Below are positions 1-64,000 of a stretch of DNA of 64,000 nt, piece by piece. The position numbers and the translations under genes are program-made. Where the stretch lies: NCBI GenBank assembly GCA_009838735.1, contig VXQZ01000031.1:1207-65206 (forward strand), in the 5' to 3' direction. Under the pieces are notes generated by a model. It had not been told where the DNA came from. It worked only from the letters and a program-made list of their open reading frames with translations, and did not search any database. Source of the DNA: Chloroflexota bacterium. GTDB taxonomy: Bacteria > Chloroflexota > Dehalococcoidia > Bin125. How positions within the stretch are numbered: position 1 is the stretch's first letter; each line of letters opens with the position of its first letter.

Positions 1-1
1 A

Positions 2-598
2 GCCACGCTCCAGCGCGCCGCAAAGCCACTCATGGACTGGCTGCTCAACCGACGCGACGCCGGCCCGCAGGGCAATCGAGCTTCGGCGATGGCGCCGCAC
101 GGCGTCTATCCGGCACAGGACGAGGACTCATGGTTGGCCGTCGTGGTCCGCTCAGACGACGAGTGGTCTGCGCTCTGTGGCATCGCACCGCATCTGGATC
201 GACCGGAATGGTCGACCATGCGTGGCCGCCTCAACGATCAGGACGCGCTCGACGCCGCCGTCTCGAACTGGACGCGCAACTACGACGCGATGGAACTGAG
301 CATCCAGTTGCAGGGCGTGGGCGTACCCGCCTTCCCAATGATGGATCCGACAGCGCTGTTGATCGATGACGACTACGCCGCCATGTCCAACGCCAACCTC
401 GACCTCAGCGCCGATGCCGCCGAACCGCTCCGTGGCGGCGCGCTGTACACCGGCACCCCCTGGAAGATGGCCCGAACCCAGGCCGCACTGACCGCCCCGA
501 TTCCCAACCGAGGCGAGCACGACGACGAGATCTATGGCGATCTGTTGGGCATTGACGAAGCAGCACGGGCCGAACTGCGCGAATCCGGAGTGATTTGA
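2..598 (+). CDS. CoA-transferase family III (CaiB/BaiF-like), C-terminal part; 5' end lies outside the window
   Basis: The reading frame is open to the window edge. The translated C-terminal region resembles the family III CoA-transferase fold. Paralogues are at 40553..41740 and 55377..56663. Confidence 0.7.
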   Translation, partial: ATLQRAAKPLMDWLLNRRDAGPQGNRASAMAPHGVYPAQDEDSWLAVVVRSDDEWSALCGIAPHLDRPEWSTMRGRLNDQDALDAAVSNWTRNYDAMELSIQLQGVGVPAFPMMDPTALLIDDDYAAMSNANLDLSADAAEPLRGGALYTGTPWKMARTQAALTAPIPNRGEHDDEIYGDLLGIDEAARAELRESGVI

Positions 599-677
599 TC
601 GCGCTCCGTCACTTGCCGACACCTGCGGGGGGTTATCCTCGCAGCGCTGAACCAGACAGCCAGAGAGGACACCCAAC

Positions 678-1436
678 ATGTGCCACCGATACGAAGCGCT
701 GCCCGCCATCACGCCGATCGCCGGAGCAGCCGTCGACGTTGAAGACCTGACCCTGACCGCCTCCGACGGAACCGAGTTCGCCGCCTTCCACGCTCGCGCG
801 GAATCACCGACCGGCCCAGCCATGGTGGTCCTGCCCGACGTGCGCGGGCTCTTCCGCTTCTACGAGGAACTCGCCATCCGCTTCGCCGAGGTCGGCGTCG
901 ACGCCGTCGCGATCGACTACTTCGGCCGCACCGCCGGCAACGCCAAGCGCGACGCCGAGTTCGACTTCTGGCCGCACGTGCGCAGCACGACCGCCGAGGG
1001 CATCGTCGCCGACACTGCGGCCGCCGTCGCCGTGCTGCGCGCCAACGACCCCGACCGGGCCGTCTTCACCGTCGGCTTCTGCTTCGGCGGCAGCAACAGC
1101 TGGCTGCAGGCTTCATCCGGTCACGGACTCGCCGGAGCGATCGGCTTCTACGGCCGCCCGACGGCCGAGGGCCTCAATGGCGCGCCTGCGCCCTCGGCCA
1201 CTGTCTCCGAGATCGAGTGCCCCATCCTCGGCCTGATGGGCGGAGCGGACGAGAGCATCCCGGCCGAAGCCGTCGCCGAGTGGGACGCCGCGCTCCAGGC
1301 GGGCGGCATAACGCGAGAGATCATCACGTACGAAGGCGCTCCGCACAGCTTCTTCGACCGCACGTACGACGAACACGTCGACGCCTGCAACGACGCCTGG
1401 CAGCGCATCCAGGCGTTCATCGCAGCCAATAGCTAG
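678..1436 (+). CDS. dienelactone hydrolase family protein
   Basis: About 250 aa alpha/beta hydrolase carrying a GFCFGG nucleophile-elbow-like motif and DLH-like overall order (VLPDVRG...GFCFGGS...H near C-terminus). Confidence 0.75.
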   Translation: MCHRYEALPAITPIAGAAVDVEDLTLTASDGTEFAAFHARAESPTGPAMVVLPDVRGLFRFYEELAIRFAEVGVDAVAIDYFGRTAGNAKRDAEFDFWPHVRSTTAEGIVADTAAAVAVLRANDPDRAVFTVGFCFGGSNSWLQASSGHGLAGAIGFYGRPTAEGLNGAPAPSATVSEIECPILGLMGGADESIPAEAVAEWDAALQAGGITREIITYEGAPHSFFDRTYDEHVDACNDAWQRIQAFIAANS

Positions 1437-1475
1437 CAATCCTCATCACGAAGAAGACCAGAAAGGCGGAATCGA

Positions 1476-1862
1476 ATGCGAGTCACAAAATCATCCGACG
1501 GCGACACCAACCAGGCCAACGCCCCGATATTCACTGGCGGCAACGTCTGGGTCCGAGCGCTGGCCGGTTCCATCGGCGGCCAGAACGCGGCCGACGACGC
1601 AGACTTCAACCTGGCGATCGTCCAGTTCGGCGCGGGCGCTCGGACCAAGATGCACACGCACACGTCCGAGCAGATGCTCTACGTCGTCTCGGGCATCGGC
1701 AAGGTCGGCACCGCCGACGAAGAGCACACCATCTCCGTCGGCGATTTCGCCATCATCCCGGCCGGCGAGGATCACTTCCATGGCGCCGCCGATACCGGCT
1801 CGCCCATGTCCCACCTCGCGATCACCCGCCGCGACTCGGTGACCGAGGTCACGGAAGACTGA
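1476..1862 (+). CDS. cupin domain protein
   Basis: 128 aa with cupin motifs (HTHTSEQMLYVVSG ... GDFAIIPAGEDHFHG). Confidence 0.7.
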   Translation: MRVTKSSDGDTNQANAPIFTGGNVWVRALAGSIGGQNAADDADFNLAIVQFGAGARTKMHTHTSEQMLYVVSGIGKVGTADEEHTISVGDFAIIPAGEDHFHGAADTGSPMSHLAITRRDSVTEVTED

Positions 1863-1899
1863 CCGACGGGCTCGTATGATTGCCGGGTCTGAGCGCGGC

Positions 1900-2373
1900 C
1901 TAGTAGCCGCTGCGACGGCCGATTGCGCGTACGTCCCAGGCGGCGATTGCAACTCCGAGCAACAGGAAGAATGCGATCAGACCGAGCATGATGTTGCCGC
2001 CCGCGCCATCGATCCCGGCGAGTTGGCGCAGCGCGATCATGACACCGGCGCTCACCACCGCCAGCGAAATGTAAATCCAATTGTGGATCCACTCGGCGGC
2101 AAAGTTGACCGCAATCGCGACCGCGACCGCCGCGTTGACCACGATCAGCAAATGCACGTCGGCGTGACGGCTCCAGCCGCCCCAGGCCGTGCCGGTCAGT
2201 TCGTTCAACTCAACCGCCGTGCCGCCGCGGATCGCAAGGAAGAGCACCACGATCGCCGCACCGACGGCCCCGCCGATCAGCGGCCGCAGCATCCTCGGAC
2301 CCATCGTGTCCCAGGCGCGCGAGGGCAGTGATCCGAGGCGAGTCCGGCTGTGCTCGTAGCGGTGCTCGGCCAT
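1900..2373 (-). CDS. hypothetical integral membrane protein
   Basis: 157 aa with four hydrophobic helices. Codon usage matches neighbouring genes. Confidence 0.55.
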   Translation of the reverse strand: MAEHRYEHSRTRLGSLPSRAWDTMGPRMLRPLIGGAVGAAIVVLFLAIRGGTAVELNELTGTAWGGWSRHADVHLLIVVNAAVAVAIAVNFAAEWIHNWIYISLAVVSAGVMIALRQLAGIDGAGGNIMLGLIAFFLLLGVAIAAWDVRAIGRRSGY

Positions 2374-2393
2374 GACGCCCTCCCTGCCTCAGT

Positions 2394-3185
2394 CTAGATG
2401 TTGGAGCGGGTTTGACCGCCGTCGACGTTGAGGCAGGACCCAGTCACCCAACTCGCCCTCGGCGATGCCAGGAAGGCGACGACGTCAGCCACCTCCTCCG
2501 GCCGTCCGAAGCGATTGAAGGCAATCGTGTCGAGCACGCTGCGCTGGATGCCCTCCGGATCGGACTCATATCGCGTCTGCCAGCGAGAGTTCGGCCACGC
2601 TATTGAGCCAGGCGCAACCGCGTTGGCGCGAACGTTTAGCGGAGCCAGTTCGAGCGCCAGCGACTTGGCATGACTGTGCATGGCCGCCTTCATCGCGTTG
2701 TACTGAGCCGAGCCGCCCGCCTCGCGTCCGAAGATCGAGCCGATGTGAATGATCGACGAGCTGTCGGCGTCTTCGCCTGACGCGGCTGCCGCCAGATGCG
2801 GCAACGCCGCCCGGGTCGTGCGCACCGCCGCCATCAGATTGAGGTCGAACATGTCCTGCCAGACCTCGTCGCCCTCTCCGCGAAGCGAGACGCCCATGTT
2901 GTTGATCAGGATGTCGAGGCCGCCCAGCGTCTCGACGGCGCCCGCGACCGCGTGGTCTGCGGCGTCGGGATCGCCCAGGTCGGCCGCGGTCCAGTGCGCG
3001 CGCCCGTTGCCGGCTGCTTCGATCCGTGCCGCCGCCTGTTCGAGCGCCTCGGCCCGGCGCGAGCAGATCGATATGTCGGCCCCCTCGGCCGCCAGCGACA
3101 GCGCGCAATACAGGCCGATGCCTTCGGAAGCGCCCGTAATCAACGCTCGTTTGCCCTCAAGCCCAAGATCCATGCCCGCCTCCAC
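2394..3185 (-). CDS. SDR family oxidoreductase
   Basis: N-terminal TGASEGIG Rossmann motif, a YxxxK-region equivalent (YNAMK) and NNMG. Typical SDR length. The start could be the internal M at 3173. Confidence 0.85.
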
Positions 3186-3229
3186 CCCTGAGCTGAACGA
3201 TTCTCAGTGACGTCTTCGGCATTCATTCT

Positions 3230-5662
3230 ATGACCGCGTACGCTCAGGACATGAGCGCATCCGGCTTCGATCAAATGCTCGGCGTCGATTGGCGAGGGTT
3301 ATCCCTCTCCCTGCGCCAGGGCGGGTCGCTGCTGCGCGCCCTCGCCGGCACAACACTCGCCAACGCCCTGCAGATGCCGCAAACCCACAAGCGGCGTGGC
3401 AGGACGGCCGTCGCTGGCCTGGACGCCCCGGTCGAGATTGTTCGCGATCGGTTCGACGTCCCGCACTGCTTTGCGGAATCGGCCGCCGACGCGCTGTTCG
3501 CGCTGGGCTATGTGCAGGCCCAGGATCGTCTCTGGCAGATGCAGTGGAGCCGTCGCGCTGCGATGGGCCGCCTCGCCGAGATCGCCGGTCCGGCCGCACT
3601 GCCCGTCGACCGATTTTGTCGGACGCTTGGAATCGGACGCGCTTCCGAGCGGGCCTGGGACGAGACTCCTACCCAAGGACGAGACCAACTCTTTCCCTTC
3701 ATCGCCGGCATCAATGCCGCGATAGCTCGTGCGCCAAGACCATTTGAAGCGCAAATGCTGGGCGACCGAATCGGGCCGTGGTCACCGGCCGACAGCGTCG
3801 CCTGGGGAAAACTGTTGTCGATTCTGCTCTCTCCCGCCTGGGAGCAACAACTGATTCGCGCGCGCATTGTCGAGGCAGCGGGAATCGATGCCCTGCAGGA
3901 GATTGATCCGCCGCTATCCCCGGATACGGCGTCCGCCGTCCCTCCCGACGCTCAGTACGGCGAGCTCGCCGATCCGCTGATCGCAGGCGCGAGGGCAGTG
4001 TCCGAGCTGTTGGGATTGCAACGCGGCGCCTCCAACAACTGGGCCGTCGATGGACGCCACACCGCGAATGGCGTGCCGCTCTTCGCCTGCGACCCGCACC
4101 TCAACCCGGTGACGCCTCCGCACACCTACTTCGTCCATCTGCACTGTCCCCAGTTCAATGCCGCCGGCGCCAGCGTCCCCGGCCTGCCCGGCATCGTCTG
4201 GGGCTTCAACGATCACATTGCCTGGGGACCGACGGCCGCCATGATGTCGATGAATGTCGCCGTCGTCGAACAACTCTCGGACGACGGAAGCAAGTCACTG
4301 ACCCCTGACGGATGGGTTGACATCACTCAGCACAATGAGACGATCCAGGTTCGCGGGCACCCGGACGAGCAGATCATGCTGCGCGAATCCGTGAACGGCC
4401 CCATCGTCAGCGACGTTCTGTCCTCGGACATCAATCGACGCTGGAACGGGAGCCGTGCCATCTCATTGCATTCGCGAATCCTCGCGCCGCGTCACGGCGG
4501 CGGCGGAATCGCCGACATGCTCTCTGCTCGCGACTGGGATGAGTTCAGCGCAGCGACCGGCGACATGGCCGACTTCAACCTCTGCTATGCCTACGCCGAC
4601 CGGCAACGCGTCGGGCTGCGGGTCAGCGCCGACGTTCCCGCAGGCGACATGGCGACGCTGAGATTCCCGGCTGCCGGCTGGGCCCCAATCGATCTCGGCG
4701 GTGCGCCCACCAGAGCACTCAGCGGCGACGAGCTGCCGCATATCGTCGATCCACTCGGCGGCGTCGTGGTCAGCGCCAATGCTCCGCTCGTTCCATTCGA
4801 GGAGAGCTGCTTCGGCGCGGAATATCTCGATCCCGCCCGGGCGGCTCGCATTCGCGAGCTGCTTGATGAGACGGGCCCGCACACCACAGAGACCTTCGCA
4901 GCCATCCAGTCCGACAAGACCTCGTTGCCGCTGCGGGAGTTCGCTCGCCATCTTCCCGACAACTCGATCACCGAATGGGACGGGGAAATGAACGCCAGTT
5001 CAGTCACCGCTGCCATCGTCGCGGCGACGTTGATTGAATATCGGCGGATCGAATTGACCGACTTGTTGGGAGCGCCCGGCCGAGATCTCCTCTCGCCATT
5101 GCTGGCTATTCCCACCCTGGACATCTTCGCTGCTCATGCCACCTCGTGGGCGCTCAAGCGAATCGCCGCCAACCCGGAGGCGGCAGGGGAACGCCTGGCA
5201 GAAGCTCACACCCGCGCAGTCGATGTGTTGCGGCGGCGGTTCGGATCGGACCGCGCCACCTGGACCTGGGGTCGCTGTCGCCATTTAATTCTCAAACACA
5301 GCCTTTCCGACGCGCCGGTCATCGGTTCCTTGCTCTCCCCAGGCCCGTTCGCTTATGGCGGCGAGGCCGACACCATTTCCCAGTCCGGCGTGCTCGGACT
5401 GCGCCACTTCGAGTCCTCGACCGCGATCCCGGCGCTGAGGCTGATCGTCGAAATGAGCGATCCGCCGCAGGCTCAGTTTGCCCTCGCCGGGGAACAGATC
5501 CACCATCCGCTGCACGCCAACGGACCGCTCACCGATGCCTGGCTCAAGGACCGGTACTTGCCGCTACTCCGTGACCGTGAGCAGATCGAATCGGCATCGA
5601 AGGCCTCTGCAACCAGCCGGACGCAGCGCTTGCAGCTTGTTCCCAGGGCTTCGGTACACTGA
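3230..5662 (+). CDS. penicillin acylase family protein (Ntn-hydrolase; penicillin amidase / acyl-homoserine-lactone acylase-like)
   Basis: 810 aa. It carries the hallmark SNNWAV nucleophile motif of the beta subunit and GYVQAQDRLWQM in the alpha subunit. Confidence 0.85.
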   Translation: MTAYAQDMSASGFDQMLGVDWRGLSLSLRQGGSLLRALAGTTLANALQMPQTHKRRGRTAVAGLDAPVEIVRDRFDVPHCFAESAADALFALGYVQAQDRLWQMQWSRRAAMGRLAEIAGPAALPVDRFCRTLGIGRASERAWDETPTQGRDQLFPFIAGINAAIARAPRPFEAQMLGDRIGPWSPADSVAWGKLLSILLSPAWEQQLIRARIVEAAGIDALQEIDPPLSPDTASAVPPDAQYGELADPLIAGARAVSELLGLQRGASNNWAVDGRHTANGVPLFACDPHLNPVTPPHTYFVHLHCPQFNAAGASVPGLPGIVWGFNDHIAWGPTAAMMSMNVAVVEQLSDDGSKSLTPDGWVDITQHNETIQVRGHPDEQIMLRESVNGPIVSDVLSSDINRRWNGSRAISLHSRILAPRHGGGGIADMLSARDWDEFSAATGDMADFNLCYAYADRQRVGLRVSADVPAGDMATLRFPAAGWAPIDLGGAPTRALSGDELPHIVDPLGGVVVSANAPLVPFEESCFGAEYLDPARAARIRELLDETGPHTTETFAAIQSDKTSLPLREFARHLPDNSITEWDGEMNASSVTAAIVAATLIEYRRIELTDLLGAPGRDLLSPLLAIPTLDIFAAHATSWALKRIAANPEAAGERLAEAHTRAVDVLRRRFGSDRATWTWGRCRHLILKHSLSDAPVIGSLLSPGPFAYGGEADTISQSGVLGLRHFESSTAIPALRLIVEMSDPPQAQFALAGEQIHHPLHANGPLTDAWLKDRYLPLLRDREQIESASKASATSRTQRLQLVPRASVH

Positions 5663-5693
5663 CTGACTTAGACGCACAACGACGACCGACTGG

Positions 5694-6401
5694 ATGTCCG
5701 CCTTGTCCCAGCTGAGCCTCGAGCGCCACGACGACATTGCCGTGATCAGCGGCGGCGACACGCTATCCGGCGATTTCATCAGCCAACTGTCCGACTTGAG
5801 CTCGGTCGATGCCGATGACGTGCGAGTGGTGGTTCTGCATCCCGACGCAGGTGTGTGGTCGGGATTCGATGGAGTGACTGAGGCTGGCGACCTGTTCGCC
5901 GGATTCGCAGAAATCGCGCAGCCGACGATCGCCGTACTGGACGGACCAACCCTGGGCGGAGGTCTGGAACTGGCGCTGGCGGCCGACATCCGTGTCGCGG
6001 CATCGGACTGTCAGATCGGTCTCGAGGCGTTGACGGTTGGTTTCCCGCGGGCCGGCGGCCTACAGCGCTTGACCCGCGCAATCGGCCGTTCTCGAGCTAC
6101 GCAGCTGTTGCTCCTGGAAGGCCAGATCGATTCCGCCACCGCCCTTGATTGGGGATTGGTCAATCTCGTGGCCGACAACGCATTTGAGGCCGCCTGGCAA
6201 GTGGCCGTCTCGATCGCTTCCCGAGGACCGATCGCAACTCGCTACGCCAAGGACGCGATTCGGCACGGACTCGACATGCCGCTGGCCCAGGCGTTGCACT
6301 ACGAGACCGAGCTCACCATTCTGCTTCAGGACACGAACGACAGAGCCGAAGGCGTTGACGCCTTCGTGAACAAACGAGCGCCAGAGTTCAGCGGTACGTG
6401 A
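5694..6401 (+). CDS. enoyl-CoA hydratase/isomerase family protein
   Basis: Crotonase fold motifs (GGGLELALAADIRVA...) and a C-terminal FVNKRAPEF. Confidence 0.85.
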   Translation: MSALSQLSLERHDDIAVISGGDTLSGDFISQLSDLSSVDADDVRVVVLHPDAGVWSGFDGVTEAGDLFAGFAEIAQPTIAVLDGPTLGGGLELALAADIRVAASDCQIGLEALTVGFPRAGGLQRLTRAIGRSRATQLLLLEGQIDSATALDWGLVNLVADNAFEAAWQVAVSIASRGPIATRYAKDAIRHGLDMPLAQALHYETELTILLQDTNDRAEGVDAFVNKRAPEFSGT

Positions 6402-6429
6402 TCCCGTACGCGCAGGGAAGGCATATGAG

Positions 6430-6678
6430 ATGCGACTGATTCTTGATGAGGAAGAAACCTGGTCGTTGATGACCCTGATCACCGCCCAGGTGCTCGATCA
6501 GGTTGAACTCTCCGAAGAGGGGGGCCAGGCAATCCGCGACTGGCGCGCCGGCGTCGTCGAAGGCAACGCGGCGATGGAGGCTGTGGCCAACGGCGTCAAC
6601 GAGGCCCTGGGCAACACGATCGACGAAGAGCTGACCCGCCAGATTCGTCGCCGCGACTACTACCGAACGGTCCGCTAG
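6430..6678 (+). CDS. small hypothetical protein (82 aa), tandem paralogue 1
   Basis: ORF with good codon usage. It is clearly paralogous to the next ORF (LILDEEETWSLMTLITAQVLDQVELSEEGGQAIRDWRAG versus VELDIEEAWAIFSQVVNHMLEEVEIDKSDRAAIRRWKSG). Confidence 0.55.
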   Translation: MRLILDEEETWSLMTLITAQVLDQVELSEEGGQAIRDWRAGVVEGNAAMEAVANGVNEALGNTIDEELTRQIRRRDYYRTVR

Positions 6679-6715
6679 CCGTCCGCATTCCGCGAGGACA
6701 GAGGGGAAGACGATC

Positions 6716-6958
6716 ATGGTCAAAGTAGAACTCGACATCGAAGAAGCCTGGGCGATCTTCAGCCAGGTGGTCAATCACATGCTCGAGGAGGTGGAGATCG
6801 ACAAGTCTGATCGCGCGGCCATCCGCCGCTGGAAGTCCGGCGAGATGCGACCCGGCCGCGAGGAGATGGACGCGCTCCACGAAAAGATCAACGCCGACAT
6901 CGAGCGACTCTGGGAAGTCCGGCGCAAGAGCGAGATCCGCAAACCCGACTGGCGCTAA
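6716..6958 (+). CDS. small hypothetical protein (80 aa), tandem paralogue 2
   Basis: Paralogous to 6430..6678. Its stop overlaps the start of the downstream crotonase gene. Confidence 0.55.
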   Translation: MVKVELDIEEAWAIFSQVVNHMLEEVEIDKSDRAAIRRWKSGEMRPGREEMDALHEKINADIERLWEVRRKSEIRKPDWR

Positions 6959-7692
6959 TGACCCAACCGTTCGTCGACTACGACAAGCCCCTCAATGGCG
7001 TCGCCAGCATCAGCCTCAATCGGCCCGAGGCGCTCAACGCGATCAACATGGCGATGCGCGACGACCTCTGGACGTTCATTCAGGCCGCTCGGCTTGATCC
7101 TGATGTCCGGGTCCTGATCTTCCGCGGCGAAGGCCCACGAGCCTTTTCCGCCGGCGCCGACATCTCGGAATTCGGCAGCGCGCCTTCGTTGCACGAATCG
7201 CGGGAGGCGCGCCGACAGCGCGATCTCTGGGCGCTCCTGGAAGATCTGCCGATCCCAACGATCGCGGCACTGCACGGCTTCTGCTTTGGCGCCGGTATCG
7301 AACTGCCCCTCTATTGCGACCTACGGATCGCTACGGAGAACACGCAGATCGGACTGCCCGAGGTCACGCTGGGCTACATCCCCTCCGCCGGCGGCACCCA
7401 GCTGATGCCGCGCATCGCACCGCCCGGCGCGGCCAGCGGCCTGATTCTGAGCGGCGATCCGATTGATGCCGATCAGGCCCTGCGCTGGGGGATCATTCAC
7501 CGTGTTGTCGCTCCGGAGGAGTTGGATGACACCGTGCTCGCCGTCGCTGAGCGGCTCGCCGTAGCCGATCCGGCCGTCACGGCAGCGCTAAAGCGCAGCA
7601 TCCGGCGCGGGCTCGATCTGTCTATGTCTGCTGCGATTCGACGGGACACGCAGACCGCACGGCGTTTGGCCAATAGACTGTCTGATCGTTAA
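6958..7692 (+). CDS. enoyl-CoA hydratase/isomerase family protein
   Basis: LNRPEALNAI, FSAGADISEF and GFCFGAGIELPLYCDLRIA crotonase motifs. Confidence 0.85.
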   Translation: MTQPFVDYDKPLNGVASISLNRPEALNAINMAMRDDLWTFIQAARLDPDVRVLIFRGEGPRAFSAGADISEFGSAPSLHESREARRQRDLWALLEDLPIPTIAALHGFCFGAGIELPLYCDLRIATENTQIGLPEVTLGYIPSAGGTQLMPRIAPPGAASGLILSGDPIDADQALRWGIIHRVVAPEELDDTVLAVAERLAVADPAVTAALKRSIRRGLDLSMSAAIRRDTQTARRLANRLSDR

Positions 7693-7752
7693 CCCCTTCA
7701 CATCCGCATTCGGCCCGAACCATGCAACCGGCCGGGCCAGGGAGACTGAGTC

Positions 7753-9324
7753 GTGAATACCGCCGATTTCCTCGAACTGTCCGCCGCCGTCGTCCCCGAC
7801 CGCGCAGCCCTGATCTGTGAAGACACGGTCAAGACCTATGCCGATCTGCAGGCCGAAGTGACCCGGCTGGGCAACGCCCTGCAAGGCCTGGGTCTGACCC
7901 GCGGCGATCACGTCGGCGTCATGTCCGTCAACTCGGCCGAGTACGTGATCATCTACTACGCCTGCGCCAAGATCGGCGTCACCTTCGTCCCGCTCAACTA
8001 CCGGGCAAAGCGCGAAGAGCTGACCTACATGATCAACACGGTCGAAGCCAAGGCGATCTTCATCTCCGACCGCTACCAGGACCTCGTCCGCGCGATCAAG
8101 GACGACTGTCCGACCGTCCAGAACTACATCGCGCTTGAGCACGATGTCCCGCTGGGTCAGCAGCACTATCGCGACCTGATGGCGTCCGGCTCCGACGACT
8201 TCCTCTGGGCCGAGGTCGACGACAAGGATCCGACCGTCATCATCTACACCTCGGGCACCACGGCCATGCCCAAGGGCGTCCAGGTGACATACCAGGACCT
8301 CACCGTCTACGTGACCAACACGATGTCACCCGCGGACCCCGACATGCCGCACGAAAAGACACTGCTCTCGGTGCCGCTCTTCCACATCGCCGGCGCGACC
8401 ACCATGGTGTCCTCAGTCTGGGGTGGCCGCACCCTGGTCATCCTGCCGCAGTTCTCGCCGCACACCTGGATCGACGCGGTCGATGGCCACGGCATCACCC
8501 ACTCGATGGTCGTTCCGACCATGCTCAAGCGCACGATGGAGGATCCGCACTTCTCCAATTTCAATGGCGAGACCCTCCAGCTCCTGACCTATGGCGCTGC
8601 GCCGATGCCCTACGACGTGATCCGCGCTGCCGTCGATGTCTTCCCGGCCAACGTCGGATTTATGAACGCCTATGGCCAGACCGAATCGACCAGCTCGATC
8701 TCCTTCCTCGGCCCCGACGACCACCGTCTCGATGGCTCGGCCGAAGAGATCGCGGTCAAGGAACACCGGCTGCGTTCGGTCGGCAAAGTCATGCCCGACA
8801 TCGAAGTCCTGATCATGGACCCGGCCGACCAGGTCGTCGGTACCGGCGAAGAGGGCGAAATTTGCGTCCGCGGCGATCGGATCATGGCGGGGTATTACAA
8901 GCAGGAAGAAGAAACCGCCTCGGCCATCCGCGACGGTATCCTGCACACCGGCGACGTCGGCTATCTCGACGACGAGGGTTACCTCTTCATCACCGGCCGG
9001 ACCAAAGACCTGATCATCCGCGGCGGAGAGAACATCGCGCCCGGCGAGATCGAGCAGGTGCTTGAGGCTCACCCCTCCGTCGCCGAGGCGGCGGTGATCG
9101 GCGCGCCCGACCTCGAGTGGGGCGAAGTTGTCAAGGCCGTGGTCATCCTCCACGAAGGCGAGGCACTCTCCCTGGACGACGCGGTCGCCCACACCAAGAG
9201 TCAACTGGCCAGCTACAAGGCTCCCACCTATCTCGCCGTGGTCGACACCCTCCCTCGAAACCACATGGGCAAGGTGCTCAAGAACGACCTGCGCAAAACC
9301 CACGGCGAAGCCAAGAACGGCTAG
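7753..9324 (+). CDS. AMP-dependent acyl-CoA synthetase/ligase (fatty-acid-CoA ligase)
   Basis: AMP-binding signature YTSGTTAMPKGV and GYGQTE. Length 523 aa. Confidence 0.9.
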   Translation: MNTADFLELSAAVVPDRAALICEDTVKTYADLQAEVTRLGNALQGLGLTRGDHVGVMSVNSAEYVIIYYACAKIGVTFVPLNYRAKREELTYMINTVEAKAIFISDRYQDLVRAIKDDCPTVQNYIALEHDVPLGQQHYRDLMASGSDDFLWAEVDDKDPTVIIYTSGTTAMPKGVQVTYQDLTVYVTNTMSPADPDMPHEKTLLSVPLFHIAGATTMVSSVWGGRTLVILPQFSPHTWIDAVDGHGITHSMVVPTMLKRTMEDPHFSNFNGETLQLLTYGAAPMPYDVIRAAVDVFPANVGFMNAYGQTESTSSISFLGPDDHRLDGSAEEIAVKEHRLRSVGKVMPDIEVLIMDPADQVVGTGEEGEICVRGDRIMAGYYKQEEETASAIRDGILHTGDVGYLDDEGYLFITGRTKDLIIRGGENIAPGEIEQVLEAHPSVAEAAVIGAPDLEWGEVVKAVVILHEGEALSLDDAVAHTKSQLASYKAPTYLAVVDTLPRNHMGKVLKNDLRKTHGEAKNG

Positions 9325-9330
9325 CCGACT

Positions 9331-9380
9331 GCTCAATGGGCACATCGACCGATTCGCCTTCGTCGGTGTGCTCATTGAGC
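9331..9380. terminator. imperfect 13 bp inverted repeat with nested ACCGA/TCGGT stem just after the acyl-CoA synthetase stop
   Basis: gctcaatgggcac ... gtgctcattgagc, 12 of 13 complementary, with a nested inner stem. It lies 7 bp after the stop codon. Confidence 0.4.
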
Positions 9381-9453
9381 CCTGCCCACACTATCCACAA
9401 CTGAATCCACCGGTTTAACGACTGCGCATCTCAGGCCTCCCTAGCGTGGCCTC

Positions 9454-10443
9454 ATGCCGCGACTACCTCTGCTTGGAGTTCTGCTTGTCGCCGTCATCGT
9501 CGCTGCGTCGGCCTGGCTGGCAATCGACGCTCGCACGGATCCCGAACCCCTGCCGGTCGCCGAACATCTTCCTCGGGACGATGAGCAACCGCAGCAAGAG
9601 GAGTCCCAGGATCAACCTGAGCCGGGGCCCGAAGAAGAATCCGATCAGGAACCGACAGACAATGAGTCGGACGGCGACGCCGCGCAGGAGTCAAAGGAGG
9701 ACGAGGACTCAGGGTCGACGGAGCCGCTCGAGCCAGCGCTGGAGCCGGTCGACATCCTGATCGCAGCGCTCGATGTGCCTCGACCCCAGATCGAGCCGGC
9801 GCCAAAGCCCGAGACGACCGTTGTGTTGGACCTCGAGACTTACGTCGTCGAGACCGGCGACACCCTCGCCGACATTGCCGAAACGTTGGGGATCGAGTTG
9901 CACGATCTGATCGCGGCCAACGAGCTTGACTCGCCCGATCTGCTGTACGTCGGTCACGAGCTGGCCGTCCCCGTAGAAGTCGTTGCCGCTGAACCGTTGG
10001 AAGAGACCGATCCGTCGTTCGAGCCTGTTGAGATTGCACCGGCGATCACCGGGGACGGCATCGTCTACGGCACTATTCGTGACCGTGAGCGCGGAGTCGT
10101 CAACAGCGCCGTGATCGCGACATCGCTGACCGACGCGTCTGCCCGGCTGGTAGAGGCCTGTGTCGACGGCGTGCGGCGCACCTACATCATGGGACTGTCG
10201 TTGCCCGATGGCCCTACCCGCATCTACTGGCGGTTCGACGAGGGCCCATTGAGCACTGATCGGTGGACGGCTGGCGACGATCTGGTTGAGTCAATCCACA
10301 GGTGGCCCTTCCTGCACACGTTGGACGAACAGGCCGGAATCCGCATGCTCTGGATCAGAATCGGCGGCCAGGATCTGACCTTCGGCATTGAGAACCTGAT
10401 TCCCGACGAGATCCACGCGAACTTCTCCCACTGCGGCAGCTGA
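9454..10443 (+). CDS. LysM domain protein with N-terminal signal/TM anchor and acidic low-complexity linker
   Basis: The N-terminal hydrophobic helix is followed by a D/E/Q/P-rich stretch. A LysM-like segment reads YVVETGDTLADIAETLGIELHDLIAANELDSPDLLYVGHELAVP. The C-terminal roughly 120 aa are unassigned. Confidence 0.65.
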   Translation: MPRLPLLGVLLVAVIVAASAWLAIDARTDPEPLPVAEHLPRDDEQPQQEESQDQPEPGPEEESDQEPTDNESDGDAAQESKEDEDSGSTEPLEPALEPVDILIAALDVPRPQIEPAPKPETTVVLDLETYVVETGDTLADIAETLGIELHDLIAANELDSPDLLYVGHELAVPVEVVAAEPLEETDPSFEPVEIAPAITGDGIVYGTIRDRERGVVNSAVIATSLTDASARLVEACVDGVRRTYIMGLSLPDGPTRIYWRFDEGPLSTDRWTAGDDLVESIHRWPFLHTLDEQAGIRMLWIRIGGQDLTFGIENLIPDEIHANFSHCGS

Positions 10444-10486
10444 CAGTCCCGCGCGGGCCACATGCGATAATGCCCCAACGCACAGA

Positions 10487-12748
10487 TTGAAGAATGGCTT
10501 GTCGGTTGGGGGTGCTGCGGTGACCAAATCGGCCGTCAAATCTGATACCGCCAAGCGCAAGACCAGCGCGACATCGACGGGTAAGCGAGTCTCGGCACTG
10601 GCCATTCCCGCCTGGTTGCCGCTGGGCGGCATCCTGCTTGTCTCCGGCGCCGAGACCGTCCGCGTGACCGGCGCGCACCGCGAACTCTTCTTCAACATCG
10701 ATCACTTCTGGGTGCTCTACATGCTGCTCCCGTTCGTGATCGGGATCATCATCTACGGACTGGTCCGACGCTCTCGCGTCTGGCGACTGGGCAAGCCAAC
10801 AGCATTGCTCAAGGGAAACTTTGACAACCTGCCCGTCAGGCTCGGCAGATTGATCAAGGGTGGCGGCGGCACCGAGCGCGTCCTCCGCGACCCCTACTCG
10901 GGCGTCATGCACCTCTGCATCATGACCTCGATGATCGTCCTGTTCCTCGTCACGGCGCTGTTGGCCATCGACGACTACATCCCCGTCGACATCCTCGTTG
11001 GACCGCGGTACCTCGGGTACTCGCTCGTGGCCGACCTCTTCGGCCTCGTCGGCATCATTGGCGTCGCGATGGCGGTTGCTCATCGCTGGGTCAGGCCGCG
11101 TACTGCCTGGCTGCCGACCTGGGAAGACTGGCTGATCCTCGGCGGTCTCGGGATGCTCCTGGTCACCGGCTTCATCGTCGAGGGCCTGCGCATCCACACT
11201 TCCGAAATTAACGTCAACCCCGAATGGTCCTACTGGTCGCCGGTCGGCTACATCGTGGCCCTGATGTTCTCCGGGGTGAAGATCTCCGCCGCGCTCGACA
11301 TCCACACCACGTTCTGGTGGATCCACATGGTCGGCGCGCTCTCCTGGATCACCCTGCTCGGCTACTCCAAGCTCAACCACCTGGTGCTGGCGCCGGCCAA
11401 CGCGTTCCTCAAGCGCACGTCCGCGCCGGGCAAGCTCGACATGATCGTGAACATCGAGGAACAGGAGCACTTCGGCGTCTCCCAACTCGAGCACTTCACG
11501 ATGAAGCAGATCTTCGAGCTCGATGTCTGCGTGCGCTGTGGCCGCTGTACCGACAACTGCCCTGCCGACATCGCCGGCCAGCCGCTCTCGCCCATGCACA
11601 TCATCCAGGATCTCAAGTCGTATGCCACCGCCGTCGGCGAGCAAAAGGTCGCCAACCTCGTCCAGGGCAACGATCTCAACTTCGGCCTCGACGACGAGAC
11701 TCCCATGGTTGGCGGCGTCATTCGCGATGAGTCGCTCTGGGCCTGCCGCACCTGCGGCGCCTGCGTCGAGGCCTGCCCCGTCTTCATTGAGCACGTGCCA
11801 ACGATCGTCGACATGCGCCGCTCCCTGGTCATGGAAGAGGCCCGCATGCCCGACACCGTCCAGGGCACACTGGAGACGCTCGAACGTCAGGGCCACCCCT
11901 GGCGCGGCACGCCGTACACTCGCGACTCCTGGATGGAAGGCATCGAGGATCAGGTCCCAGAGTGGACCGGCGAGCAGGACTATCTCTACTTCGTCGGCTG
12001 CACCGGCGCCTTCGTCGACCGCGCGCAGGAGATCACCCGCTCCGTCGTCTCACTGATGCGCGAGGCTGATGTCTCCTTCGGCGTGATCAAGGGAATGGAA
12101 TCCTGCAACGGCGACCCGGCCCGCCGGCTGGGCCACGAGTACCTCTACCAGATCCTCGCCGAGGGCCTGATCGAGTTGTTCAATGAAACCGGCGTCAATG
12201 ATGAGCAGAAAACGGTCATCACGCACTGCCCGCACTGCTTCAACACGTTCCTCAACGAGTATCCGGACATGGGCGCCAAGTTCCAGGTGATCCACCACAC
12301 CCAGCTACTGGAGCAACTCGTCAATGAAGGCCGCTTGGTGCCCAACGCGGAGGTCCCCGAGCAAACCATCACCTACCACGACAGCTGCTACCTCGGACGC
12401 CACAATGACATCTTTGAGGCCCCGCGCCGGATCCTCGAGCAGGTGCCGAACGTCACCCTGATCGAGATGCCCCGCAACCGAGAGCAGGGCCTCTGCTGCG
12501 GCGCTGGCGGCGGCAACATGTGGATGGAAGAGCAAGGCAAGAGCCGGGTCAACGAGGTCCGGGTCGAGGAAGCCGTCGCCACCGGCGCCGACTCCGCCTG
12601 CACCGCCTGTCCCTTCTGCATCCAGATGTTCGATTCCGGCATCGGAACCGTGCAACTCGATGTTGAGGACGACGACAAGCTCAAAGTCCTCGACGTCGCT
12701 GAACTGCTGCAAGCGGCGGCCGTTTCCGACAGGCAACATGGTGTCTAG
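10487..12748 (+). CDS. membrane-bound Fe-S oxidoreductase, EtfD-like (NarI/HdrE-like cytochrome-b domain fused to HdrD/GlpC-like 2x[4Fe-4S] plus two CCG domains)
   Basis: The N-terminal roughly 330 aa carry multiple TM helices with conserved His. Two ferredoxin motifs follow (CVRCGRCTDNCP and CRTCGACVEACP), then two Cys-rich CCG-type motifs (CPHCFN and CCGAGGG). It sits immediately upstream of etfB-etfA, as in mycobacterial EtfD (Rv0338c-type) loci. Confidence 0.8.
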   Translation: MKNGLSVGGAAVTKSAVKSDTAKRKTSATSTGKRVSALAIPAWLPLGGILLVSGAETVRVTGAHRELFFNIDHFWVLYMLLPFVIGIIIYGLVRRSRVWRLGKPTALLKGNFDNLPVRLGRLIKGGGGTERVLRDPYSGVMHLCIMTSMIVLFLVTALLAIDDYIPVDILVGPRYLGYSLVADLFGLVGIIGVAMAVAHRWVRPRTAWLPTWEDWLILGGLGMLLVTGFIVEGLRIHTSEINVNPEWSYWSPVGYIVALMFSGVKISAALDIHTTFWWIHMVGALSWITLLGYSKLNHLVLAPANAFLKRTSAPGKLDMIVNIEEQEHFGVSQLEHFTMKQIFELDVCVRCGRCTDNCPADIAGQPLSPMHIIQDLKSYATAVGEQKVANLVQGNDLNFGLDDETPMVGGVIRDESLWACRTCGACVEACPVFIEHVPTIVDMRRSLVMEEARMPDTVQGTLETLERQGHPWRGTPYTRDSWMEGIEDQVPEWTGEQDYLYFVGCTGAFVDRAQEITRSVVSLMREADVSFGVIKGMESCNGDPARRLGHEYLYQILAEGLIELFNETGVNDEQKTVITHCPHCFNTFLNEYPDMGAKFQVIHHTQLLEQLVNEGRLVPNAEVPEQTITYHDSCYLGRHNDIFEAPRRILEQVPNVTLIEMPRNREQGLCCGAGGGNMWMEEQGKSRVNEVRVEEAVATGADSACTACPFCIQMFDSGIGTVQLDVEDDDKLKVLDVAELLQAAAVSDRQHGV

Positions 12749-12768
12749 CATGGAGACTGGAACTCTGA

Positions 12769-13110
12769 ATGGCAGCACCTGAACCCGATCCCACCGCGCG
12801 CGAGATTGCGCAACGAACCCGCTCGCGCTTGCCCAGTTCGCAGACCGGTAGCGAGCGGCGCATTTCAGATGCACTGGTTGACGCCCTCGCTCCTGAACTC
12901 CACTCCCTCCATCGCCGCATAGGTGGGGTCGAGCAACGCTTGAGCGAGCACATCGACGGCGTAGAGCAACGGCTGAACGGGCGCATCGACGGACTCGATG
13001 CCAAGATTGATCGCTTGGGAGAGCACGTGATCGACCGGCTCGGCGACATGGACGCCAAACTTGACCGGCTACTCAACAGAACTGACAACGGTCAATCCCC
13101 GAGCAGCTAG
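12769..13110 (+). CDS. small hypothetical coiled-coil protein with internal repeats
   Basis: 113 aa. Repeated VEQRL/IDGL/IDRLG heptad-like units. Positioned between the EtfD-like gene and etfB. Coding potential is moderate. Confidence 0.4.
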   Translation: MAAPEPDPTAREIAQRTRSRLPSSQTGSERRISDALVDALAPELHSLHRRIGGVEQRLSEHIDGVEQRLNGRIDGLDAKIDRLGEHVIDRLGDMDAKLDRLLNRTDNGQSPSS

Positions 13111-13258
13111 GCGTTGGACGGGCTCGAAGGCGTCAATCTGTATCCCATCTGACTGCCCAGCGACCTTGGGCGCGACACAATGCGGAATTGGACGCGTGAC
13201 CTGATTCCCGTCCGCTCGACTCAGTTTCGAGCTCTTTCTCCCAGTCAGTGAGGAACCG

Positions 13259-14062
13259 ATGGATGTCATCGTCTGCGTGAAGCAGATTCCCGATCCCGAA
13301 ACGCCCGCCGCCGCCTTCAAGGTCGATGAGGCGGCCATGCAGGTATTGCCCGCCCAGGGCATCTCGCCCGTCATCTCCCCGTTCGACGCCCAGGCCGTCG
13401 AGGCCGCACTGCGCATCAAGGACGCTTCCGGCGATGGCACGGTCAACATCATCTCGCTCGGCCCGGACTCGGCCCGCGACGCGATCAAGCATTCGCTGGC
13501 GATGGGCGCCGACGAGGGCTACCACCTTAAGGATGAGGCCTTCGAGGGCGGCGACGCCTGGACCACCGCTCTGGCGCTCTCCAGGGCAATCCAGCACCTG
13601 GGCGTGCCCGACGTCCTGATTTTCGGACGTCAGGCCGCCGACTGGGACCAGGGCACCGTGGGCAGCATCGTCGCTGAACTGCTCGACCTGCCCTCCGCGA
13701 CCGTCCTGCGCGCGGTAGAGCTCAACGGAGAAAGCATCACCGTCTCGCGCGTCGTCGCCGACGGCTTCGAGAACATCGACCTGCCGACCCCTTGCGTCTT
13801 GACCATCTCCAATGAGTTCGGCGATCCGCGTTACCCGCAGCTCCGCCAGATCATGCAGGCCGCCCGCAAGCAGGTCACCGAGCTGACCGCCGCAGATCTG
13901 GGCCTCGACGCCTCCGATGTCGGCGCCGCCGGCTCACGCGTGCAGATGCACGCTCTGTTCCAGCCGACAAGCGACGTTGAAGTCGAAATCATCGAGGGTG
14001 ACACACCAGAAGAGAAGGCCGCCGGCCTGGTCAACGCCCTGCGCGAGGCGAAAATCCTCTAA
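13259..14062 (+). CDS. etfB: electron transfer flavoprotein beta subunit
   Basis: MDVIVCVKQIPDPE N-terminus and overall ETF-beta (FixA) pattern. Directly followed by etfA. Confidence 0.9.
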   Translation: MDVIVCVKQIPDPETPAAAFKVDEAAMQVLPAQGISPVISPFDAQAVEAALRIKDASGDGTVNIISLGPDSARDAIKHSLAMGADEGYHLKDEAFEGGDAWTTALALSRAIQHLGVPDVLIFGRQAADWDQGTVGSIVAELLDLPSATVLRAVELNGESITVSRVVADGFENIDLPTPCVLTISNEFGDPRYPQLRQIMQAARKQVTELTAADLGLDASDVGAAGSRVQMHALFQPTSDVEVEIIEGDTPEEKAAGLVNALREAKIL

Positions 14063-14140
14063 CCCACCCGTCATTCCCTGCTCAACTCCCGCACTCCCGC
14101 ACAGGCGGGAATCCCGGTCCAAACGGTAAGGACTCTCAAC

Positions 14141-15115
14141 ATGGCCTCCATCCTCGTCTTTGGCGAAACAGATGAAGCCGGACTCAGCGCCCCGACGCTC
14201 GAGATGCTCGGCGCAGCCTCGCGCCTCAGCGGCGAACTCGGCGGTGGAGTCTCCCTCGCCCTGCTCGGCTCGGGTCTCTCGGACGCCGCTGCGTCGGCCG
14301 GGCCAGCGGGCGCCGACACCGTCTACACCGCCGACGCGGAATCGCTCGCGTCGTACCAGACCGATAGCTACCTGCCCGTCGCCCAGGGCATCGTCGAGCA
14401 GGACTCACCAGCTGTCGTCCTGATGTCACAGTCGAGCATGGGCCGCGACCTCGCGCCGCGTCTCGCCACTCGACTTGGCACAGCCGCGATCATGGACTCG
14501 CTCGGACTCGAAATCGACGGTGACCGCGTCAAGGCCACCCGGAGCTGCTACGGCGGCAACGCCCGCCAGGTCGTCACCGTGCAGACCGACCCGCAAGTGA
14601 TCACCGTCCGACCCAAGTCGCAAGATCCGCTCGAGGCGGATGCTTCGCGATCAGCTGAAGTAGTCGCAGTTGACGTGGCTGAGCCCAACCTCCGCGCCAG
14701 AACGACAGGCAAGGAGCAGGCCGAAGCCGAAGGCATCCGCCTCGAAGACGCTGAGGTTGTCGTTTCCGGTGGCCGCGGACTCGGGGGACCTGAAGCCTTT
14801 GCCGATCTCGAGAGCCTCGCCGGCGTGCTCACCGCCGCCGTCGGCTCCTCCCGCGCCGCCTGCGATCTGGGCTGGTACCCACCGTCCCAACAGGTCGGCC
14901 TGACCGGCACGGTCGTCTCGCCGACGCTCTACGTCGCCATCGCCATCTCCGGCGCCAGCCAGCACATGGCCGGCTGCGGAGGCTCCAAGAACATCGTCGC
15001 GATCAACAAGGATCCCGACGCGCCGATCTTCAGCTTCTCCCGCTTCGGCATCGTCGACGACTACAAGAAGGTCCTGCCCGCCCTCGAAGCCGCCTTCGCC
15101 CAGGCGCTCGACTAA
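14141..15115 (+). CDS. etfA: electron transfer flavoprotein alpha subunit
   Basis: ETF-alpha (FixB) C-terminal FAD-binding region ([32 protein letters not shown]). Confidence 0.9.
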
Positions 15116-15209
15116 GAGGAGCGCTCCGGCTCAGAGTGAGTCAACCTCGCGGCCTGTTTGGCACGCGCGGCAAGAGTGGAGTCAGAGGGAGCCGTCTGCA
15201 AGAATGGCT

Positions 15210-15788
15210 CTACACGCCCTGAGTCTTGCGCCAGGTGCGGATTTGGCCGGCGTGCTCCATGTCGTGTTCGATCAGGCCGTCAACCAGTTCGTTCACTGAC
15301 AGGCTCACGTCTTCGACCGCCATCGACTTCTCATCGCGCTCGTCGTCAGTCAGCTGACTGACACGATCGGACAGCGTGTCGCGGATGTTGCGCAACATGG
15401 TCAGCAACTCGTCAATTGGCCGTCCGGACCAATCGTTGGGCGCAGCGTCGTTGATTTCTCGCTCGGTCGGGAACGGACCCAGCGGCATTCCGGCGGCGGA
15501 TCGTTCCAGCGCATTCACGGCCCAGGCGTCCCAACCAACCAGATGCGCCAGGCAGTCTCTGACACTCCAGTCACCGATCACATCGGGGATGTCAAACGAC
15601 TCCGGTGGCAAGCCATCGACCGCTTCGAGCAGACAACTACGACCATCCGTGCAATCGGTTGTGTCAGACTTGGCCTTGGCAACAACCATCGGGGCTCCTC
15701 GCAGGCGCGTTGAACTGTAATGTTCGGAGTGCGCGGTGGTTGCGGAAGACGCCGCAGGCGAGGCCTCGACATCTCCCCCTGTCGTCAT
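15210..15788 (-). CDS. DinB/YfiT-like four-helix-bundle protein (DinB_2 / ClbS-DfsB-like)
   Basis: Conserved His motifs (CLAHLVGWDAWAV ... EHDMEHAGQIRTWR) typical of the DinB_2/DUF1706 fold. The N-terminal roughly 30 aa may be over-called; M at residue 34 is an alternative start. Confidence 0.55.
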   Translation of the reverse strand: MTTGGDVEASPAASSATTAHSEHYSSTRLRGAPMVVAKAKSDTTDCTDGRSCLLEAVDGLPPESFDIPDVIGDWSVRDCLAHLVGWDAWAVNALERSAAGMPLGPFPTEREINDAAPNDWSGRPIDELLTMLRNIRDTLSDRVSQLTDDERDEKSMAVEDVSLSVNELVDGLIEHDMEHAGQIRTWRKTQGV

Positions 15789-16095
15789 CGCGAAGGCGCG
15801 CCAGGAACTTGAGGCCGCATCCGCAAAATCGTCAACTGACTGTTAACCCTAGCAATCTGGTCAGAGCTGCCCTGCTGACTGTGACACAGTTCGCATTCGA
15901 CCTGCGCAACGGGGCCCACATGCCGCTCTGGAGCGTCGGTTGACCACTTCCGGCACCGCCAATAGCCTGATCTCTCAGCGTGCGTCCGCGTGGCCGATTG
16001 TTCTGGCGCCCGACCTCGACATCGACGAGGGTCGGATCGGGACAGTTGGTTAGAGGCGGTTGGACGACGCGACACCGTGAGGACGCGACTCCGAT

Positions 16096-16692
16096 ATGCG
16101 CTCGATCGGACTCACCGGCGGGATTGCCTCGGGCAAGTCAACCGTCGTCAAACAGCTCCAGGAGCTCGGTGCGGCCACCATCGATGCCGATCTTCTCGGC
16201 CACCAGACCTATGAGCCCGGTACCGAGACCTTCAAGCAGGTCGTTGAAGCGTTCGGCGAGGACCTGGTTGCTGAAGACGGAACGATTGACCGAAGCAAAC
16301 TCGGACCAAGAGTCTTTGGCCATCCCGACGGCATGAAGCGTCTGACCGATATCGTCTGGCCGGGAATCCGCGCGCTTGCGGAGGCAGAGTTGGATCGTCT
16401 GGCCGCGAACGGCACCTCCGTCGCTGTGCTTGAGGCCGCCGTCATGATCGAGGCAGGCTGGCAGGACCTCGTTGATGAGGTCTGGGTCGTCGCGGTTAGC
16501 CGCGACACGGCCCGCGAGCGCCTTATGGCCCGCAACAACTTCTCCGCCGAGGAAGCGGACAAACGAATCGACTCTCAGATCACCAACGACGAGCGGCTCA
16601 AACACGCCGACGTGATGATCTCCAACGACTGCAGCATGGACGTCGCCGCCGAGCGCGTCGCCCGCGCCTGGGCCGGAATGCAGTCCGGATAA
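16096..16692 (+). CDS. coaE: dephospho-CoA kinase
   Basis: GLTGGIASGKST P-loop at the N-terminus, roughly 200 aa, and CoaE-like order. Confidence 0.85.
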   Translation: MRSIGLTGGIASGKSTVVKQLQELGAATIDADLLGHQTYEPGTETFKQVVEAFGEDLVAEDGTIDRSKLGPRVFGHPDGMKRLTDIVWPGIRALAEAELDRLAANGTSVAVLEAAVMIEAGWQDLVDEVWVVAVSRDTARERLMARNNFSAEEADKRIDSQITNDERLKHADVMISNDCSMDVAAERVARAWAGMQSG

Positions 16693-16778
16693 CGTCGAGC
16701 AATAGGCTGGAACCAGACACCACCATCACCACTTGTGCACACACTCGCCGCTGACGATGCGGCAGAGCGGGAGAGCGT

Positions 16779-17678
16779 TTGATGACTACTGCCACCGAAG
16801 CGATCACCGAATACCGCAGTTGGGCTGTCGAGGAATTCCGCGCCGAAGAGGAGCCGTACTACGTGCCCGTCTCGGACGAGATTGAAGTCTTCGAGGCCGC
16901 CTGGAACAGCAAGATTCCTGTCCTCCTCAAGGGCCCGACTGGCTGCGGCAAGACCCGCTTTGTGGAGTACATGGCGTATCACCTCAACCGCCCGCTGGCC
17001 GTCGTCCGCGACGGCAAGACCGAGATCGAGGATGAGTCCAACCTGCCCCTCGTGACCGTCGCCTGTCACGAAGACCTGACCGCCTCCGACCTCGTCGGAC
17101 GCTACCTGCTCGAGGGCAACGAGACCGTCTGGATCGACGGGCCCCTGACGCGCGCCGTCAAGGCCGGCGCGATCTGCTACCTCGACGAAGTGGTCGAAGC
17201 GCGCAAGGACACCACCGTCCTGATCCACCCGCTGACCGACCACCGACGCATCTTGCCGGTCGAGAAGAAGTCGCAGTTGCTACAGGCCCGCGACGGCTTC
17301 CTGCTCGTGATCTCCTTCAACCCCGGCTACCAGTCGGCGCTCAAGGACCTCAAGCAGTCGACCCGCCAGCGCTTCATCGCAGTCGAGTTCGACTACCCGC
17401 CGCGCGAAACCGAGGCCGAGATCGTCCAGCACGAGTCCGGCTGCGACCTCGATGTCGCGCTCAACCTGGCGAAGATGGCCGAGAAGATCCGTAACCTGCG
17501 GGAGCATGGCCTGGCCGAAGGCGCCTCCACCCGACTACTGATCTACGCCGGCCGGATGATCGCCGAAGGCGTCTCACCGCGCCGCGCCTGCCAGGTTGCG
17601 ATTGTCTGGCCGCTGACCGACGACGGCGAAGTCCAGCGTTCCATTGAAGAAGTCGTTTCGTCGATCTTCGAGGACTAG
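16779..17678 (+). CDS. AAA+ ATPase, CbbQ/NirQ/NorQ/GvpN (MoxR-like) family
   Basis: Walker [11 protein letters not shown], roughly 300 aa, MoxR/CbbQ-like. Paired downstream with a VWA protein. Confidence 0.85.
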
Positions 17679-17696
17679 GACCGGACCCGGCTTCCA

Positions 17697-18272
17697 GTGC
17701 GGATTGGCATCGTCTCGGACATCCACTGCAACGCGGCCGCCCTTGATCGCGCCGTCGAGCAGATGGGTGAGATCGACGAACTGCTCTGCGCCGGCGACGC
17801 CTGCTACCAGTACCGCTTCTCCAACGACGTCGCCCAGCGGCTCAGGCAACTCGGCGGACGATACGTGCTCGGCAACCATGAAGAGATCCTGCTCTCCGAG
17901 GCCGGCGCCCGCGCCCAGGCATCGCCCAGTGTCGACCAGTCGCTGCTCGGCTGGACTCGCGAGCAGCCGTACCTGCTGCGCACCGAGATCGGCTCAAAGA
18001 AGCTGCTCATGTTCCACGCGACCCCCTGGGCGCCGTACCGCGATTACCTCTTCCCGCACGATCCCCAACTCCAGCGTCTGGCCGAGGAAGAAGCCGACTT
18101 CATCATCTACGGCCACACCCACGCGCCGTTGGTCAAACGCATCGGCCGGGCGCTAATCGTCAATCCCGGTTCGGCCGGAGAAATGCGAGGGACCGAGCAG
18201 GTCCTGACCTATGCTGTGCTGGATACCTCAGATGACCACGCCGAGATCCATGAGATCCGCTTCAACGTCTGA
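17697..18272 (+). CDS. metallophosphoesterase (calcineurin-like phosphoesterase)
   Basis: Motifs GDIH (IVSDIHCN), GD(x)n and GNHE present. 191 aa. Confidence 0.8.
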   Translation: MRIGIVSDIHCNAAALDRAVEQMGEIDELLCAGDACYQYRFSNDVAQRLRQLGGRYVLGNHEEILLSEAGARAQASPSVDQSLLGWTREQPYLLRTEIGSKKLLMFHATPWAPYRDYLFPHDPQLQRLAEEEADFIIYGHTHAPLVKRIGRALIVNPGSAGEMRGTEQVLTYAVLDTSDDHAEIHEIRFNV

Positions 18273-18307
18273 TTGAGATCCGCTCTCTCCCCGCGTAGTG
18301 GGGGGAG

Positions 18308-21300
18308 ATGCCGAAGGCAGTAGGGGGCGCTCCCCAGCCACCGCCCCCGCGAAACGAGACGTCCATGACCGCACAAATGATCGAAGAGGCACGCGAGGGA
18401 CTGCGCCAGTTTCCGCCCGCCCTGGCCCAGGAGTTCGAGGCCGCTGTAGAAGCGGTCCTGCCGACCCTCGAGCCCGACGAGCTTGACCAGTGGTTGCGGG
18501 ATGGTCTTGATATCGCTCGTCACTCCCTGCGAAGCTGGGAAGCGTCCTCCGAATACTTCCGAGCCTCAGGCCCGGTCCTGGAGCAAATCACCTACGACCA
18601 GATGCGCGAATGGTGCGCCGTTGGTATCGACTTGATGGAGACGTCACCTGCGCTCTCGGGCGCGCTCTTCCGCGCTTCGCCCGCTGTGCTGCCGCACCTC
18701 TCGGTCTCGCAGGCCAACGACTGGTCTGCGCAGGGCAAATCGCTCTATAAGGGAACCTGGAAGTCCGGATCTCTCTCGGCCCAGTACTTCGATGTCTCGC
18801 CGCAGATCCTGCCCCACCTGCCCCTCTCGCAGATGAGACTCCTGGTCGACCTGATCGACTCGCTCGCCTCGCACTCGTATGAACTGGCCTCGGCCTGCCT
18901 CGGCATGGCGCCGGGCGTGCTTTCCCAACTCGACCGCGCCGACCGCGCACCCTTCCTCGAGTTTGGCGGCATCGTTGCCCACACGGCCTGGGTCGACGCT
19001 CGCGTCTACTTTGAGCGTGGTCCCGGAGCACTGCGTCAGGTCTCCGAGGACCAACGGCCGCGCTACCTCTCCCTCGCCGGACAGGTGGCGATGCAGGTCG
19101 GACGCCTCGGCCACCCATATTTCATCGAGGCCGCTCAGGCGATCTCCGAAGTCGACAAAGACATCCACGAGGGCCTGCTCGAATTGGCAGAACAGCTCGC
19201 CCAACACTCTGGCGACGCAGCCATGGAGTTCATCAAGTCCTCGCCCCGCGTCGCACAGCGGCTCGGCATCGACGACATCGCCCGCTGGCAGGAGTTCGGC
19301 CTGCAGATTCTCCAGCAGTCTCGAGACGGCGGCGAAGCCTTCTTCCGCCTCGAATCGGCTCGCGGCGAAGAGGTCATGGAAGCACTGAGCAGCCGCGTCG
19401 ATCTCGACCGCGTCTCAGAGCTCATTCGCATGTACTGCAAGGCGCTGACCGGTGTTGATGTCGGCGTCAAAGCCTCTGAGGAGTTGACCGCCAAGGGCGT
19501 GGGATGGGTCGATGAAAGCAGCCCGACCACCGAGGGCACCACGATCTATCTGCCCGAAAACGTCGAGCGTTACCCGACCAAGGAAGAGAACTTCTCCGTC
19601 TACAAAGTCTTCGCCACTCACCAGGCCGGACGCCTGGAGTTTGGCTCGTTCGAGTACCAGTCGGAACTCGCCCCGGACCTCTTCCCGGCGGCTCAGAACG
19701 GCTCCTCAAACGGTCACGGCAACGGGGTCGTTCCGGCCGTCGTCGAAGGCGAAGAAGAACAGATCCACACCGACATGGAACTGTTCTTCGATCGCTTCGA
19801 CGACCGCCGCCTCGCGCACGATCTGTTCACGATCGTCGAGGACACGCGCATCGACACGATCGTCAAGCGCGAGTACGCCGGTGTGCGCCGCGCCTTCTCC
19901 AGACTCCAGCAGGCGGCGATCGAGCGTCGCCGGCCCGTTGAGGACATGCCTGCCCGACAGGCGATGGTGGAAAATCTCCTGCGCGCCTCACTCGACGAGA
20001 TTGGTCGTATCCGCTGGCCCAACGAGCTGGCCGAAGAGATGCGCACGCCACTGCGCATCCTCAACCGGATTCGCAGCGAGGGCGCGACCGTTCAGGACAG
20101 CGCGGCCGCCACCGCGTTGCTCTACGAGTGGCTCTCACAGATTCCCAACGTCGAACTCGACAGCGAGGATTGGTCCGATTTCGAACAGGAAATGTCCGCC
20201 GACCCGGACGGCGGCGAAGACTCCGACATGATGCCCGGCTCCGGTTCCTCCGGACTCGAAGAGTCCTTCATGCCATTCATGCCCGGCTCCGAGGAACAGC
20301 CCTACGACAGCCCCGACCCGGTCGACTTCCGCGGCGATTTCAAGCCGGAACTCGTCCAGTTGCTGATGAAGCTCAAGGGCGAAACCGGTACCGGAGACGC
20401 CCCACCCATCCCGCTGACCAAGGAACAGCTCCAGGAACTGCTGGAGAAGTCGGTCGAGATCTCAATCAACGAACTGATGGACATGGACCTGGCCGAGTCG
20501 TCGGGCATGTTCCTCGACAACCTGCTCAAGGAAGTCAACCAGATCCAGGGCGAGCGCCAGGAAGGCCAACAGGCCATGGGCGACGACTCGACCGGCGCCG
20601 ACGACGGCGAAGAGCTACCGGTCGAGGCCGCCTCGTTCTACTACGACGAGTGGGACTTCCGCGCTGCCGATTACAAGCCGCGCTGGTGCCGCGTGCAAGA
20701 ACAACGCGGCGAATCGGGCACCTCCAACTACTACACCGAGACCCTGCACGAGCACACACAGCTCGTCCAGGAGACACGCAAGCAGTTCGAGATGCTGCGC
20801 CCCGAAATGTTCCGCAAGATGAAGCGCCTGACCGACGGCGAGGACTACGACCTCGACGCCGTGATCGAGTGGTACACCGAGAAAATCGCGGGCGCGACCT
20901 CCGAGACCAAGCTCTTCTACCGCCGCAACAAGGTCGACCGCGACGTCGCCGTCGCATTCCTGCTCGACGTCTCCGCCTCAACCGACGAGGAGATTCAGAA
21001 GCACCACGAACAGCGCCAGGATGACCAGTTCGACGACGACCCGCGCAAGTACCTGAGCTGGTGGGCCCAGCGCCGCGCAGAGGCTGCCCGTCACCCGGGT
21101 AAGCGGATTATCGACCTCGAAAAGGAGGCCACCGTCCTGTTGATCGAGGCGCTCGAAACAATCGGCGACAAGTACGGCGTCTACGGCTTCTCCGGCTATG
21201 GCCGCGACAACGTTGAGTTCTTCGTCTACAAGGACATGGACGAACCCTTCGGCGACCGGATCAAGGAGCGAATCGACAAGATCGCCCCCGTCCGCTCGAC

Positions 21301-21628
21301 CCGCATGGGCCCCGCCATCCGACACTGCATCTGGAAGCTGCAGAACACCGATGCCAAGGTCAAAATCCTCATGCTGCTCTCCGACGGCCGCCCGCAGGAC
21401 CACGGCTATGGCCGCGACCGCACCGAGAAGGAATACGCGATCCACGACACCAAGATGGCGCTGACCGAAGCGCGCCGCGAGGGCATGGTCCCGTTCGCAC
21501 TGACCGTCGACCGGGCCGGTCACGACTACCTCAAGCAGATGTGCCAGGACATGGCCTACGAGGTCGTCGCCGACATCGAGTCCCTCCCCCGGCGCCTCCC
21601 CGCCCTCTACCGCCGCCTCACCGGCTAG
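18308..21628 (+). CDS. VWA domain protein, NorD/CbbO-like (partner of CbbQ/NorQ ATPase)
   Basis: 1106 aa. The N-terminal half has repeated roughly 70-aa alpha-helical units as in CbbO/NorD. The C-terminal von Willebrand A domain has a MIDAS motif (LLDVSASTD). An alternative start is MTAQMIEE at about 18365. Confidence 0.8.
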   Translation: MPKAVGGAPQPPPPRNETSMTAQMIEEAREGLRQFPPALAQEFEAAVEAVLPTLEPDELDQWLRDGLDIARHSLRSWEASSEYFRASGPVLEQITYDQMREWCAVGIDLMETSPALSGALFRASPAVLPHLSVSQANDWSAQGKSLYKGTWKSGSLSAQYFDVSPQILPHLPLSQMRLLVDLIDSLASHSYELASACLGMAPGVLSQLDRADRAPFLEFGGIVAHTAWVDARVYFERGPGALRQVSEDQRPRYLSLAGQVAMQVGRLGHPYFIEAAQAISEVDKDIHEGLLELAEQLAQHSGDAAMEFIKSSPRVAQRLGIDDIARWQEFGLQILQQSRDGGEAFFRLESARGEEVMEALSSRVDLDRVSELIRMYCKALTGVDVGVKASEELTAKGVGWVDESSPTTEGTTIYLPENVERYPTKEENFSVYKVFATHQAGRLEFGSFEYQSELAPDLFPAAQNGSSNGHGNGVVPAVVEGEEEQIHTDMELFFDRFDDRRLAHDLFTIVEDTRIDTIVKREYAGVRRAFSRLQQAAIERRRPVEDMPARQAMVENLLRASLDEIGRIRWPNELAEEMRTPLRILNRIRSEGATVQDSAAATALLYEWLSQIPNVELDSEDWSDFEQEMSADPDGGEDSDMMPGSGSSGLEESFMPFMPGSEEQPYDSPDPVDFRGDFKPELVQLLMKLKGETGTGDAPPIPLTKEQLQELLEKSVEISINELMDMDLAESSGMFLDNLLKEVNQIQGERQEGQQAMGDDSTGADDGEELPVEAASFYYDEWDFRAADYKPRWCRVQEQRGESGTSNYYTETLHEHTQLVQETRKQFEMLRPEMFRKMKRLTDGEDYDLDAVIEWYTEKIAGATSETKLFYRRNKVDRDVAVAFLLDVSASTDEEIQKHHEQRQDDQFDDDPRKYLSWWAQRRAEAARHPGKRIIDLEKEATVLLIEALETIGDKYGVYGFSGYGRDNVEFFVYKDMDEPFGDRIKERIDKIAPVRSTRMGPAIRHCIWKLQNTDAKVKILMLLSDGRPQDHGYGRDRTEKEYAIHDTKMALTEARREGMVPFALTVDRAGHDYLKQMCQDMAYEVVADIESLPRRLPALYRRLTG

Positions 21629-21680
21629 CCATCAAGACCTCCCCCTCCAGGGGAGGTGCCGCGAAGCGGCGGAGGCGGCC
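21629..21680. repeat. GC-rich hairpin element (family member D) after the VWA gene stop
   Basis: ccccctccaggggagg hairpin plus gccgcgaagcggc (5 bp stem, GAA loop). It shares the CCGCGAAG core with elements at 37388, 42572 and 57497. Confidence 0.45.
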
Positions 21681-21700
21681 GCTCCGGCTACCATGACCGC

Positions 21701-22045
21701 ATGTCATTCCTCGCCGCCACCCTGACCACGGCAGGCATCGCCGCCGCCTTCGTCGCGACCCTTGTCGGCCACGAATCGCTCAGCCTCTACATCGTCTGCG
21801 CCGTGGTCGCTGCCGCAGGTCTGTTGCTGATGTTGCTGCACGTGGCCCGACGGCGCCGCGACGCCGCCCCCTTGTACGCCCTCGCGCCCATGGCCATCGT
21901 CGTCGCCCTGCTCGGCATCGCCGCCTCCGGAGCCACCTGCGGAGTCGCTTGCATCGCCTGGGGTTCCCCCGTCGCCGCCGCCACCCTCGCCATCCCTGAC
22001 ATCCGAGGCTGGTTCAACAACAAAAGGCCGCTCAAGCGGGTGTAG
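21701..22045 (+). CDS. hypothetical small membrane protein
   Basis: Three hydrophobic helices. The ORF track starts at 21656; M at 21701 is more plausible. Confidence 0.45.
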   Translation: MSFLAATLTTAGIAAAFVATLVGHESLSLYIVCAVVAAAGLLLMLLHVARRRRDAAPLYALAPMAIVVALLGIAASGATCGVACIAWGSPVAAATLAIPDIRGWFNNKRPLKRV

Positions 22046-22269
22046 GAGGTCCTAGCCGAGCCCGCCGACGTTCGTCCCACCGACCGACGTGCGAATGCCT
22101 TCCATTTGCGCTGCACGGATGCCCCGGTGCTGAGGATTCCCCCGCGGCCTCGCGGCCCGTCTCTTCGCCGCATCTGCGCCGCTAATCTTAGCGGCCGCTC
22201 TTGAGAGCGCACCGCTGATGCGCTTGATCGCTGACTTCATCGTTCCCTTGCCTCCTGCGACCATCGTAC

Positions 22270-25200
22270 CTAGTTCGTCAGCCGCAGCTCGCGGTTCAGT
22301 TCCAGCTTCAGGAACCAGCGCCAGGTCGCCAACACGCCGATCACTAGCACCCCGATCAGCACCGCGAACGCGATACCCAGGATCTGCCAGTCTGTCTCGA
22401 CCTGGAACGGCGGCAGCACCGTTCGCCCCGTTTCGTCAATCTCCAGGTAGCCGAGAAGCAGCAGCGAGATCCGGTTGCCCAGCAGTACGCCGAGCACCAG
22501 GCCCGTGCCGACAATGATCGCGTATTCAAGGAACAGTTGGATCAGGATGCTCAGATTGCCCACACCGACCGTGCGCAACAGTGCCATCTCCAGCCGACGC
22601 TGGCGCGCCGACACGGCCATCGACACCAGGAATGCCAGGGCTAACAGCAGCGAGATTGCAATGAATGCCACCAGCAGAATCCCCGAGCCGCCGGCCGTCG
22701 TCAGAGGATCGCGTCCGCTGTCGTCCAGTCGCTCGTCCCGGTCCAGGAGCTTACCGAGCGCGTAGCGGGGCCGGTTCAACTCTTCCTTGGCTGCTTGGCG
22801 TACCTCAGGGTCGTCGGTCAGGTCGAGCCAAACCTCTGTCGGCGTGACCGTCGGCCTCAGGGCCGTGATTGAACCCATATGGAACAGCGCGTCGTAGTCC
22901 GCCACGATGAACGAGAGCGTGTCGGGCCGCAGCGTCGGGAACAGTTCCACGATGCTCGCAACCCGCGCGCGCACGATTACGGTGTCCAGACGCAACGGAT
23001 ATCGATCGCCGACTTCCAGTCGCTGGCGCTCGGCAAAGTCTGCGCTCACGATCGTCGGAATCGTGCAGCGCGTGTTGGTGCAGAACGACGGATCGGCAAA
23101 ATGCGCGGCTCGGAGTCCGGGCGATTGTCCAATCCCCGGACGGAAGGCCATCACGTACTCGCCCGAGATCGGATCCTCGTCTTGCTCAAACTCGATATCG
23201 TCCCCCGTGCCTCGCCGCTGCACGAACTCTAGCCACCGGCCATTCTCGAAGTCCTCGATGATGAGTTCACGCCCATCTGGCTGAATCGCCGTGACTGCAT
23301 CGAAGTAGACAGTGGCCGGCTCCGAAACGAACAGCCCGAACGGCTCGCTCATCGTGATCGAGTGCAAGGAGTAAGGCGGCGCCGCGCCCGAACCGACGAT
23401 CTCCTTCTGGAAGTCGATGTCCATGGCAGTCCAGGGAGTGTCGGCAGCAGGCATAGCCAGCCCTCCCGCGGTGAGATAACGGCCGTCGCCATCGCGCACG
23501 CGCAGCCAGAACGATTGGTCGGTCTCGCCTTCGCCCATTCTCACCCAGACCCGCAGGGTCTCGGTGTCCTGTGGAATCCCCACTCCCCTCCCGACCGGCG
23601 GTACGTCGATGGTGCCGATCAGCTCCTCAAACGTCATCAATGACATGTCCTCGCGGAACCACATCATCTCGACTGCAGCCTTCGGCTCAAGGCCCAGGAT
23701 TGTCACGCTGGTCGTCGTGCCGATACTGCGGCCTGCCGACACTTTGCTCCGGTGGATCGAGGCAATCCCCTCGACGCCCTCGATCGGGCCCAGCCGATCA
23801 CGCACCCCGTTCGCGGTGGAGTACCCGCTCTCTCCCAGTTCGACCCTGAACTCCACTCCGTTGTCGTACTCGATTCGTTCCGCGAGCGACAGCTCGACCG
23901 TATCCGCATAGGAGGCCGCAAACGTGCCGAGCGCGGCGCCAAGCATCAGCAGGATGGTGAGCCGGGCTGCCGGGCCGACAGTGCGGCTGACATAGCGCAA
24001 TGTCGAGGCGATCGATAGCGGAAAACGGTCGTAGGTTAGCCAGGCGAAGAACCGGTACAGATAGGGCAAGAACCGCAGAATCACAAGCGTTGCTGCCAGT
24101 GCAAACAGGATCGGCGTGCTCAACAACAACGGGTCGGCCGACAGCCCGCCCACACTGTCACGCTCGAACACAGTGCCTTTCAGGTCGGCCTCGAAGATCA
24201 GGCCGACCGCCACGAAGACCAGTGCGACATCAAGGAAATAGCGTTGCAACGCATTGGGACCGGCCGGTCGGGACAGGCCGCGCAAGCGCTCCGACAGCAC
24301 CCGAGTGCGGCTCGCGATCACAAGCGGCGCCAACGTGAACAGGACCGCCACGATCGCACCGGCCGCGGAAAGCAGGAACGCCATGTCGGTCAACGTCGTT
24401 GGAATCGTCTCGCCACCGGTCAACGGCTCGAAGATCGGTGTGTAACCCAACAGTCCAATGACGCCCATCGAGATGAACGGAGCCACGGCCGCCGCAACGA
24501 TTGCGATCAGGATCCCCTCAATCGCAGTATGCGAAATCACCTGCAGAATCGATGCGCCCCGCGAGCGCATCGAGAACAGCTCTTCCCGCCGCTGCGCCAC
24601 CTGCACTCCGGCAACGATCACCACGTAGAACAGGGCGATTCCGACCACCTGCGCCAGCAGCATCAGGATCGGCACCTGGGTGAAATTGAGATCCTTGACG
24701 AACGACTCCAGCCGCGGCTCGATCGGCGAGCGCAGGGATCCTCCCACCGAGCGCAGATCGGCGCGCAGCAGGTCGAACGACTCGCGTGTGTCGTCAAGCA
24801 CCGCCACGTTCAGTTGGTCGGTGTCCAACTCCGAGATCCACATCGTGTTGACCAGGTACCCGCTCATCACTCGGGCCAGGCCTGTGTCGAATGACTGCGA
24901 GGGAAGGATCAGCGGAGCGCTAATCGGTCGCGCTGGACCCGAGAACACGCCGAAGGTGATCTCGCGCGGCACCCGCGTCCAATAGGAACTCTCAGTGTTG
25001 TCGGGTTCCACGATCCCAGTCACCACGACGGGGATCAGCCGCGTGATCGCCATTGTCGGCTCGCAAGGCGGTCGCGGCGGAGGCGGCGGTCCGCCGGGTG
25101 GCGGATCGGGTTCGCGGTCGCACTCGTCAAACCCGTCGATAATCTGCCATTCCGATCCGACATCCAGTCCAAACAGACTGGCCCCGCGTGGCGTGACGGC

Positions 25201-25689
25201 CACTTCAATCGGATCGTCGAGCCAGCCCCTCGAGTTCAGGTCCGGCGGCTGGGGAAATCGTCCGTCGACCACGTTGACGTTGTGTTCAGCCTCGTCGAGC
25301 GCTGCGAAAAACGCAGTGGTCGGAAACACCTGGCTCGGCCTGAGCGGGAAGTTGATCTCCGTCGGTACGGTCGACCGGAACCGCAGGCGTCGGGTCTCCA
25401 GGTCACTGAATCGATTAGCGATCGACTCGCTCGTGTAGTCGCGTGCAGACTCGTTCGGACCACCGCCCATGGGCAAGCCGTTGAGGAACGTGAACATCTG
25501 CCGGCGCTCGGTGAGATCCTCCCGCAGGCTGACGGTCAGCGCGAGATCGGAGACGGCGCGCGTGTAGATCGTGGTTGAAGACATCAGCACGGCGGCAACC
25601 AGGATTCCCGCCGCGATCACCAGCTGCAGGCGCCAACTGTCCCGCATGCGCCGCAAGACAAACCCCAGGACGGCGCCGAACGATTCCAC
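22270..25689 (-). CDS. FtsX-like permease family protein with two FtsX/MacB-type permease domains and large extracytoplasmic domains (1139 aa)
   Basis: N-terminal TM helix, a large external domain including a PPPGGPPPPPRPP stretch, a 3-4 TM FtsX block, a second external domain and a C-terminal FtsX block. Paralogue of 25879..29277. Confidence 0.8.
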   Translation of the reverse strand: MESFGAVLGFVLRRMRDSWRLQLVIAAGILVAAVLMSSTTIYTRAVSDLALTVSLREDLTERRQMFTFLNGLPMGGGPNESARDYTSESIANRFSDLETRRLRFRSTVPTEINFPLRPSQVFPTTAFFAALDEAEHNVNVVDGRFPQPPDLNSRGWLDDPIEVAVTPRGASLFGLDVGSEWQIIDGFDECDREPDPPPGGPPPPPRPPCEPTMAITRLIPVVVTGIVEPDNTESSYWTRVPREITFGVFSGPARPISAPLILPSQSFDTGLARVMSGYLVNTMWISELDTDQLNVAVLDDTRESFDLLRADLRSVGGSLRSPIEPRLESFVKDLNFTQVPILMLLAQVVGIALFYVVIVAGVQVAQRREELFSMRSRGASILQVISHTAIEGILIAIVAAAVAPFISMGVIGLLGYTPIFEPLTGGETIPTTLTDMAFLLSAAGAIVAVLFTLAPLVIASRTRVLSERLRGLSRPAGPNALQRYFLDVALVFVAVGLIFEADLKGTVFERDSVGGLSADPLLLSTPILFALAATLVILRFLPYLYRFFAWLTYDRFPLSIASTLRYVSRTVGPAARLTILLMLGAALGTFAASYADTVELSLAERIEYDNGVEFRVELGESGYSTANGVRDRLGPIEGVEGIASIHRSKVSAGRSIGTTTSVTILGLEPKAAVEMMWFREDMSLMTFEELIGTIDVPPVGRGVGIPQDTETLRVWVRMGEGETDQSFWLRVRDGDGRYLTAGGLAMPAADTPWTAMDIDFQKEIVGSGAAPPYSLHSITMSEPFGLFVSEPATVYFDAVTAIQPDGRELIIEDFENGRWLEFVQRRGTGDDIEFEQDEDPISGEYVMAFRPGIGQSPGLRAAHFADPSFCTNTRCTIPTIVSADFAERQRLEVGDRYPLRLDTVIVRARVASIVELFPTLRPDTLSFIVADYDALFHMGSITALRPTVTPTEVWLDLTDDPEVRQAAKEELNRPRYALGKLLDRDERLDDSGRDPLTTAGGSGILLVAFIAISLLLALAFLVSMAVSARQRRLEMALLRTVGVGNLSILIQLFLEYAIIVGTGLVLGVLLGNRISLLLLGYLEIDETGRTVLPPFQVETDWQILGIAFAVLIGVLVIGVLATWRWFLKLELNRELRLTN

Positions 25690-25878
25690 CCGAACCCCCG
25701 CTGCCTGCTCAGTGTCCGCCGCCGCCGACTGCCCGGTGGCACGCTGGAATTTCGTCGATCCCTAGTAGTCTACGAAGGCAACGCGGTCGAACATACCCCT
25801 ACCGACCACTACCAACCATCGACAACCAGGCACGGCGGCAGCCACAGCGGGAAGCACGACGAGGCAGCACGAGGCAGC

Positions 25879-28800
25879 ATGGGCGGCATCTTCAGATCGT
25901 TCCCTACGGCGTTCCGGATTGCGGTGCGCCGTCTCAATGGCAACCGCCGGCTGATGGCCGCAGTCGCCATCGGCGTAGTCCTCGCCGTCGCCCTGATGGC
26001 TTCGACCACGATCTACCGCAACGCGCTGCAGGATCTCGGCCTTCAGACCGATCTGCGCCGGGTCTCCGACGCCGAGCTCGATGTCCGCATCCTCAATGCC
26101 GCCCATGGACTCTCCGGCGGTCTGGCCGACGAATCGTTCGACACCATTGATCGACGGCTCAGAATTCCCTCGGAATTCATCTCCGATACCAAGCACTCGC
26201 TGACCACTGCCACGTTCTTCATGACCGAGGTCGGAGGAGTCCCACCGGATGAGGACCCACGCGATCGCGCGCGCGTGCTCTGGTTCGAGGCGGTTCGCGA
26301 GCACATCGAACTCGTAGAGGGCCAATGGCCCGATCCGACACCGGCCGCCACCCCCGATCAACCGCCAGTCATCGATGTTGCCATGGGAACCGAGGCGGCC
26401 GCCTCGGGCGGGTTCAGCATCGGTGAAGTCCGGGACATCCATGCCTCCTGGCGAGACGACGCCAGACCGATCCAGATCCGCGTCGTCGGACTCGTTCGGC
26501 CGATCGACTACAACGACCGCTACTGGGGCGTCCGCCGCGACCACTTCCACGTGCCGATCGAGAAAACCGACGCATTCGCTTTCTTCGCACCCAGGTCCAC
26601 GCTGATCGACGCAATGGCCGGCTACATGCCCGAGCTACGCGCCCGTCTGGAGGCCTACGCGCGCGTCGATCGATCTGCCTTTGTCGCCGACGACGCCGGA
26701 ATCGCCGCCATTCGTTTCCGCGCCGCGTTTGAAGCCATCGCCAAGGAGATTGAGCGAACCCGCGTCGAGACCGAGATTGTCAACGTCCTCAAGGATTACG
26801 AAACCAAGGAGTTCTTCTCTTCGATCCCGCTGCTCGTCCTGACGTTGCAGATCGTCGGCATTGTGCTCTTCTATCTGGTCCTCGTCTCGACGATGGTGGT
26901 CGACCGACAATCCGGCGAGGTCGCCCTGCTCAAATCGCGCGGGGCCGGCATGGGCCACATCATGTCGATCTCGACGATCGAGGGACTGATATTGGTCGCG
27001 TTGGCCATGGGCGTCGGACCGATTGTCGCGAGGGAAGCGATCGCATTCCTCGGCTATTCGCCAGCCTTCGAAGGGCTAACCGGCGGCACGCGGTTGTCGG
27101 TGGAGCTTACCGGCGAGGTCTACATCTACGCCGCGATTGGCGCCGCCTTGAGCTTCATCGCGTTGATCTGGCCCGCCTGGCGATCCAATCGCAGTACCGT
27201 CGTCCACCATGCCCGTTCCACTTCGCGACCCGAGGACAAGCCCGTCTTCCAGCGCTACTACCTCGATCTAGTTGTCGTCGCTGTCGGCGCGCTCCTGTTC
27301 TTTCAGTTGCAGGAGTCCGGCTCCCTGGTCACCGAGGATCTCTTCGGCGGTCTCCAGCAGGATCCGCTGCTGCTGATCGCTCCGGCCGTGTTCGTCGTGA
27401 CGGTGGCCGTCCTCTTCCTGCGCCTGTTCCCCTTACTGTTGTCAGCCTTCGGCGGGGTGGCTCGGCTGCTCGGCGGCGCTTCCACGCAGATGGTCCTCTG
27501 GCACCTGACCCGCGCCCCGGTCCAGCCCGGACGCCTCGCGCTGCTGCTCATCATGGCGACCTCGCTCGGCATGTTCGGCGGCACCTTTGGCGCCACGCTC
27601 GACAAGTCCTTCGACGATCGCGCCGCCTACCAGTCGGGCGCGCCGTTGCGACTGGCCGATTTGCGCAGTAGCGGCGCATCCGCCGACATGTTGGCTGACG
27701 ATCTCGCCGAGGCGCCCGGAATCGACAGAGTTTCCTACGTCATCCGCCAGAATGCCTCGTTCTCCCGTGGACCCCTCGACGTCACCGACGCTTCGGTGCT
27801 CGGCGTCGATCCCGAATCGTTCAGCAACGTGCTCTGGTATCGCGATGACTTCGCTCTCGACGATGTCCGTGAACTGATCGATCGCGTCACTGCCCCTGAG
27901 TTCGAGGTCGAACAGATCGTGATCCCGGCCGATGCGACCTACGTCGGCATGTGGATCTGGTTGCCCGACACCAGCGGTTCTATCGGTCCCAGCCTCAGGT
28001 TGCAGGACAGCAAGGGTCGCTACCGGGATGTCCGACTCATCGGCCTGCCCCGAAGTCGCGGATTCGGCGGCGGCGAACTCGAAGAGGGTTGGAGGTTCCT
28101 CTACGGCGTCCTCAAGGATGGATCCGGCGGACCCCACATTGGTCCCTGGACCCTGCAGAACATTTCTATTCGCTCTGGCGGCAACGCCAACTTCTCTGGC
28201 TCCGTCGGTTACGACTCGATCCAGTACACCACCGATACCGAACTGCCCGAGGACATCATCAACGTGGGATTCCGCGACAGCGTCATCATCGAGAGCTTCG
28301 AACAACAGGGTCGCTGGACCGTGTTCACCGACACGACTCGCGCCGGAGCGCTGCCCGACGACGCCCGACTGTCGACCGCTCAAGCCCGAGACGGCGAGTA
28401 TGGCATGAGCTACCGCTGGAATCGCGAAGTGAGGTCCGGCGTTCCACGTGGGGTCCGGCTGATCGGCCCCGACGCCGCCTTGCCCGTGATCGTCAGCCGC
28501 GATTTCCTGGTCGAGGCCGCGCTCGACGAAGGACAACTGGCCCTGGTCGGCATGGCTGGCGTCTACATCCCAATGCAGATCGTCGGCGCCTTCGATCTCT
28601 TCCCCACCTGGGACCCGGAAGATGCCCGCTCGCTGATTATCGCGAACCGCGACTATCTCAGCTACCGAATCAACCGAAATCCCGCCACGCTGGGTGCAGG
28701 CACGCCCAACGAGGTCTGGATCCAACCCACCGACGAAGAAGGGCTGCGCCAGCTGCGAACCTTCCTCGAAGTCACCCCACCCTGGAAGCACGACATCTAC

Positions 28801-29277
28801 GACGTCGACGCCATCCGTAACCTCCAGGATGAGGACCCGCTGGTCGCCGCCGGCTGGGAGGGCCTGCTCTTCCTCACCTTCATCGCCATCGTTCTGCTCG
28901 CCGCGTTGGGCTTCCTTGTCGCCTCGGTGCTGGTCGCCCAGCAGCAACAGGGCGAGTTCGCGGTGCTCCGAACGATGGGATTCTCGCTGCCCCAGGTGCT
29001 CCTCGTCGTCGGGATCGAGAAACTCCTGATCATCGGAGTATCGATGGCTCTCGGTACCGCCGTCGGACTCCAGCTCGGCACGATGATGCTCGAGTTTGTT
29101 GGCTTCATCGAGACGGGCGAAACCGTCCTCCCGCCCTTCGTCACCGTCACCGACTGGGCCACCATCGGCGGTGCCTACGGAGTCCTCGGCCTCGTCTTCC
29201 TCGGTGCCATCGCCGTCATCGTCGCCCTCTACATGAGAATGACCATCGGCCAAATCCTGCGAATCGGCGCCGAGTAG
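25879..29277 (+). CDS. FtsX-like permease family protein, double FtsX domain (1132 aa)
   Basis: Same architecture as 22270..25689, transcribed divergently from it. Shared N-terminal motif RRLxxxxRLxxAAxIGVVLAVALMASTTIY. Confidence 0.8.
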   Translation: MGGIFRSFPTAFRIAVRRLNGNRRLMAAVAIGVVLAVALMASTTIYRNALQDLGLQTDLRRVSDAELDVRILNAAHGLSGGLADESFDTIDRRLRIPSEFISDTKHSLTTATFFMTEVGGVPPDEDPRDRARVLWFEAVREHIELVEGQWPDPTPAATPDQPPVIDVAMGTEAAASGGFSIGEVRDIHASWRDDARPIQIRVVGLVRPIDYNDRYWGVRRDHFHVPIEKTDAFAFFAPRSTLIDAMAGYMPELRARLEAYARVDRSAFVADDAGIAAIRFRAAFEAIAKEIERTRVETEIVNVLKDYETKEFFSSIPLLVLTLQIVGIVLFYLVLVSTMVVDRQSGEVALLKSRGAGMGHIMSISTIEGLILVALAMGVGPIVAREAIAFLGYSPAFEGLTGGTRLSVELTGEVYIYAAIGAALSFIALIWPAWRSNRSTVVHHARSTSRPEDKPVFQRYYLDLVVVAVGALLFFQLQESGSLVTEDLFGGLQQDPLLLIAPAVFVVTVAVLFLRLFPLLLSAFGGVARLLGGASTQMVLWHLTRAPVQPGRLALLLIMATSLGMFGGTFGATLDKSFDDRAAYQSGAPLRLADLRSSGASADMLADDLAEAPGIDRVSYVIRQNASFSRGPLDVTDASVLGVDPESFSNVLWYRDDFALDDVRELIDRVTAPEFEVEQIVIPADATYVGMWIWLPDTSGSIGPSLRLQDSKGRYRDVRLIGLPRSRGFGGGELEEGWRFLYGVLKDGSGGPHIGPWTLQNISIRSGGNANFSGSVGYDSIQYTTDTELPEDIINVGFRDSVIIESFEQQGRWTVFTDTTRAGALPDDARLSTAQARDGEYGMSYRWNREVRSGVPRGVRLIGPDAALPVIVSRDFLVEAALDEGQLALVGMAGVYIPMQIVGAFDLFPTWDPEDARSLIIANRDYLSYRINRNPATLGAGTPNEVWIQPTDEEGLRQLRTFLEVTPPWKHDIYDVDAIRNLQDEDPLVAAGWEGLLFLTFIAIVLLAALGFLVASVLVAQQQQGEFAVLRTMGFSLPQVLLVVGIEKLLIIGVSMALGTAVGLQLGTMMLEFVGFIETGETVLPPFVTVTDWATIGGAYGVLGLVFLGAIAVIVALYMRMTIGQILRIGAE

Positions 29278-29284
29278 CAGCGAG

Positions 29285-30724
29285 CTACCCGCCCCCGCCG
29301 CCGCCGGCGCCGCCACCACCGCTGCCGAGCCGCTCCTCAACCGCACCTTGCTGCGGCGCCCAGCGGGCGGCCACGCTGTCGATCACCACCGTGGCAGCGG
29401 CGCTCACGGCTGCAGAGGCCCTCGCCAACATGCTCTCCTCAACCAATTCACCGTGCATGAAGGTGGAACGCAACCTCGGCATGCCCACTGCCCACAGCAG
29501 TAAGGCGACAAAGAACAGGATCCCCGGGATAGTCAACAGATAGCGGACATTCACAACATCGGAAGCGAGGCCGTTGGCGAGGATCATCAGCGCCATGATT
29601 CCGCCCGCAAACATCGCATAGAGGCTCATCACCCGACCGCGGATCGCGTCCGGAACGACCGCCTGGATCATCACGCTCGACAATGCCATAAACATCGCCT
29701 GGGTCGCGCCGACCAGCGCTGCGCCCAGGATCGCAATCGGCAAACTGCCAGCGAGTCCCAGGATCGGCATCAGGATGCCGCTGGACAGCCCACAGAAGAG
29801 CATCAGCCGGCCTCGAATCGGCCCGGCGGGAACCATCGAGAGGGCCACGGTCGCGCCCAGCGCCCCGCCCCCGACGCCCATCACGAGGTAGCCGTATTCA
29901 TTCGCGCCGCCGTCAAGCACGTTCTTGGCAAACACGACCAGCAGCGCATCGAACGACATCACCAGCATGCAGTGCAGCGCCGTCAGCGCAATCAACATCC
30001 GCACGCCCGGGGCCCGTCCCAGGTAGGCCAGTCCCTCGCGTACGTGCGTCGCGGCGTCGCGCAGGATGCCCGACGTCGTCCCGGCCACGATCCCACCCGT
30101 CGAGCGGACCTTGATCCGGGTCATTTGCCAGACCGAGAGCGCAAGCAGAATCGACGCGCCCAGGAAGACCCAGCCGGGCCCGAATTCGGCCAGCACCGGA
30201 CCTGCTACCGGGCCAATCACCCGCGAGCCGAATTGCATCATCGAGGCCAAGGTGATCGCCGAGAGCAACGCCGCCATCTTGACCGTGTTGGGCAGCAGCG
30301 CTGCCTGAGCGGGCATCTCGGCGGAACGGATGATTCCCGAGAGCGCCGTCACCAGAATCAGGTTCCAGAGCGCGATCTCGCCGGTGAAGGCCAGGATGGC
30401 CAACGCGAATGCCAGGATCCCGGCGCCAATCCGGCTGAGCATCACCACCCGAGCGCGGTCGAAACGGTCCGCCAGTGCGCCGCCAATCGGAGCCAGCATC
30501 CACGGTCCAATCGCGGCAAAGTACACAACCCCGACCGCCCAGCCGCTATCTGTCAGGTCACCCGCGAGCCAGCCTCGAGCCGTGATCAACGCCCACAGGG
30601 AAATCGCCGACAAGCCCGCCGCGTAGAAGAGCTTTCGGTACTCAAGCGACTCCATCGCCGGGAACAACCGCAGCAGGCGCCCGGGCGCTTGAGTCCCTGG
30701 CTCCATGTTCCGCAGTTGCGACAT
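29285..30724 (-). CDS. MFS transporter
   Basis: 12-TM MFS pattern (ALADRFDR motif in loop 2-3). Tandem paralogue of 30788..32203. Gly-rich C-terminal tail. Confidence 0.85.
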   Translation of the reverse strand: MSQLRNMEPGTQAPGRLLRLFPAMESLEYRKLFYAAGLSAISLWALITARGWLAGDLTDSGWAVGVVYFAAIGPWMLAPIGGALADRFDRARVVMLSRIGAGILAFALAILAFTGEIALWNLILVTALSGIIRSAEMPAQAALLPNTVKMAALLSAITLASMMQFGSRVIGPVAGPVLAEFGPGWVFLGASILLALSVWQMTRIKVRSTGGIVAGTTSGILRDAATHVREGLAYLGRAPGVRMLIALTALHCMLVMSFDALLVVFAKNVLDGGANEYGYLVMGVGGGALGATVALSMVPAGPIRGRLMLFCGLSSGILMPILGLAGSLPIAILGAALVGATQAMFMALSSVMIQAVVPDAIRGRVMSLYAMFAGGIMALMILANGLASDVVNVRYLLTIPGILFFVALLLWAVGMPRLRSTFMHGELVEESMLARASAAVSAAATVVIDSVAARWAPQQGAVEERLGSGGGGAGGGGGG

Positions 30725-30787
30725 CGATTGACTCCGCTCTCCGACCGACCACGCGGCAACGTCTGGTCGCTTGCCTGATGCTGCGGG

Positions 30788-32203
30788 CTAGTCGCCGCCG
30801 CCCAGCCGCTCCTCTACCACGCTCCGTTGCGGGGCCGGACGCGCCGCCAGGACCACGGGCCGCAGTGCAGCGGAGGCCGTGGCCGCCGCTTGCCGAGCCG
30901 CCGCCTGTACCACCCTGCGTCCCTCTTCGACAAGCTCGCCGTTGCGAATCACTGACCGGATCCCCGGGAGGACCAACGCGATCAGCATGATCGCGGCGAA
31001 GATAAAGCCGGGCGCAACCAACAGCAGACGAATGCTGATGTAATCCGCCGCCAGCCCATTGACCAGGATCATCACTGCCATGATCCCACCCGCGAACATC
31101 ATGTAGAGGCTCATCACGCGACCGCGCACGGCGTCGGGCAGAACAGCCTGGATCATGGCGCTGGTCAGGACCATAAACATCGCCTGACTCGCCCCCGCAA
31201 TCACGCTTCCGATTAACGCCATCAGCAACGAATCCACTACTCCGACCCAGACCAGGGAAAGCCCGGAAACGATCCCCGCGACGATGAATACGCGCCCGCG
31301 GATCGCGCCAATCGGCAACATCGACAGTCCCACCGACGAAATCAACGCTCCGCTGCCGAGCGCCATCAGCAGGTATCCGTACTCCGACTGTCCGCCGCCC
31401 AGGATCAGGTCTGCGTAGGCCGGCAACAGCGAGAAGTCGAAGGCCATCGTGAACATGCAGTGCAACGAGACCATAATGATCATCAACCGCACCGACGGCG
31501 TGCGACCGAGATAGCGCAATCCATCGCGAATATGTCCGACGGTGTCGCGAAGCAGTCCGCCCGCGTGACCCGCGATGCCGCCCGTCGATCGAGTGGTCAT
31601 CCGGGTCATTTGCAGAATCGACAGCATCAGGAACAGCGCCGCCCCGACGAACACCCACTCGGCACCGAATGCCTGCAGAACCGGACCCGCAACCGGGCCA
31701 ATCACCTTGGACCCGAACTGCATCATCGAGGCCATCGTGACCGCGCTCAACAAGGCATGCAGCTTGACCGTGTTCGGCAACAGCGCCTGTAGCGCCGGCA
31801 TCTCTCCCGAGCGAATGATGCCCGAGATCAGCGTGATGGCCACCAGATTCCAGATCGTTAACTGACCGCTGAATGCCAGGAAGGCGAGTCCGAGCGCGCA
31901 CAGTGCCGCCCCGCAGCGGCAGATAATCACGATCCTGGCGCGATCGAAGCGGTCCGCCAGCGCGCCCGCGAACGGCGCCAGCACCCACGGAAAAATCGCC
32001 GCAAAGGTGACAATCCCCGTGCCCGATGGATTGCCGGTCAGCTCATAGCCCAGCCAGCCGCTGGCGACGATCATCGCCCATAGAGAAACGGAGGACAGCC
32101 CCGCCGCGTAGAACATGCGGCGGTACTCGAGGAACTGCATCGCCGGGAAGATGCGGAGCAGGAACCCTTGCGGTCTGGCCTCGACCCCGGTCTGTTGACT
32201 CAT
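30788..32203 (-). CDS. MFS transporter
   Basis: Paralogue of 29285..30724; the N-termini are almost identical (LLRIFPAMQFLEYRRMFYAAGLS...). Confidence 0.85.
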   Translation of the reverse strand: MSQQTGVEARPQGFLLRIFPAMQFLEYRRMFYAAGLSSVSLWAMIVASGWLGYELTGNPSGTGIVTFAAIFPWVLAPFAGALADRFDRARIVIICRCGAALCALGLAFLAFSGQLTIWNLVAITLISGIIRSGEMPALQALLPNTVKLHALLSAVTMASMMQFGSKVIGPVAGPVLQAFGAEWVFVGAALFLMLSILQMTRMTTRSTGGIAGHAGGLLRDTVGHIRDGLRYLGRTPSVRLMIIMVSLHCMFTMAFDFSLLPAYADLILGGGQSEYGYLLMALGSGALISSVGLSMLPIGAIRGRVFIVAGIVSGLSLVWVGVVDSLLMALIGSVIAGASQAMFMVLTSAMIQAVLPDAVRGRVMSLYMMFAGGIMAVMILVNGLAADYISIRLLLVAPGFIFAAIMLIALVLPGIRSVIRNGELVEEGRRVVQAAARQAAATASAALRPVVLAARPAPQRSVVEERLGGGD

Positions 32204-32282
32204 CCGCGCAGCCCTCGCTCAATGCTCCGCATGTTACGGCCTCTCGCACCGTCGTGACTAGCCGCTGCTCGACCTACAGCTA

Positions 32283-32299
32283 CGCTATCGGCGATAGCG
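32283..32299. promoter_or_regulatory. perfect 8-1-8 palindrome CGCTATCG-G-CGATAGCG about 30 bp upstream of ilvD
   Basis: Seen directly. Located in the divergent MFS/ilvD intergenic region. Candidate transcription-factor operator. Confidence 0.35.
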
Positions 32300-32329
32300 C
32301 AGTCCACCCCATCCAGAGCAGGCAGTCAC

Positions 32330-34012
32330 ATGACCTCGCAGAACCACCTCCGCGAACGCTCCAGCGTCCTCGTCGACGGCCCCAGTCGCGCCGCCGCCCG
32401 ATCTCAGTTGTACTCCGTCGGTTTCGACGACGAGGCCCTTGCCAAACCGTTGGTCATGGTCGCCCATAACTGGATCGGCACCATGCCCTGCAATTTCTCC
32501 CACCGCGAGCTCGCGCAGGACGTCATGCGCGGCATCCGCGAGGCCGGCGGCACCCCGATGGAAGTCAATACCGTCTCCATCTCCGATGGCATCACAATGG
32601 GCACTGAAGGCATGAAGGCCTCGCTCATTTCCCGCGAGATCATCACCGACTCAATCGAGCTCTGCGCCGTCGGTTACGCCTTCGACGCCGCCGTCGTCAT
32701 CTGCGGCTGCGACAAGACCATCCCCGCCGCCGCCATGGCCATGGCGCGGATTAACATCCCTTCGGTGGCGCTCTACTCCGGCTCCATCGCTCCCGGACGC
32801 CACCACGACGGCCGCGACCTCACGATCCAGGATGTCTTCGAAGCCGTTGGCCAGCACTCGGCCGGCACCATCGACGACGATGAACTCCACCAGGTCGCGC
32901 TCAACGCCTGTCCTGGCGCCGGAGCCTGCGGCGCCCAGTACACCGCCAACACCATGGCCACCACGCTCGAGTTCCTCGGCCTCTCGCCGATGGGCTCGGC
33001 CACCGTCGGCGCCACCGACCCGCGCAAGCACAACGTCGGCGAGGCCGCCGGACAGCTCGTCATGGACGTCCTCCGCCGCGGCGTCAAGCCGCGCGACATC
33101 CTCACCCGCGAAGCGTTCGAGAACGGCATCGCCTGCGCCGCGTCCACCGGCGGCTCGACCAACGTTGTGCTTCACCTGCTCGCCCTCGCCCGCGAGGCCG
33201 GCGTCGAACTCAGCATCGACGATTTCGACGAAATCTCGGAGCGCACCCCGTTAATCGGAGACCTCCGACCCGGCGGCCGCTATGTCGCGCTCGACATGGA
33301 CCGCGCCGGCGGTACCCCGCTGCTGGCCAGGCGACTGCTCGAGGGCGGCAAGCTCCACGGCGACGCCACGACCGTCACCGGACAGACCATCGCCGAAGCC
33401 GCCGCCGATGCCCAGGAGACGCCCGGCCAGGACGTCATCCTGCCCGTCGATCAGGCGCTCAAGGAGACCGGCGGCCTCGTCATTCTCAAGGGCTCGCTCG
33501 CCCCGGATGGCTGCGTCGTCAAGGTTGCCGGCTACGAGCGACAGCTCCAGACCGGCACGGCCCGGGTCTTCGAGCGCGAAGAAGACGCCATGGACGCCGT
33601 CACCAGCAACCAGATCAACGCCGGCGACATCGTCGTCATCCGCTACGAGGGCCCCAAGGGCGGCCCGGGCATGCGCGAGATGCTCGGTGTCACCGCCGCC
33701 ATCGTCGGAGCCGGCTTGGGAGAGTCAGTCGCTCTGCTTACCGACGGCCGCTTCTCCGGAGCCACAAGAGGCCTGATGGCCGGCCACGTCGCCCCCGAAG
33801 CCTACGTCGGAGGCCCCATCGCCCTGGTCGAAGAAGGGGACCAGATCACCCTCGACATCGCCAACCGAGAACTCAACCTGGACGTCGACGAAGCCGAACT
33901 CGAAAGACGCCGAGCCAACTGGTCCCCCCGCCCCGCCAACTACGAAAACGGAGTCTTCGCCAAGTACGCCACCCTCGTCTCCGGAGCCGAACGCGGCGCC
34001 GTCACCAGCTAG
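32330..34012 (+). CDS. ilvD: dihydroxy-acid dehydratase
   Basis: IlvD/EDD family motifs ([11 protein letters not shown]... and the [2Fe-2S] Cys region), 560 aa. Confidence 0.9.
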
Positions 34013-34025
34013 CTAGGAGAGAAAA

Positions 34026-35465
34026 GTGGTCCTCATAAGGCAGGTCACTCTAGAGAACTTTCGCTGCTTTCAGGAGAAGCAGAGCGTTAACCTTGCGCCG
34101 TTAACTCTCTTGATCGGAGAAAACAGTACGGGAAAGACATCGTTTCTTGCCCTCCTTCGGGCTTTGTCAGAATTCGTGTTTGCAGGAAGAGCCCCTAACT
34201 TTCGTGAACCGTTTGATCTCGGTAGCTTTGAGCAAGTAGCCCACTATCGAGGGGGCTCGGCTACTCGAAACAGGTCATTTCGATTGGGCCTTGAGGCCAA
34301 GGCGAGCGGTGCAGTCTTCCCATTAGTAAGTGAGTCGGAACAGGATTTTGAAGTCCAAGTAGACATCACGTTTGAACGAGATTCGCGAGGGAGTGAGCCG
34401 ACTCCTGTTGAGCAGCAGATTGCTGTTGGAGAGTCTTGGCTGCATGAGCGAACTGCTACGAGAGATCGTGGGTACGATCTTCGCATCGGAACCGAAAGGG
34501 GCACTTGGAAGCTTTCGGGAGAAGCCGGAGAGGGACATCCGAACAATCTTGGAGCCTTTCGATTCTATTCGATGCCAAGGGCACTGCAGGATGCTCTTCC
34601 TGGTGACGAGACAGACATGCCTCGCCTTGTTCCCGTGGGGCAGTCGTCCGATTTTGACGATGTGGACCGGAAGGAAATCAACATCCTGGCTCGATTTGGG
34701 ATCTATAATCCGCAATTGTTGTACTCCACTTTCGCGGGCTTTGCACAGAGTCAAGTCTTTGCCAGTGGCCCAGTGCAGTCCCGGCCCCAAAGGACCTACG
34801 AGCCAGGTACGTGGGAGCGCGAGCCGCATGGCAATCACGTGCCTAGGAGATTCGCGGAGATGTCACTGTTCCAGCCTGACGAGTGGAGAGCGATCAAAAC
34901 GCAGTTGGAGACGTTCGGCAGAGCGTCGGGCCTATTCGATGAGATTCGCATCCAGCCCATGATGCCGTCAAGGAGTCGGCGAGCTACTGGAAGCGATCCA
35001 TTCCAACTTCAGGTTCGAAAAGGCTCGGGACGATTCAAGGGCATTCATCGCAACATCATAGACGTCGGCTATGGTGTCAGCCAAGTTCTTCCGATCTTGT
35101 CCGAAGTTGTGGCGGCGTCGGAACCTACAGACCTGTTTCTCTGTCAGCAGCCGGAAGTCCATTTGCATCCATCAGCGCAGGCTGAGTTAGGGTCGCTCTT
35201 CTGCGCTGTAGCGTCTGCAGACTTCCAAGTAGTGGTCGAAACCCACAGTGACCACCTATTGGACCGAATTCGCATGGACGTACGGGATGAGAGAACGGGG
35301 TTGTCGTCTAGCGATGTTCGGATTCTCTATTTCGAGAGGCGTGGATTGGATGTGAAAATTCACGAACTGACGTGGGACGAACACGGAAACATTGAGAACG
35401 CACCATCCAGTTACCGAAGATTTTTTCTGGAGGAGGTGGAGAGGTCAATATGGCCCCCCGAGTAG
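34026..35465 (+). CDS. ABC/SMC-like ATPase of the AAA_15/AAA_21 type (OLD/PtuA/AriA-like ATPase without a fused nuclease)
   Basis: N-terminal Walker A (LLIGENSTGKTSFL) right after a beta-hairpin start (IRQVTLENFRCF). C-terminal signature-like (VGYGVSQVLPIL), Walker-B-region (DLFLCQQPEVHLHP) and H-loop (VVETHSDHLL) elements. GTG start with an AGGAGAG RBS. GC is roughly 15 points below the flanks. Confidence 0.75.
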   Translation: MVLIRQVTLENFRCFQEKQSVNLAPLTLLIGENSTGKTSFLALLRALSEFVFAGRAPNFREPFDLGSFEQVAHYRGGSATRNRSFRLGLEAKASGAVFPLVSESEQDFEVQVDITFERDSRGSEPTPVEQQIAVGESWLHERTATRDRGYDLRIGTERGTWKLSGEAGEGHPNNLGAFRFYSMPRALQDALPGDETDMPRLVPVGQSSDFDDVDRKEINILARFGIYNPQLLYSTFAGFAQSQVFASGPVQSRPQRTYEPGTWEREPHGNHVPRRFAEMSLFQPDEWRAIKTQLETFGRASGLFDEIRIQPMMPSRSRRATGSDPFQLQVRKGSGRFKGIHRNIIDVGYGVSQVLPILSEVVAASEPTDLFLCQQPEVHLHPSAQAELGSLFCAVASADFQVVVETHSDHLLDRIRMDVRDERTGLSSSDVRILYFERRGLDVKIHELTWDEHGNIENAPSSYRRFFLEEVERSIWPPE

Positions 35466-35932
35466 GATGTGCAATTCTCGACGCTGACTGTGCGGCCGAA
35501 GTTTTCGGCCGGGATACGTCTGAAGCCGGTGAGGAGTTTCGACGTTGGGTTATTGGTGGGAGAGGGCGTTTGGTGTACGGTGCCGGTTTGAGAGAAGAAT
35601 TGAATGAGCTATCAGGATTTACCCAATGGGCGGCCTCTCGTCCTCCCAATCTGCGCTATTGTGGAGGCTCAGCGTTGAAAGTAGCGAAGGCGGATCTGGA
35701 CTCCCAACGATTGCCGAACGGTCCGATTAGGTCAAACGACACGCATGTCTTAGCAATCGCGAAGGTAAGCGGTGCAAGGCTGCTCTATACGAGGGACAAG
35801 AAGCTTCGATCTGACTTTGCTAACCAGAATGTGGTGTCCTCTCCGCAGGGCCAGTTGTACAATGAGGGAGCGAAAGATAAGTTCACTGCAGAACACCGTG
35901 TGCGATTGCTGCACGCGGAGCCGTGTGACTAG
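35450..35932 (+). CDS. PIN-domain (VapC-like) nuclease, 160 aa, translationally coupled to the upstream ATPase
   Basis: N-terminal AILDAD strand, a central acidic helix (LREELNE) and the classic C-terminal PIN motif DTHVLAIAKVSGARLLYTRDKKLRSDF. The ATG overlaps the ATPase stop by 16 nt. Low GC, like the ATPase gene. Confidence 0.65.
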   Translation: MAPRVGCAILDADCAAEVFGRDTSEAGEEFRRWVIGGRGRLVYGAGLREELNELSGFTQWAASRPPNLRYCGGSALKVAKADLDSQRLPNGPIRSNDTHVLAIAKVSGARLLYTRDKKLRSDFANQNVVSSPQGQLYNEGAKDKFTAEHRVRLLHAEPCD

Positions 35933-35940
35933 CATGTCAG

Positions 35941-36534
35941 TCACCAACCCCGTCGTCGCCGTCGTCGCCGCCGCCGCCCACCCGAACTCGACGCCGACGC
36001 CTTCAACATCGCGACCAACACCGCACCGACCAACTTGAACACACCGCCAATCAGAATCACCCACGGGGACTCCGCCGCCTCGCGACGTTGCCGCTGCTCG
36101 GCACGCTTCGCCCGTCGATGATCCCACGGCTTGACAGATCCCTGCTGTCCCCAGACCCCCGCCCGCTCGCGCCTGGCATAGCGCTCGGAGTCGTCGAAGC
36201 CAAGCTCCGCCCCGCCGTACTCCCGGTACCAGTACGCCAGCCCCGACTCCACCATCGCGTGATTGGCTGAATCCCGAACCGATCCGCCCTCTGGATACAG
36301 AACGCCAACCAGCCGCTGATAACGATCGACATCCACTACCCGCAACCGCCACTCTCGACGACTCCGAACCACCCGTCGTAAATGGTCATGCGAATCACGC
36401 CCCGCCCTCTGATCCTTCTCCCGCGCGTCGATGCCGTACATCCGCACCGAATACTCGTCCCCGTCGGGCAGTTGCACCCTGACCGAGTCGCCGTCAATCA
36501 CTCGCACCACGTGGACCGCATAGTCATCAGCCAT
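35941..36534 (-). CDS. thermonuclease (SNase-like) family protein with C-terminal TM anchor and poly-Arg tail
   Basis: SNase motifs (VIDGDSVRV...VRMYGIDAREKDQ...GRDS). The C-terminal hydrophobic helix (VILIGGVFKLVGAVLVAML) is followed by GGRRRRRRRRRGW. Confidence 0.65.
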   Translation of the reverse strand: MADDYAVHVVRVIDGDSVRVQLPDGDEYSVRMYGIDAREKDQRAGRDSHDHLRRVVRSRREWRLRVVDVDRYQRLVGVLYPEGGSVRDSANHAMVESGLAYWYREYGGAELGFDDSERYARRERAGVWGQQGSVKPWDHRRAKRAEQRQRREAAESPWVILIGGVFKLVGAVLVAMLKASASSSGGRRRRRRRRRGW

Positions 36535-36566
36535 TCCCGGAGGATACCTGCGGTAACATCGCCGCC

Positions 36567-37364
36567 ATGACTCGACTACAAATCTCCCCCGACCTCTCCC
36601 TCGATGTCGCCGATCAGGGCGACGGACCGCTCGTCATCCTGATCGCCGGCGGCATGATGGACATGGACCAGTGGGAGCTCGTCGCCGACGCCCTGTCAGA
36701 CGCCTACCGAGTCGTCCGCTACGACCAGCGCGGCATCGGCGAGTCCGACCAGCCGACCGAGGGCTACACGGTCGACCAGTTTGCCGAGGACGCCGTCAAC
36801 CTGATCAAGGCGCTCGATTCCGGTCCGGCCGTCCTGATCGGTAACTCGCTCGGCGGGACCGTCGCGCTGGGCGCCGCGTTCCTGGAGCCTGGGCTCGTCC
36901 GTGGGATCGTCACCTGCGCGACCAACGCTGGATCGACCGGTCCGCCCACGCCCCCTGAGACCATGCAACACATGATGCGCGGGGCACAGCTCCCCGTCCC
37001 TCAGGCCGCCGCAGCGATGATGGACATCCTCTTCGCGACCGACTTCATCGACGAGCACCCTCACATGCTCGACGAAGCCGTCGAGAAGCGAAGCAAGGGC
37101 GCCCCGATGATCGCCACCCTCGGCCCGCTCCAGTCCGTCCTGACATTCGACCCCATCGAACGTCTCAAGACGCTCAACATCCCCATGCTCGTCCTCCACG
37201 GAGAAGAAGACGTCCTCGTCCCCCCCGACCACGCCCAACTCCTCGCCGAAGCCGCCGGCACCGAGCCAATCCTCATCCCAAACGCCGGCCACGCCCTCGT
37301 CGTTGAGCAATCGGATGCGGTCGCGCAAAATCTGACCACATTCCTCTCGGAACTCAACGAGTAG
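36567..37364 (+). CDS. alpha/beta hydrolase fold protein
   Basis: GNSLGG nucleophile elbow and HGEEDVLVP ... H near the C-terminus. 265 aa. Confidence 0.8.
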   Translation: MTRLQISPDLSLDVADQGDGPLVILIAGGMMDMDQWELVADALSDAYRVVRYDQRGIGESDQPTEGYTVDQFAEDAVNLIKALDSGPAVLIGNSLGGTVALGAAFLEPGLVRGIVTCATNAGSTGPPTPPETMQHMMRGAQLPVPQAAAAMMDILFATDFIDEHPHMLDEAVEKRSKGAPMIATLGPLQSVLTFDPIERLKTLNIPMLVLHGEEDVLVPPDHAQLLAEAAGTEPILIPNAGHALVVEQSDAVAQNLTTFLSELNE

Positions 37365-37387
37365 GAGTGTCCCACGGTCGCCCCTTC

Positions 37388-37430
37388 TGATCCCCTCTCC
37401 CTCTGAGAGAGGGTGAGGGCCCCCGCGAAC
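37388..37430. repeat. GC-rich hairpin element (family member A) after the alpha/beta-hydrolase stop
   Basis: tcccctctccctctgagagagggtgagggcccccgcgaa. Shares CCCCTC..GAGAGGGT(G/T)AGGG and CCGCGAA with 42572 and 57497. Confidence 0.5.
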
Positions 37431-37437
37431 AGATCTC

Positions 37438-38871
37438 CTATACCTCCAACTCCGGACGCTGCAGCACCCAATCCGTCGACTGCTCATACGCATGAGCCAC
37501 CCGACACACCGTCGCCTCGTCAAAGTGCCGCCCGCCGATCATCAGGCCGATCGGCATCCCGTCGCGGTCGTACCCGCAGGGAATCGAGATCGCCGGAATC
37601 CCGGTCACGTCATACGGCGCGGTCAACCGTGCCAGCTCCGCCGTCGGATCGCCATCCTCGATCAACGGCGCTGTCCGAGAGCATGTCGGCGAGATCAACA
37701 CATCCACGTCCTGCAGCACTTCGACCGTCTCGTCGATGAATTTGCGACGCAGCCGCTGGTCGTTGATGTAATCCACGGCCGTCACCGACAGCCCGGCCTC
37801 CACCCGCTCGAGAATGTCGCCGTATTCGTCCCGCCGTTCGTGCAGCCACTTGGCGTGATAGGCGGCCGCCTCGGCGATAATCGTCAGTCCCCGCGGCCGG
37901 TCGGTCTGCAGCGGCATCTCCACTTCCTCGACCGTCGCCCCCATGCTTCTCAGATGATCGACCGCAATCTCGCAGTGTTCGATCACATCCTCCGCACAGC
38001 CTTGCCAGAGCATCTGACGCGGAATGCCGATTCGAATACCGTCCACGCCTTCGACCAACGTCGCCGTGCAATCGCCCACCGGCACATCGGCGCTGCCGGG
38101 ATCCTCAGCGTCGTAGCCCGCGATCGCGTTCAGCACCAGCCCGGCGTCCTCAACCGTCTTGGTCAGCGGACCGACGTGGTCCAATGTCCACGACAGCGGC
38201 AATACGCCGCGCCGCGACACTCTGCCATACGTCCCCATCAGCCCCGTGACCCCGCACACGCTGGCCGGAATCCGGATGCTACCACCCGTGTCCGAGCCCA
38301 GTGCGCCCAACGACGAACCCACCGCCACCGATGCGCCCGATCCGCCGCTGCTCCCGCCCGGCACCTTCGCCAGGTCCCACGGATTGTGGACCGCGCCGTA
38401 GTGCGGGTTCCTACTGGTCGTGCCAAACGCAAACTCGTGCAGATTCAGCTTCCCCGGCATCACCGCGCCGGCTTTCTTGAGTTTCGTGTAGACCACGGCG
38501 TCAGAGTCGGGCACGCGGTCGCGCAGGAATCCGCCGCCGCCCGTCGTCGGAATCCCTGCCGTATCGACCAGGTCCTTGAGCGCCACCGGGATCCCGTGCA
38601 ACGGACCCAGATCTTGCCCGTCCCGCAACAGATCGTCCGCCGCTGACGCCTGTTCGCGCGCCAGCTCCGCTGTCACTGTGATGTACGCATTGAGCAGCGG
38701 CTCCGTTGCTTCCAGCCTGGAAAGCACCGACTCGGTCAGCTCAACAGCAGTGACGGTTCCGTCGCGTAGCGCAACCCCCGCCTCGACGATCGAGAGGTCA
38801 TATGGCTCACGATGATCCATCTCAGTCCTCCACTCCGCCGCGCAGGTCGCCGACGTCGAAACGCAGGCCAA
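37438..38871 (-). CDS. amidase (amidase-signature family; GatA-like)
   Basis: GGSSGGSGASVA amidase signature and Ser-cisSer-Lys triad context. 477 aa. Confidence 0.85.
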   Translation of the reverse strand: MACVSTSATCAAEWRTEMDHREPYDLSIVEAGVALRDGTVTAVELTESVLSRLEATEPLLNAYITVTAELAREQASAADDLLRDGQDLGPLHGIPVALKDLVDTAGIPTTGGGGFLRDRVPDSDAVVYTKLKKAGAVMPGKLNLHEFAFGTTSRNPHYGAVHNPWDLAKVPGGSSGGSGASVAVGSSLGALGSDTGGSIRIPASVCGVTGLMGTYGRVSRRGVLPLSWTLDHVGPLTKTVEDAGLVLNAIAGYDAEDPGSADVPVGDCTATLVEGVDGIRIGIPRQMLWQGCAEDVIEHCEIAVDHLRSMGATVEEVEMPLQTDRPRGLTIIAEAAAYHAKWLHERRDEYGDILERVEAGLSVTAVDYINDQRLRRKFIDETVEVLQDVDVLISPTCSRTAPLIEDGDPTAELARLTAPYDVTGIPAISIPCGYDRDGMPIGLMIGGRHFDEATVCRVAHAYEQSTDWVLQRPELEV

Positions 38872-39148
38872 TCGCCGGCTCGGTTTCGCCCAGGTCGGGC
38901 AGCGGCCCCGTCCGCAACGCGTTTCTCAGCGTCCGCGTCACAATCGGCAGCGCGCGCTCCAGGTCCGCGTCGCTCGCAGACGCGCCGAGCGACTCGGCGA
39001 ACGCGGCCAGTGCCTCCAATGCTGAGTCGGCCATACCCGCTCCTCTCCCGCTCAAGTCTGCGCTAGATGATACGCGCGCGACCCCTATCCTGCCCTCATC
39101 CAGTCCGCATCCACAAACCCAATCACAACGCTGTAAGGAGTCCTCCCG

Positions 39149-39937
39149 ATGGCCGATGAAGTCCTGTTTGATGTGTCCGAGCGAGTCGCCACGATCACCC
39201 TCAATCGCCCCGACAAAATGAACACGATCAACAGCGCCCTCGGCTCTCAGTTGATCGAGTCGCTGGTCGAAGTCCGCAACAACGACGAGATCCGCTCGGC
39301 GGTCATCATAGGAGCCGGCGACCGCGCCTTCTGCGCCGGCGCCGATCTCACCCAGGGTGACGGACCCGCCGCCTCCGCCGGACCCGCAGGCCATTTCCCA
39401 ACCAACGCCGGCGACCGCTTCGACGAGTTCGACGCCAAGAAGCCGCTGATCGCCGCGATCAATGGCCACGCCCTCGGCGGCGGCTTCGAGATCGCCCTCG
39501 TCTGCGACCTGCGCATCGGCGCCGAGAACGCCCGCGCCCGCCTCGGCCTCCCCGAGATCACGCTCGGCTTCTTCCCGCTCGCCGGCGGACCGATGCGCCT
39601 CCCCCGCGCCATCCCCCAGGCCTACGCCAACGAGATGCTCTACCTCGGCCGCCGCCTCAGCATGGAGGAAGCGCTCCAATGGGGCGTCATCTCCCGCCTC
39701 GTCCCCCAGGACCAGCTCCTCCCAACCGCCCAGGAGATGGCAGCCCAGGTCGCCGGCTACGCACCCATCGCCGTCCGCGCCATGAAAGAACTGATCAACG
39801 CCCAGGGAGACATGACCCTCGCCCAGGCCAACCGCTTCGGTGGCTCCCTCCGCTGGATCGTCGGTCAAACAGCCGACTCCAAAGAAGGCCCCCGAGCCTT
39901 CGCCGAAGGCCGCCAACCCGAGTTCAAGGGCGAATGA
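39149..39937 (+). CDS. enoyl-CoA hydratase/isomerase family protein
   Basis: ITLNRPDKMN, FCAGADL, GHALGGGFEIALVCDLRIG and C-terminal FAEGRQPEFKG. Confidence 0.85.
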   Translation: MADEVLFDVSERVATITLNRPDKMNTINSALGSQLIESLVEVRNNDEIRSAVIIGAGDRAFCAGADLTQGDGPAASAGPAGHFPTNAGDRFDEFDAKKPLIAAINGHALGGGFEIALVCDLRIGAENARARLGLPEITLGFFPLAGGPMRLPRAIPQAYANEMLYLGRRLSMEEALQWGVISRLVPQDQLLPTAQEMAAQVAGYAPIAVRAMKELINAQGDMTLAQANRFGGSLRWIVGQTADSKEGPRAFAEGRQPEFKGE

Positions 39938-39956
39938 TCACGACAGGACCCGTCCC

Positions 39957-40547
39957 ATGAGAAGCCAGGAATCGCTCAACGAACTCCGCTACCTCCGACG
40001 CATCCAGGAGGACGTCGAGGACCAGTGGCGCGCCCGACAACCCGACCTCGACCGTCTGCACCGCCTCATGGCCCTGCTCTACACCAGCCACGGACTCGTC
40101 TGGAAATCGCACGGCTGCTCCGGCGCCGGCGAGCATGATCCTTACGCCGGTGAGATCGTCGAACTCGCCCTGCGCATTGAAGCGTCATCCCAACGAGGCG
40201 CGCATCGCGCCTTCAACCTGTTCGAGCAGTGGCGCTGCGAGGCCTGTAGCTGGAACTGCAACGCGCTCTACACGCTCTGGGCCACGACGGCCGAACCAGC
40301 CGCCGAGTTTCAGCCGCTCGACGCCATCGACGACCACCGCCTGATGCACGAACGAACCAATCAGGGACTCGATCAGCCCCTCCCCGAAGCCCTCGACATC
40401 CGCAACAACGCCGCCAGCATCCGCCTCGAAGCCAACACCCAAATCGCCGACCGACTCGCCCACTGGACCCACGCAGGCCTCCTCAGCGACAACGTCGACG
40501 AGCGTTACCAGACTGAACTCACCGAACCAGCCGCCGTACCAGCCTGA
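39957..40547 (+). CDS. hypothetical protein with Cys/His cluster
   Basis: ORF with host-like codon usage. HGCSGAGEH and CEACSWNC motifs. The track start at 39840 overlaps the crotonase; M at 39957 is preferred. Confidence 0.45.
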   Translation: MRSQESLNELRYLRRIQEDVEDQWRARQPDLDRLHRLMALLYTSHGLVWKSHGCSGAGEHDPYAGEIVELALRIEASSQRGAHRAFNLFEQWRCEACSWNCNALYTLWATTAEPAAEFQPLDAIDDHRLMHERTNQGLDQPLPEALDIRNNAASIRLEANTQIADRLAHWTHAGLLSDNVDERYQTELTEPAAVPA

Positions 40548-40552
40548 TTGCC

Positions 40553-41740
40553 ATGACCTACCTCCCCCTTGACCACCTCTTCGTCCTCGACCTCACCCGC
40601 GCCCGCGCCGGCCCCACCGCCACACGACAGCTCGGCGACTGGGGCGCCGACGTCCTCAAGATCGAGCAGCCCGAAGTCCCCGGACAGGGCGAAGGCGTCA
40701 CCGGCGCTCGCGAGTCCTCCGACTTTCTCAACTTGCACCGCAACAAGCGCTCCCTCACCCTCAACCTCAAGGAGCCCGAGGCCGTCGAGATCTTCCTCAC
40801 CCTCGTCGAGCGCGCCGACGTCGTCGTCGAGAACTACCGCGCCGACGTCAAACGACGCCTCGGCATCGACTACGACGCCTGCCGCGCCCGCAATCCGCGC
40901 ATCGTCTACGGCAGCATCTCCGGCTTCGGCCAGGACGGGCCCTACGCCTGGCGCGCCGGCGTCGACCAGATCGCACAGGGACTCGGCGGGATCATGTCCG
41001 TCAACGGACTGCCCGGCTCCGGACCCGTCCGCGTCGGCATCCCGATCGCCGATCTCACCGCGGGCGGCTTCCTCGCCCAGGCCATCCTCATCGCCCTGAT
41101 CGAGCGCGAGCGCTCAGGCGAAGGCCAGTGGGTGCACACCTCACTGCTCGAGGCCCAGATCGCCATGCTCGACCTCCAGGCCACCCGCTGGACGATCGAC
41201 GGCGAGGTCCCGCCTCAGGCCGGCAACGACCATCCCACGCTGATGCCGACCGGCGTCTACGAGACCGCCGACGGACACATCAACATCGCCGCCTCGGGCG
41301 GCGTCATGTACACCCGACTCTGCCGTGCCATCGGCGCCGAGGAACTCCTCGACCACCCCGACTACACCAGTTCCGTCCGCCGCTCCAAGAATCGAGTCGC
41401 GCTCAACGAGGACATCAACCAGCGCACCCGCACCAACACCTCCGAGCACTGGATCCAGTGCCTCAACGAGGCCGGAGTCCCCTGCGGACCGATCTACGAC
41501 ATCCCCGGCACCTTCGAGGACGAACAGGTCAAGCATCTCGGCATCGCCCGACAGGCCCCGCATCCCGAGCGCGGAGAAATCACCGTCGTCGGACAGCCAA
41601 TCAACATGGCCCGCACCCCACAGCCCGAGAAGATGCGCCTCGGCACACCCGCACTCGGCCAACACAACCAGGAAGTCCTCTCCGACCTCGGCTACACGCC
41701 CGAAGCCATCGCCGACCTCCGCACCCGCGGCGTCATCTAA
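40553..41740 (+). CDS. CoA-transferase family III (CaiB/BaiF)
   Basis: N-terminal LDLTRARAGPTATRQLGDWGADVLKIE, the canonical family III start. 395 aa. Confidence 0.9.
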   Translation: MTYLPLDHLFVLDLTRARAGPTATRQLGDWGADVLKIEQPEVPGQGEGVTGARESSDFLNLHRNKRSLTLNLKEPEAVEIFLTLVERADVVVENYRADVKRRLGIDYDACRARNPRIVYGSISGFGQDGPYAWRAGVDQIAQGLGGIMSVNGLPGSGPVRVGIPIADLTAGGFLAQAILIALIERERSGEGQWVHTSLLEAQIAMLDLQATRWTIDGEVPPQAGNDHPTLMPTGVYETADGHINIAASGGVMYTRLCRAIGAEELLDHPDYTSSVRRSKNRVALNEDINQRTRTNTSEHWIQCLNEAGVPCGPIYDIPGTFEDEQVKHLGIARQAPHPERGEITVVGQPINMARTPQPEKMRLGTPALGQHNQEVLSDLGYTPEAIADLRTRGVI

Positions 41741-41764
41741 CCGCCCACCCACAGGAGACCAACC

Positions 41765-42571
41765 ATGAAGAACCACGTCCCCCTCGACACCGACAAGATG
41801 CTCGCCTGGTCCGAGGACGGCATCGGCTGGATGGTCTTCAACAACCCCGAGAAGCTCAACGCGATGGGCGTCGCCATGAACGCGGCCATCCCCACGATCA
41901 TGCACAGCTTCCGCGACGACCCCGACGTCCGCGTCGTGGTCATGGCCGGCGCCGGCGACCGCGCCTTCGTCTCCGGCGCCGACATCTCGGAGTTCGAAGC
42001 CCAGCGCTCCAACCCCGAGACGATCAAGAAGTACGACGAGATCGGCGCCGCCGCCGGACGCGCCTACGGCGAGCTGGACAAGCCGATCATCGCCATGATC
42101 CAGGGCTTCTGCATGGGCGGCGGACTGCTCACCGCCCTGCGCGCCGATCTGCGCATCGCCTCCGACGACTCTCAGTTCGGCGTCCCCGCCGCCCGCCTCG
42201 GCCTCGGCTACGGCTACGGCGGCGTCAAGACCCTTTGCGACCTCGTCGGCTTCCCCGCCGCCCAGGAAATCCTGCTCACCGGCAAACGCTTCCCCGCCGC
42301 CGACGCCGCCCGCTGGGGCCTCGTCAACCGCGTCACTACCCTCGAAGACCTCGAACCCACCGTCCACGACCTCGCCGCCACCATCGCCCAGAACGCCCCC
42401 AAAACCATCCGAGCCATCCGCCGAGCTATCCAGGAAATCCCCAAAGACCCCGACCATCGAAACCTCGACGAAGTCAACGCCCTCGTCCAGGCCTGCTTCG
42501 CCTCCAACGACTACAAAGAAGGCCGAACCGCCTTCATGGAAAAACGGCGCCCAGTCTTCCAGGACGCCTGA
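41765..42571 (+). CDS. enoyl-CoA hydratase/isomerase family protein
   Basis: VSGADISEF, GFCMGGGLLTALRADLRIA and FMEKRRPVF. Confidence 0.85.
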   Translation: MKNHVPLDTDKMLAWSEDGIGWMVFNNPEKLNAMGVAMNAAIPTIMHSFRDDPDVRVVVMAGAGDRAFVSGADISEFEAQRSNPETIKKYDEIGAAAGRAYGELDKPIIAMIQGFCMGGGLLTALRADLRIASDDSQFGVPAARLGLGYGYGGVKTLCDLVGFPAAQEILLTGKRFPAADAARWGLVNRVTTLEDLEPTVHDLAATIAQNAPKTIRAIRRAIQEIPKDPDHRNLDEVNALVQACFASNDYKEGRTAFMEKRRPVFQDA

Positions 42572-42645
42572 TCCCAGGGTCCCCTCTTCCCGAGGGAGAG
42601 GGTTAGAGCCTGCCCCCGCGAAGGCGGGGGGTGAGGGCCGCTCAG
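42572..42645. repeat. GC-rich hairpin element (family member B) plus canonical stem-loop terminator CCCCCGC-GAAG-GCGGGGG (42613..42630)
   Basis: cccctcttcccgagggagagggttag hairpin followed by a perfect 7 bp stem with a GAAG tetraloop, immediately after the crotonase stop. Confidence 0.55.
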
Positions 42646-42748
42646 CACCGTCTTTCCCCTACACCATGTTCCTGACCTGAACAGGAAGCAGGAACCACCC
42701 TCGCGCCCTCCCCTAACTGCTAGGCTTCACCAGCACGCGGGCTGGGGA

Positions 42749-44881
42749 GTGGTCAGTTCCATGTCGAAGCCGTCGCTGCGTGTCGGTGCCTTGCTCCTGA
42801 TTCTCATCTCCTTCGGCTTCGCCGCCGAGCCTGCCCAACTGCAGAGTCCGCCGAACTCCGACGAGATTGACCTGGCCATCGCCGCGCGAATCGACGATCG
42901 AGGCCGAGTCGAATTCGGGGTGATCCCTCCTGGTGGCCAGGCCTTCGACTCCGAGCTGCCCAGCGCCCGCTTCCTGCCCCTCAACCTTGTGCAGTCCAGA
43001 ACGTCGTGGCGCTCCAGCAGTCCCGTGACGATCTGGTTCCCGGGCCAGGATCCGGAACGCCTGACAGTGCGCGTCGCCGCCCGCGGCACCGGCGACGACA
43101 CCGTCGAGTTCGCGCTGCAACTCCAGGACGATGCCGGCGCCTGGGGACCTCGCCTGTCCCCCACCCGTCGGATACTGCCCTTCAGCGTGCCGGTCGGCCG
43201 ATGGTTCCGCAGCACCCCCGTCAGGCTCGATTTCTCGCCTCCGGCACCCACAATCGACGAGATCCTCTGTTCCCCCGAGTCGCCCAGGGCCACGGAACAG
43301 CTGACATGTCGGGCAGAAGTGAGCGGCGAGTTCACGCGCTACGCCTGGTCCGCCCGCAGCGGAGCCCACGGCGGCAGCCGGTCGACGTTCTCGACGTCAT
43401 TCCCCACCGCCGGGCATTGGACCGTCCAGCTGACGGTCGAAGGACCCGGCGGTTCCACCACCGCGACTCGAAGCCTGTACGTCCAACCCCCGCTCCCGCC
43501 GGTGGTCGAGGCAATCACCTGTCTTCCCACCGAAGTCTTCATCGGGGACCCCGTCACATGTCGGGCGCAGGTACGTGGCATCTTCGACGAACTCACCTGG
43601 GACTTCCCCGACAACGTGCAGCTCAACAACAAGGAGCCGTTCACGATAGAGCTCCCGGCCGAGGGCTCCTACCGCATCGCCGTCATTGCGACCGGTCCCG
43701 GCGGAGACAGCATGGAGCGCGAGACCCTGCTCACGGTTGTCTCACCGCCGCGCATCGAAGCCGTCGACTGCTTGCCCAAGGCCCCCGAGATTGGCGAAAC
43801 CGTCACCTGTACCGCCTCGGTCACGGGTTCGAACGTTAGTTATCACTGGGACGCAACTGGCAGCCCCTCAACAGGCAGTGAGCCCGTCTTCCAGACCTCG
43901 TTCGACAGCGAGGGCGGGCAGATCATCGCGCTGCGTATCGTCGGACGAGCCGGCGACGATTCCAGCTTCGACAGCGTCAGCGTCGGCAGACCAGGACCCC
44001 AGATCCAACAAATCACCTGCACCGCCACGCCTGAATATCCCGATGATGCGTTAAGGCCCGATGGAACGTCTCCCCCAAGGTCCAATTACAACATCTATTC
44101 CTGCCACGCCGAAGTCGATGAAAGCGCCGGACGGGTCACGGAGTCGGCGTGGTGGTCGGCTGACTCGGGCGTCCGCAAGCCACGGGAGTTCGATAGGTAC
44201 GCAAACAACAACCCAAGTTTTCGAATACTCCGAAGCCGCACGTCGATCCTGTTTGTCTATACCGTTCGTGGCGCAAACGGCTCGATTGACACGGCATTCT
44301 GGATGGATCGGGGCGCTCCCCGGGAAGACGGCGCGCACTGGGCTCCAAACTGGTGTGCCCCCGTATTGCCGGCGCGGGGCGAAACCCTGACCTGCGGACG
44401 GATTGGCAGCCTCTACCAGGGTCGACCGCCGTCGAGAATCTGGTGGCGCGTTGACGCGGGCCATCCGGATCTGACGGATAGCGCCATCTACCGCACGTAC
44501 TTCACCACATCGGGATTCCGCGAAGTGTATGGCGGCTATCGATATCCTCGCCCCAATGATGTGAGTGGGGCGAATCGTCTCGACCTGTGGATAGCCGACA
44601 ACGGACCGATCGCAGGACCCACTATTGAGGCTCTCAGTTGTGATCCCGTGGGCGGGTCGGCCAATGAACCGCTTCTGCTCTGCAGTGCAACCGTTGGCGG
44701 TGGTCCAATCGACTCTTACCACTGGCGAAACTCCGGCTCATATGACCGTGATCCAGGCTGGAGGCAAAGCGAAACGTTGACAATCCGTCGCTTCGTTGAT
44801 GGTCCCCGCACGTACATTCTTGTGGTCAAGGGACCAGGAGGGAGCGATGTACGACGCATAAGAATCCCGGGTAAACCGTAA
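42749..44881 (+). CDS. secreted repeat protein: signal peptide, shared N-terminal domain, then about six PKD/Ig-like roughly 85-aa repeats
   Basis: Signal peptide (LLLILISFGFAAEPAQL). Repeats share the pattern I-x-C-x-P-x(5)-G-x-x-V-T-C-x-A-x-V-x-G. The N-terminal roughly 170 aa are paralogous to the next gene. Confidence 0.75.
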   Translation: MVSSMSKPSLRVGALLLILISFGFAAEPAQLQSPPNSDEIDLAIAARIDDRGRVEFGVIPPGGQAFDSELPSARFLPLNLVQSRTSWRSSSPVTIWFPGQDPERLTVRVAARGTGDDTVEFALQLQDDAGAWGPRLSPTRRILPFSVPVGRWFRSTPVRLDFSPPAPTIDEILCSPESPRATEQLTCRAEVSGEFTRYAWSARSGAHGGSRSTFSTSFPTAGHWTVQLTVEGPGGSTTATRSLYVQPPLPPVVEAITCLPTEVFIGDPVTCRAQVRGIFDELTWDFPDNVQLNNKEPFTIELPAEGSYRIAVIATGPGGDSMERETLLTVVSPPRIEAVDCLPKAPEIGETVTCTASVTGSNVSYHWDATGSPSTGSEPVFQTSFDSEGGQIIALRIVGRAGDDSSFDSVSVGRPGPQIQQITCTATPEYPDDALRPDGTSPPRSNYNIYSCHAEVDESAGRVTESAWWSADSGVRKPREFDRYANNNPSFRILRSRTSILFVYTVRGANGSIDTAFWMDRGAPREDGAHWAPNWCAPVLPARGETLTCGRIGSLYQGRPPSRIWWRVDAGHPDLTDSAIYRTYFTTSGFREVYGGYRYPRPNDVSGANRLDLWIADNGPIAGPTIEALSCDPVGGSANEPLLLCSATVGGGPIDSYHWRNSGSYDRDPGWRQSETLTIRRFVDGPRTYILVVKGPGGSDVRRIRIPGKP

Positions 44882-44994
44882 CAACGGCTTGGCACCCTGA
44901 GCCGCTACTCAGGTCAAGCACGGGAGAGAGACCTATCGCGATTGCCAACCCCTTCCGTCGTACGATTCGTCGCACGTCGCTGTTTGACCGTAAC

Positions 44995-47301
44995 GTGCTA
45001 GCATCGGCCAACTTGCGGGCGGGACCGCGAGGAGGTCCCAACATGCACCAGGTGGTTCGTTGGCTGCTTGTGCCGCTCGCAACCGCGGCGGCCGTGCTGC
45101 TGATCGTCCAGATCTCCGCCCAGTTCTCATCGACCGATGTCGAGGTTCAACTCGCCGTCACCGCAAGAATCGACGATCAGGATCGCCTCGAGTTCGGCGT
45201 CATTCCACCCGGAGGCGCCTCCGCCGACCGACTCCTGCCGCGCGCACGCTTCCTCGCCTGGGACCAAGTCCAAACCGCCACCGGCTGGCGCAGCAGCTCT
45301 CCCGTCAGCGTGCGCGTCGGCCAACGAAGTGGCGAAACCATCGTGGTGCGCGTCGTCGCCCGAGCCACCGGTGACGAAACGGTCGAGTTCGGCCTCCAGC
45401 AGCAGACCGTCGACGGCACCTGGGGCGAACGCATCCTCCCGCCTCGCAGGCTCTTCCCCCTGACCAGCGTCGCCAGCATCTGGCTCCGCAGCCGGTTCGT
45501 CACCGTCGATGTCTCCAATGTTGGCCTGTCCGACTGCTCCATTGATCAAGAGCTCGCCATCGGCCGAGGCTGTCGATACCCGGGCAGCGACGAAGTATTC
45601 GCGGTCGACCTGCGCGGTCGCGGAACCTATCGCGGCGAGTCGGCCTCGAACCGCCTGCAAGTGCGCTTCAACGTCGGGACCGCCTTCCACCAGTTGCAGG
45701 CCGAATCCGAACGCGACGTCTGGCGAGTCACCGGTCTGGGCGTCTTGCCCCTCTGTACCAGAGATCAGATCGTTGCCCACCGCCAGACCTGCGACCACCC
45801 AGGAACCGGCGAAGAGTTCTCAGTCGCCCGCGACGGTTCGGCAACCTTCCGCGATCAGACCTATCAGTCGGGAACGATTCAGCTGGCCGACTTCGAGGCC
45901 GTCCGCAACGATCGCATCACCGGCTGGACGATGATTCGCGTCGCCGCGCCCCCTCAAATTCAGGCAATCCGCTGTTCGCCGTCGAACCCGATGATCGACG
46001 AAGTTGTGAGGTGCACGGCCGAGTCCAATGCGCTGTTTGATGCACACAGTTGGTCCGCCGCCGGTTCGCCTCGCCGCAGCTCAGCGGCCGAATATGTGAC
46101 GACGTTCGGCAATGCCCGCGACATAACCATTCGCCTCTCGGCGACTGCCGTCACCGGCGGCGAGGCAACCTCAACTGCGATCCTGCGGGTCCACGAGTCA
46201 CCTGCCGTCCATCAGATCATCTGTACTCCCGCCGAGCCGGCGATCGGCATGCCATTCGTCTGCCAGGCCCACGTCACCGGGCTGGCCAGCAGTCTGTCGT
46301 GGTACGTCGATGACGTTCTCGTTCGCTCGGGAGTGAACCAATTGATCACAACACTGGATCAGCCCGGCGAGCACCAGCTCAGATTCGTCGCCGACAGCGG
46401 TCGCGGCCCCAGCGACGAAGACGCCGTCACCCTGAGTGCCCGTGTCACGGCCGTCCAGATCAGCGCCGGCTATGGACACACCTGCGCGCTCGACGGAGTT
46501 GGCCATCTTGAGTGCTGGGGAGTCAACTGGGAAGGCCAGACCGCCGTCCCGCCTGGCCGATTCAAGCAGGTGAGCGCGGGAAGCATGCACACCTGCGCCA
46601 TCGATCGCGATGACCAGGTCCAATGCTGGGGAGAAAATCAAAGGTCTGATCGAAGCTATACAGGCCAGATTGATCCTCCCGCTGGACGCTTCCGCCAGGT
46701 GTCCGCCGGCAGTAACCACACCTGTGGTGTGCGATTCGATGACCAGGTCGAGTGTTGGGGAACCTACCTCAGCAAGAGAACTCCGTCGTTGGAAGGCAGC
46801 TATCGAGTCATTGACGCCGGAAACCGCAACACCTGCGGCATCACACTTGTCGGCGACATCCGCTGCGATAGCGGGGGAGGCCCACGCACGACCCCACCGT
46901 CCGGTCACTTCGTTCAGTTGAGCCTTCAAGAGATTCGCGCTTGCGCCATCTTCACCGATTCGACCATGTACTGCTGGAATCTGAACAGCGAGGAGTACCC
47001 GGTGACCACCCCAGGCGAATCTCAGACGTTCCGGACGGTGAGCGTCGCTGCCTGGCATACCTGCACCATCACCGTCGACCAGGAGCCCTTCTTCGACGAT
47101 GGAGAAGTCAACTGCTGGCAACATAGCGTCACGGATTTCAATCACAACAAGGGACAGACCATTCCGCCCGACGAACGCTTCGTCGACATCGCCTCCGGCA
47201 CCTTCCACACCTGCGGCATCAAGACCAACGGCAAGGTCGTCTGTTGGGGCGACGGCAGATACGGCCAGCTCGACGTCCCCGAGCGCTTCGCCGATCCCTG
47301 A
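44995..47301 (+). CDS. secreted repeat protein: shared N-terminal domain, PKD-like repeats and C-terminal RCC1-like beta-propeller repeats
   Basis: TM/signal (LLVPLATAAAVLLIV). N-domain paralogous to 42749..44881. The C-terminal roughly 280 aa carry six or more repeats of G-x-x-HTC-(A/G)-(L/I/V)...(V/Q/E)CWG-x-N-x-x-GQ, typical of the RCC1/BLIP-II family. Alternative start at M 45040. Confidence 0.75.
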   Translation: MLASANLRAGPRGGPNMHQVVRWLLVPLATAAAVLLIVQISAQFSSTDVEVQLAVTARIDDQDRLEFGVIPPGGASADRLLPRARFLAWDQVQTATGWRSSSPVSVRVGQRSGETIVVRVVARATGDETVEFGLQQQTVDGTWGERILPPRRLFPLTSVASIWLRSRFVTVDVSNVGLSDCSIDQELAIGRGCRYPGSDEVFAVDLRGRGTYRGESASNRLQVRFNVGTAFHQLQAESERDVWRVTGLGVLPLCTRDQIVAHRQTCDHPGTGEEFSVARDGSATFRDQTYQSGTIQLADFEAVRNDRITGWTMIRVAAPPQIQAIRCSPSNPMIDEVVRCTAESNALFDAHSWSAAGSPRRSSAAEYVTTFGNARDITIRLSATAVTGGEATSTAILRVHESPAVHQIICTPAEPAIGMPFVCQAHVTGLASSLSWYVDDVLVRSGVNQLITTLDQPGEHQLRFVADSGRGPSDEDAVTLSARVTAVQISAGYGHTCALDGVGHLECWGVNWEGQTAVPPGRFKQVSAGSMHTCAIDRDDQVQCWGENQRSDRSYTGQIDPPAGRFRQVSAGSNHTCGVRFDDQVECWGTYLSKRTPSLEGSYRVIDAGNRNTCGITLVGDIRCDSGGGPRTTPPSGHFVQLSLQEIRACAIFTDSTMYCWNLNSEEYPVTTPGESQTFRTVSVAAWHTCTITVDQEPFFDDGEVNCWQHSVTDFNHNKGQTIPPDERFVDIASGTFHTCGIKTNGKVVCWGDGRYGQLDVPERFADP

Positions 47302-47352
47302 CCGCCCACACCGCCTGATCGGCGCATCGGCGTGGTGTATGTGCACACCGAC

Positions 47353-50300
47353 TCAGTGCCAGTCATGGGACTTGGGCAGGGGGACATCGGCGCCGACGGC
47401 TTCGATTCGTTCGGCAGCGATGTTGGTCGTGCCGTCCCAACGGTCGATCCGACCGTGGATGATGATCAGCGGATTTGACAGCGCTCGGCGGCACCTGGCA
47501 AAGACCTCAGGGCGGACGACCGCCTGCACGTCGCCGGTCTCGTCCTCAATCGTGACGAAGACAACGCCGTCCGAGCCTTGCGGATGCTGCCGCGCGATCG
47601 GCCAACCGGCGACGCAGATGCGCTGCCCATCCCCCGCCTGATACGTCTCGGCGGTTGTCAGCACATCAGCATCCAGCCTGGGGCGGATGAACTCCATCAC
47701 GTGACCACGGGGGTAGATCCCGAGCACGCGGTACTCGCCGACCATGTTCTCGTAGTCGCTGAAGTCGTCGAACTGAGGCGGCGGGTCAGCGCTGTGGACC
47801 GGGAACGCCCGCTGGCCATTGCGTGCCGACGGAATCGAGAGTCCCGCCTCCCAGAGCGCCGCGCGGCGGTTGGGCGTGAGCGCGTCGAATGCGCCCGCCT
47901 CGATCAGCGAGCGCAGCGACTGCGGCTTGAGCCCCGTCCGCCGGACCAGCTCGCCGGCGTCGGCGTAAGGGCCGTGGCGCTCCCGTTCCCCGACAATCAG
48001 CTTGGCCGATTCTGGCCCGATGTTCTTGATCATGCCCAGCCCGAGCCGAGCCGAACCACCCTCGGGTACGCAGCGCACCTGACTGCAGTTGATGCAGGGG
48101 TTGAGAAACGGCGTCCCGAAACGGCGTGCGTCCTGTTTCAGTGTCTCGAACGGATAGAACCCCATCGGTTGATTGTTGAGCAGCGAGACGAAGAACTCGA
48201 GCGGGTGGTATCGCTTGATCCAGGCCGCCTGGTAAGCCGTGATCGCAAAGGCATGCGAGTGCGACTCGGGAAACATGTAGTGACCATTAATCTTGCCGAA
48301 GATGCGCTCGGCGATGTCAGCCGGCACACCGTTGGCCTGCGCGCCCTCGAGGAAGCGTTGACGGTGCATCGCGATCAGATGTTTGTTGTTCGGCTTGGAG
48401 AACGCGCGCCTGACCTCGTCCGCCTGAGACCCCGTCATCCCGGCGACGTCCATGATCAGTTGGACGACCTGCTCCTGCCAGACGATGATCCCGTAGCCGC
48501 GTTCCAGTGCGCGCGCTTCCAGCGGGTGGTCGTAGTCCCAGCCGGCGCCCTGACGGTAGCGCTCGACGAACTGGCTGACGGCGCTGCCCTGCGTGCCCAC
48601 GCCCGGCCGGATCAAGGCGACCTGGTAGGCGAGATCGCGCAGGTTGCGCGACTTGAGCCGCTGACCCATCTTGAGTTGAGCCGGCGACTGAAGCAGGAAG
48701 ACGCCTTTCGACTTGCCCTCGTTGATCAGGTCGTAGACGCCCTCGTCCTTGGGACTGATCCGGCTCAGATCGGGACGCTCGCCCTCGCGCTGCTCGATCA
48801 GGTCCAGCGCCTCCTCGATCTGGTCGAGCACGGGCAAGGAGAGTAGATCGATCTTGGCGAAGTTGGCGTCGGCCACACTGTCCTTGTTCCAGTCCATGAT
48901 GTAGCGGCCGGCGATCGCCCCGGCCCGCACCGGGACCAGTTCGGGGATCGGCGAACTGCTCAGGATCATCCCACCCACGTGCTGGCTCAATCCGCGCGGA
49001 GCCTCCATCAACTGCGGCGCGAGTGCGATTAAGTCGCGCCAGCCGTAGCCCTCAATCTTCTCGCGGAACGCGGGCAACTGCTCCATCTCCTCGCGCAGGC
49101 GCGCACCGTCGTGCGAGTGAATCTGCTTCGACAGCAGCCGCAGATCGTCCGGCGGCAACCCGAGTGCTTTTCCCAGATCCTGGATGATCCCTTTCACCGA
49201 ATAGGTTGAGATCGCGCCGGTCAACACCGCGTAGTCGCGGCCGAAGGACGCATGCACCCGCTCGATCAACTCGTCGCGTAGTCCGCGCGGGAAGTCGAGG
49301 TCGATGTCGGGCAGCGAGGCCATGTCATCGGGCAGGAAGCGCTCCAGCGAGAGATCCCACTGCAAGGGGTCGATGTGACTGATTCCAATCAGATAGCCGA
49401 CCAGCAGCGCCACCGATGATCCGCGTCCGCGACCGGGCGGACGCTGCTCGATCGGCGTCTCCGGCTCGACCAGCCCGCGCGCCTCCATGATCTGTTGAGC
49501 GAGACGTACGATCTCGCGATAGAGCAGCAGAAAGCCGGCCAGGTTGTGCTTCTCGATCAGACGGAACTCTTCATCGAGCCGTTGTCCGACCTCACGCGTG
49601 ACCGAGCCGTAGCGCCGGGCGGCGGCCTCCTCGCAGAGCCGTCGGAGATATGTGTCGGGCTCATAGCCCGCAGGCACTGGCGGTTGGGGCAAGGCGTAGC
49701 CCAGGTCGATGTCGAGGTTGAACTGACACTGCTCGGCGACACGACGGGTATTGCAGAGCGCTTCGGGGATGTCGGCGAAGAGCTGTTGCATCTGCGCCGC
49801 TGACTTGAGGTGGAGATGATGGTTCGGCTGGATGTGCTGCAGCGCCTGGTCCAGTGTGGTGTTGTGCTTCGCGGCGACCAGCGCGTGCTGCAGACGGTAA
49901 CGCTCAGGCCTGTGGTAGTGCACATCGTTGGTCGCTACGAGCGGCGTACCGAGCTCGCGGGCCAGTCCCACGAGCTCGCGGTTGCGTTCCAGGTCGCCGC
50001 GCAGAAAGTTCTGTTGTAGCTCGACATAGGCCGAGTCCACGCCGTACCAGTCGCGGTATTGGCCCAGCAGCTCGCGAGCCTCCGGGTAGCGCCCCGCCAG
50101 GACGAGTCGCGAGAGTGGTCCATCGCGTCCGCCACAGAGCAGCACGAGGCCTTCGGCATGTTCGGCCAAGCGCGCCGGATCGAGCTTGGGATCACGCCGG
50201 TCGACCTCATTGGCCAGCGTGAACAGGCGCGAGAGATTGGCGTAGCCTGCGCGGGTCTTGGTCAGCAAGACGAGGCGAGAGCCATCTGTCAGGGTCAATT

Positions 50301-50493
50301 CACCGCCCGTGATCGGCTGGACCTCGAGGCTCTTGGCCTGCCGGGCAAACTCCAGCGCGCCGCAGAGGTTCGTGTCAGTCAAGGCCAGCGCGGGCATCCC
50401 GGACTCGGCGGCCTGTGCCAGCAGCTCATGGATATGCGACGCGCCCAGGCCGAAAGAAAAAAAACTCTTGGCGTGTAGTTCGACGTAGGTCAT
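47353..50493 (-). CDS. dnaE2: error-prone DNA polymerase III alpha-subunit homologue
   Basis: N-terminal PHP domain (YVELHAKSFFSFGLGAS). 1046 aa, the DnaE2 size class. Overlaps the upstream imuB-like gene by 4 nt. Confidence 0.85.
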   Translation of the reverse strand: MTYVELHAKSFFSFGLGASHIHELLAQAAESGMPALALTDTNLCGALEFARQAKSLEVQPITGGELTLTDGSRLVLLTKTRAGYANLSRLFTLANEVDRRDPKLDPARLAEHAEGLVLLCGGRDGPLSRLVLAGRYPEARELLGQYRDWYGVDSAYVELQQNFLRGDLERNRELVGLARELGTPLVATNDVHYHRPERYRLQHALVAAKHNTTLDQALQHIQPNHHLHLKSAAQMQQLFADIPEALCNTRRVAEQCQFNLDIDLGYALPQPPVPAGYEPDTYLRRLCEEAAARRYGSVTREVGQRLDEEFRLIEKHNLAGFLLLYREIVRLAQQIMEARGLVEPETPIEQRPPGRGRGSSVALLVGYLIGISHIDPLQWDLSLERFLPDDMASLPDIDLDFPRGLRDELIERVHASFGRDYAVLTGAISTYSVKGIIQDLGKALGLPPDDLRLLSKQIHSHDGARLREEMEQLPAFREKIEGYGWRDLIALAPQLMEAPRGLSQHVGGMILSSSPIPELVPVRAGAIAGRYIMDWNKDSVADANFAKIDLLSLPVLDQIEEALDLIEQREGERPDLSRISPKDEGVYDLINEGKSKGVFLLQSPAQLKMGQRLKSRNLRDLAYQVALIRPGVGTQGSAVSQFVERYRQGAGWDYDHPLEARALERGYGIIVWQEQVVQLIMDVAGMTGSQADEVRRAFSKPNNKHLIAMHRQRFLEGAQANGVPADIAERIFGKINGHYMFPESHSHAFAITAYQAAWIKRYHPLEFFVSLLNNQPMGFYPFETLKQDARRFGTPFLNPCINCSQVRCVPEGGSARLGLGMIKNIGPESAKLIVGERERHGPYADAGELVRRTGLKPQSLRSLIEAGAFDALTPNRRAALWEAGLSIPSARNGQRAFPVHSADPPPQFDDFSDYENMVGEYRVLGIYPRGHVMEFIRPRLDADVLTTAETYQAGDGQRICVAGWPIARQHPQGSDGVVFVTIEDETGDVQAVVRPEVFARCRRALSNPLIIIHGRIDRWDGTTNIAAERIEAVGADVPLPKSHDWH

Positions 50494-51998
50494 GACGACG
50501 CGTCTTGCCGGTACCAGCGGTCTTCACACTGCTCGCGAAAGAGTGTGAGCTGGTTTCCGTTTGCTTGGCTGACCCGGTAGTAGGAGCGAGTCACGGGCGT
50601 TGGTCGCCACCAGAGATCGAAACTCCATTGGTCCTCGATCCGCGTCACCTCGCGCCAACGCTCGCCGATCTGAACGGCACGCGGTTCCTGCGTAGGCCCC
50701 TCGCGCACAGCAACGATCTCTGGCGTGGTCAACGACCGCATGCCGTCACCGGCCGATGGATCGATTGAGACCTGCAGCGCGCGCAGCTCCGGGAGCGGGT
50801 GCCAGGGTGCCACCTCGACCAGGCGGTGGAGCGAATGCTTGCCGTTCAACCGTGCCTGGAGCTGCCGCTCGGTCTCGAGCAGCCGCCGCTCTCGGTCATG
50901 GCGCAAGTCGGGGAAAAACGACAGCTGCTCGCCGCTCGCACCGCTGAGATTGGCCAGTGTGATCGTCATCGCCTCGACCGGCGCCTGCGGATGCTCGACC
51001 TCCAGGCGCGCCTGAATGATCTCAGCCGTTCGCCGCCAATCACCCAGCTTGGTCTTGAAGTGGAACGTCCGCTCCCAGGTCGGTGCATCCTCCAACACGC
51101 AGGTCAGTGTCGCCGTCTCTACGTAGCGGCCCTGCATTCGCGGCTGCGCGTAGACGCGCTGCAGCAACGTGTCCACAGCCGCACGCAGGAGTTGGAGTGA
51201 GGTCGATTCGGGTGGCAACGAGAGCGTCTCCGTCACCGGTTCTTTGTATGCGCGAGGCCGCAGCGGACGCTCATCGATCCCGTTGGCCAGCTCCCAGACG
51301 CGACGCCCCTCGCGTCCGAAGCGATCCAGCAACGCCTGCGGCTCCTGCGAGGCAACGGCCCCCATCGTCGCGAGCCCAAACCGGCGCAGATCCTCTTTCA
51401 ACTCGGACGCACAGGGCAACAGGTCGATCGAGTGCGGCGCGAGAAACGCGGCCGCGTCGCTGGGAACCGTGGTCACATTCGCTCGGCCTCGTACTCGGCC
51501 TCGTACTCGGCCTCGTACCTGGGCCGCCACCAGGGAGGTGAACTTGTTCGGCCCCAACCCCAGCCGCGGCTTCAGGTACTCGGATGCGGCTCGTAGCAGC
51601 GCCTCATGTAACTCCGCCTCGCCGCCGTGCATCGTCGCCAACCCGTTCACGCCCACATAGCCGATGCCTAACTCCGCGCCCTCCACCCGGTCGCTGATGC
51701 TGTCGAGCGCGCTGAGCATCTGCTCGAACGCCTGGCGATAGTACGGTTCATCCGCCTCCAAGATTGTGGCCTCGGAGTGCAACGAGAGTGCCTGTCTCAG
51801 GCTCTTCCCTAACGTCAAACTGGAAGCCGCCGGCAGATGATCGACGACCACCGCCCGCCCGCCCGAGCGATCCACGATCACGCCCACACGCTCCGCTAGC
51901 TCCGGCCGCCGCGCCAACTCCAGGCGCGCACGCCAGTGGGCGATGGCGATGCAAGCAATAGGTGTTCCCTGTCTCATCTGAGATTCCGTTCCGAACAC
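50490..51998 (-). CDS. imuB: ImuB-like Y-family polymerase-fold protein (mutasome component)
   Basis: About 500 aa with UmuC/DinB-like N-terminal fold motifs (IAIAHWR..., GIGYVG...). Lies immediately upstream of dnaE2 with a 4-nt overlap. GTG start. Confidence 0.7.
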   Translation of the reverse strand: MFGTESQMRQGTPIACIAIAHWRARLELARRPELAERVGVIVDRSGGRAVVVDHLPAASSLTLGKSLRQALSLHSEATILEADEPYYRQAFEQMLSALDSISDRVEGAELGIGYVGVNGLATMHGGEAELHEALLRAASEYLKPRLGLGPNKFTSLVAAQVRGRVRGRVRGRANVTTVPSDAAAFLAPHSIDLLPCASELKEDLRRFGLATMGAVASQEPQALLDRFGREGRRVWELANGIDERPLRPRAYKEPVTETLSLPPESTSLQLLRAAVDTLLQRVYAQPRMQGRYVETATLTCVLEDAPTWERTFHFKTKLGDWRRTAEIIQARLEVEHPQAPVEAMTITLANLSGASGEQLSFFPDLRHDRERRLLETERQLQARLNGKHSLHRLVEVAPWHPLPELRALQVSIDPSAGDGMRSLTTPEIVAVREGPTQEPRAVQIGERWREVTRIEDQWSFDLWWRPTPVTRSYYRVSQANGNQLTLFREQCEDRWYRQDASS

Positions 51999-52010
51999 AG
52001 TGATTATCGT

Positions 52011-52024
52011 AGAACTAAAGTTCT
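52011..52024. promoter_or_regulatory. candidate LexA (SOS) box AGAAC-TAAA-GTTCT (GAAC-N4-GTTC core) 13 bp upstream of the imuB start
   Basis: Near-perfect palindrome seen directly. It matches the Cheo-box-type GAAC-N4-GTTC core. imuB-dnaE2 cassettes are typically LexA-regulated. Confidence 0.5.
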
Positions 52025-52207
52025 CTATGGGTCAAGAAGATCCGCTGGTGCCTCTCCACATAACCGCAACCCTGTCCACAACCCCACCCCCGACGCCACA
52101 AACCCCATCGCCCAAGCCCACTACACCTACAACAACGGCCGATCCGGCGACTCCAGCCTCAGCCCCAGCGGAGCGACACCCGCTACGCTGACCTCCAGGA
52201 GACCGCC

Positions 52208-52456
52208 ATGCCCACCCGAGTCAGAGCCCGCTATGCCAACGGCAAACTCGAGCCCCTCGAGCCGCTCAACCTCACCGAAGGCTGCGAAGTCACCGTCACG
52301 GTCGCGGAAGAATCCGAAACGGCGGCAGAGTCGATTCTGGATATGTTCGAGCGGCTGCACCGCAAGTATCCGCCGGAGACCCGCGGCGACGCACCGACCG
52401 ATGGAGCTAAGAACTATAAGCACTATCTCTACGGCCACCCGAAGGTCGAGGATTGA
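52208..52456 (+). CDS. type II antitoxin, DUF104/AF2212-like family
   Basis: RARYANGKLEPLEPLNLTEGCEVTVTV is the classic DUF104 antitoxin N-terminus. 82 aa. Overlaps the downstream PIN gene by 4 nt (ATGA). Confidence 0.7.
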   Translation: MPTRVRARYANGKLEPLEPLNLTEGCEVTVTVAEESETAAESILDMFERLHRKYPPETRGDAPTDGAKNYKHYLYGHPKVED

Positions 52457-52875
52457 TGCGAGCCGTCTTCGCCGACGCCGGATACTGGATCGGCATGCTC
52501 TTTCGCCGCGATCAGCTGCACGAGCGTGCGCTTGCGCTCACGGCGCGTCTCGACCCTTTCGACATCGTCACCACGCAGATGATCGTGGTGGAAGTGTTCA
52601 ATCACGCCTCGCGAATCGGGCTTGTCGACCGTGAAGTGGTCGTTGATTGGCTGAGAGACCTGGAGAGGAATGATCGGGTCGAGATCGTCCCGCAGACTCC
52701 GCAGCAGTTCCACGCAGCGGCAGAACGGTTCGCCGCTCGCGCCGATCAGAGCTGGAGCCTCACCGACTGCGCCAGCTTCCTCGTCATGGAGGAACGCGGC
52801 ATCACCGAGGCCCTCGCCTACGACCGAGACTTCGAACAGGCCGGCTTCACCGCCCTGCTCCGAGAATCCGACTAG
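52453..52875 (+). CDS. vapC: PIN-domain toxin (VapC family)
   Basis: PIN acidic residues in the expected order (VFADAGYWI ... VVEVFN ... SLTDCASFLVMEERGITEALAYDRDF). Confidence 0.75.
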   Translation: MMRAVFADAGYWIGMLFRRDQLHERALALTARLDPFDIVTTQMIVVEVFNHASRIGLVDREVVVDWLRDLERNDRVEIVPQTPQQFHAAAERFAARADQSWSLTDCASFLVMEERGITEALAYDRDFEQAGFTALLRESD

Positions 52876-52980
52876 AATAAACATACGAGGAAACCCCAGC
52901 CCCCAACCCCGCCGACACAATCCAGCACAAACGGAGAATTCCACAGACAGAACCGAGCAAAACTGAGCCAAATCAGCACG

Positions 52981-53030
52981 AATCTGGACTCATCTGGACA
53001 AATCTGGACTATCCCGGACAGTTGGACGCC
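52981..53030. promoter_or_regulatory. phased array of GGAC direct repeats (TCTGGAC x3, then CCGGAC, TTGGAC) at 10 bp spacing upstream of the LLM gene
   Basis: aatctggactc atctggacaa atctggacta tcccggacag ttggacgcc seen directly. Helical-phase spacing. Lies in a relatively AT-rich 255 bp intergenic region. Confidence 0.4.
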
Positions 53031-53130
53031 CAATTCCCAGCCCACGACGCCAGATCGTCGATGTTGCGGCCAGATTCCTCTCCGATGCCCCGTTCTCTAT
53101 CCTGAATCTTTGAGTTGCGTGAGGTGAACC

Positions 53131-54243
53131 ATGCCCGTCGAATTCCTGGGAATGATTGGCGTCAAGCCGTCCGAGTCCAACGCTGCGATGCACATCATCG
53201 GCGGCGGCATCGACCATGACTACCTCTGTCGATTCACGAAAGCCCACGAAGACTCCGACTTCGACGGCGTCCTCGTCGGCTACACCTCCGGCGCCGCCGA
53301 CGGCCTCCACGTCGCCCAGGCCGCTGCCGCCTGCAGCGAGCGGATCAAGTTCCTCATCGCCCACCGACCCGGATTCGTCGCCCCGACCCTCGCCGCGCGC
53401 AAGTTCGCCACGCTCGACTTCTTCACTAATGGGCGCGTCTCCGTCCACATCATCACCGGTGGACACGACGTCGAACAGCAGCGCGACGGGGACTGGAAGG
53501 GCCACGACGAGCGCTACCGCCGCACCGACGAGTACCTCAGCATTCTGCGCCGCACCCTGGAGCACGACGCCCACGGGCGCGAGCCCTTCGACTTCGACGG
53601 TGAGTTCTACCAGGTCGTCGGCCAGAACCCCGAGGTCACGCCAATCCAGCCCGGCGGCATCCCGCTCTACTTCGGCGGCGCATCCGACATCGCCTTCGAA
53701 ATCGGCGTCAAGCACGCCGACATCTACATGATGTGGGGCGAACCGCGCGCCTCGATCGCCTCCACAATCGAGCGCGTCCACGAGGGCGCCGCGAGGCACG
53801 GGCGCAAGCCCAGACTCTCCGTCTCTTTCCGCCCGATCATCGCCCCCACCGAGGATCAGGCCTGGGAAAAGGCCCACAACTACCTCGCCGCGGTGCAAAA
53901 GCTCTCCAAGCAACCGCTCGACTTCCGACCCCAGTCGCGCGGCTCGCAGCGCTTGCTCGAGTTCGCCGCCCAGGGCGAAGTCCACGACGAGCGCCTCTGG
54001 ATGCCGATCGCGGGAGCCACCGGCGCCGCGGGCAACAGCACCGCCCTCGTCGGAACCCCCGAGCAGGTCGCCGAGGTCCTGCTCAAGTACATCGACCTCG
54101 GCGTCACCACCATCCTCATCCGTGGCTTCGAACCCCTGCCCGACGCCATCGATTACGGCCGCGAACTGATCCCCATGGTCAAAGCCGAAGTCGCCCGCCG
54201 CGACGCCGAGGCCGCCCGCCAGACGGCAGCAGTCGCAGACTGA
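53131..54243 (+). CDS. LLM-class flavin-dependent oxidoreductase (luciferase-like monooxygenase)
   Basis: TIM-barrel LLM pattern (RIKFLIAHRPGFVAP..., SVHIITGG, GTPEQVAEVLLKYIDLGVTTILIRG). 370 aa. Confidence 0.85.
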   Translation: MPVEFLGMIGVKPSESNAAMHIIGGGIDHDYLCRFTKAHEDSDFDGVLVGYTSGAADGLHVAQAAAACSERIKFLIAHRPGFVAPTLAARKFATLDFFTNGRVSVHIITGGHDVEQQRDGDWKGHDERYRRTDEYLSILRRTLEHDAHGREPFDFDGEFYQVVGQNPEVTPIQPGGIPLYFGGASDIAFEIGVKHADIYMMWGEPRASIASTIERVHEGAARHGRKPRLSVSFRPIIAPTEDQAWEKAHNYLAAVQKLSKQPLDFRPQSRGSQRLLEFAAQGEVHDERLWMPIAGATGAAGNSTALVGTPEQVAEVLLKYIDLGVTTILIRGFEPLPDAIDYGRELIPMVKAEVARRDAEAARQTAAVAD

Positions 54244-54245
54244 CC

Positions 54246-55376
54246 ATGAACGACGCCGAGCGCCGCATCCGCGCCTACGAGGAGATGGGCATCCACCGCA
54301 CCGGCCGCGAGGCCGACAACACGACCACCTGGTGGATGATCGAAGAACTGCGCAAAATCGGCGTTGACGCCGACCACCAGACCTGGCGCTTCCCCCGCGT
54401 CGAAATCCACGACGCCTCAATCCGCTTCGGCCCCTGGGACATTCCCGCCGTCCCGACCTTTGACGGCGCCTTCACCGACCACAACGGCCTCACCGCAACA
54501 CTGCGCACTGACAACGGTCCCGGCATCGTCGTCTGGGAGTTCGCCCACGACGACCAGGAGCGCATGGCCGCCGGCATCTACTCGTCCTTCGAGATCGCAC
54601 GCCAGGATGGCGCCGACGGCATCATCCTCGTCATGGGTGACCCCGACGGCCATCCAGTCCTGCGCAATGCCGAGCGACCCCTCGACCCCATCGAACTGCC
54701 CGTCCTCCAGGTCGCACCAATAGACGCCGGACCTCTCCTCGACCCCATCGGCTCCGAGGTCACCTTCATCAGCGACGGCGGGCGGGTTGACGCGCCGGCC
54801 GACAATGTGATCGGAACGATTCCCGGCACAGATCCCGACGCTGCGCCCGTCGTCCTGATGACGCCCAAATCCGGCTGGTACACCTGCGCTGCCGAGCGCG
54901 GCGGTGGGATCGCCATCTGGATGGAAGTCGCCGGACGAATCGCCGGCAACCCCGGCCGCCGCACGCTCAACCTTGTCGCCTCCAGCGGACACGAACTCCA
55001 CCACCTCGGCCTCGACCACTACATCCACGAACTCGGCGACGCCGCCCACGATGTTCACACCTGGATGCATCTCGGAGCCTCCATCGGCTCCCGCAACGGC
55101 CAACCCAGCTACGCCGCCTCCGACGACGAACTCTTCAACGTCGCCACCAACGCCCTCAACGCCCAGGAGCTTGAGCGCCGCGCCTTCCCGGTCGGCAACG
55201 CCGGCTTCGGAGAAGCCCGCAACATCGGAGAAATCAACGGCCGCTTCGCCTCCTTCCTCGGAGGCCATCCCTACTTCCACAGCCCTCTCGACACCTACGA
55301 CCGCTGCGTCGACCCCGAATCCCTCGCCAGGCACACCGACGCCGCCGAACAGATCGTCCGCTACATGCTCCAGTAG
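54246..55376 (+). CDS. hypothetical protein, possibly a Zn-dependent (M28-like) peptidase-fold protein
   Basis: ORF with host-like codon usage. The start is taken at M 54246, directly after the LLM stop; the track's 53733 start overlaps the LLM gene. The His/Asp/Glu-rich segment NLVASSGHELHHLGLDHYIHE suggests metal binding. Family assignment is uncertain. Confidence 0.45.
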   Translation: MNDAERRIRAYEEMGIHRTGREADNTTTWWMIEELRKIGVDADHQTWRFPRVEIHDASIRFGPWDIPAVPTFDGAFTDHNGLTATLRTDNGPGIVVWEFAHDDQERMAAGIYSSFEIARQDGADGIILVMGDPDGHPVLRNAERPLDPIELPVLQVAPIDAGPLLDPIGSEVTFISDGGRVDAPADNVIGTIPGTDPDAAPVVLMTPKSGWYTCAAERGGGIAIWMEVAGRIAGNPGRRTLNLVASSGHELHHLGLDHYIHELGDAAHDVHTWMHLGASIGSRNGQPSYAASDDELFNVATNALNAQELERRAFPVGNAGFGEARNIGEINGRFASFLGGHPYFHSPLDTYDRCVDPESLARHTDAAEQIVRYMLQ

Positions 55377-56663
55377 TCAGATGATCGCGGATCGCCGCAG
55401 CCGGGCCAACTCTGACTTCGCAACCCCAACCTCCGACAGCACCTCCGCCGTGTGCTCACCCAGCAGCGGCGCCCGACGCCGAATCATCCACGGACTCTCA
55501 CTGAGCTTGTACGGCGCACCTGGCAGCCTGACCGGTTCCTCAAACTCCGGATGCGCGATCTCTGTCCAGAACTCCCGCGCCCGCAGATGCTCCGACTCTG
55601 CCACCTCGCCAATCGTGTGCACCGGCTGGAACGAAATGTGGTTCTCGCCGAACAGCTCCATCAACTCGGCCTTCGTCCGCTCCTTCATCCACGGATGCCA
55701 GAACGCGTCCAGATCCTCGCTGTGCTGAAACGCGAGCCAACGGTTCTGCAGCCGTTCATCGTGCTGCCATTCCGGATCACCCATCAGCTCTAGAAACCGG
55801 CTCCACTGCCGGTCGACCATCGTGATCACTTCGTAGTAGCCGTCCTTCACGGGCGTCACCTGCCACGGATAGAAGGCGTTCATGTGCGTCCCGGCCCGGC
55901 CCCGCGACTGCCCCGTGAAGACAAATGTCGCCACCCCGGCCCCGGCCATGACGTTGCTGATGATGTCGACGATCGATAGCCAAGCGTGCTGTCCCAACCC
56001 GTCTTCACGCGTCGCCCGGCGCGCCAATAGTGCCGCGATCGCCGCGTGGATGCCGCCCTGGAACTGCGGTGCGTCGTAAGGCAGTCCAAGCGGCGCGCGA
56101 TCCGGATCGCCAATCCGATACGAGATCCCGCTCGCCAGCGACGCTATCAGCGACTCCGCCCGCCAGCCCTCGCGCTGCGTGCCAATCCCGAACACCGTGA
56201 TCGTCACCTGGTTGAACTCCGGTGCATCGACCGACAGGTCTTCCCAGGTCAAACCCAGCGATCGCTGCTCCGCAATATGTCGCGACGTAATCACGGTCCC
56301 GCAACGACGCGCCAGCCCTCGATACATCCGTCGACCGGCCGCTGACTCCAGATCCAGCGTCACGCTGCGCTTGTTGGTGTCGAGAAAGAGGTGCAGCCCG
56401 CTCCGCTCCCGCCGCGGCTCGTCCTTCGGGAACGGAGACAGGCGCCGCACCTCATCACCGCCTGGAACCTCGACTTTGATCACGTCGGCGCCCAGATCGG
56501 CGAGCAGTTTGCCCGCATACGACGCAGCGATCCCGCCCCCGTCCTCGAGCACTGTCATGCCGGCCAGCGCGGCCGTTGAAGCCCCTGCCCTTGGTTCTCC
56601 GCTGGTCTCAGTCGTCATCTGAGTGAGGGTAGCGCTAGCCTCTGACACACAATTCGCAAGCAA
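55377..56663 (-). CDS. CoA-transferase family III (CaiB/BaiF)
   Basis: Family III N-terminal region (GMTVLEDGGGIAASYAGKLLADLGADVIKVE) with a conserved catalytic Asp context. 428 aa. Confidence 0.85.
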   Translation of the reverse strand: MLANCVSEASATLTQMTTETSGEPRAGASTAALAGMTVLEDGGGIAASYAGKLLADLGADVIKVEVPGGDEVRRLSPFPKDEPRRERSGLHLFLDTNKRSVTLDLESAAGRRMYRGLARRCGTVITSRHIAEQRSLGLTWEDLSVDAPEFNQVTITVFGIGTQREGWRAESLIASLASGISYRIGDPDRAPLGLPYDAPQFQGGIHAAIAALLARRATREDGLGQHAWLSIVDIISNVMAGAGVATFVFTGQSRGRAGTHMNAFYPWQVTPVKDGYYEVITMVDRQWSRFLELMGDPEWQHDERLQNRWLAFQHSEDLDAFWHPWMKERTKAELMELFGENHISFQPVHTIGEVAESEHLRAREFWTEIAHPEFEEPVRLPGAPYKLSESPWMIRRRAPLLGEHTAEVLSEVGVAKSELARLRRSAII

Positions 56664-56677
56664 GCAGGAGGTGCCCG

Positions 56678-57499
56678 ATGGACGACCTGAGCGGCAAGGT
56701 GGCGCTGGTGACCGGCGCCGGATCGGGCATCGGACGCGGCATCGCGCTCGCCTGCGCCGACGAAGGCATGCACGTCATCCTCGCCGACGTGCAGGTAGGC
56801 ACGACTCAGGCCGTCGCCGCCGAAGTCGAGGCCAGGGAAGTCCAGGCGCTGCCGGTCGACCTCGACGTGACCGACGCGGTTGGATATGAATGGTTGGCCG
56901 AGCAGGTTTACGCCCAGTTCGGTGAGCTCAATCTGCTGGTCAACAACGCGGGTGTGCTGACCGGTGGCGTTCTCACCCAGGCCACCCAGGCCGACTGGGA
57001 CTGGACCTTCTCGGTCAACATGTACGGCATCGTCAATGGCGTTCAGACCTTCCTCCCGCGCATGCGCTCGCAAGGCAGCGAGGCTCACATCGTCAACACG
57101 GTGTCAATGGCGGGGCTGCGACTCAACGAGGTGATTCCGCTCGGCGTCTACAGCGCCAGCAAGCACGCCGCCTTTGCCTACTCCGAGTCGCTGCGCGACG
57201 AACTGGCGGCCGAAGGTATCGGCGTTTCAGCTCTCTGTCCAGGCGGTGTCGACACCCTGATCGGCGAGGCTGGACGCAACCGGCCGGATCAGTTCGGAGG
57301 AGCCACCGAGGGAGCCGCGCGAGGCTTCAGTCCGGGAGCAATGTCGCAGCAGATGAACCCCGAGGATGTCGGCCGCATCGTCATCAAGGGAGTCAAAGCG
57401 AACCGCTGGCTGATCTTCTCCCACCCCGAGCTGCGCCCGCACGTCGAACGACGTTACCAGCGCATCATGGACGACTTCGACTTCTTCGCCAACGACTGA
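56678..57499 (+). CDS. SDR family oxidoreductase
   Basis: TGAGSGIGRG Rossmann motif, NNAG, and S...YxxxK (YSASKHA). Confidence 0.85.
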   Translation: MDDLSGKVALVTGAGSGIGRGIALACADEGMHVILADVQVGTTQAVAAEVEAREVQALPVDLDVTDAVGYEWLAEQVYAQFGELNLLVNNAGVLTGGVLTQATQADWDWTFSVNMYGIVNGVQTFLPRMRSQGSEAHIVNTVSMAGLRLNEVIPLGVYSASKHAAFAYSESLRDELAAEGIGVSALCPGGVDTLIGEAGRNRPDQFGGATEGAARGFSPGAMSQQMNPEDVGRIVIKGVKANRWLIFSHPELRPHVERRYQRIMDDFDFFAND

Positions 57500-57540
57500 T
57501 CCCCTCCCCCCGTGGGAGAGGGTTAGGGTGAGGGCGGCAG
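57497..57540. repeat. GC-rich hairpin element (family member C) after the SDR stop
   Basis: tgatcccctccccccgtgggagagggttagggtgagggcgg. Same GAGAGGGTTAGGG(TGAGGGC) core as elements A and B. Confidence 0.5.
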
Positions 57541-57581
57541 TGTCGCGGTCCGGCCATGGCGATAAATCCTAGGAGCAGCAG

Positions 57582-58532
57582 GTGAACACGGAACACACCA
57601 CCCCAACCGACATCCTCCCCGACCCGGAGGTGGTAGAAGTCTCAGACGGCATCTTCGCCTACATCCAACATGACGGCTCATGGTGCCTGAACAATCCGGC
57701 CTTCATCGATGTCGGCGACCAGGTCATCGCGATTGACGCCTGCGCCAACGAACGCCGCACCCGCCTCTTCCGCGAAGCGATCGCTGGCATCTCTGCGAAT
57801 CCTGTGCGCACCCTGGTCAACACCCACGCGCACATGGACCACACCTACGGCAACTGCCTCTTCACCGACGACGCGGTGATCATCGGACACCGAAACTGCC
57901 GGGACCAGATCCTCAGGGAAGCGCCCGGTCAGCTTGAGCGCGTCTCAGTCATGTTTCCCGCCGTCGAATGGGGCGACGTCACCCCGGTCGCGCCCAACGT
58001 CGTCTTCGACGACACGATGACCCTCTACGCCGGCGACCTCGAACTGCAGCTGATCTACGTCTCGCCCGCCCACACCAACACCGACGCGGTGGTCTGGATT
58101 CCCGAGCGCCGAATCCTGATCGCCGGCGACATCATCTTCAACCAGGGCACCCCGTTCGCACTCATGGGCTCTGTCGCCGGCTGGCGCTCCGCACTCGAAC
58201 GCCTCAAGGAGCTTCCGATCGAGACGGTCATCGCCGGCCACGGTCCGGTCGCCGACGCCTCCGTGCTTGACGAGGTCGACGCCTATCTCGAGTTTGTCCA
58301 GGACTCCGCGAAGTCGGCCTACGACGCTGGAGTTGAACCGCTACAGGCCGCCCGCGATCTCGACCTCGGCCGTTTCGGCGAATGGACCGACGAAGAACGA
58401 ATCGTCGGCAACCTGCACCGCGCCTACAGCGAACTCAGGCGCGAAGAGTGGGGCGCAGAGATTGACATGGCAACCGCCTTCGGTCAGATGATCGAATTCA
58501 ACGGTGGCAAGCCGCTGCGTTGCCTGGCGTAA
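57582..58532 (+). CDS. MBL-fold metallo-hydrolase
   Basis: HxHxDH motif (NTHAHMDHTYGN) and a downstream His (AGHGP). Confidence 0.85.
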   Translation: MNTEHTTPTDILPDPEVVEVSDGIFAYIQHDGSWCLNNPAFIDVGDQVIAIDACANERRTRLFREAIAGISANPVRTLVNTHAHMDHTYGNCLFTDDAVIIGHRNCRDQILREAPGQLERVSVMFPAVEWGDVTPVAPNVVFDDTMTLYAGDLELQLIYVSPAHTNTDAVVWIPERRILIAGDIIFNQGTPFALMGSVAGWRSALERLKELPIETVIAGHGPVADASVLDEVDAYLEFVQDSAKSAYDAGVEPLQAARDLDLGRFGEWTDEERIVGNLHRAYSELRREEWGAEIDMATAFGQMIEFNGGKPLRCLA

Positions 58533-58544
58533 CGCGCGGAGCGG

Positions 58545-59639
58545 TTAAATCGGAATCTTCTCGACCTCTTCCGCCGGCATGATCCCGGCCCATTTGCGCA
58601 GTTCCTCGTTCAGGCGATCCTCGCGGTCGCCCAGGTGGCACTCTCGCAGGTAGCCGAGATACGTCTCGACCTGCTCTCGGCGCAGCTCCGCGACGTCGGC
58701 CATTGCTTCCTCAGCGCCTTCGCGGCCGTCGCCCATGATCACGCCCAACGCGCTGTACAGCGTGTCGTCGCCGTCCTTGGCCAGGTACCACTCGGCCTTG
58801 TTCAGGTAGCGGTGGACTTCTTCGCGCCGCTCCGGCTCCCGCAGCATCAGGTAGCGCATGTGGTCGACGAAATACGCCAGGTGGCGTTCGATGTCTTTCT
58901 GGCAGAGCTCGTAGATCTTCCGCTCCGCTTCGGTCTGAGCCAGTTGCTCACCGTGGCGCAACAGCGCGATCAGCATCGCGTCGTGCATCACCGACGCGAC
59001 GCAGAACTCACTGAAGGTGTACGACTGCGTCAGTGGCAAGAACTTCCAGTTGCGGCCGCCGCGGCCCAAGCCGCCGCCGTTGGCCAGCGCCCGCTTGCGC
59101 CAGACCTCATACAGCCGAGCGCCGTCAAAGACCACTGTGCCCAGGAAGAGCTTGACCTCGATGTAGCCGTAGGAAATCTCCTGTAGCCAACGACCGGTGG
59201 TCTGTGCCTTGGTCCAGGCGTACTCCGAGATCAACGTGGCGATCTGGCAGACCGCACGCTCCAGGTCGGAGCCGATCGGCGCCAGCGACTCCCAGGGAAT
59301 GTCGGCTGACGAGTTCCAGCGATCCGCAATCGCATCCTCATACAGTCCGGCGCAGAGATCCGACCAGACTTCCGACTTACTGAAGATCGAATAGCCCATC
59401 TGCTCCGTGCGGGTGTCGGGAATCGCGCCCCGGGGAATCTCCGTGTTGTTGTCCCAGTGCTCCGGCACCTCGCCGTAGATGTCGACGTTGAGATACTCGA
59501 AGCGCAGGCCCCCATTCTCGGGCGTCGCCTGTTCCTTGGCTTTGACGCCCCAGTGGACGGGAATGTCCAGCCAATTCGAAGGTAAGCCGGACTGTTCCAG
59601 ACGTTCCTTGGCCGCCGCGACGACATCGCTCTCAGGCAT
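58545..59639 (-). CDS. ferritin-like/diiron-carboxylate-fold protein, paralogue with partly degenerate metal-binding motifs
   Basis: Paralogous to 59784..60881 (shared RKRALANGGGL, EAE(R/K)KI(Y/F)). Only one ExxH-like motif is retained (DIERH). The start is revised to M 59639 (MPESD...) because the track's 59744 start would run through a 26 bp perfect inverted repeat. Confidence 0.55.
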   Translation of the reverse strand: MPESDVVAAAKERLEQSGLPSNWLDIPVHWGVKAKEQATPENGGLRFEYLNVDIYGEVPEHWDNNTEIPRGAIPDTRTEQMGYSIFSKSEVWSDLCAGLYEDAIADRWNSSADIPWESLAPIGSDLERAVCQIATLISEYAWTKAQTTGRWLQEISYGYIEVKLFLGTVVFDGARLYEVWRKRALANGGGLGRGGRNWKFLPLTQSYTFSEFCVASVMHDAMLIALLRHGEQLAQTEAERKIYELCQKDIERHLAYFVDHMRYLMLREPERREEVHRYLNKAEWYLAKDGDDTLYSALGVIMGDGREGAEEAMADVAELRREQVETYLGYLRECHLGDREDRLNEELRKWAGIMPAEEVEKIPI

Positions 59640-59670
59640 GATCAATCTCGCAATCCAAGATTCATCCGTC

Positions 59671-59757
59671 GTAGGGGCGACCCTTGTGGTCGCCCTCCGA
59701 CAACGTTCGCGCCAGTGGCGTTGTACAGGTAAGGGCGACCACAAGGGTCGCCCCTAC
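59671..59757. repeat. perfect 26 bp inverted repeat (GTAGGGGCGACCCTTGTGGTCGCCCT ... AGGGCGACCACAAGGGTCGCCCCTAC), each arm itself a 7 bp hairpin; 35 nt spacer
   Basis: Verified base by base; the arms are exact reverse complements. Each arm holds a GGGCGAC/GTCGCCC self-complementary stem. The spacer holds a CAACG/CGTTG stem. Lies between the two ferritin-like paralogues. Confidence 0.7.
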
Positions 59758-59783
59758 ATTGATGCGTTGGCGCGCCTCAGGCT

Positions 59784-60881
59784 CTAACTCTCGTCGAGCG
59801 CACCCGCCAGTGCCGGGTGCAGACGTCCGCTCTCAAGGCGTCCGCCCAATCCGGCCACGTCGAGTCGGTGCAGGTACTCCAGCACCTGCTTGCGACGTAC
59901 GTGCCAGAAGAGACGCCAGCCCTCGTCGACATCGCCATCGCCGAGCAGATAGACCAGCGCGCCAGCGAGGCCGGGGTTGACCTGGTCCGGGTCGACGGTC
60001 GAGTTCTCAAACATGTCGAGCGTCCAGTGGACTTCCTCGGCCTTCTCGGGGTCGTTCTCCAGCGTGTACTTCAGGTGCGTCACGCCGTAGGCGACATGGC
60101 GCGATTCGTCCTGCGCCGCCAGGCGGAAGATCCGCTTCTCGGCCTCGTTGTGCGCGATCAGCTCGCCCAGCCGGAAGAGCGACTGCACGAAACCCTCACC
60201 GAGGATGTGCAGCATCGAGGACATCTGGGTGAAGTCCTCTGCCTCAAGGATCTGGCGCAGGCCGCCACCACCGCCTTGCAGCAGCAGGCCGCCGCCGTTG
60301 GCCAGCGCGCGCTTGCGGAAGACATCGGTGTGACGCGCCTCGTCCATCACCTGCGACATCAGGAAGAGGCCCGACTCGAAGTGATCGGCGGCAATCCGCG
60401 GCAGCCACTTGCCCGGCACATCGCCGGCAATGAACTCGACCTCGGTCAGCGAGGTGCACAGCTGCGCCATGGCGCGCTCGATGTCCTCGGGCAACTCGTC
60501 CATCGTGTCCCAGGGGATGTCGGTCGCCGACGACCACTGACGCGAGACTGCCTCGTCATAGAGCAATCCGGCCGACTCCGAGAAGGTCTCGGTCGCGTCG
60601 CCCAGCACCCACGGCGTCATTCGCGGCGCGGCGCCCTCTGGCGGAGCAGCCCCGCGCGGCCGGGCTGAGTTGTCCTCGGACGTCGCCGGAATGTCGCCGT
60701 ACAGGGACTTGTTGATCTGCTGCAGGGTCAAACCCTTGCGCCCAGGTTCAGCCGAGACGCCCCACTCCGTATCCAGGTTCAACCAGGAGAGATCAAGCTC
60801 CGGAACCTCCGGCTCGAGTTGCAGTTCGTCCAGCTTGTCAGCGGTCACCATCGTCAAACTCCTCAAGCAGTCGCGGACCAT
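59784..60881 (-). CDS. ferritin-like/diiron-carboxylate-fold protein (two ExxH motifs: MDEARH, DESRH)
   Basis: About 365 aa helical protein with two E-x-x-H motifs about 90 residues apart, as in AurF/R2/desaturase-like diiron oxygenases. Family-level call only. Confidence 0.55.
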   Translation of the reverse strand: MVRDCLRSLTMVTADKLDELQLEPEVPELDLSWLNLDTEWGVSAEPGRKGLTLQQINKSLYGDIPATSEDNSARPRGAAPPEGAAPRMTPWVLGDATETFSESAGLLYDEAVSRQWSSATDIPWDTMDELPEDIERAMAQLCTSLTEVEFIAGDVPGKWLPRIAADHFESGLFLMSQVMDEARHTDVFRKRALANGGGLLLQGGGGGLRQILEAEDFTQMSSMLHILGEGFVQSLFRLGELIAHNEAEKRIFRLAAQDESRHVAYGVTHLKYTLENDPEKAEEVHWTLDMFENSTVDPDQVNPGLAGALVYLLGDGDVDEGWRLFWHVRRKQVLEYLHRLDVAGLGGRLESGRLHPALAGALDES

Positions 60882-60978
60882 CCCGCACGGGCACTGTGTA
60901 CTCGGTTACAAGATAGGGGGTTCGGCCTGGAGTTGTCGAGACCCTGTAAGAGTCGGTTCTGGACTGTCGGAGAGCAGA

Positions 60979-62811
60979 TCACTCCGTCCGATACAGATAG
61001 CGAACATCCCACAATCCGTACAGCGTCGGCGTTGTGTTGCCGAAGACGTTCCGGACGGCACTCAGACGTTCAGCGTGCGAGGTGTATATCAATGGCAGGT
61101 TCTCGGCCACGATCTCCTGGGCCCGGTGATACAGCTCGAACCGCAACTCACGATCCAGCTCCTGGCTGGCGCGGATGTAGAGGTCATCCAGCTCCGCCTC
61201 CCAGGCACTCGCCGGTTCCGGCTGGTTGGGATACCAGAGGTGCAGGTTCTCTGAGCTGTGCCAGAGCACGATGCCGCTGTACGGATCGGGCCCGCCGGTG
61301 AAGCCGATCACGATCGCATCCCAGTCGTAGGACGCGGTCAGCTGGCCAACCAGCTCGCCGAAGTCAACCACCTGGAAGTCGACATTCAGGCCAATCTCGG
61401 TCATCCCCTGATGGATGATCTCCGTCACCTGTTCGCGAACCTCGTTGCCCTCGTTGGTCGCCATCACAAACGCGATCTCGTTGCCGCGGTCGTCCTCGCG
61501 GAACCCGTCGCCGTCGCGGTCGGTCCAGCCGAGTTCGTCGAGGATCGCGTTGGCTCGATCGAGGTCGTAGTCATATGTCGCGACATCCGGGTTGTGGAAA
61601 TCGCCAGCAGCCGGACTGATCGGCGACCACTGCGGATAACCCAGCCCGTGCTGGACCTGCTCGATAATCGCGTCCTTGTCGACGATGTAAGCCACGGCCC
61701 GCCGGAACTCCAAATTCCCGAACCAGTACCGCTTCTCCTCGGGGAGGTACGCCTCGCCGCTCTGCGGATTGGTCCCCTGGTTCTGGTTGAAGGCCAGGAA
61801 CGTCGAGCCGAAGTTCGGTCCCCGTCGGTGGATAGTGAAGTTCTCTTCTTCCTGCAATGGTTCCAGGTCCGCGAACTCTTGCCCAAGGACGCCGTGAACG
61901 TCGGCCAGGCCGCTGCGAAACGCCTCGAGTTCGCTATCCAGATCCGGAACCACCACCTGCACGATCCGGTCGAGATACGGCAGGCGATTGCCGTCTGCGT
62001 CGGTCAGCCAGTAGTCGGGGTTGCGGCGGAACACCACCCGTTCGCCGGCCACGTACTCCTCGATCAGGAACGGACCCGTGCCGATGATCTCGGACGGATC
62101 GGTGTTGAGATCCCAGACCTCATTGAACGTGCCCGCGTCGACATACGGTTGCAGGATGTGCTGGGGATAGATCGCCGTTGCCATTGAGCGCAGGAACGGC
62201 GCGAAGGAAACCGGCAGCACGCACTGCACGGTGTACTCGTCGATCGCTTCAACAGTCATCGGCGCGACCTGCCACTCGCCGTTCTCGTCCAAGAGACGGA
62301 AGTTGAACGTGGCGCGAGTCGATGTCGGAATGTCCTCGTTGTAAATGATCTGATTGAAGGTGAACTCGACATCAGCGGCGGTGAATGGCTCGCCGTCGTG
62401 CCAGCGCACGTCGCGCCGCAGGTAGAAGGTCCAGGTCAGTCCGTCGGCCGAGACGTCCCAGGTGTGGGCCAGGTTGGGCTGCGGCTCACCGCTGAGCCAG
62501 GAGATTTCGGTCAGCCCTTCGAACAGATTGCCCAGCACGCCCGACGAGCCGGCGTCATTGGCCAGGGCCAGGTTCAGCGTCAACGGCTCAGAGATGGTCG
62601 CGAATGTCAGCGTCCCGCCGTACTCGCCAATCTCGTACTCGAACGCCTCGGCGTTGGCCCGCAGCCGGCCGACCGTGTCCTCTTCTTCATCAGTGACCAA
62701 CAGCTCAGGAGAAACCGGAATCTCGTCGGAGCAGCCGCTCCAAAGGAGCGCCGCCGCCAGCATCGCCAACACCACGAATCCTGCGCGCCTCCGGGAACGT
62801 CCACGCACCAT
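60979..62811 (-). CDS. ABC transporter substrate-binding protein, family 5 (peptide/nickel/oligosaccharide-type), lipoprotein
   Basis: Signal peptide with a lipobox-like LWSGC. About 610 aa with family-5 SBP size and motifs. Confidence 0.8.
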   Translation of the reverse strand: MVRGRSRRRAGFVVLAMLAAALLWSGCSDEIPVSPELLVTDEEEDTVGRLRANAEAFEYEIGEYGGTLTFATISEPLTLNLALANDAGSSGVLGNLFEGLTEISWLSGEPQPNLAHTWDVSADGLTWTFYLRRDVRWHDGEPFTAADVEFTFNQIIYNEDIPTSTRATFNFRLLDENGEWQVAPMTVEAIDEYTVQCVLPVSFAPFLRSMATAIYPQHILQPYVDAGTFNEVWDLNTDPSEIIGTGPFLIEEYVAGERVVFRRNPDYWLTDADGNRLPYLDRIVQVVVPDLDSELEAFRSGLADVHGVLGQEFADLEPLQEEENFTIHRRGPNFGSTFLAFNQNQGTNPQSGEAYLPEEKRYWFGNLEFRRAVAYIVDKDAIIEQVQHGLGYPQWSPISPAAGDFHNPDVATYDYDLDRANAILDELGWTDRDGDGFREDDRGNEIAFVMATNEGNEVREQVTEIIHQGMTEIGLNVDFQVVDFGELVGQLTASYDWDAIVIGFTGGPDPYSGIVLWHSSENLHLWYPNQPEPASAWEAELDDLYIRASQELDRELRFELYHRAQEIVAENLPLIYTSHAERLSAVRNVFGNTTPTLYGLWDVRYLYRTE

Positions 62812-62982
62812 CCAACTCCTCCCGTTCTCAACACCAAACCGAGCCTATCAGCGAATCCAGCGCATCAGGGCGGTTCGCGCAACGACTCCGCGGGACAACC
62901 GCAATCGGTTCCGGTCTCCTATTCCCGCCTCCTGGTGTCGGATACGATTGGGAAGAACTTCACGACCACTCCTGGAGCCCAC

Positions 62983-63873
62983 ATGTCCCTCCCCACCTTT
63001 GAGAATGTCCTGCTCGAGCGCACCGGCACCGATGACCGGATCGGCGTGCTCACGCTGAACCGGCCCGAGAAGATGAACGCGCTCTCGCAAGAGCTGATCT
63101 ACGACTTCCGCGACGCCTGCGAGCACTTCGAGGCCGACGACGATGTCCGCGTGATCATCGTCAAGGGCGCCGGCCGTACCTTCTCCGCCGGCTACGACCT
63201 GACCCCGGCCGGTGGCTACGGCGCCGATGCTGTCCACCGACGCTTCCGCACCGTCGACGACGAGGGCAACCGCCTGATCATGGGCATCCGCGGCGGCATG
63301 GCCCGCGTGACCGACATCTGGCTCTACTTCTGGAACATGCAGAAAGTGACGATCGCTCAACTTCATGGCTACGCGATCGCCGGCGGCTTCGAGCTGTCGA
63401 TGATGGCCGACCTCGTGGTCGCCGCCGAGGATACGCAGATCGGCCACCCCGGTCTGCGCTTCGCCGGTTCGCGCACCTCGGCGATCCTGCCGCTGCTGAC
63501 CAACATGCGCAAAGCCAAGGAGCTCTTCTACACCGGCGACCCGATTCGCGCGACAGAAGCGGCCGAACTCAACCTGATCAACTACGCGGTCCCGCGAGAC
63601 GAACTGGAAGAGAAGACCCTCGCTCTGGCCGAGCGCGTCTCCAACCTGCCCGCCGATCACCTGGCCCAGCTCAAGGTCCACGTCAACCGCTTCTACGAGA
63701 ACATGGGCATCTACTCCTCGCTGCGCTCCTCGACCGACCTCGACGCGGTCGGCACCTTCACCAGTCAGCACTACGAGTGGTCCCGGCGGATGCGCGACGA
63801 AGGACTCAAGGGAGCCCTCGCGTGGAGAGACGGCCCCTTCGGCGACTACTCCCAGGCCCCTCGCAACCGCTAG
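62983..63873 (+). CDS. enoyl-CoA hydratase/isomerase family protein
   Basis: LTLNRPEKMNAL, FSAGYDL and GYAIAGGFELSMMADLVVA. The start is taken at M 62983 rather than the track's 62398, whose upstream part is Arg/Pro-rich nonsense. Confidence 0.8.
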   Translation: MSLPTFENVLLERTGTDDRIGVLTLNRPEKMNALSQELIYDFRDACEHFEADDDVRVIIVKGAGRTFSAGYDLTPAGGYGADAVHRRFRTVDDEGNRLIMGIRGGMARVTDIWLYFWNMQKVTIAQLHGYAIAGGFELSMMADLVVAAEDTQIGHPGLRFAGSRTSAILPLLTNMRKAKELFYTGDPIRATEAAELNLINYAVPRDELEEKTLALAERVSNLPADHLAQLKVHVNRFYENMGIYSSLRSSTDLDAVGTFTSQHYEWSRRMRDEGLKGALAWRDGPFGDYSQAPRNR

Positions 63874-63940
63874 GGAGATGGGCAACAGCCCAGATCGAGA
63901 CCGCCTCGTTCACTCATACCCGAAACGGGAATTGGACTAC

Positions 63941-64000
63941 ACATGCCTACGTTCGTTGGCCTTGATCTCGCTTGGAAGGCTGAGAACGAGAGCGGCGTGT
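63941..64000 (+). CDS. possible start of a CDS running off the window (function unassignable)
   Basis: ATG with 20 in-frame codons to the window edge. Too short to classify. Confidence 0.25.

Follow-up and report, generated by a model that had tools for sequence, protein, structure and literature searches.

Two validated defence systems resemble the locus described here most closely. HEC-03 (Hma-embedded candidate 03) was identified in Pseudomonas cichorii (WP_025259138.1 and WP_025259137.1) and consists of two genes that encode a DUF3696 ABC ATPase and a VapC-like PIN protein; it protects against phages, needs both genes for this and is toxic on induction (Payne et al., bioRxiv 10.1101/2024.01.29.577857). 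The two HEC-03 genes (322707-324092 and 324079-324552) overlap by 14 nt. Menshen (NsnABC) is a validated system of three genes (Millman et al. 2022; Li et al. NAR 2025, PMC12065111). The NsnC protein opens with a PIN-like domain, which has been modelled with AF3 as docking on the DUF3696 of the ATPase NsnB (PMC12065111).

A gene cluster containing an ATPase gene and a PIN gene (ORF1 and ORF2) lies between ilvD and a convergent SNase-like gene in the window, the whole 64-kb stretch of DNA that was analysed. The source genome of this insert belongs to a marine member of the Dehalococcoidia. The segment 34013-35940 is filled by the two genes, which lie on the same strand with a 16-nt overlap of the ORF1 stop and the ORF2 start, exactly as the first-pass annotation had described them, and holds no third ORF. 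The features of the locus are as follows.

32330-34012, plus strand: ilvD, the upstream neighbour of the cassette
34013-34025, plus strand: left junction, a 13-nt spacer that follows the ilvD stop and carries an AGGAG ribosome-binding site
34026-35465, plus strand: ORF1, 479 aa, ABC-type ATPase of the NsnB / HEC-03 (DUF3696) clade, with a GTG start and AGGAG 6 nt upstream
34116-34142, plus strand: Walker A of ORF1, GENSTGKTS (K37), its conservation scored in 46 homologues
34161-34775, plus strand: Insert-1 of ORF1 (aa 46-250), beta-rich and hypervariable by allele comparison, a proposed trigger-sensing surface
35052-35093, plus strand: signature-motif region NIIDVGYGVSQVLP of ORF1, a GxG variant as described for NsnB
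35133-35171, plus strand: Walker B / D-loop LFLCQQPEVHLHP of ORF1, with Q374-Q375 in place of the canonical Asp-Glu dyad
35235-35255, plus strand: H-loop (switch) VETHSDH of ORF1
35304-35462, plus strand: DUF3696-like C-terminal tail of ORF1, two strands and a helix, a proposed PIN docking site
35450-35932, plus strand: ORF2, 160 aa, stand-alone VapC-like PIN domain protein with an ATG start, a proposed RNase effector
35933-35940, no strand: right junction, 8 nt between the PIN stop and the stop of the convergent core gene
35941-36534, minus strand: core SNase-like gene, the downstream neighbour of the cassette

The start of ORF2 is placed at the ATG at 35450, since a later start giving the classic 4-nt overlap would fall on codon 5, which is GTA and not a start codon. 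The cassette has a GC content of 0.536, compared with a 64-kb mean of 0.641 (sd 0.019, z = -5.6), which bears out its earlier description as a low-GC island. No other 1.9-kb stretch of the window has as low a GC content (runner-up 0.616), and the GC3 values of ORF1 and ORF2 are 0.56 and 0.55, respectively, whereas those of the flanking genes are 0.72-0.86. A scan in and around the cassette revealed no terminator-like site and, on the plus strand, no promoter-like site. The tRNA and Rfam scans of the whole 64-kb window were empty, so there is no tRNA-linked integration site, and no direct repeats indicative of target-site duplication are visible at either junction.

ORF1 is matched by the Pfam families AAA_15 (3e-23) and AAA_21 (6.5e-17). 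Among the PADLOC models, the best match is NsnB (3.2e-48, 163 bits), followed by PDC-M55A (9e-34) and HEC-03B (3.3e-29, 100 bits). The AriA, GajA, PtuA and Old models match weakly (E 1e-10 to 1e-25), far behind NsnB, and the sequence likeness of ORF1 to the ATPases of PARIS, Septu and Gabija is confined to the Walker A and signature regions. The first-pass annotation had compared gene 1 to the ATPases of OLD, GajA, PtuA and AriA; its assignment to the AAA_15/AAA_21 ABC-type ATPases of a defence-associated clade stands, but the closest PADLOC model is Menshen NsnB and not one of those four. PDC-M55 is a candidate of three genes and was therefore ruled out as an identification of the pair, and NCBIfam returned only partial N-terminal matches (MADS3, PtuA and RecF) far under their cut-offs. 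An AF2 model of ORF1 (pLDDT 85.6, pTM 0.88) finds its best Foldseek matches in the SMC head, Rad50, PtuA and JetC.

Residue conservation in ORF1 was scored over 46 homologues, and residues kept in at least 90% of them are termed nearly invariant. In Walker A, every homologue retains G31, N33, S34, G36, K37, T38 and S39, while E32 and T35 are nearly invariant; K37 is the Walker A lysine, as had been proposed. Q374, Q375, P376, E377, H379, L380, H381 and P382 of the Walker B region and E405, T406, H407, S408 and D409 of the H-loop are invariant as well. Insert-1 contains beta strands at E84-166 in the AF2 model. The C-terminal tail scores 18.1 bits on Pfam DUF3696, under the cut-off of 22, and a DUF3696 match is obtained for 35 of the 46 family members (best 7e-7). 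By analogy with the AF3 models of NsnB and NsnC (PMC12065111), this tail is proposed to be the docking site of the PIN protein. It is the part of the ATPase with which the PIN co-varies most strongly (Mantel r 0.65, partial r 0.56), a correlation that could also stem from DNA linkage in a mosaic locus instead of docking.

ORF2 has been confirmed as a stand-alone PIN protein, with its acidic residues kept. The conserved acidic residues are D11, E50, D97 and D116; the motifs AILDAD and NDTHVLAIAKVSGARLLYTRDKKL hold D11, D97 (family-invariant) and D116 (at least 90%). C7, H99, D122 and C159 are further invariant residues that are specific to the ORF2 family. The closest structural likeness of ORF2 is to VapC toxins, and relatives of ORF2 carry the source name “type II toxin-antitoxin system VapC family toxin”. 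ORF2 is proposed to be a catalytically competent VapC-like PIN ribonuclease. Its family is large: clustering at 90% identity yields more than 2,400 clusters, and clustering at 50% leaves 1,416 representatives; an earlier reading as a rare family, from 13 clusters found by a word-indexed search, was overturned by an exhaustive profile search. PADLOC offers no usable model for the family. No PADLOC model matches ORF2 at E<=1, and only one of 65 family members matches a model, HEC-03A, at 0.03. A PDB sequence search with the ORF2 profile gave marginal DUF4411 matches (E about 0.5), and the single NCBIfam match, PseF (0.0079), is spurious.

The pairing of an AAA_15 ATPase with a PIN nuclease had been put forward as a candidate undescribed system. 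That claim does not hold, because the validated HEC-03 has the same gene order (ATPase then PIN on the same strand), similar sizes (461 and 157 aa, compared with 479 and 160 aa) and a similar stop/start overlap (14 nt, compared with 16 nt), and its ATPase is homologous to ORF1. BLASTP aligns the two ATPases with 33% identity over aa 287-422, the catalytic C-half (E 4e-19), and with 30% identity at the N-terminus. Both are of the DUF3696 type and have in common the GxG signature (DVGFGVSQVLP in HEC-03), the xQPE-HLHP Walker B region and the [ST]HS[DE]H H-loop. They differ in Walker B, which reads QQPE in ORF1 and EQPE in HEC-03, and the NsnB model of PADLOC gives ORF1 a higher score than its HEC-03 model does. 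The two PIN proteins share the VapC-like fold and a C-terminal Cys, and their acidic residues occupy the same four columns, but they are not detectably of the same sequence family: BLASTP gives an E of 0.004 over 30 residues, hhalign a probability of 24%, and the HEC-03 PIN about 10 bits against an HMM built from the ORF2 family. The HEC-03 PIN model of PADLOC does not match ORF2, and since no model in PADLOC-DB v2 does, these models could not call the locus HEC-03. The cassette is most likely an anti-phage system in the HEC-03 layout, with a PIN of a different, unannotated family, and not an undescribed kind of system.

PARIS (AriA/AriB), Septu (PtuA/PtuB) and Gabija (GajA) resemble the pair in that an oligomerising ABC ATPase controls a separate or fused nuclease effector. 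Their effectors, however, are TOPRIM (AriB, GajA) or HNH (PtuB) proteins, whereas ORF2 is a PIN protein, and the pair is therefore not a member of PARIS, Septu, Gabija or OLD. The clade, the inserts and the C-terminal domain of the PARIS, Septu and Gabija ATPases are also unlike those of ORF1.

The ATPase gene is directly followed by the PIN gene in 12 Dehalococcoidia loci and in nine independent loci of other lineages, which were sampled from both genes. Outside the Dehalococcoidia slot, the neighbours of the pair are entirely different and do not include ilvD. One pair (L050) is embedded between HmaB and HmaC, that is, inside an Hma system as HEC-03 is, another (L041) adjoins HEC-01 and HsdR, and a third (L043) adjoins a CBASS-type TIR effector, a Type III MTase and a SIR2 pAgo partner. 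The association with defence islands that had been suggested for the query is thus borne out elsewhere. The query locus itself and four others (L039, L042, L047 and L049) have housekeeping neighbours and no defence island. A search of viral contigs with the ORF2 alignment gave 13 pattern matches, of which none was confirmed, and tblastn of a plasmid collection with ORF2 gave no match.

We infer a role in defence from the architecture, the context and the homology of one of the two proteins, the ATPase. The cassette is probably a mobile two-gene anti-phage system of HEC-03 architecture. The strongest competing explanation, which is nevertheless unlikely, is a toxin-antitoxin or addiction module, in which a toxin, the PIN, would be paired with the ATPase as a large and unconventional antitoxin or chaperone, serving locus stability or stress with no dedicated anti-phage role. 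The structural likeness of ORF2 to VapC toxins and the naming of its relatives agree with such a module, as do the toxicity of HEC-03 on induction, the many copies among housekeeping genes and the Pfam description of AAA_21 as “putative AbiEii toxin, Type IV TA system”. ORF2 shares with VapBC the VapC PIN fold and a catalytic tetrad of four acidic residues. A small DNA-binding antitoxin of the VapB kind (AbrB, RHH or MazE type) is, however, present in none of the loci examined, and the upstream position is taken in the query by the 479-aa ABC ATPase. Partners of 440-480 aa in which Walker A and the H-loop are intact and the insert is hypervariable show the pattern of a sensor ATPase, and HEC-03, with its homologous architecture, defends against phages and needs both genes to do so. 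The toxin-antitoxin and abortive-defence readings overlap and are not mutually exclusive.

Several traits connect the pair to Menshen. NsnB and ORF1 have in common the DUF3696 tail, the GxG signature, an Arg-rich Q-loop region and a Walker B that lacks the catalytic Glu, although this motif is EN in NsnB and QQ in ORF1. In both loci the gene directly downstream of the ATPase begins with a PIN fold, and both show extreme polymorphism and module shuffling among close genomes. The hypervariable parts differ, being Insert-1 of the ATPase in ORF1 and NsnA-N and NsnC in Menshen. The Menshen gene upstream of the ATPase, NsnA (ParB-DUF262 and ParBDB), is absent and ilvD precedes ORF1 instead. No related locus examined carries a DUF262 annotation, and a scan of the window for the DUF262 motif DGQQR gave a single string on the minus strand at 10969, which looks off-frame and has a low-complexity context. 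A decayed Menshen, in which NsnA and the C-terminal nuclease of NsnC were lost and NsnB remains with a functionless PIN-only stub, would accord with NsnB as the best PADLOC match of ORF1, with the signature and tail common to the two ATPases and with the PIN-like start of NsnC modelled on DUF3696. This explanation is very improbable. NsnC combines an inactive N-terminal PIN with a C-terminal toxin or nuclease, whereas ORF2 consists of the PIN only and its D-E-D-D residues are intact.

The ilvD/SNase slot is a recurrent site of polymorphism in this Dehalococcoidia lineage. It is occupied in 13 genomes (12 relatives and the query), always at the same position after ilvD, and empty in 13 related Dehalococcoidia species genomes. 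The latter include the closest relative, whose ilvD and SNase genes are 99% and 98% identical to those of the query, respectively. Relatives without the insert, for which a comparison of junctions had been suggested by the first-pass annotation, were therefore found. Resemblance to the empty-site genomes stops at the ilvD stop codon; the empty junctions have host-like GC and contain GC-rich hairpins, which are missing from the right junction of the cassette. The cassettes have a GC content of 0.51-0.54 across hosts with 0.53-0.64. The earlier claim of an acquired island is upheld in that the island was gained or lost, but its insertion was not a single event.

The flanking genes are 84-99% identical among the compared genomes, whereas the ATPases are only 42-54% identical. 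The PIN alleles are 32-98% identical to each other and 33-57% identical to ORF2. Among the slot alleles, the ATPase N-terminus is 85% and the C-half 60% identical; for Insert-1, the mean pairwise identity of 12 alleles from the same chromosomal slot is 29% (range 17-57%). Mosaic alleles occur, as in L022 and L023, whose PIN proteins are 98% identical and whose inserts are only 38% identical. The slot alleles differ among themselves as much as from copies in other phyla. A housekeeping accessory operon tied to ilvD and conserved in the lineage (e.g., for RNA processing or branched-chain amino-acid regulation) would explain the constant position in 13 genomes, the 13-nt spacer and the lack of a plus-strand promoter-like site of its own, but it is close to refuted by the absence of the pair from the 13 empty genomes, the divergence of the alleles, the occurrence of the pair elsewhere with other neighbours, and the standing of the cassette as the most GC-deviant segment of the window.

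In the anti-phage system that we favour, ORF2 is translationally coupled to ORF1. The cassette replaces the terminator hairpins of ilvD and would probably be transcribed by read-through from ilvD. An ATPase oligomer may bind the PIN effector in a physical complex, in which the C-terminal tails of the ATPase keep the effector inactive. Recognition of a phage-derived trigger would fall to the hypervariable Insert-1, and the complex may be switched by nucleotide binding instead of fast hydrolysis. Binding is proposed as the signal because the Walker B dyad is QQ in every member; the QQ dyad might also mean that the ATPase is inactive in some other way. The PIN RNase would then be freed or activated and would cut cellular or phage RNA (tRNA, rRNA or mRNA), upon which translation would halt and the infection would abort. 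Between ilvD and the SNase-like gene, alleles are gained, lost and recombined in a fixed slot.

The cassette does not amount to a novel type of immune mechanism. HEC-03 and Menshen, which are separate in the literature, are joined by one ATPase clade. Its members combine a GxG signature and a DUF3696 tail with a Walker B that lacks the catalytic Glu, and their partner protein always opens with a PIN fold. Environmental and symbiont defence inventories that use the PADLOC-DB v2 models probably undercount the PIN family, because it has no model there. The allelic series, with 13 occupied and 13 empty sites between flanks that are 84-99% identical, is a natural experiment, and it pinpoints Insert-1 as the fast-evolving surface of the ATPase, which is probably also the trigger-recognising one. 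More tentatively, the ORF1/ORF2 pairs could form a very large unannotated sister family of HEC-03, composed of an NsnB-clade ATPase and a catalytically active PIN, with sensing by Insert-1 and with ATP binding without hydrolysis as the signal, and this family may represent the ancestral state of Menshen. In such a scenario, an active PIN on DUF3696 would later have lost catalysis and become the “inPIN” adaptor of NsnC, and the C-terminal toxin and the NsnA DNA sensor would have been acquired to give Menshen.

A low-GC cassette was identified at window positions 34013-35940, between the stop codons of ilvD (34012) and a convergent SNase-like gene (35941). This interval contains only two substantial open reading frames on the same strand:

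34026-35465, + strand: ORF1, ABC-type ATPase gene encoding 479 aa, with a GTG start and AGGAG 6 nt upstream
35450-35932, + strand: ORF2, PIN gene encoding 160 aa, with an ATG start and GGAGGAGGTGGAGAGG upstream of the start

The two genes overlap by 16 nt, and a shorter, 4-nt overlap is not possible because codon 5 of ORF2 is GTA. The GC content of the cassette is 0.536, and the GC3 values of ORF1 (0.56) and ORF2 (0.55) compare with 0.72-0.86 in the adjoining genes. No other 1.9-kb stretch deviates as far from the mean GC content of the 64-kb window (0.641, sd 0.019; z = -5.6 for the cassette), and the next-lowest stretch of this length is at 0.616. The two-gene low-GC island with a 16-nt overlap described after ilvD by the first-pass annotation was thus borne out in every detail. 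No tRNA or tmRNA genes, and no Rfam families at the gathering threshold, were found across the 64-kb window.

ORF1 matches the Pfam families AAA_15 (3e-23) and AAA_21 (6.5e-17). DUF3696 is weak at aa 427-461 (18.1 bits, under the cut-off of 22) and is found in 35 of 46 family members. Of the PADLOC defence models, Menshen NsnB scores highest (3.2e-48, 163 bits), followed by PDC-M55A, HEC-03B, AriA, Old and GajA. The AF2 model of ORF1, built on a 46-sequence alignment (pLDDT 85.6, pTM 0.88), is closest among solved folds to SMC heads, Rad50, PtuA and JetC, which identifies the protein as an ABC-type ATPase; no solved structure exists among its close relatives. The nucleotide-binding motifs are intact, but Walker B carries a Gln-Gln pair. 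Across the 46 homologues, seven of the nine positions of Walker A (GENSTGKTS, K37) are strictly invariant and E32 and T35 are conserved in at least 90%, DVGYGVSQ stands in place of the signature motif, the H-loop is ETHSD, and the Walker B region (LLQQPEVHLHP) has the invariant Gln-Gln where the canonical Asp-Glu sits. NsnB has the same GxG signature and has also lost the catalytic Glu, with "EN" at that place (PMC12065111).

ORF2 by itself falls below the Pfam PIN threshold (16.3 bits, E 0.016). An exhaustive profile search recovered a family of 1,416 representatives at 50% identity (678 at E<=1e-10); among the 150 listed, nearly all are stand-alone proteins of 150-160 aa. A separate profile search at the 90% cluster level gave more than 2,400 clusters. 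Pfam PIN is passed by 49 of 65 diverse members, in which the invariant columns include C7, D11, E50, S95, D97, H99, D122 and C159, and D116 is conserved in at least 90%. In the confident AF2 model (pLDDT 87.9, pTM 0.84), four acidic residues match the PIN catalytic tetrad sites by predicted secondary structure: one follows β1, one lies in the helix after β2, one precedes helix 98-107 and one follows β4. ORF2 is therefore a VapC-like PIN protein that looks catalytically competent, in agreement with the earlier assignment of gene 2 as a PIN nuclease. Beyond the acidic tetrad, C7, H99 (an invariant His two residues past the third Asp) and C159, with codons at window 35468-35470, 35744-35746 and 35924-35926, could form a metal site or a disulfide.

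The slot between ilvD and the SNase-like gene was compared in about 30 species-level Dehalococcoidia (Chloroflexota) MAGs, many of sponge or marine origin, sampled via the flanking hydrolase. All share the order MFS, ilvD, slot, SNase-like, α/β-hydrolase, amidase. The slot is empty in 13 genomes, where the ilvD-to-hydrolase gap is 660-940 bp with a GC content of 0.63-0.68 and the SNase gene alone inside. These include the closest relative, L004 (ilvD 99%, MFS 96%, SNase 98%, amidase 98%). Two further loci (L015 and L017) have a reduced slot, also without the SNase gene, leaving a 17-bp gap. The low-GC ATPase-PIN pair fills the slot in the window and 12 other loci (gap GC 0.53-0.58), and the window's likeness to empty sites ends exactly at the ilvD stop codon. 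This presence and absence and the sharp boundary make a conserved core operon at host-like GC very unlikely. In one locus (L030, gap GC 0.59) the slot carries different cargo, a lower-GC gene for a second SNase-like protein of 292 aa with a long coiled-coil C-terminus (L030:8474-9352, - strand), and the site is therefore a variable hotspot that is not specific for the ATPase-PIN pair.

GC-rich palindromes (e.g., GAGCTCCCCCGGAGGGGGAGCTG and CTCTCCCCCCGCGAAGCGGGGGGAGATGCCGAAGGCAGAGGGGGGC) follow ilvD in empty sites (L004:9310-9380 and equivalents in L006, L009, L012 and L020). They recur in varying combinations across genomes, are missing from occupied sites, and resemble REP-like repeats or bidirectional terminators. 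A scan of the cassette and its surroundings turned up neither a promoter-like site on the + strand nor a terminator-like site. The cassette has displaced the hairpins seen after ilvD in empty sites, so it is likely transcribed by read-through from ilvD.

The core SNase-like gene (window 35941-36534, - strand; Pfam SNase 4.6e-11) encodes a hydrophobic segment followed by a terminal RRRRRRRRRGW; it is conserved at host GC in most relatives and missing from L001, L015 and L017. Sequence OZ219765.1 ("chromosome 2") holds the entire syntenic region twice, with the slot empty (L019) and occupied (L025), which reflects either a genuine duplication of a large region or an assembly that merged two strains. 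A second variable spot lies a few kb downstream, in the enoyl-CoA hydratase/CoA-transferase interval (window ~39900-40550), and carries an 874-aa N6_Mtase protein in L001 (12033-14657) and a 100-aa protein, a PIN protein and a 196-aa protein (VapBC-like) in L002 (12503-13863).

Between genomes, the flanking genes are 84-99% identical and the ATPases 42-54%; PIN identity is 33-57% to the window copy and 32-98% among Dehalococcoidia alleles. Across 12 Dehalococcoidia alleles, mean ATPase identity is 85% for the N-terminus and 60% for the C-terminal half, but only 29% (range 17-57%) for the β-rich Insert-1 (aa 46-250). Alleles of the same slot differ among themselves as much as from copies in other lineages, and they are mosaic: L022 and L023 are 98% identical in the PIN and 38% in the insert, and for L001 and L002 the values are 82% and 24%, respectively. 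Cassette GC stays at 0.51-0.54 across hosts of 0.53-0.64. This divergence, mosaicism and constant low GC are typical of an immune locus that diversifies and is exchanged horizontally, and the way in which the cassette is gained, lost and recombined is likewise defence-like.

Distant loci were sampled on long contigs from five PIN and four ATPase homologues used as seeds. In every one, the ATPase (446-468 aa) is directly followed by the PIN, and HMMs built from both families confirmed the pairing in all loci. The PIN is uncalled by gene callers in L047:5353-5817 and L048:5353-5817 and shortened in L050:5398-5847 (114 aa called vs 149 aa), so annotation-based censuses will undercount the pair. 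Its neighbours vary from locus to locus. Three contexts are clearly defence-related: the pair is embedded between HmaB (2.8e-119) and HmaC (5e-104) in L050, adjoins HsdR and HEC-01 A+B in L041, and adjoins a CBASS-type TIR effector, a Type III methyltransferase, HicAB and a SIR2 partner of short pAgo in L043. The remaining contexts are housekeeping genes. No DUF262 gene was found near the pair in the distant loci examined, and no copies of the pair in IMG/VR contigs or PLSDB plasmids.

Two known systems resemble the cassette. In Menshen (NsnABC), NsnB is an ABC ATPase with a DUF3696 tail, and AF3 models place the N-terminus of the effector NsnC, an inactive PIN ("inPIN"), between two such tails (Li et al., PMC12065111). 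The window ATPase belongs to the same clade as NsnB, but the pair fails two of the three defining features and is ruled out as a Menshen system, as NsnA is absent and the PIN is active-looking without a C-terminal toxin. Pairs without NsnA were beyond the reach of that survey because it was seeded on the NsnA DUF262 domain.

HEC-03 is a two-gene system of an ABC ATPase and a VapC-like PIN embedded in Hma systems; it reduces plaquing, requires both genes and is toxic upon induction (Payne et al., bioRxiv 10.1101/2024.01.29.577857). Table S2 of that preprint lists a 461-aa "DUF3696 domain-containing protein" and a 157-aa PIN, and their genes overlap by 14 nt. The window ATPase is 33% identical to that of HEC-03 over the catalytic C-terminal half (E 4e-19) and 30% at the N-terminus, and the motifs DVG[YF]GVSQVLP, xQPExHLHP and [ST]HS[DE]H are common to both. 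Between the PINs, sequence likeness is confined to the motif-3/4 region (E 0.004; hhalign probability 24%), and the HEC-03 PIN scores ~10 bits against the ORF2-family HMM, although its acidic residues occupy the same four columns and it shares the invariant C-terminal Cys. No PADLOC-DB v2 model recognises the ORF2 family, and therefore its models alone could not call the locus HEC-03. The HMM names of PDLC04147/PDLC04148 in that database are swapped relative to the preprint: the ATPase matches "HEC-03B" and a PIN matches "HEC-03A", whereas the preprint names the ATPase HEC-03A and the PIN HEC-03B.

Contrary to the first-pass annotation, an AAA_15-PIN pairing is thus already described. Architecture, context and homology lend good support to the defence reading, and the cassette has the HEC-03 architecture in a divergent form that combines an NsnB-like ATPase with a distinct, large PIN family. 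The NsnB-NsnC models, Septu and PARIS suggest by analogy that an ATPase oligomer holds the PIN inactive on its tails. Insert-1 would sense a phage product, the complex would be switched by ATP binding and not turnover, and the PIN would then cut RNA, aborting infection. In a mirror-tree comparison with PIN similarity, the ATPase tail gives r = 0.65 (partial 0.56 with the ATPase core controlled), the insert 0.45 (0.19) and the N-terminus 0.27 (0.17). This result is consistent with tail-PIN docking, but would equally arise from DNA linkage within a mosaic locus. The value of the cassette lies chiefly in the bridge that it forms between HEC-03 and Menshen, in its uncatalogued PIN family, and in a clean natural allelic series at one slot, which suggests that Insert-1 determines specificity.
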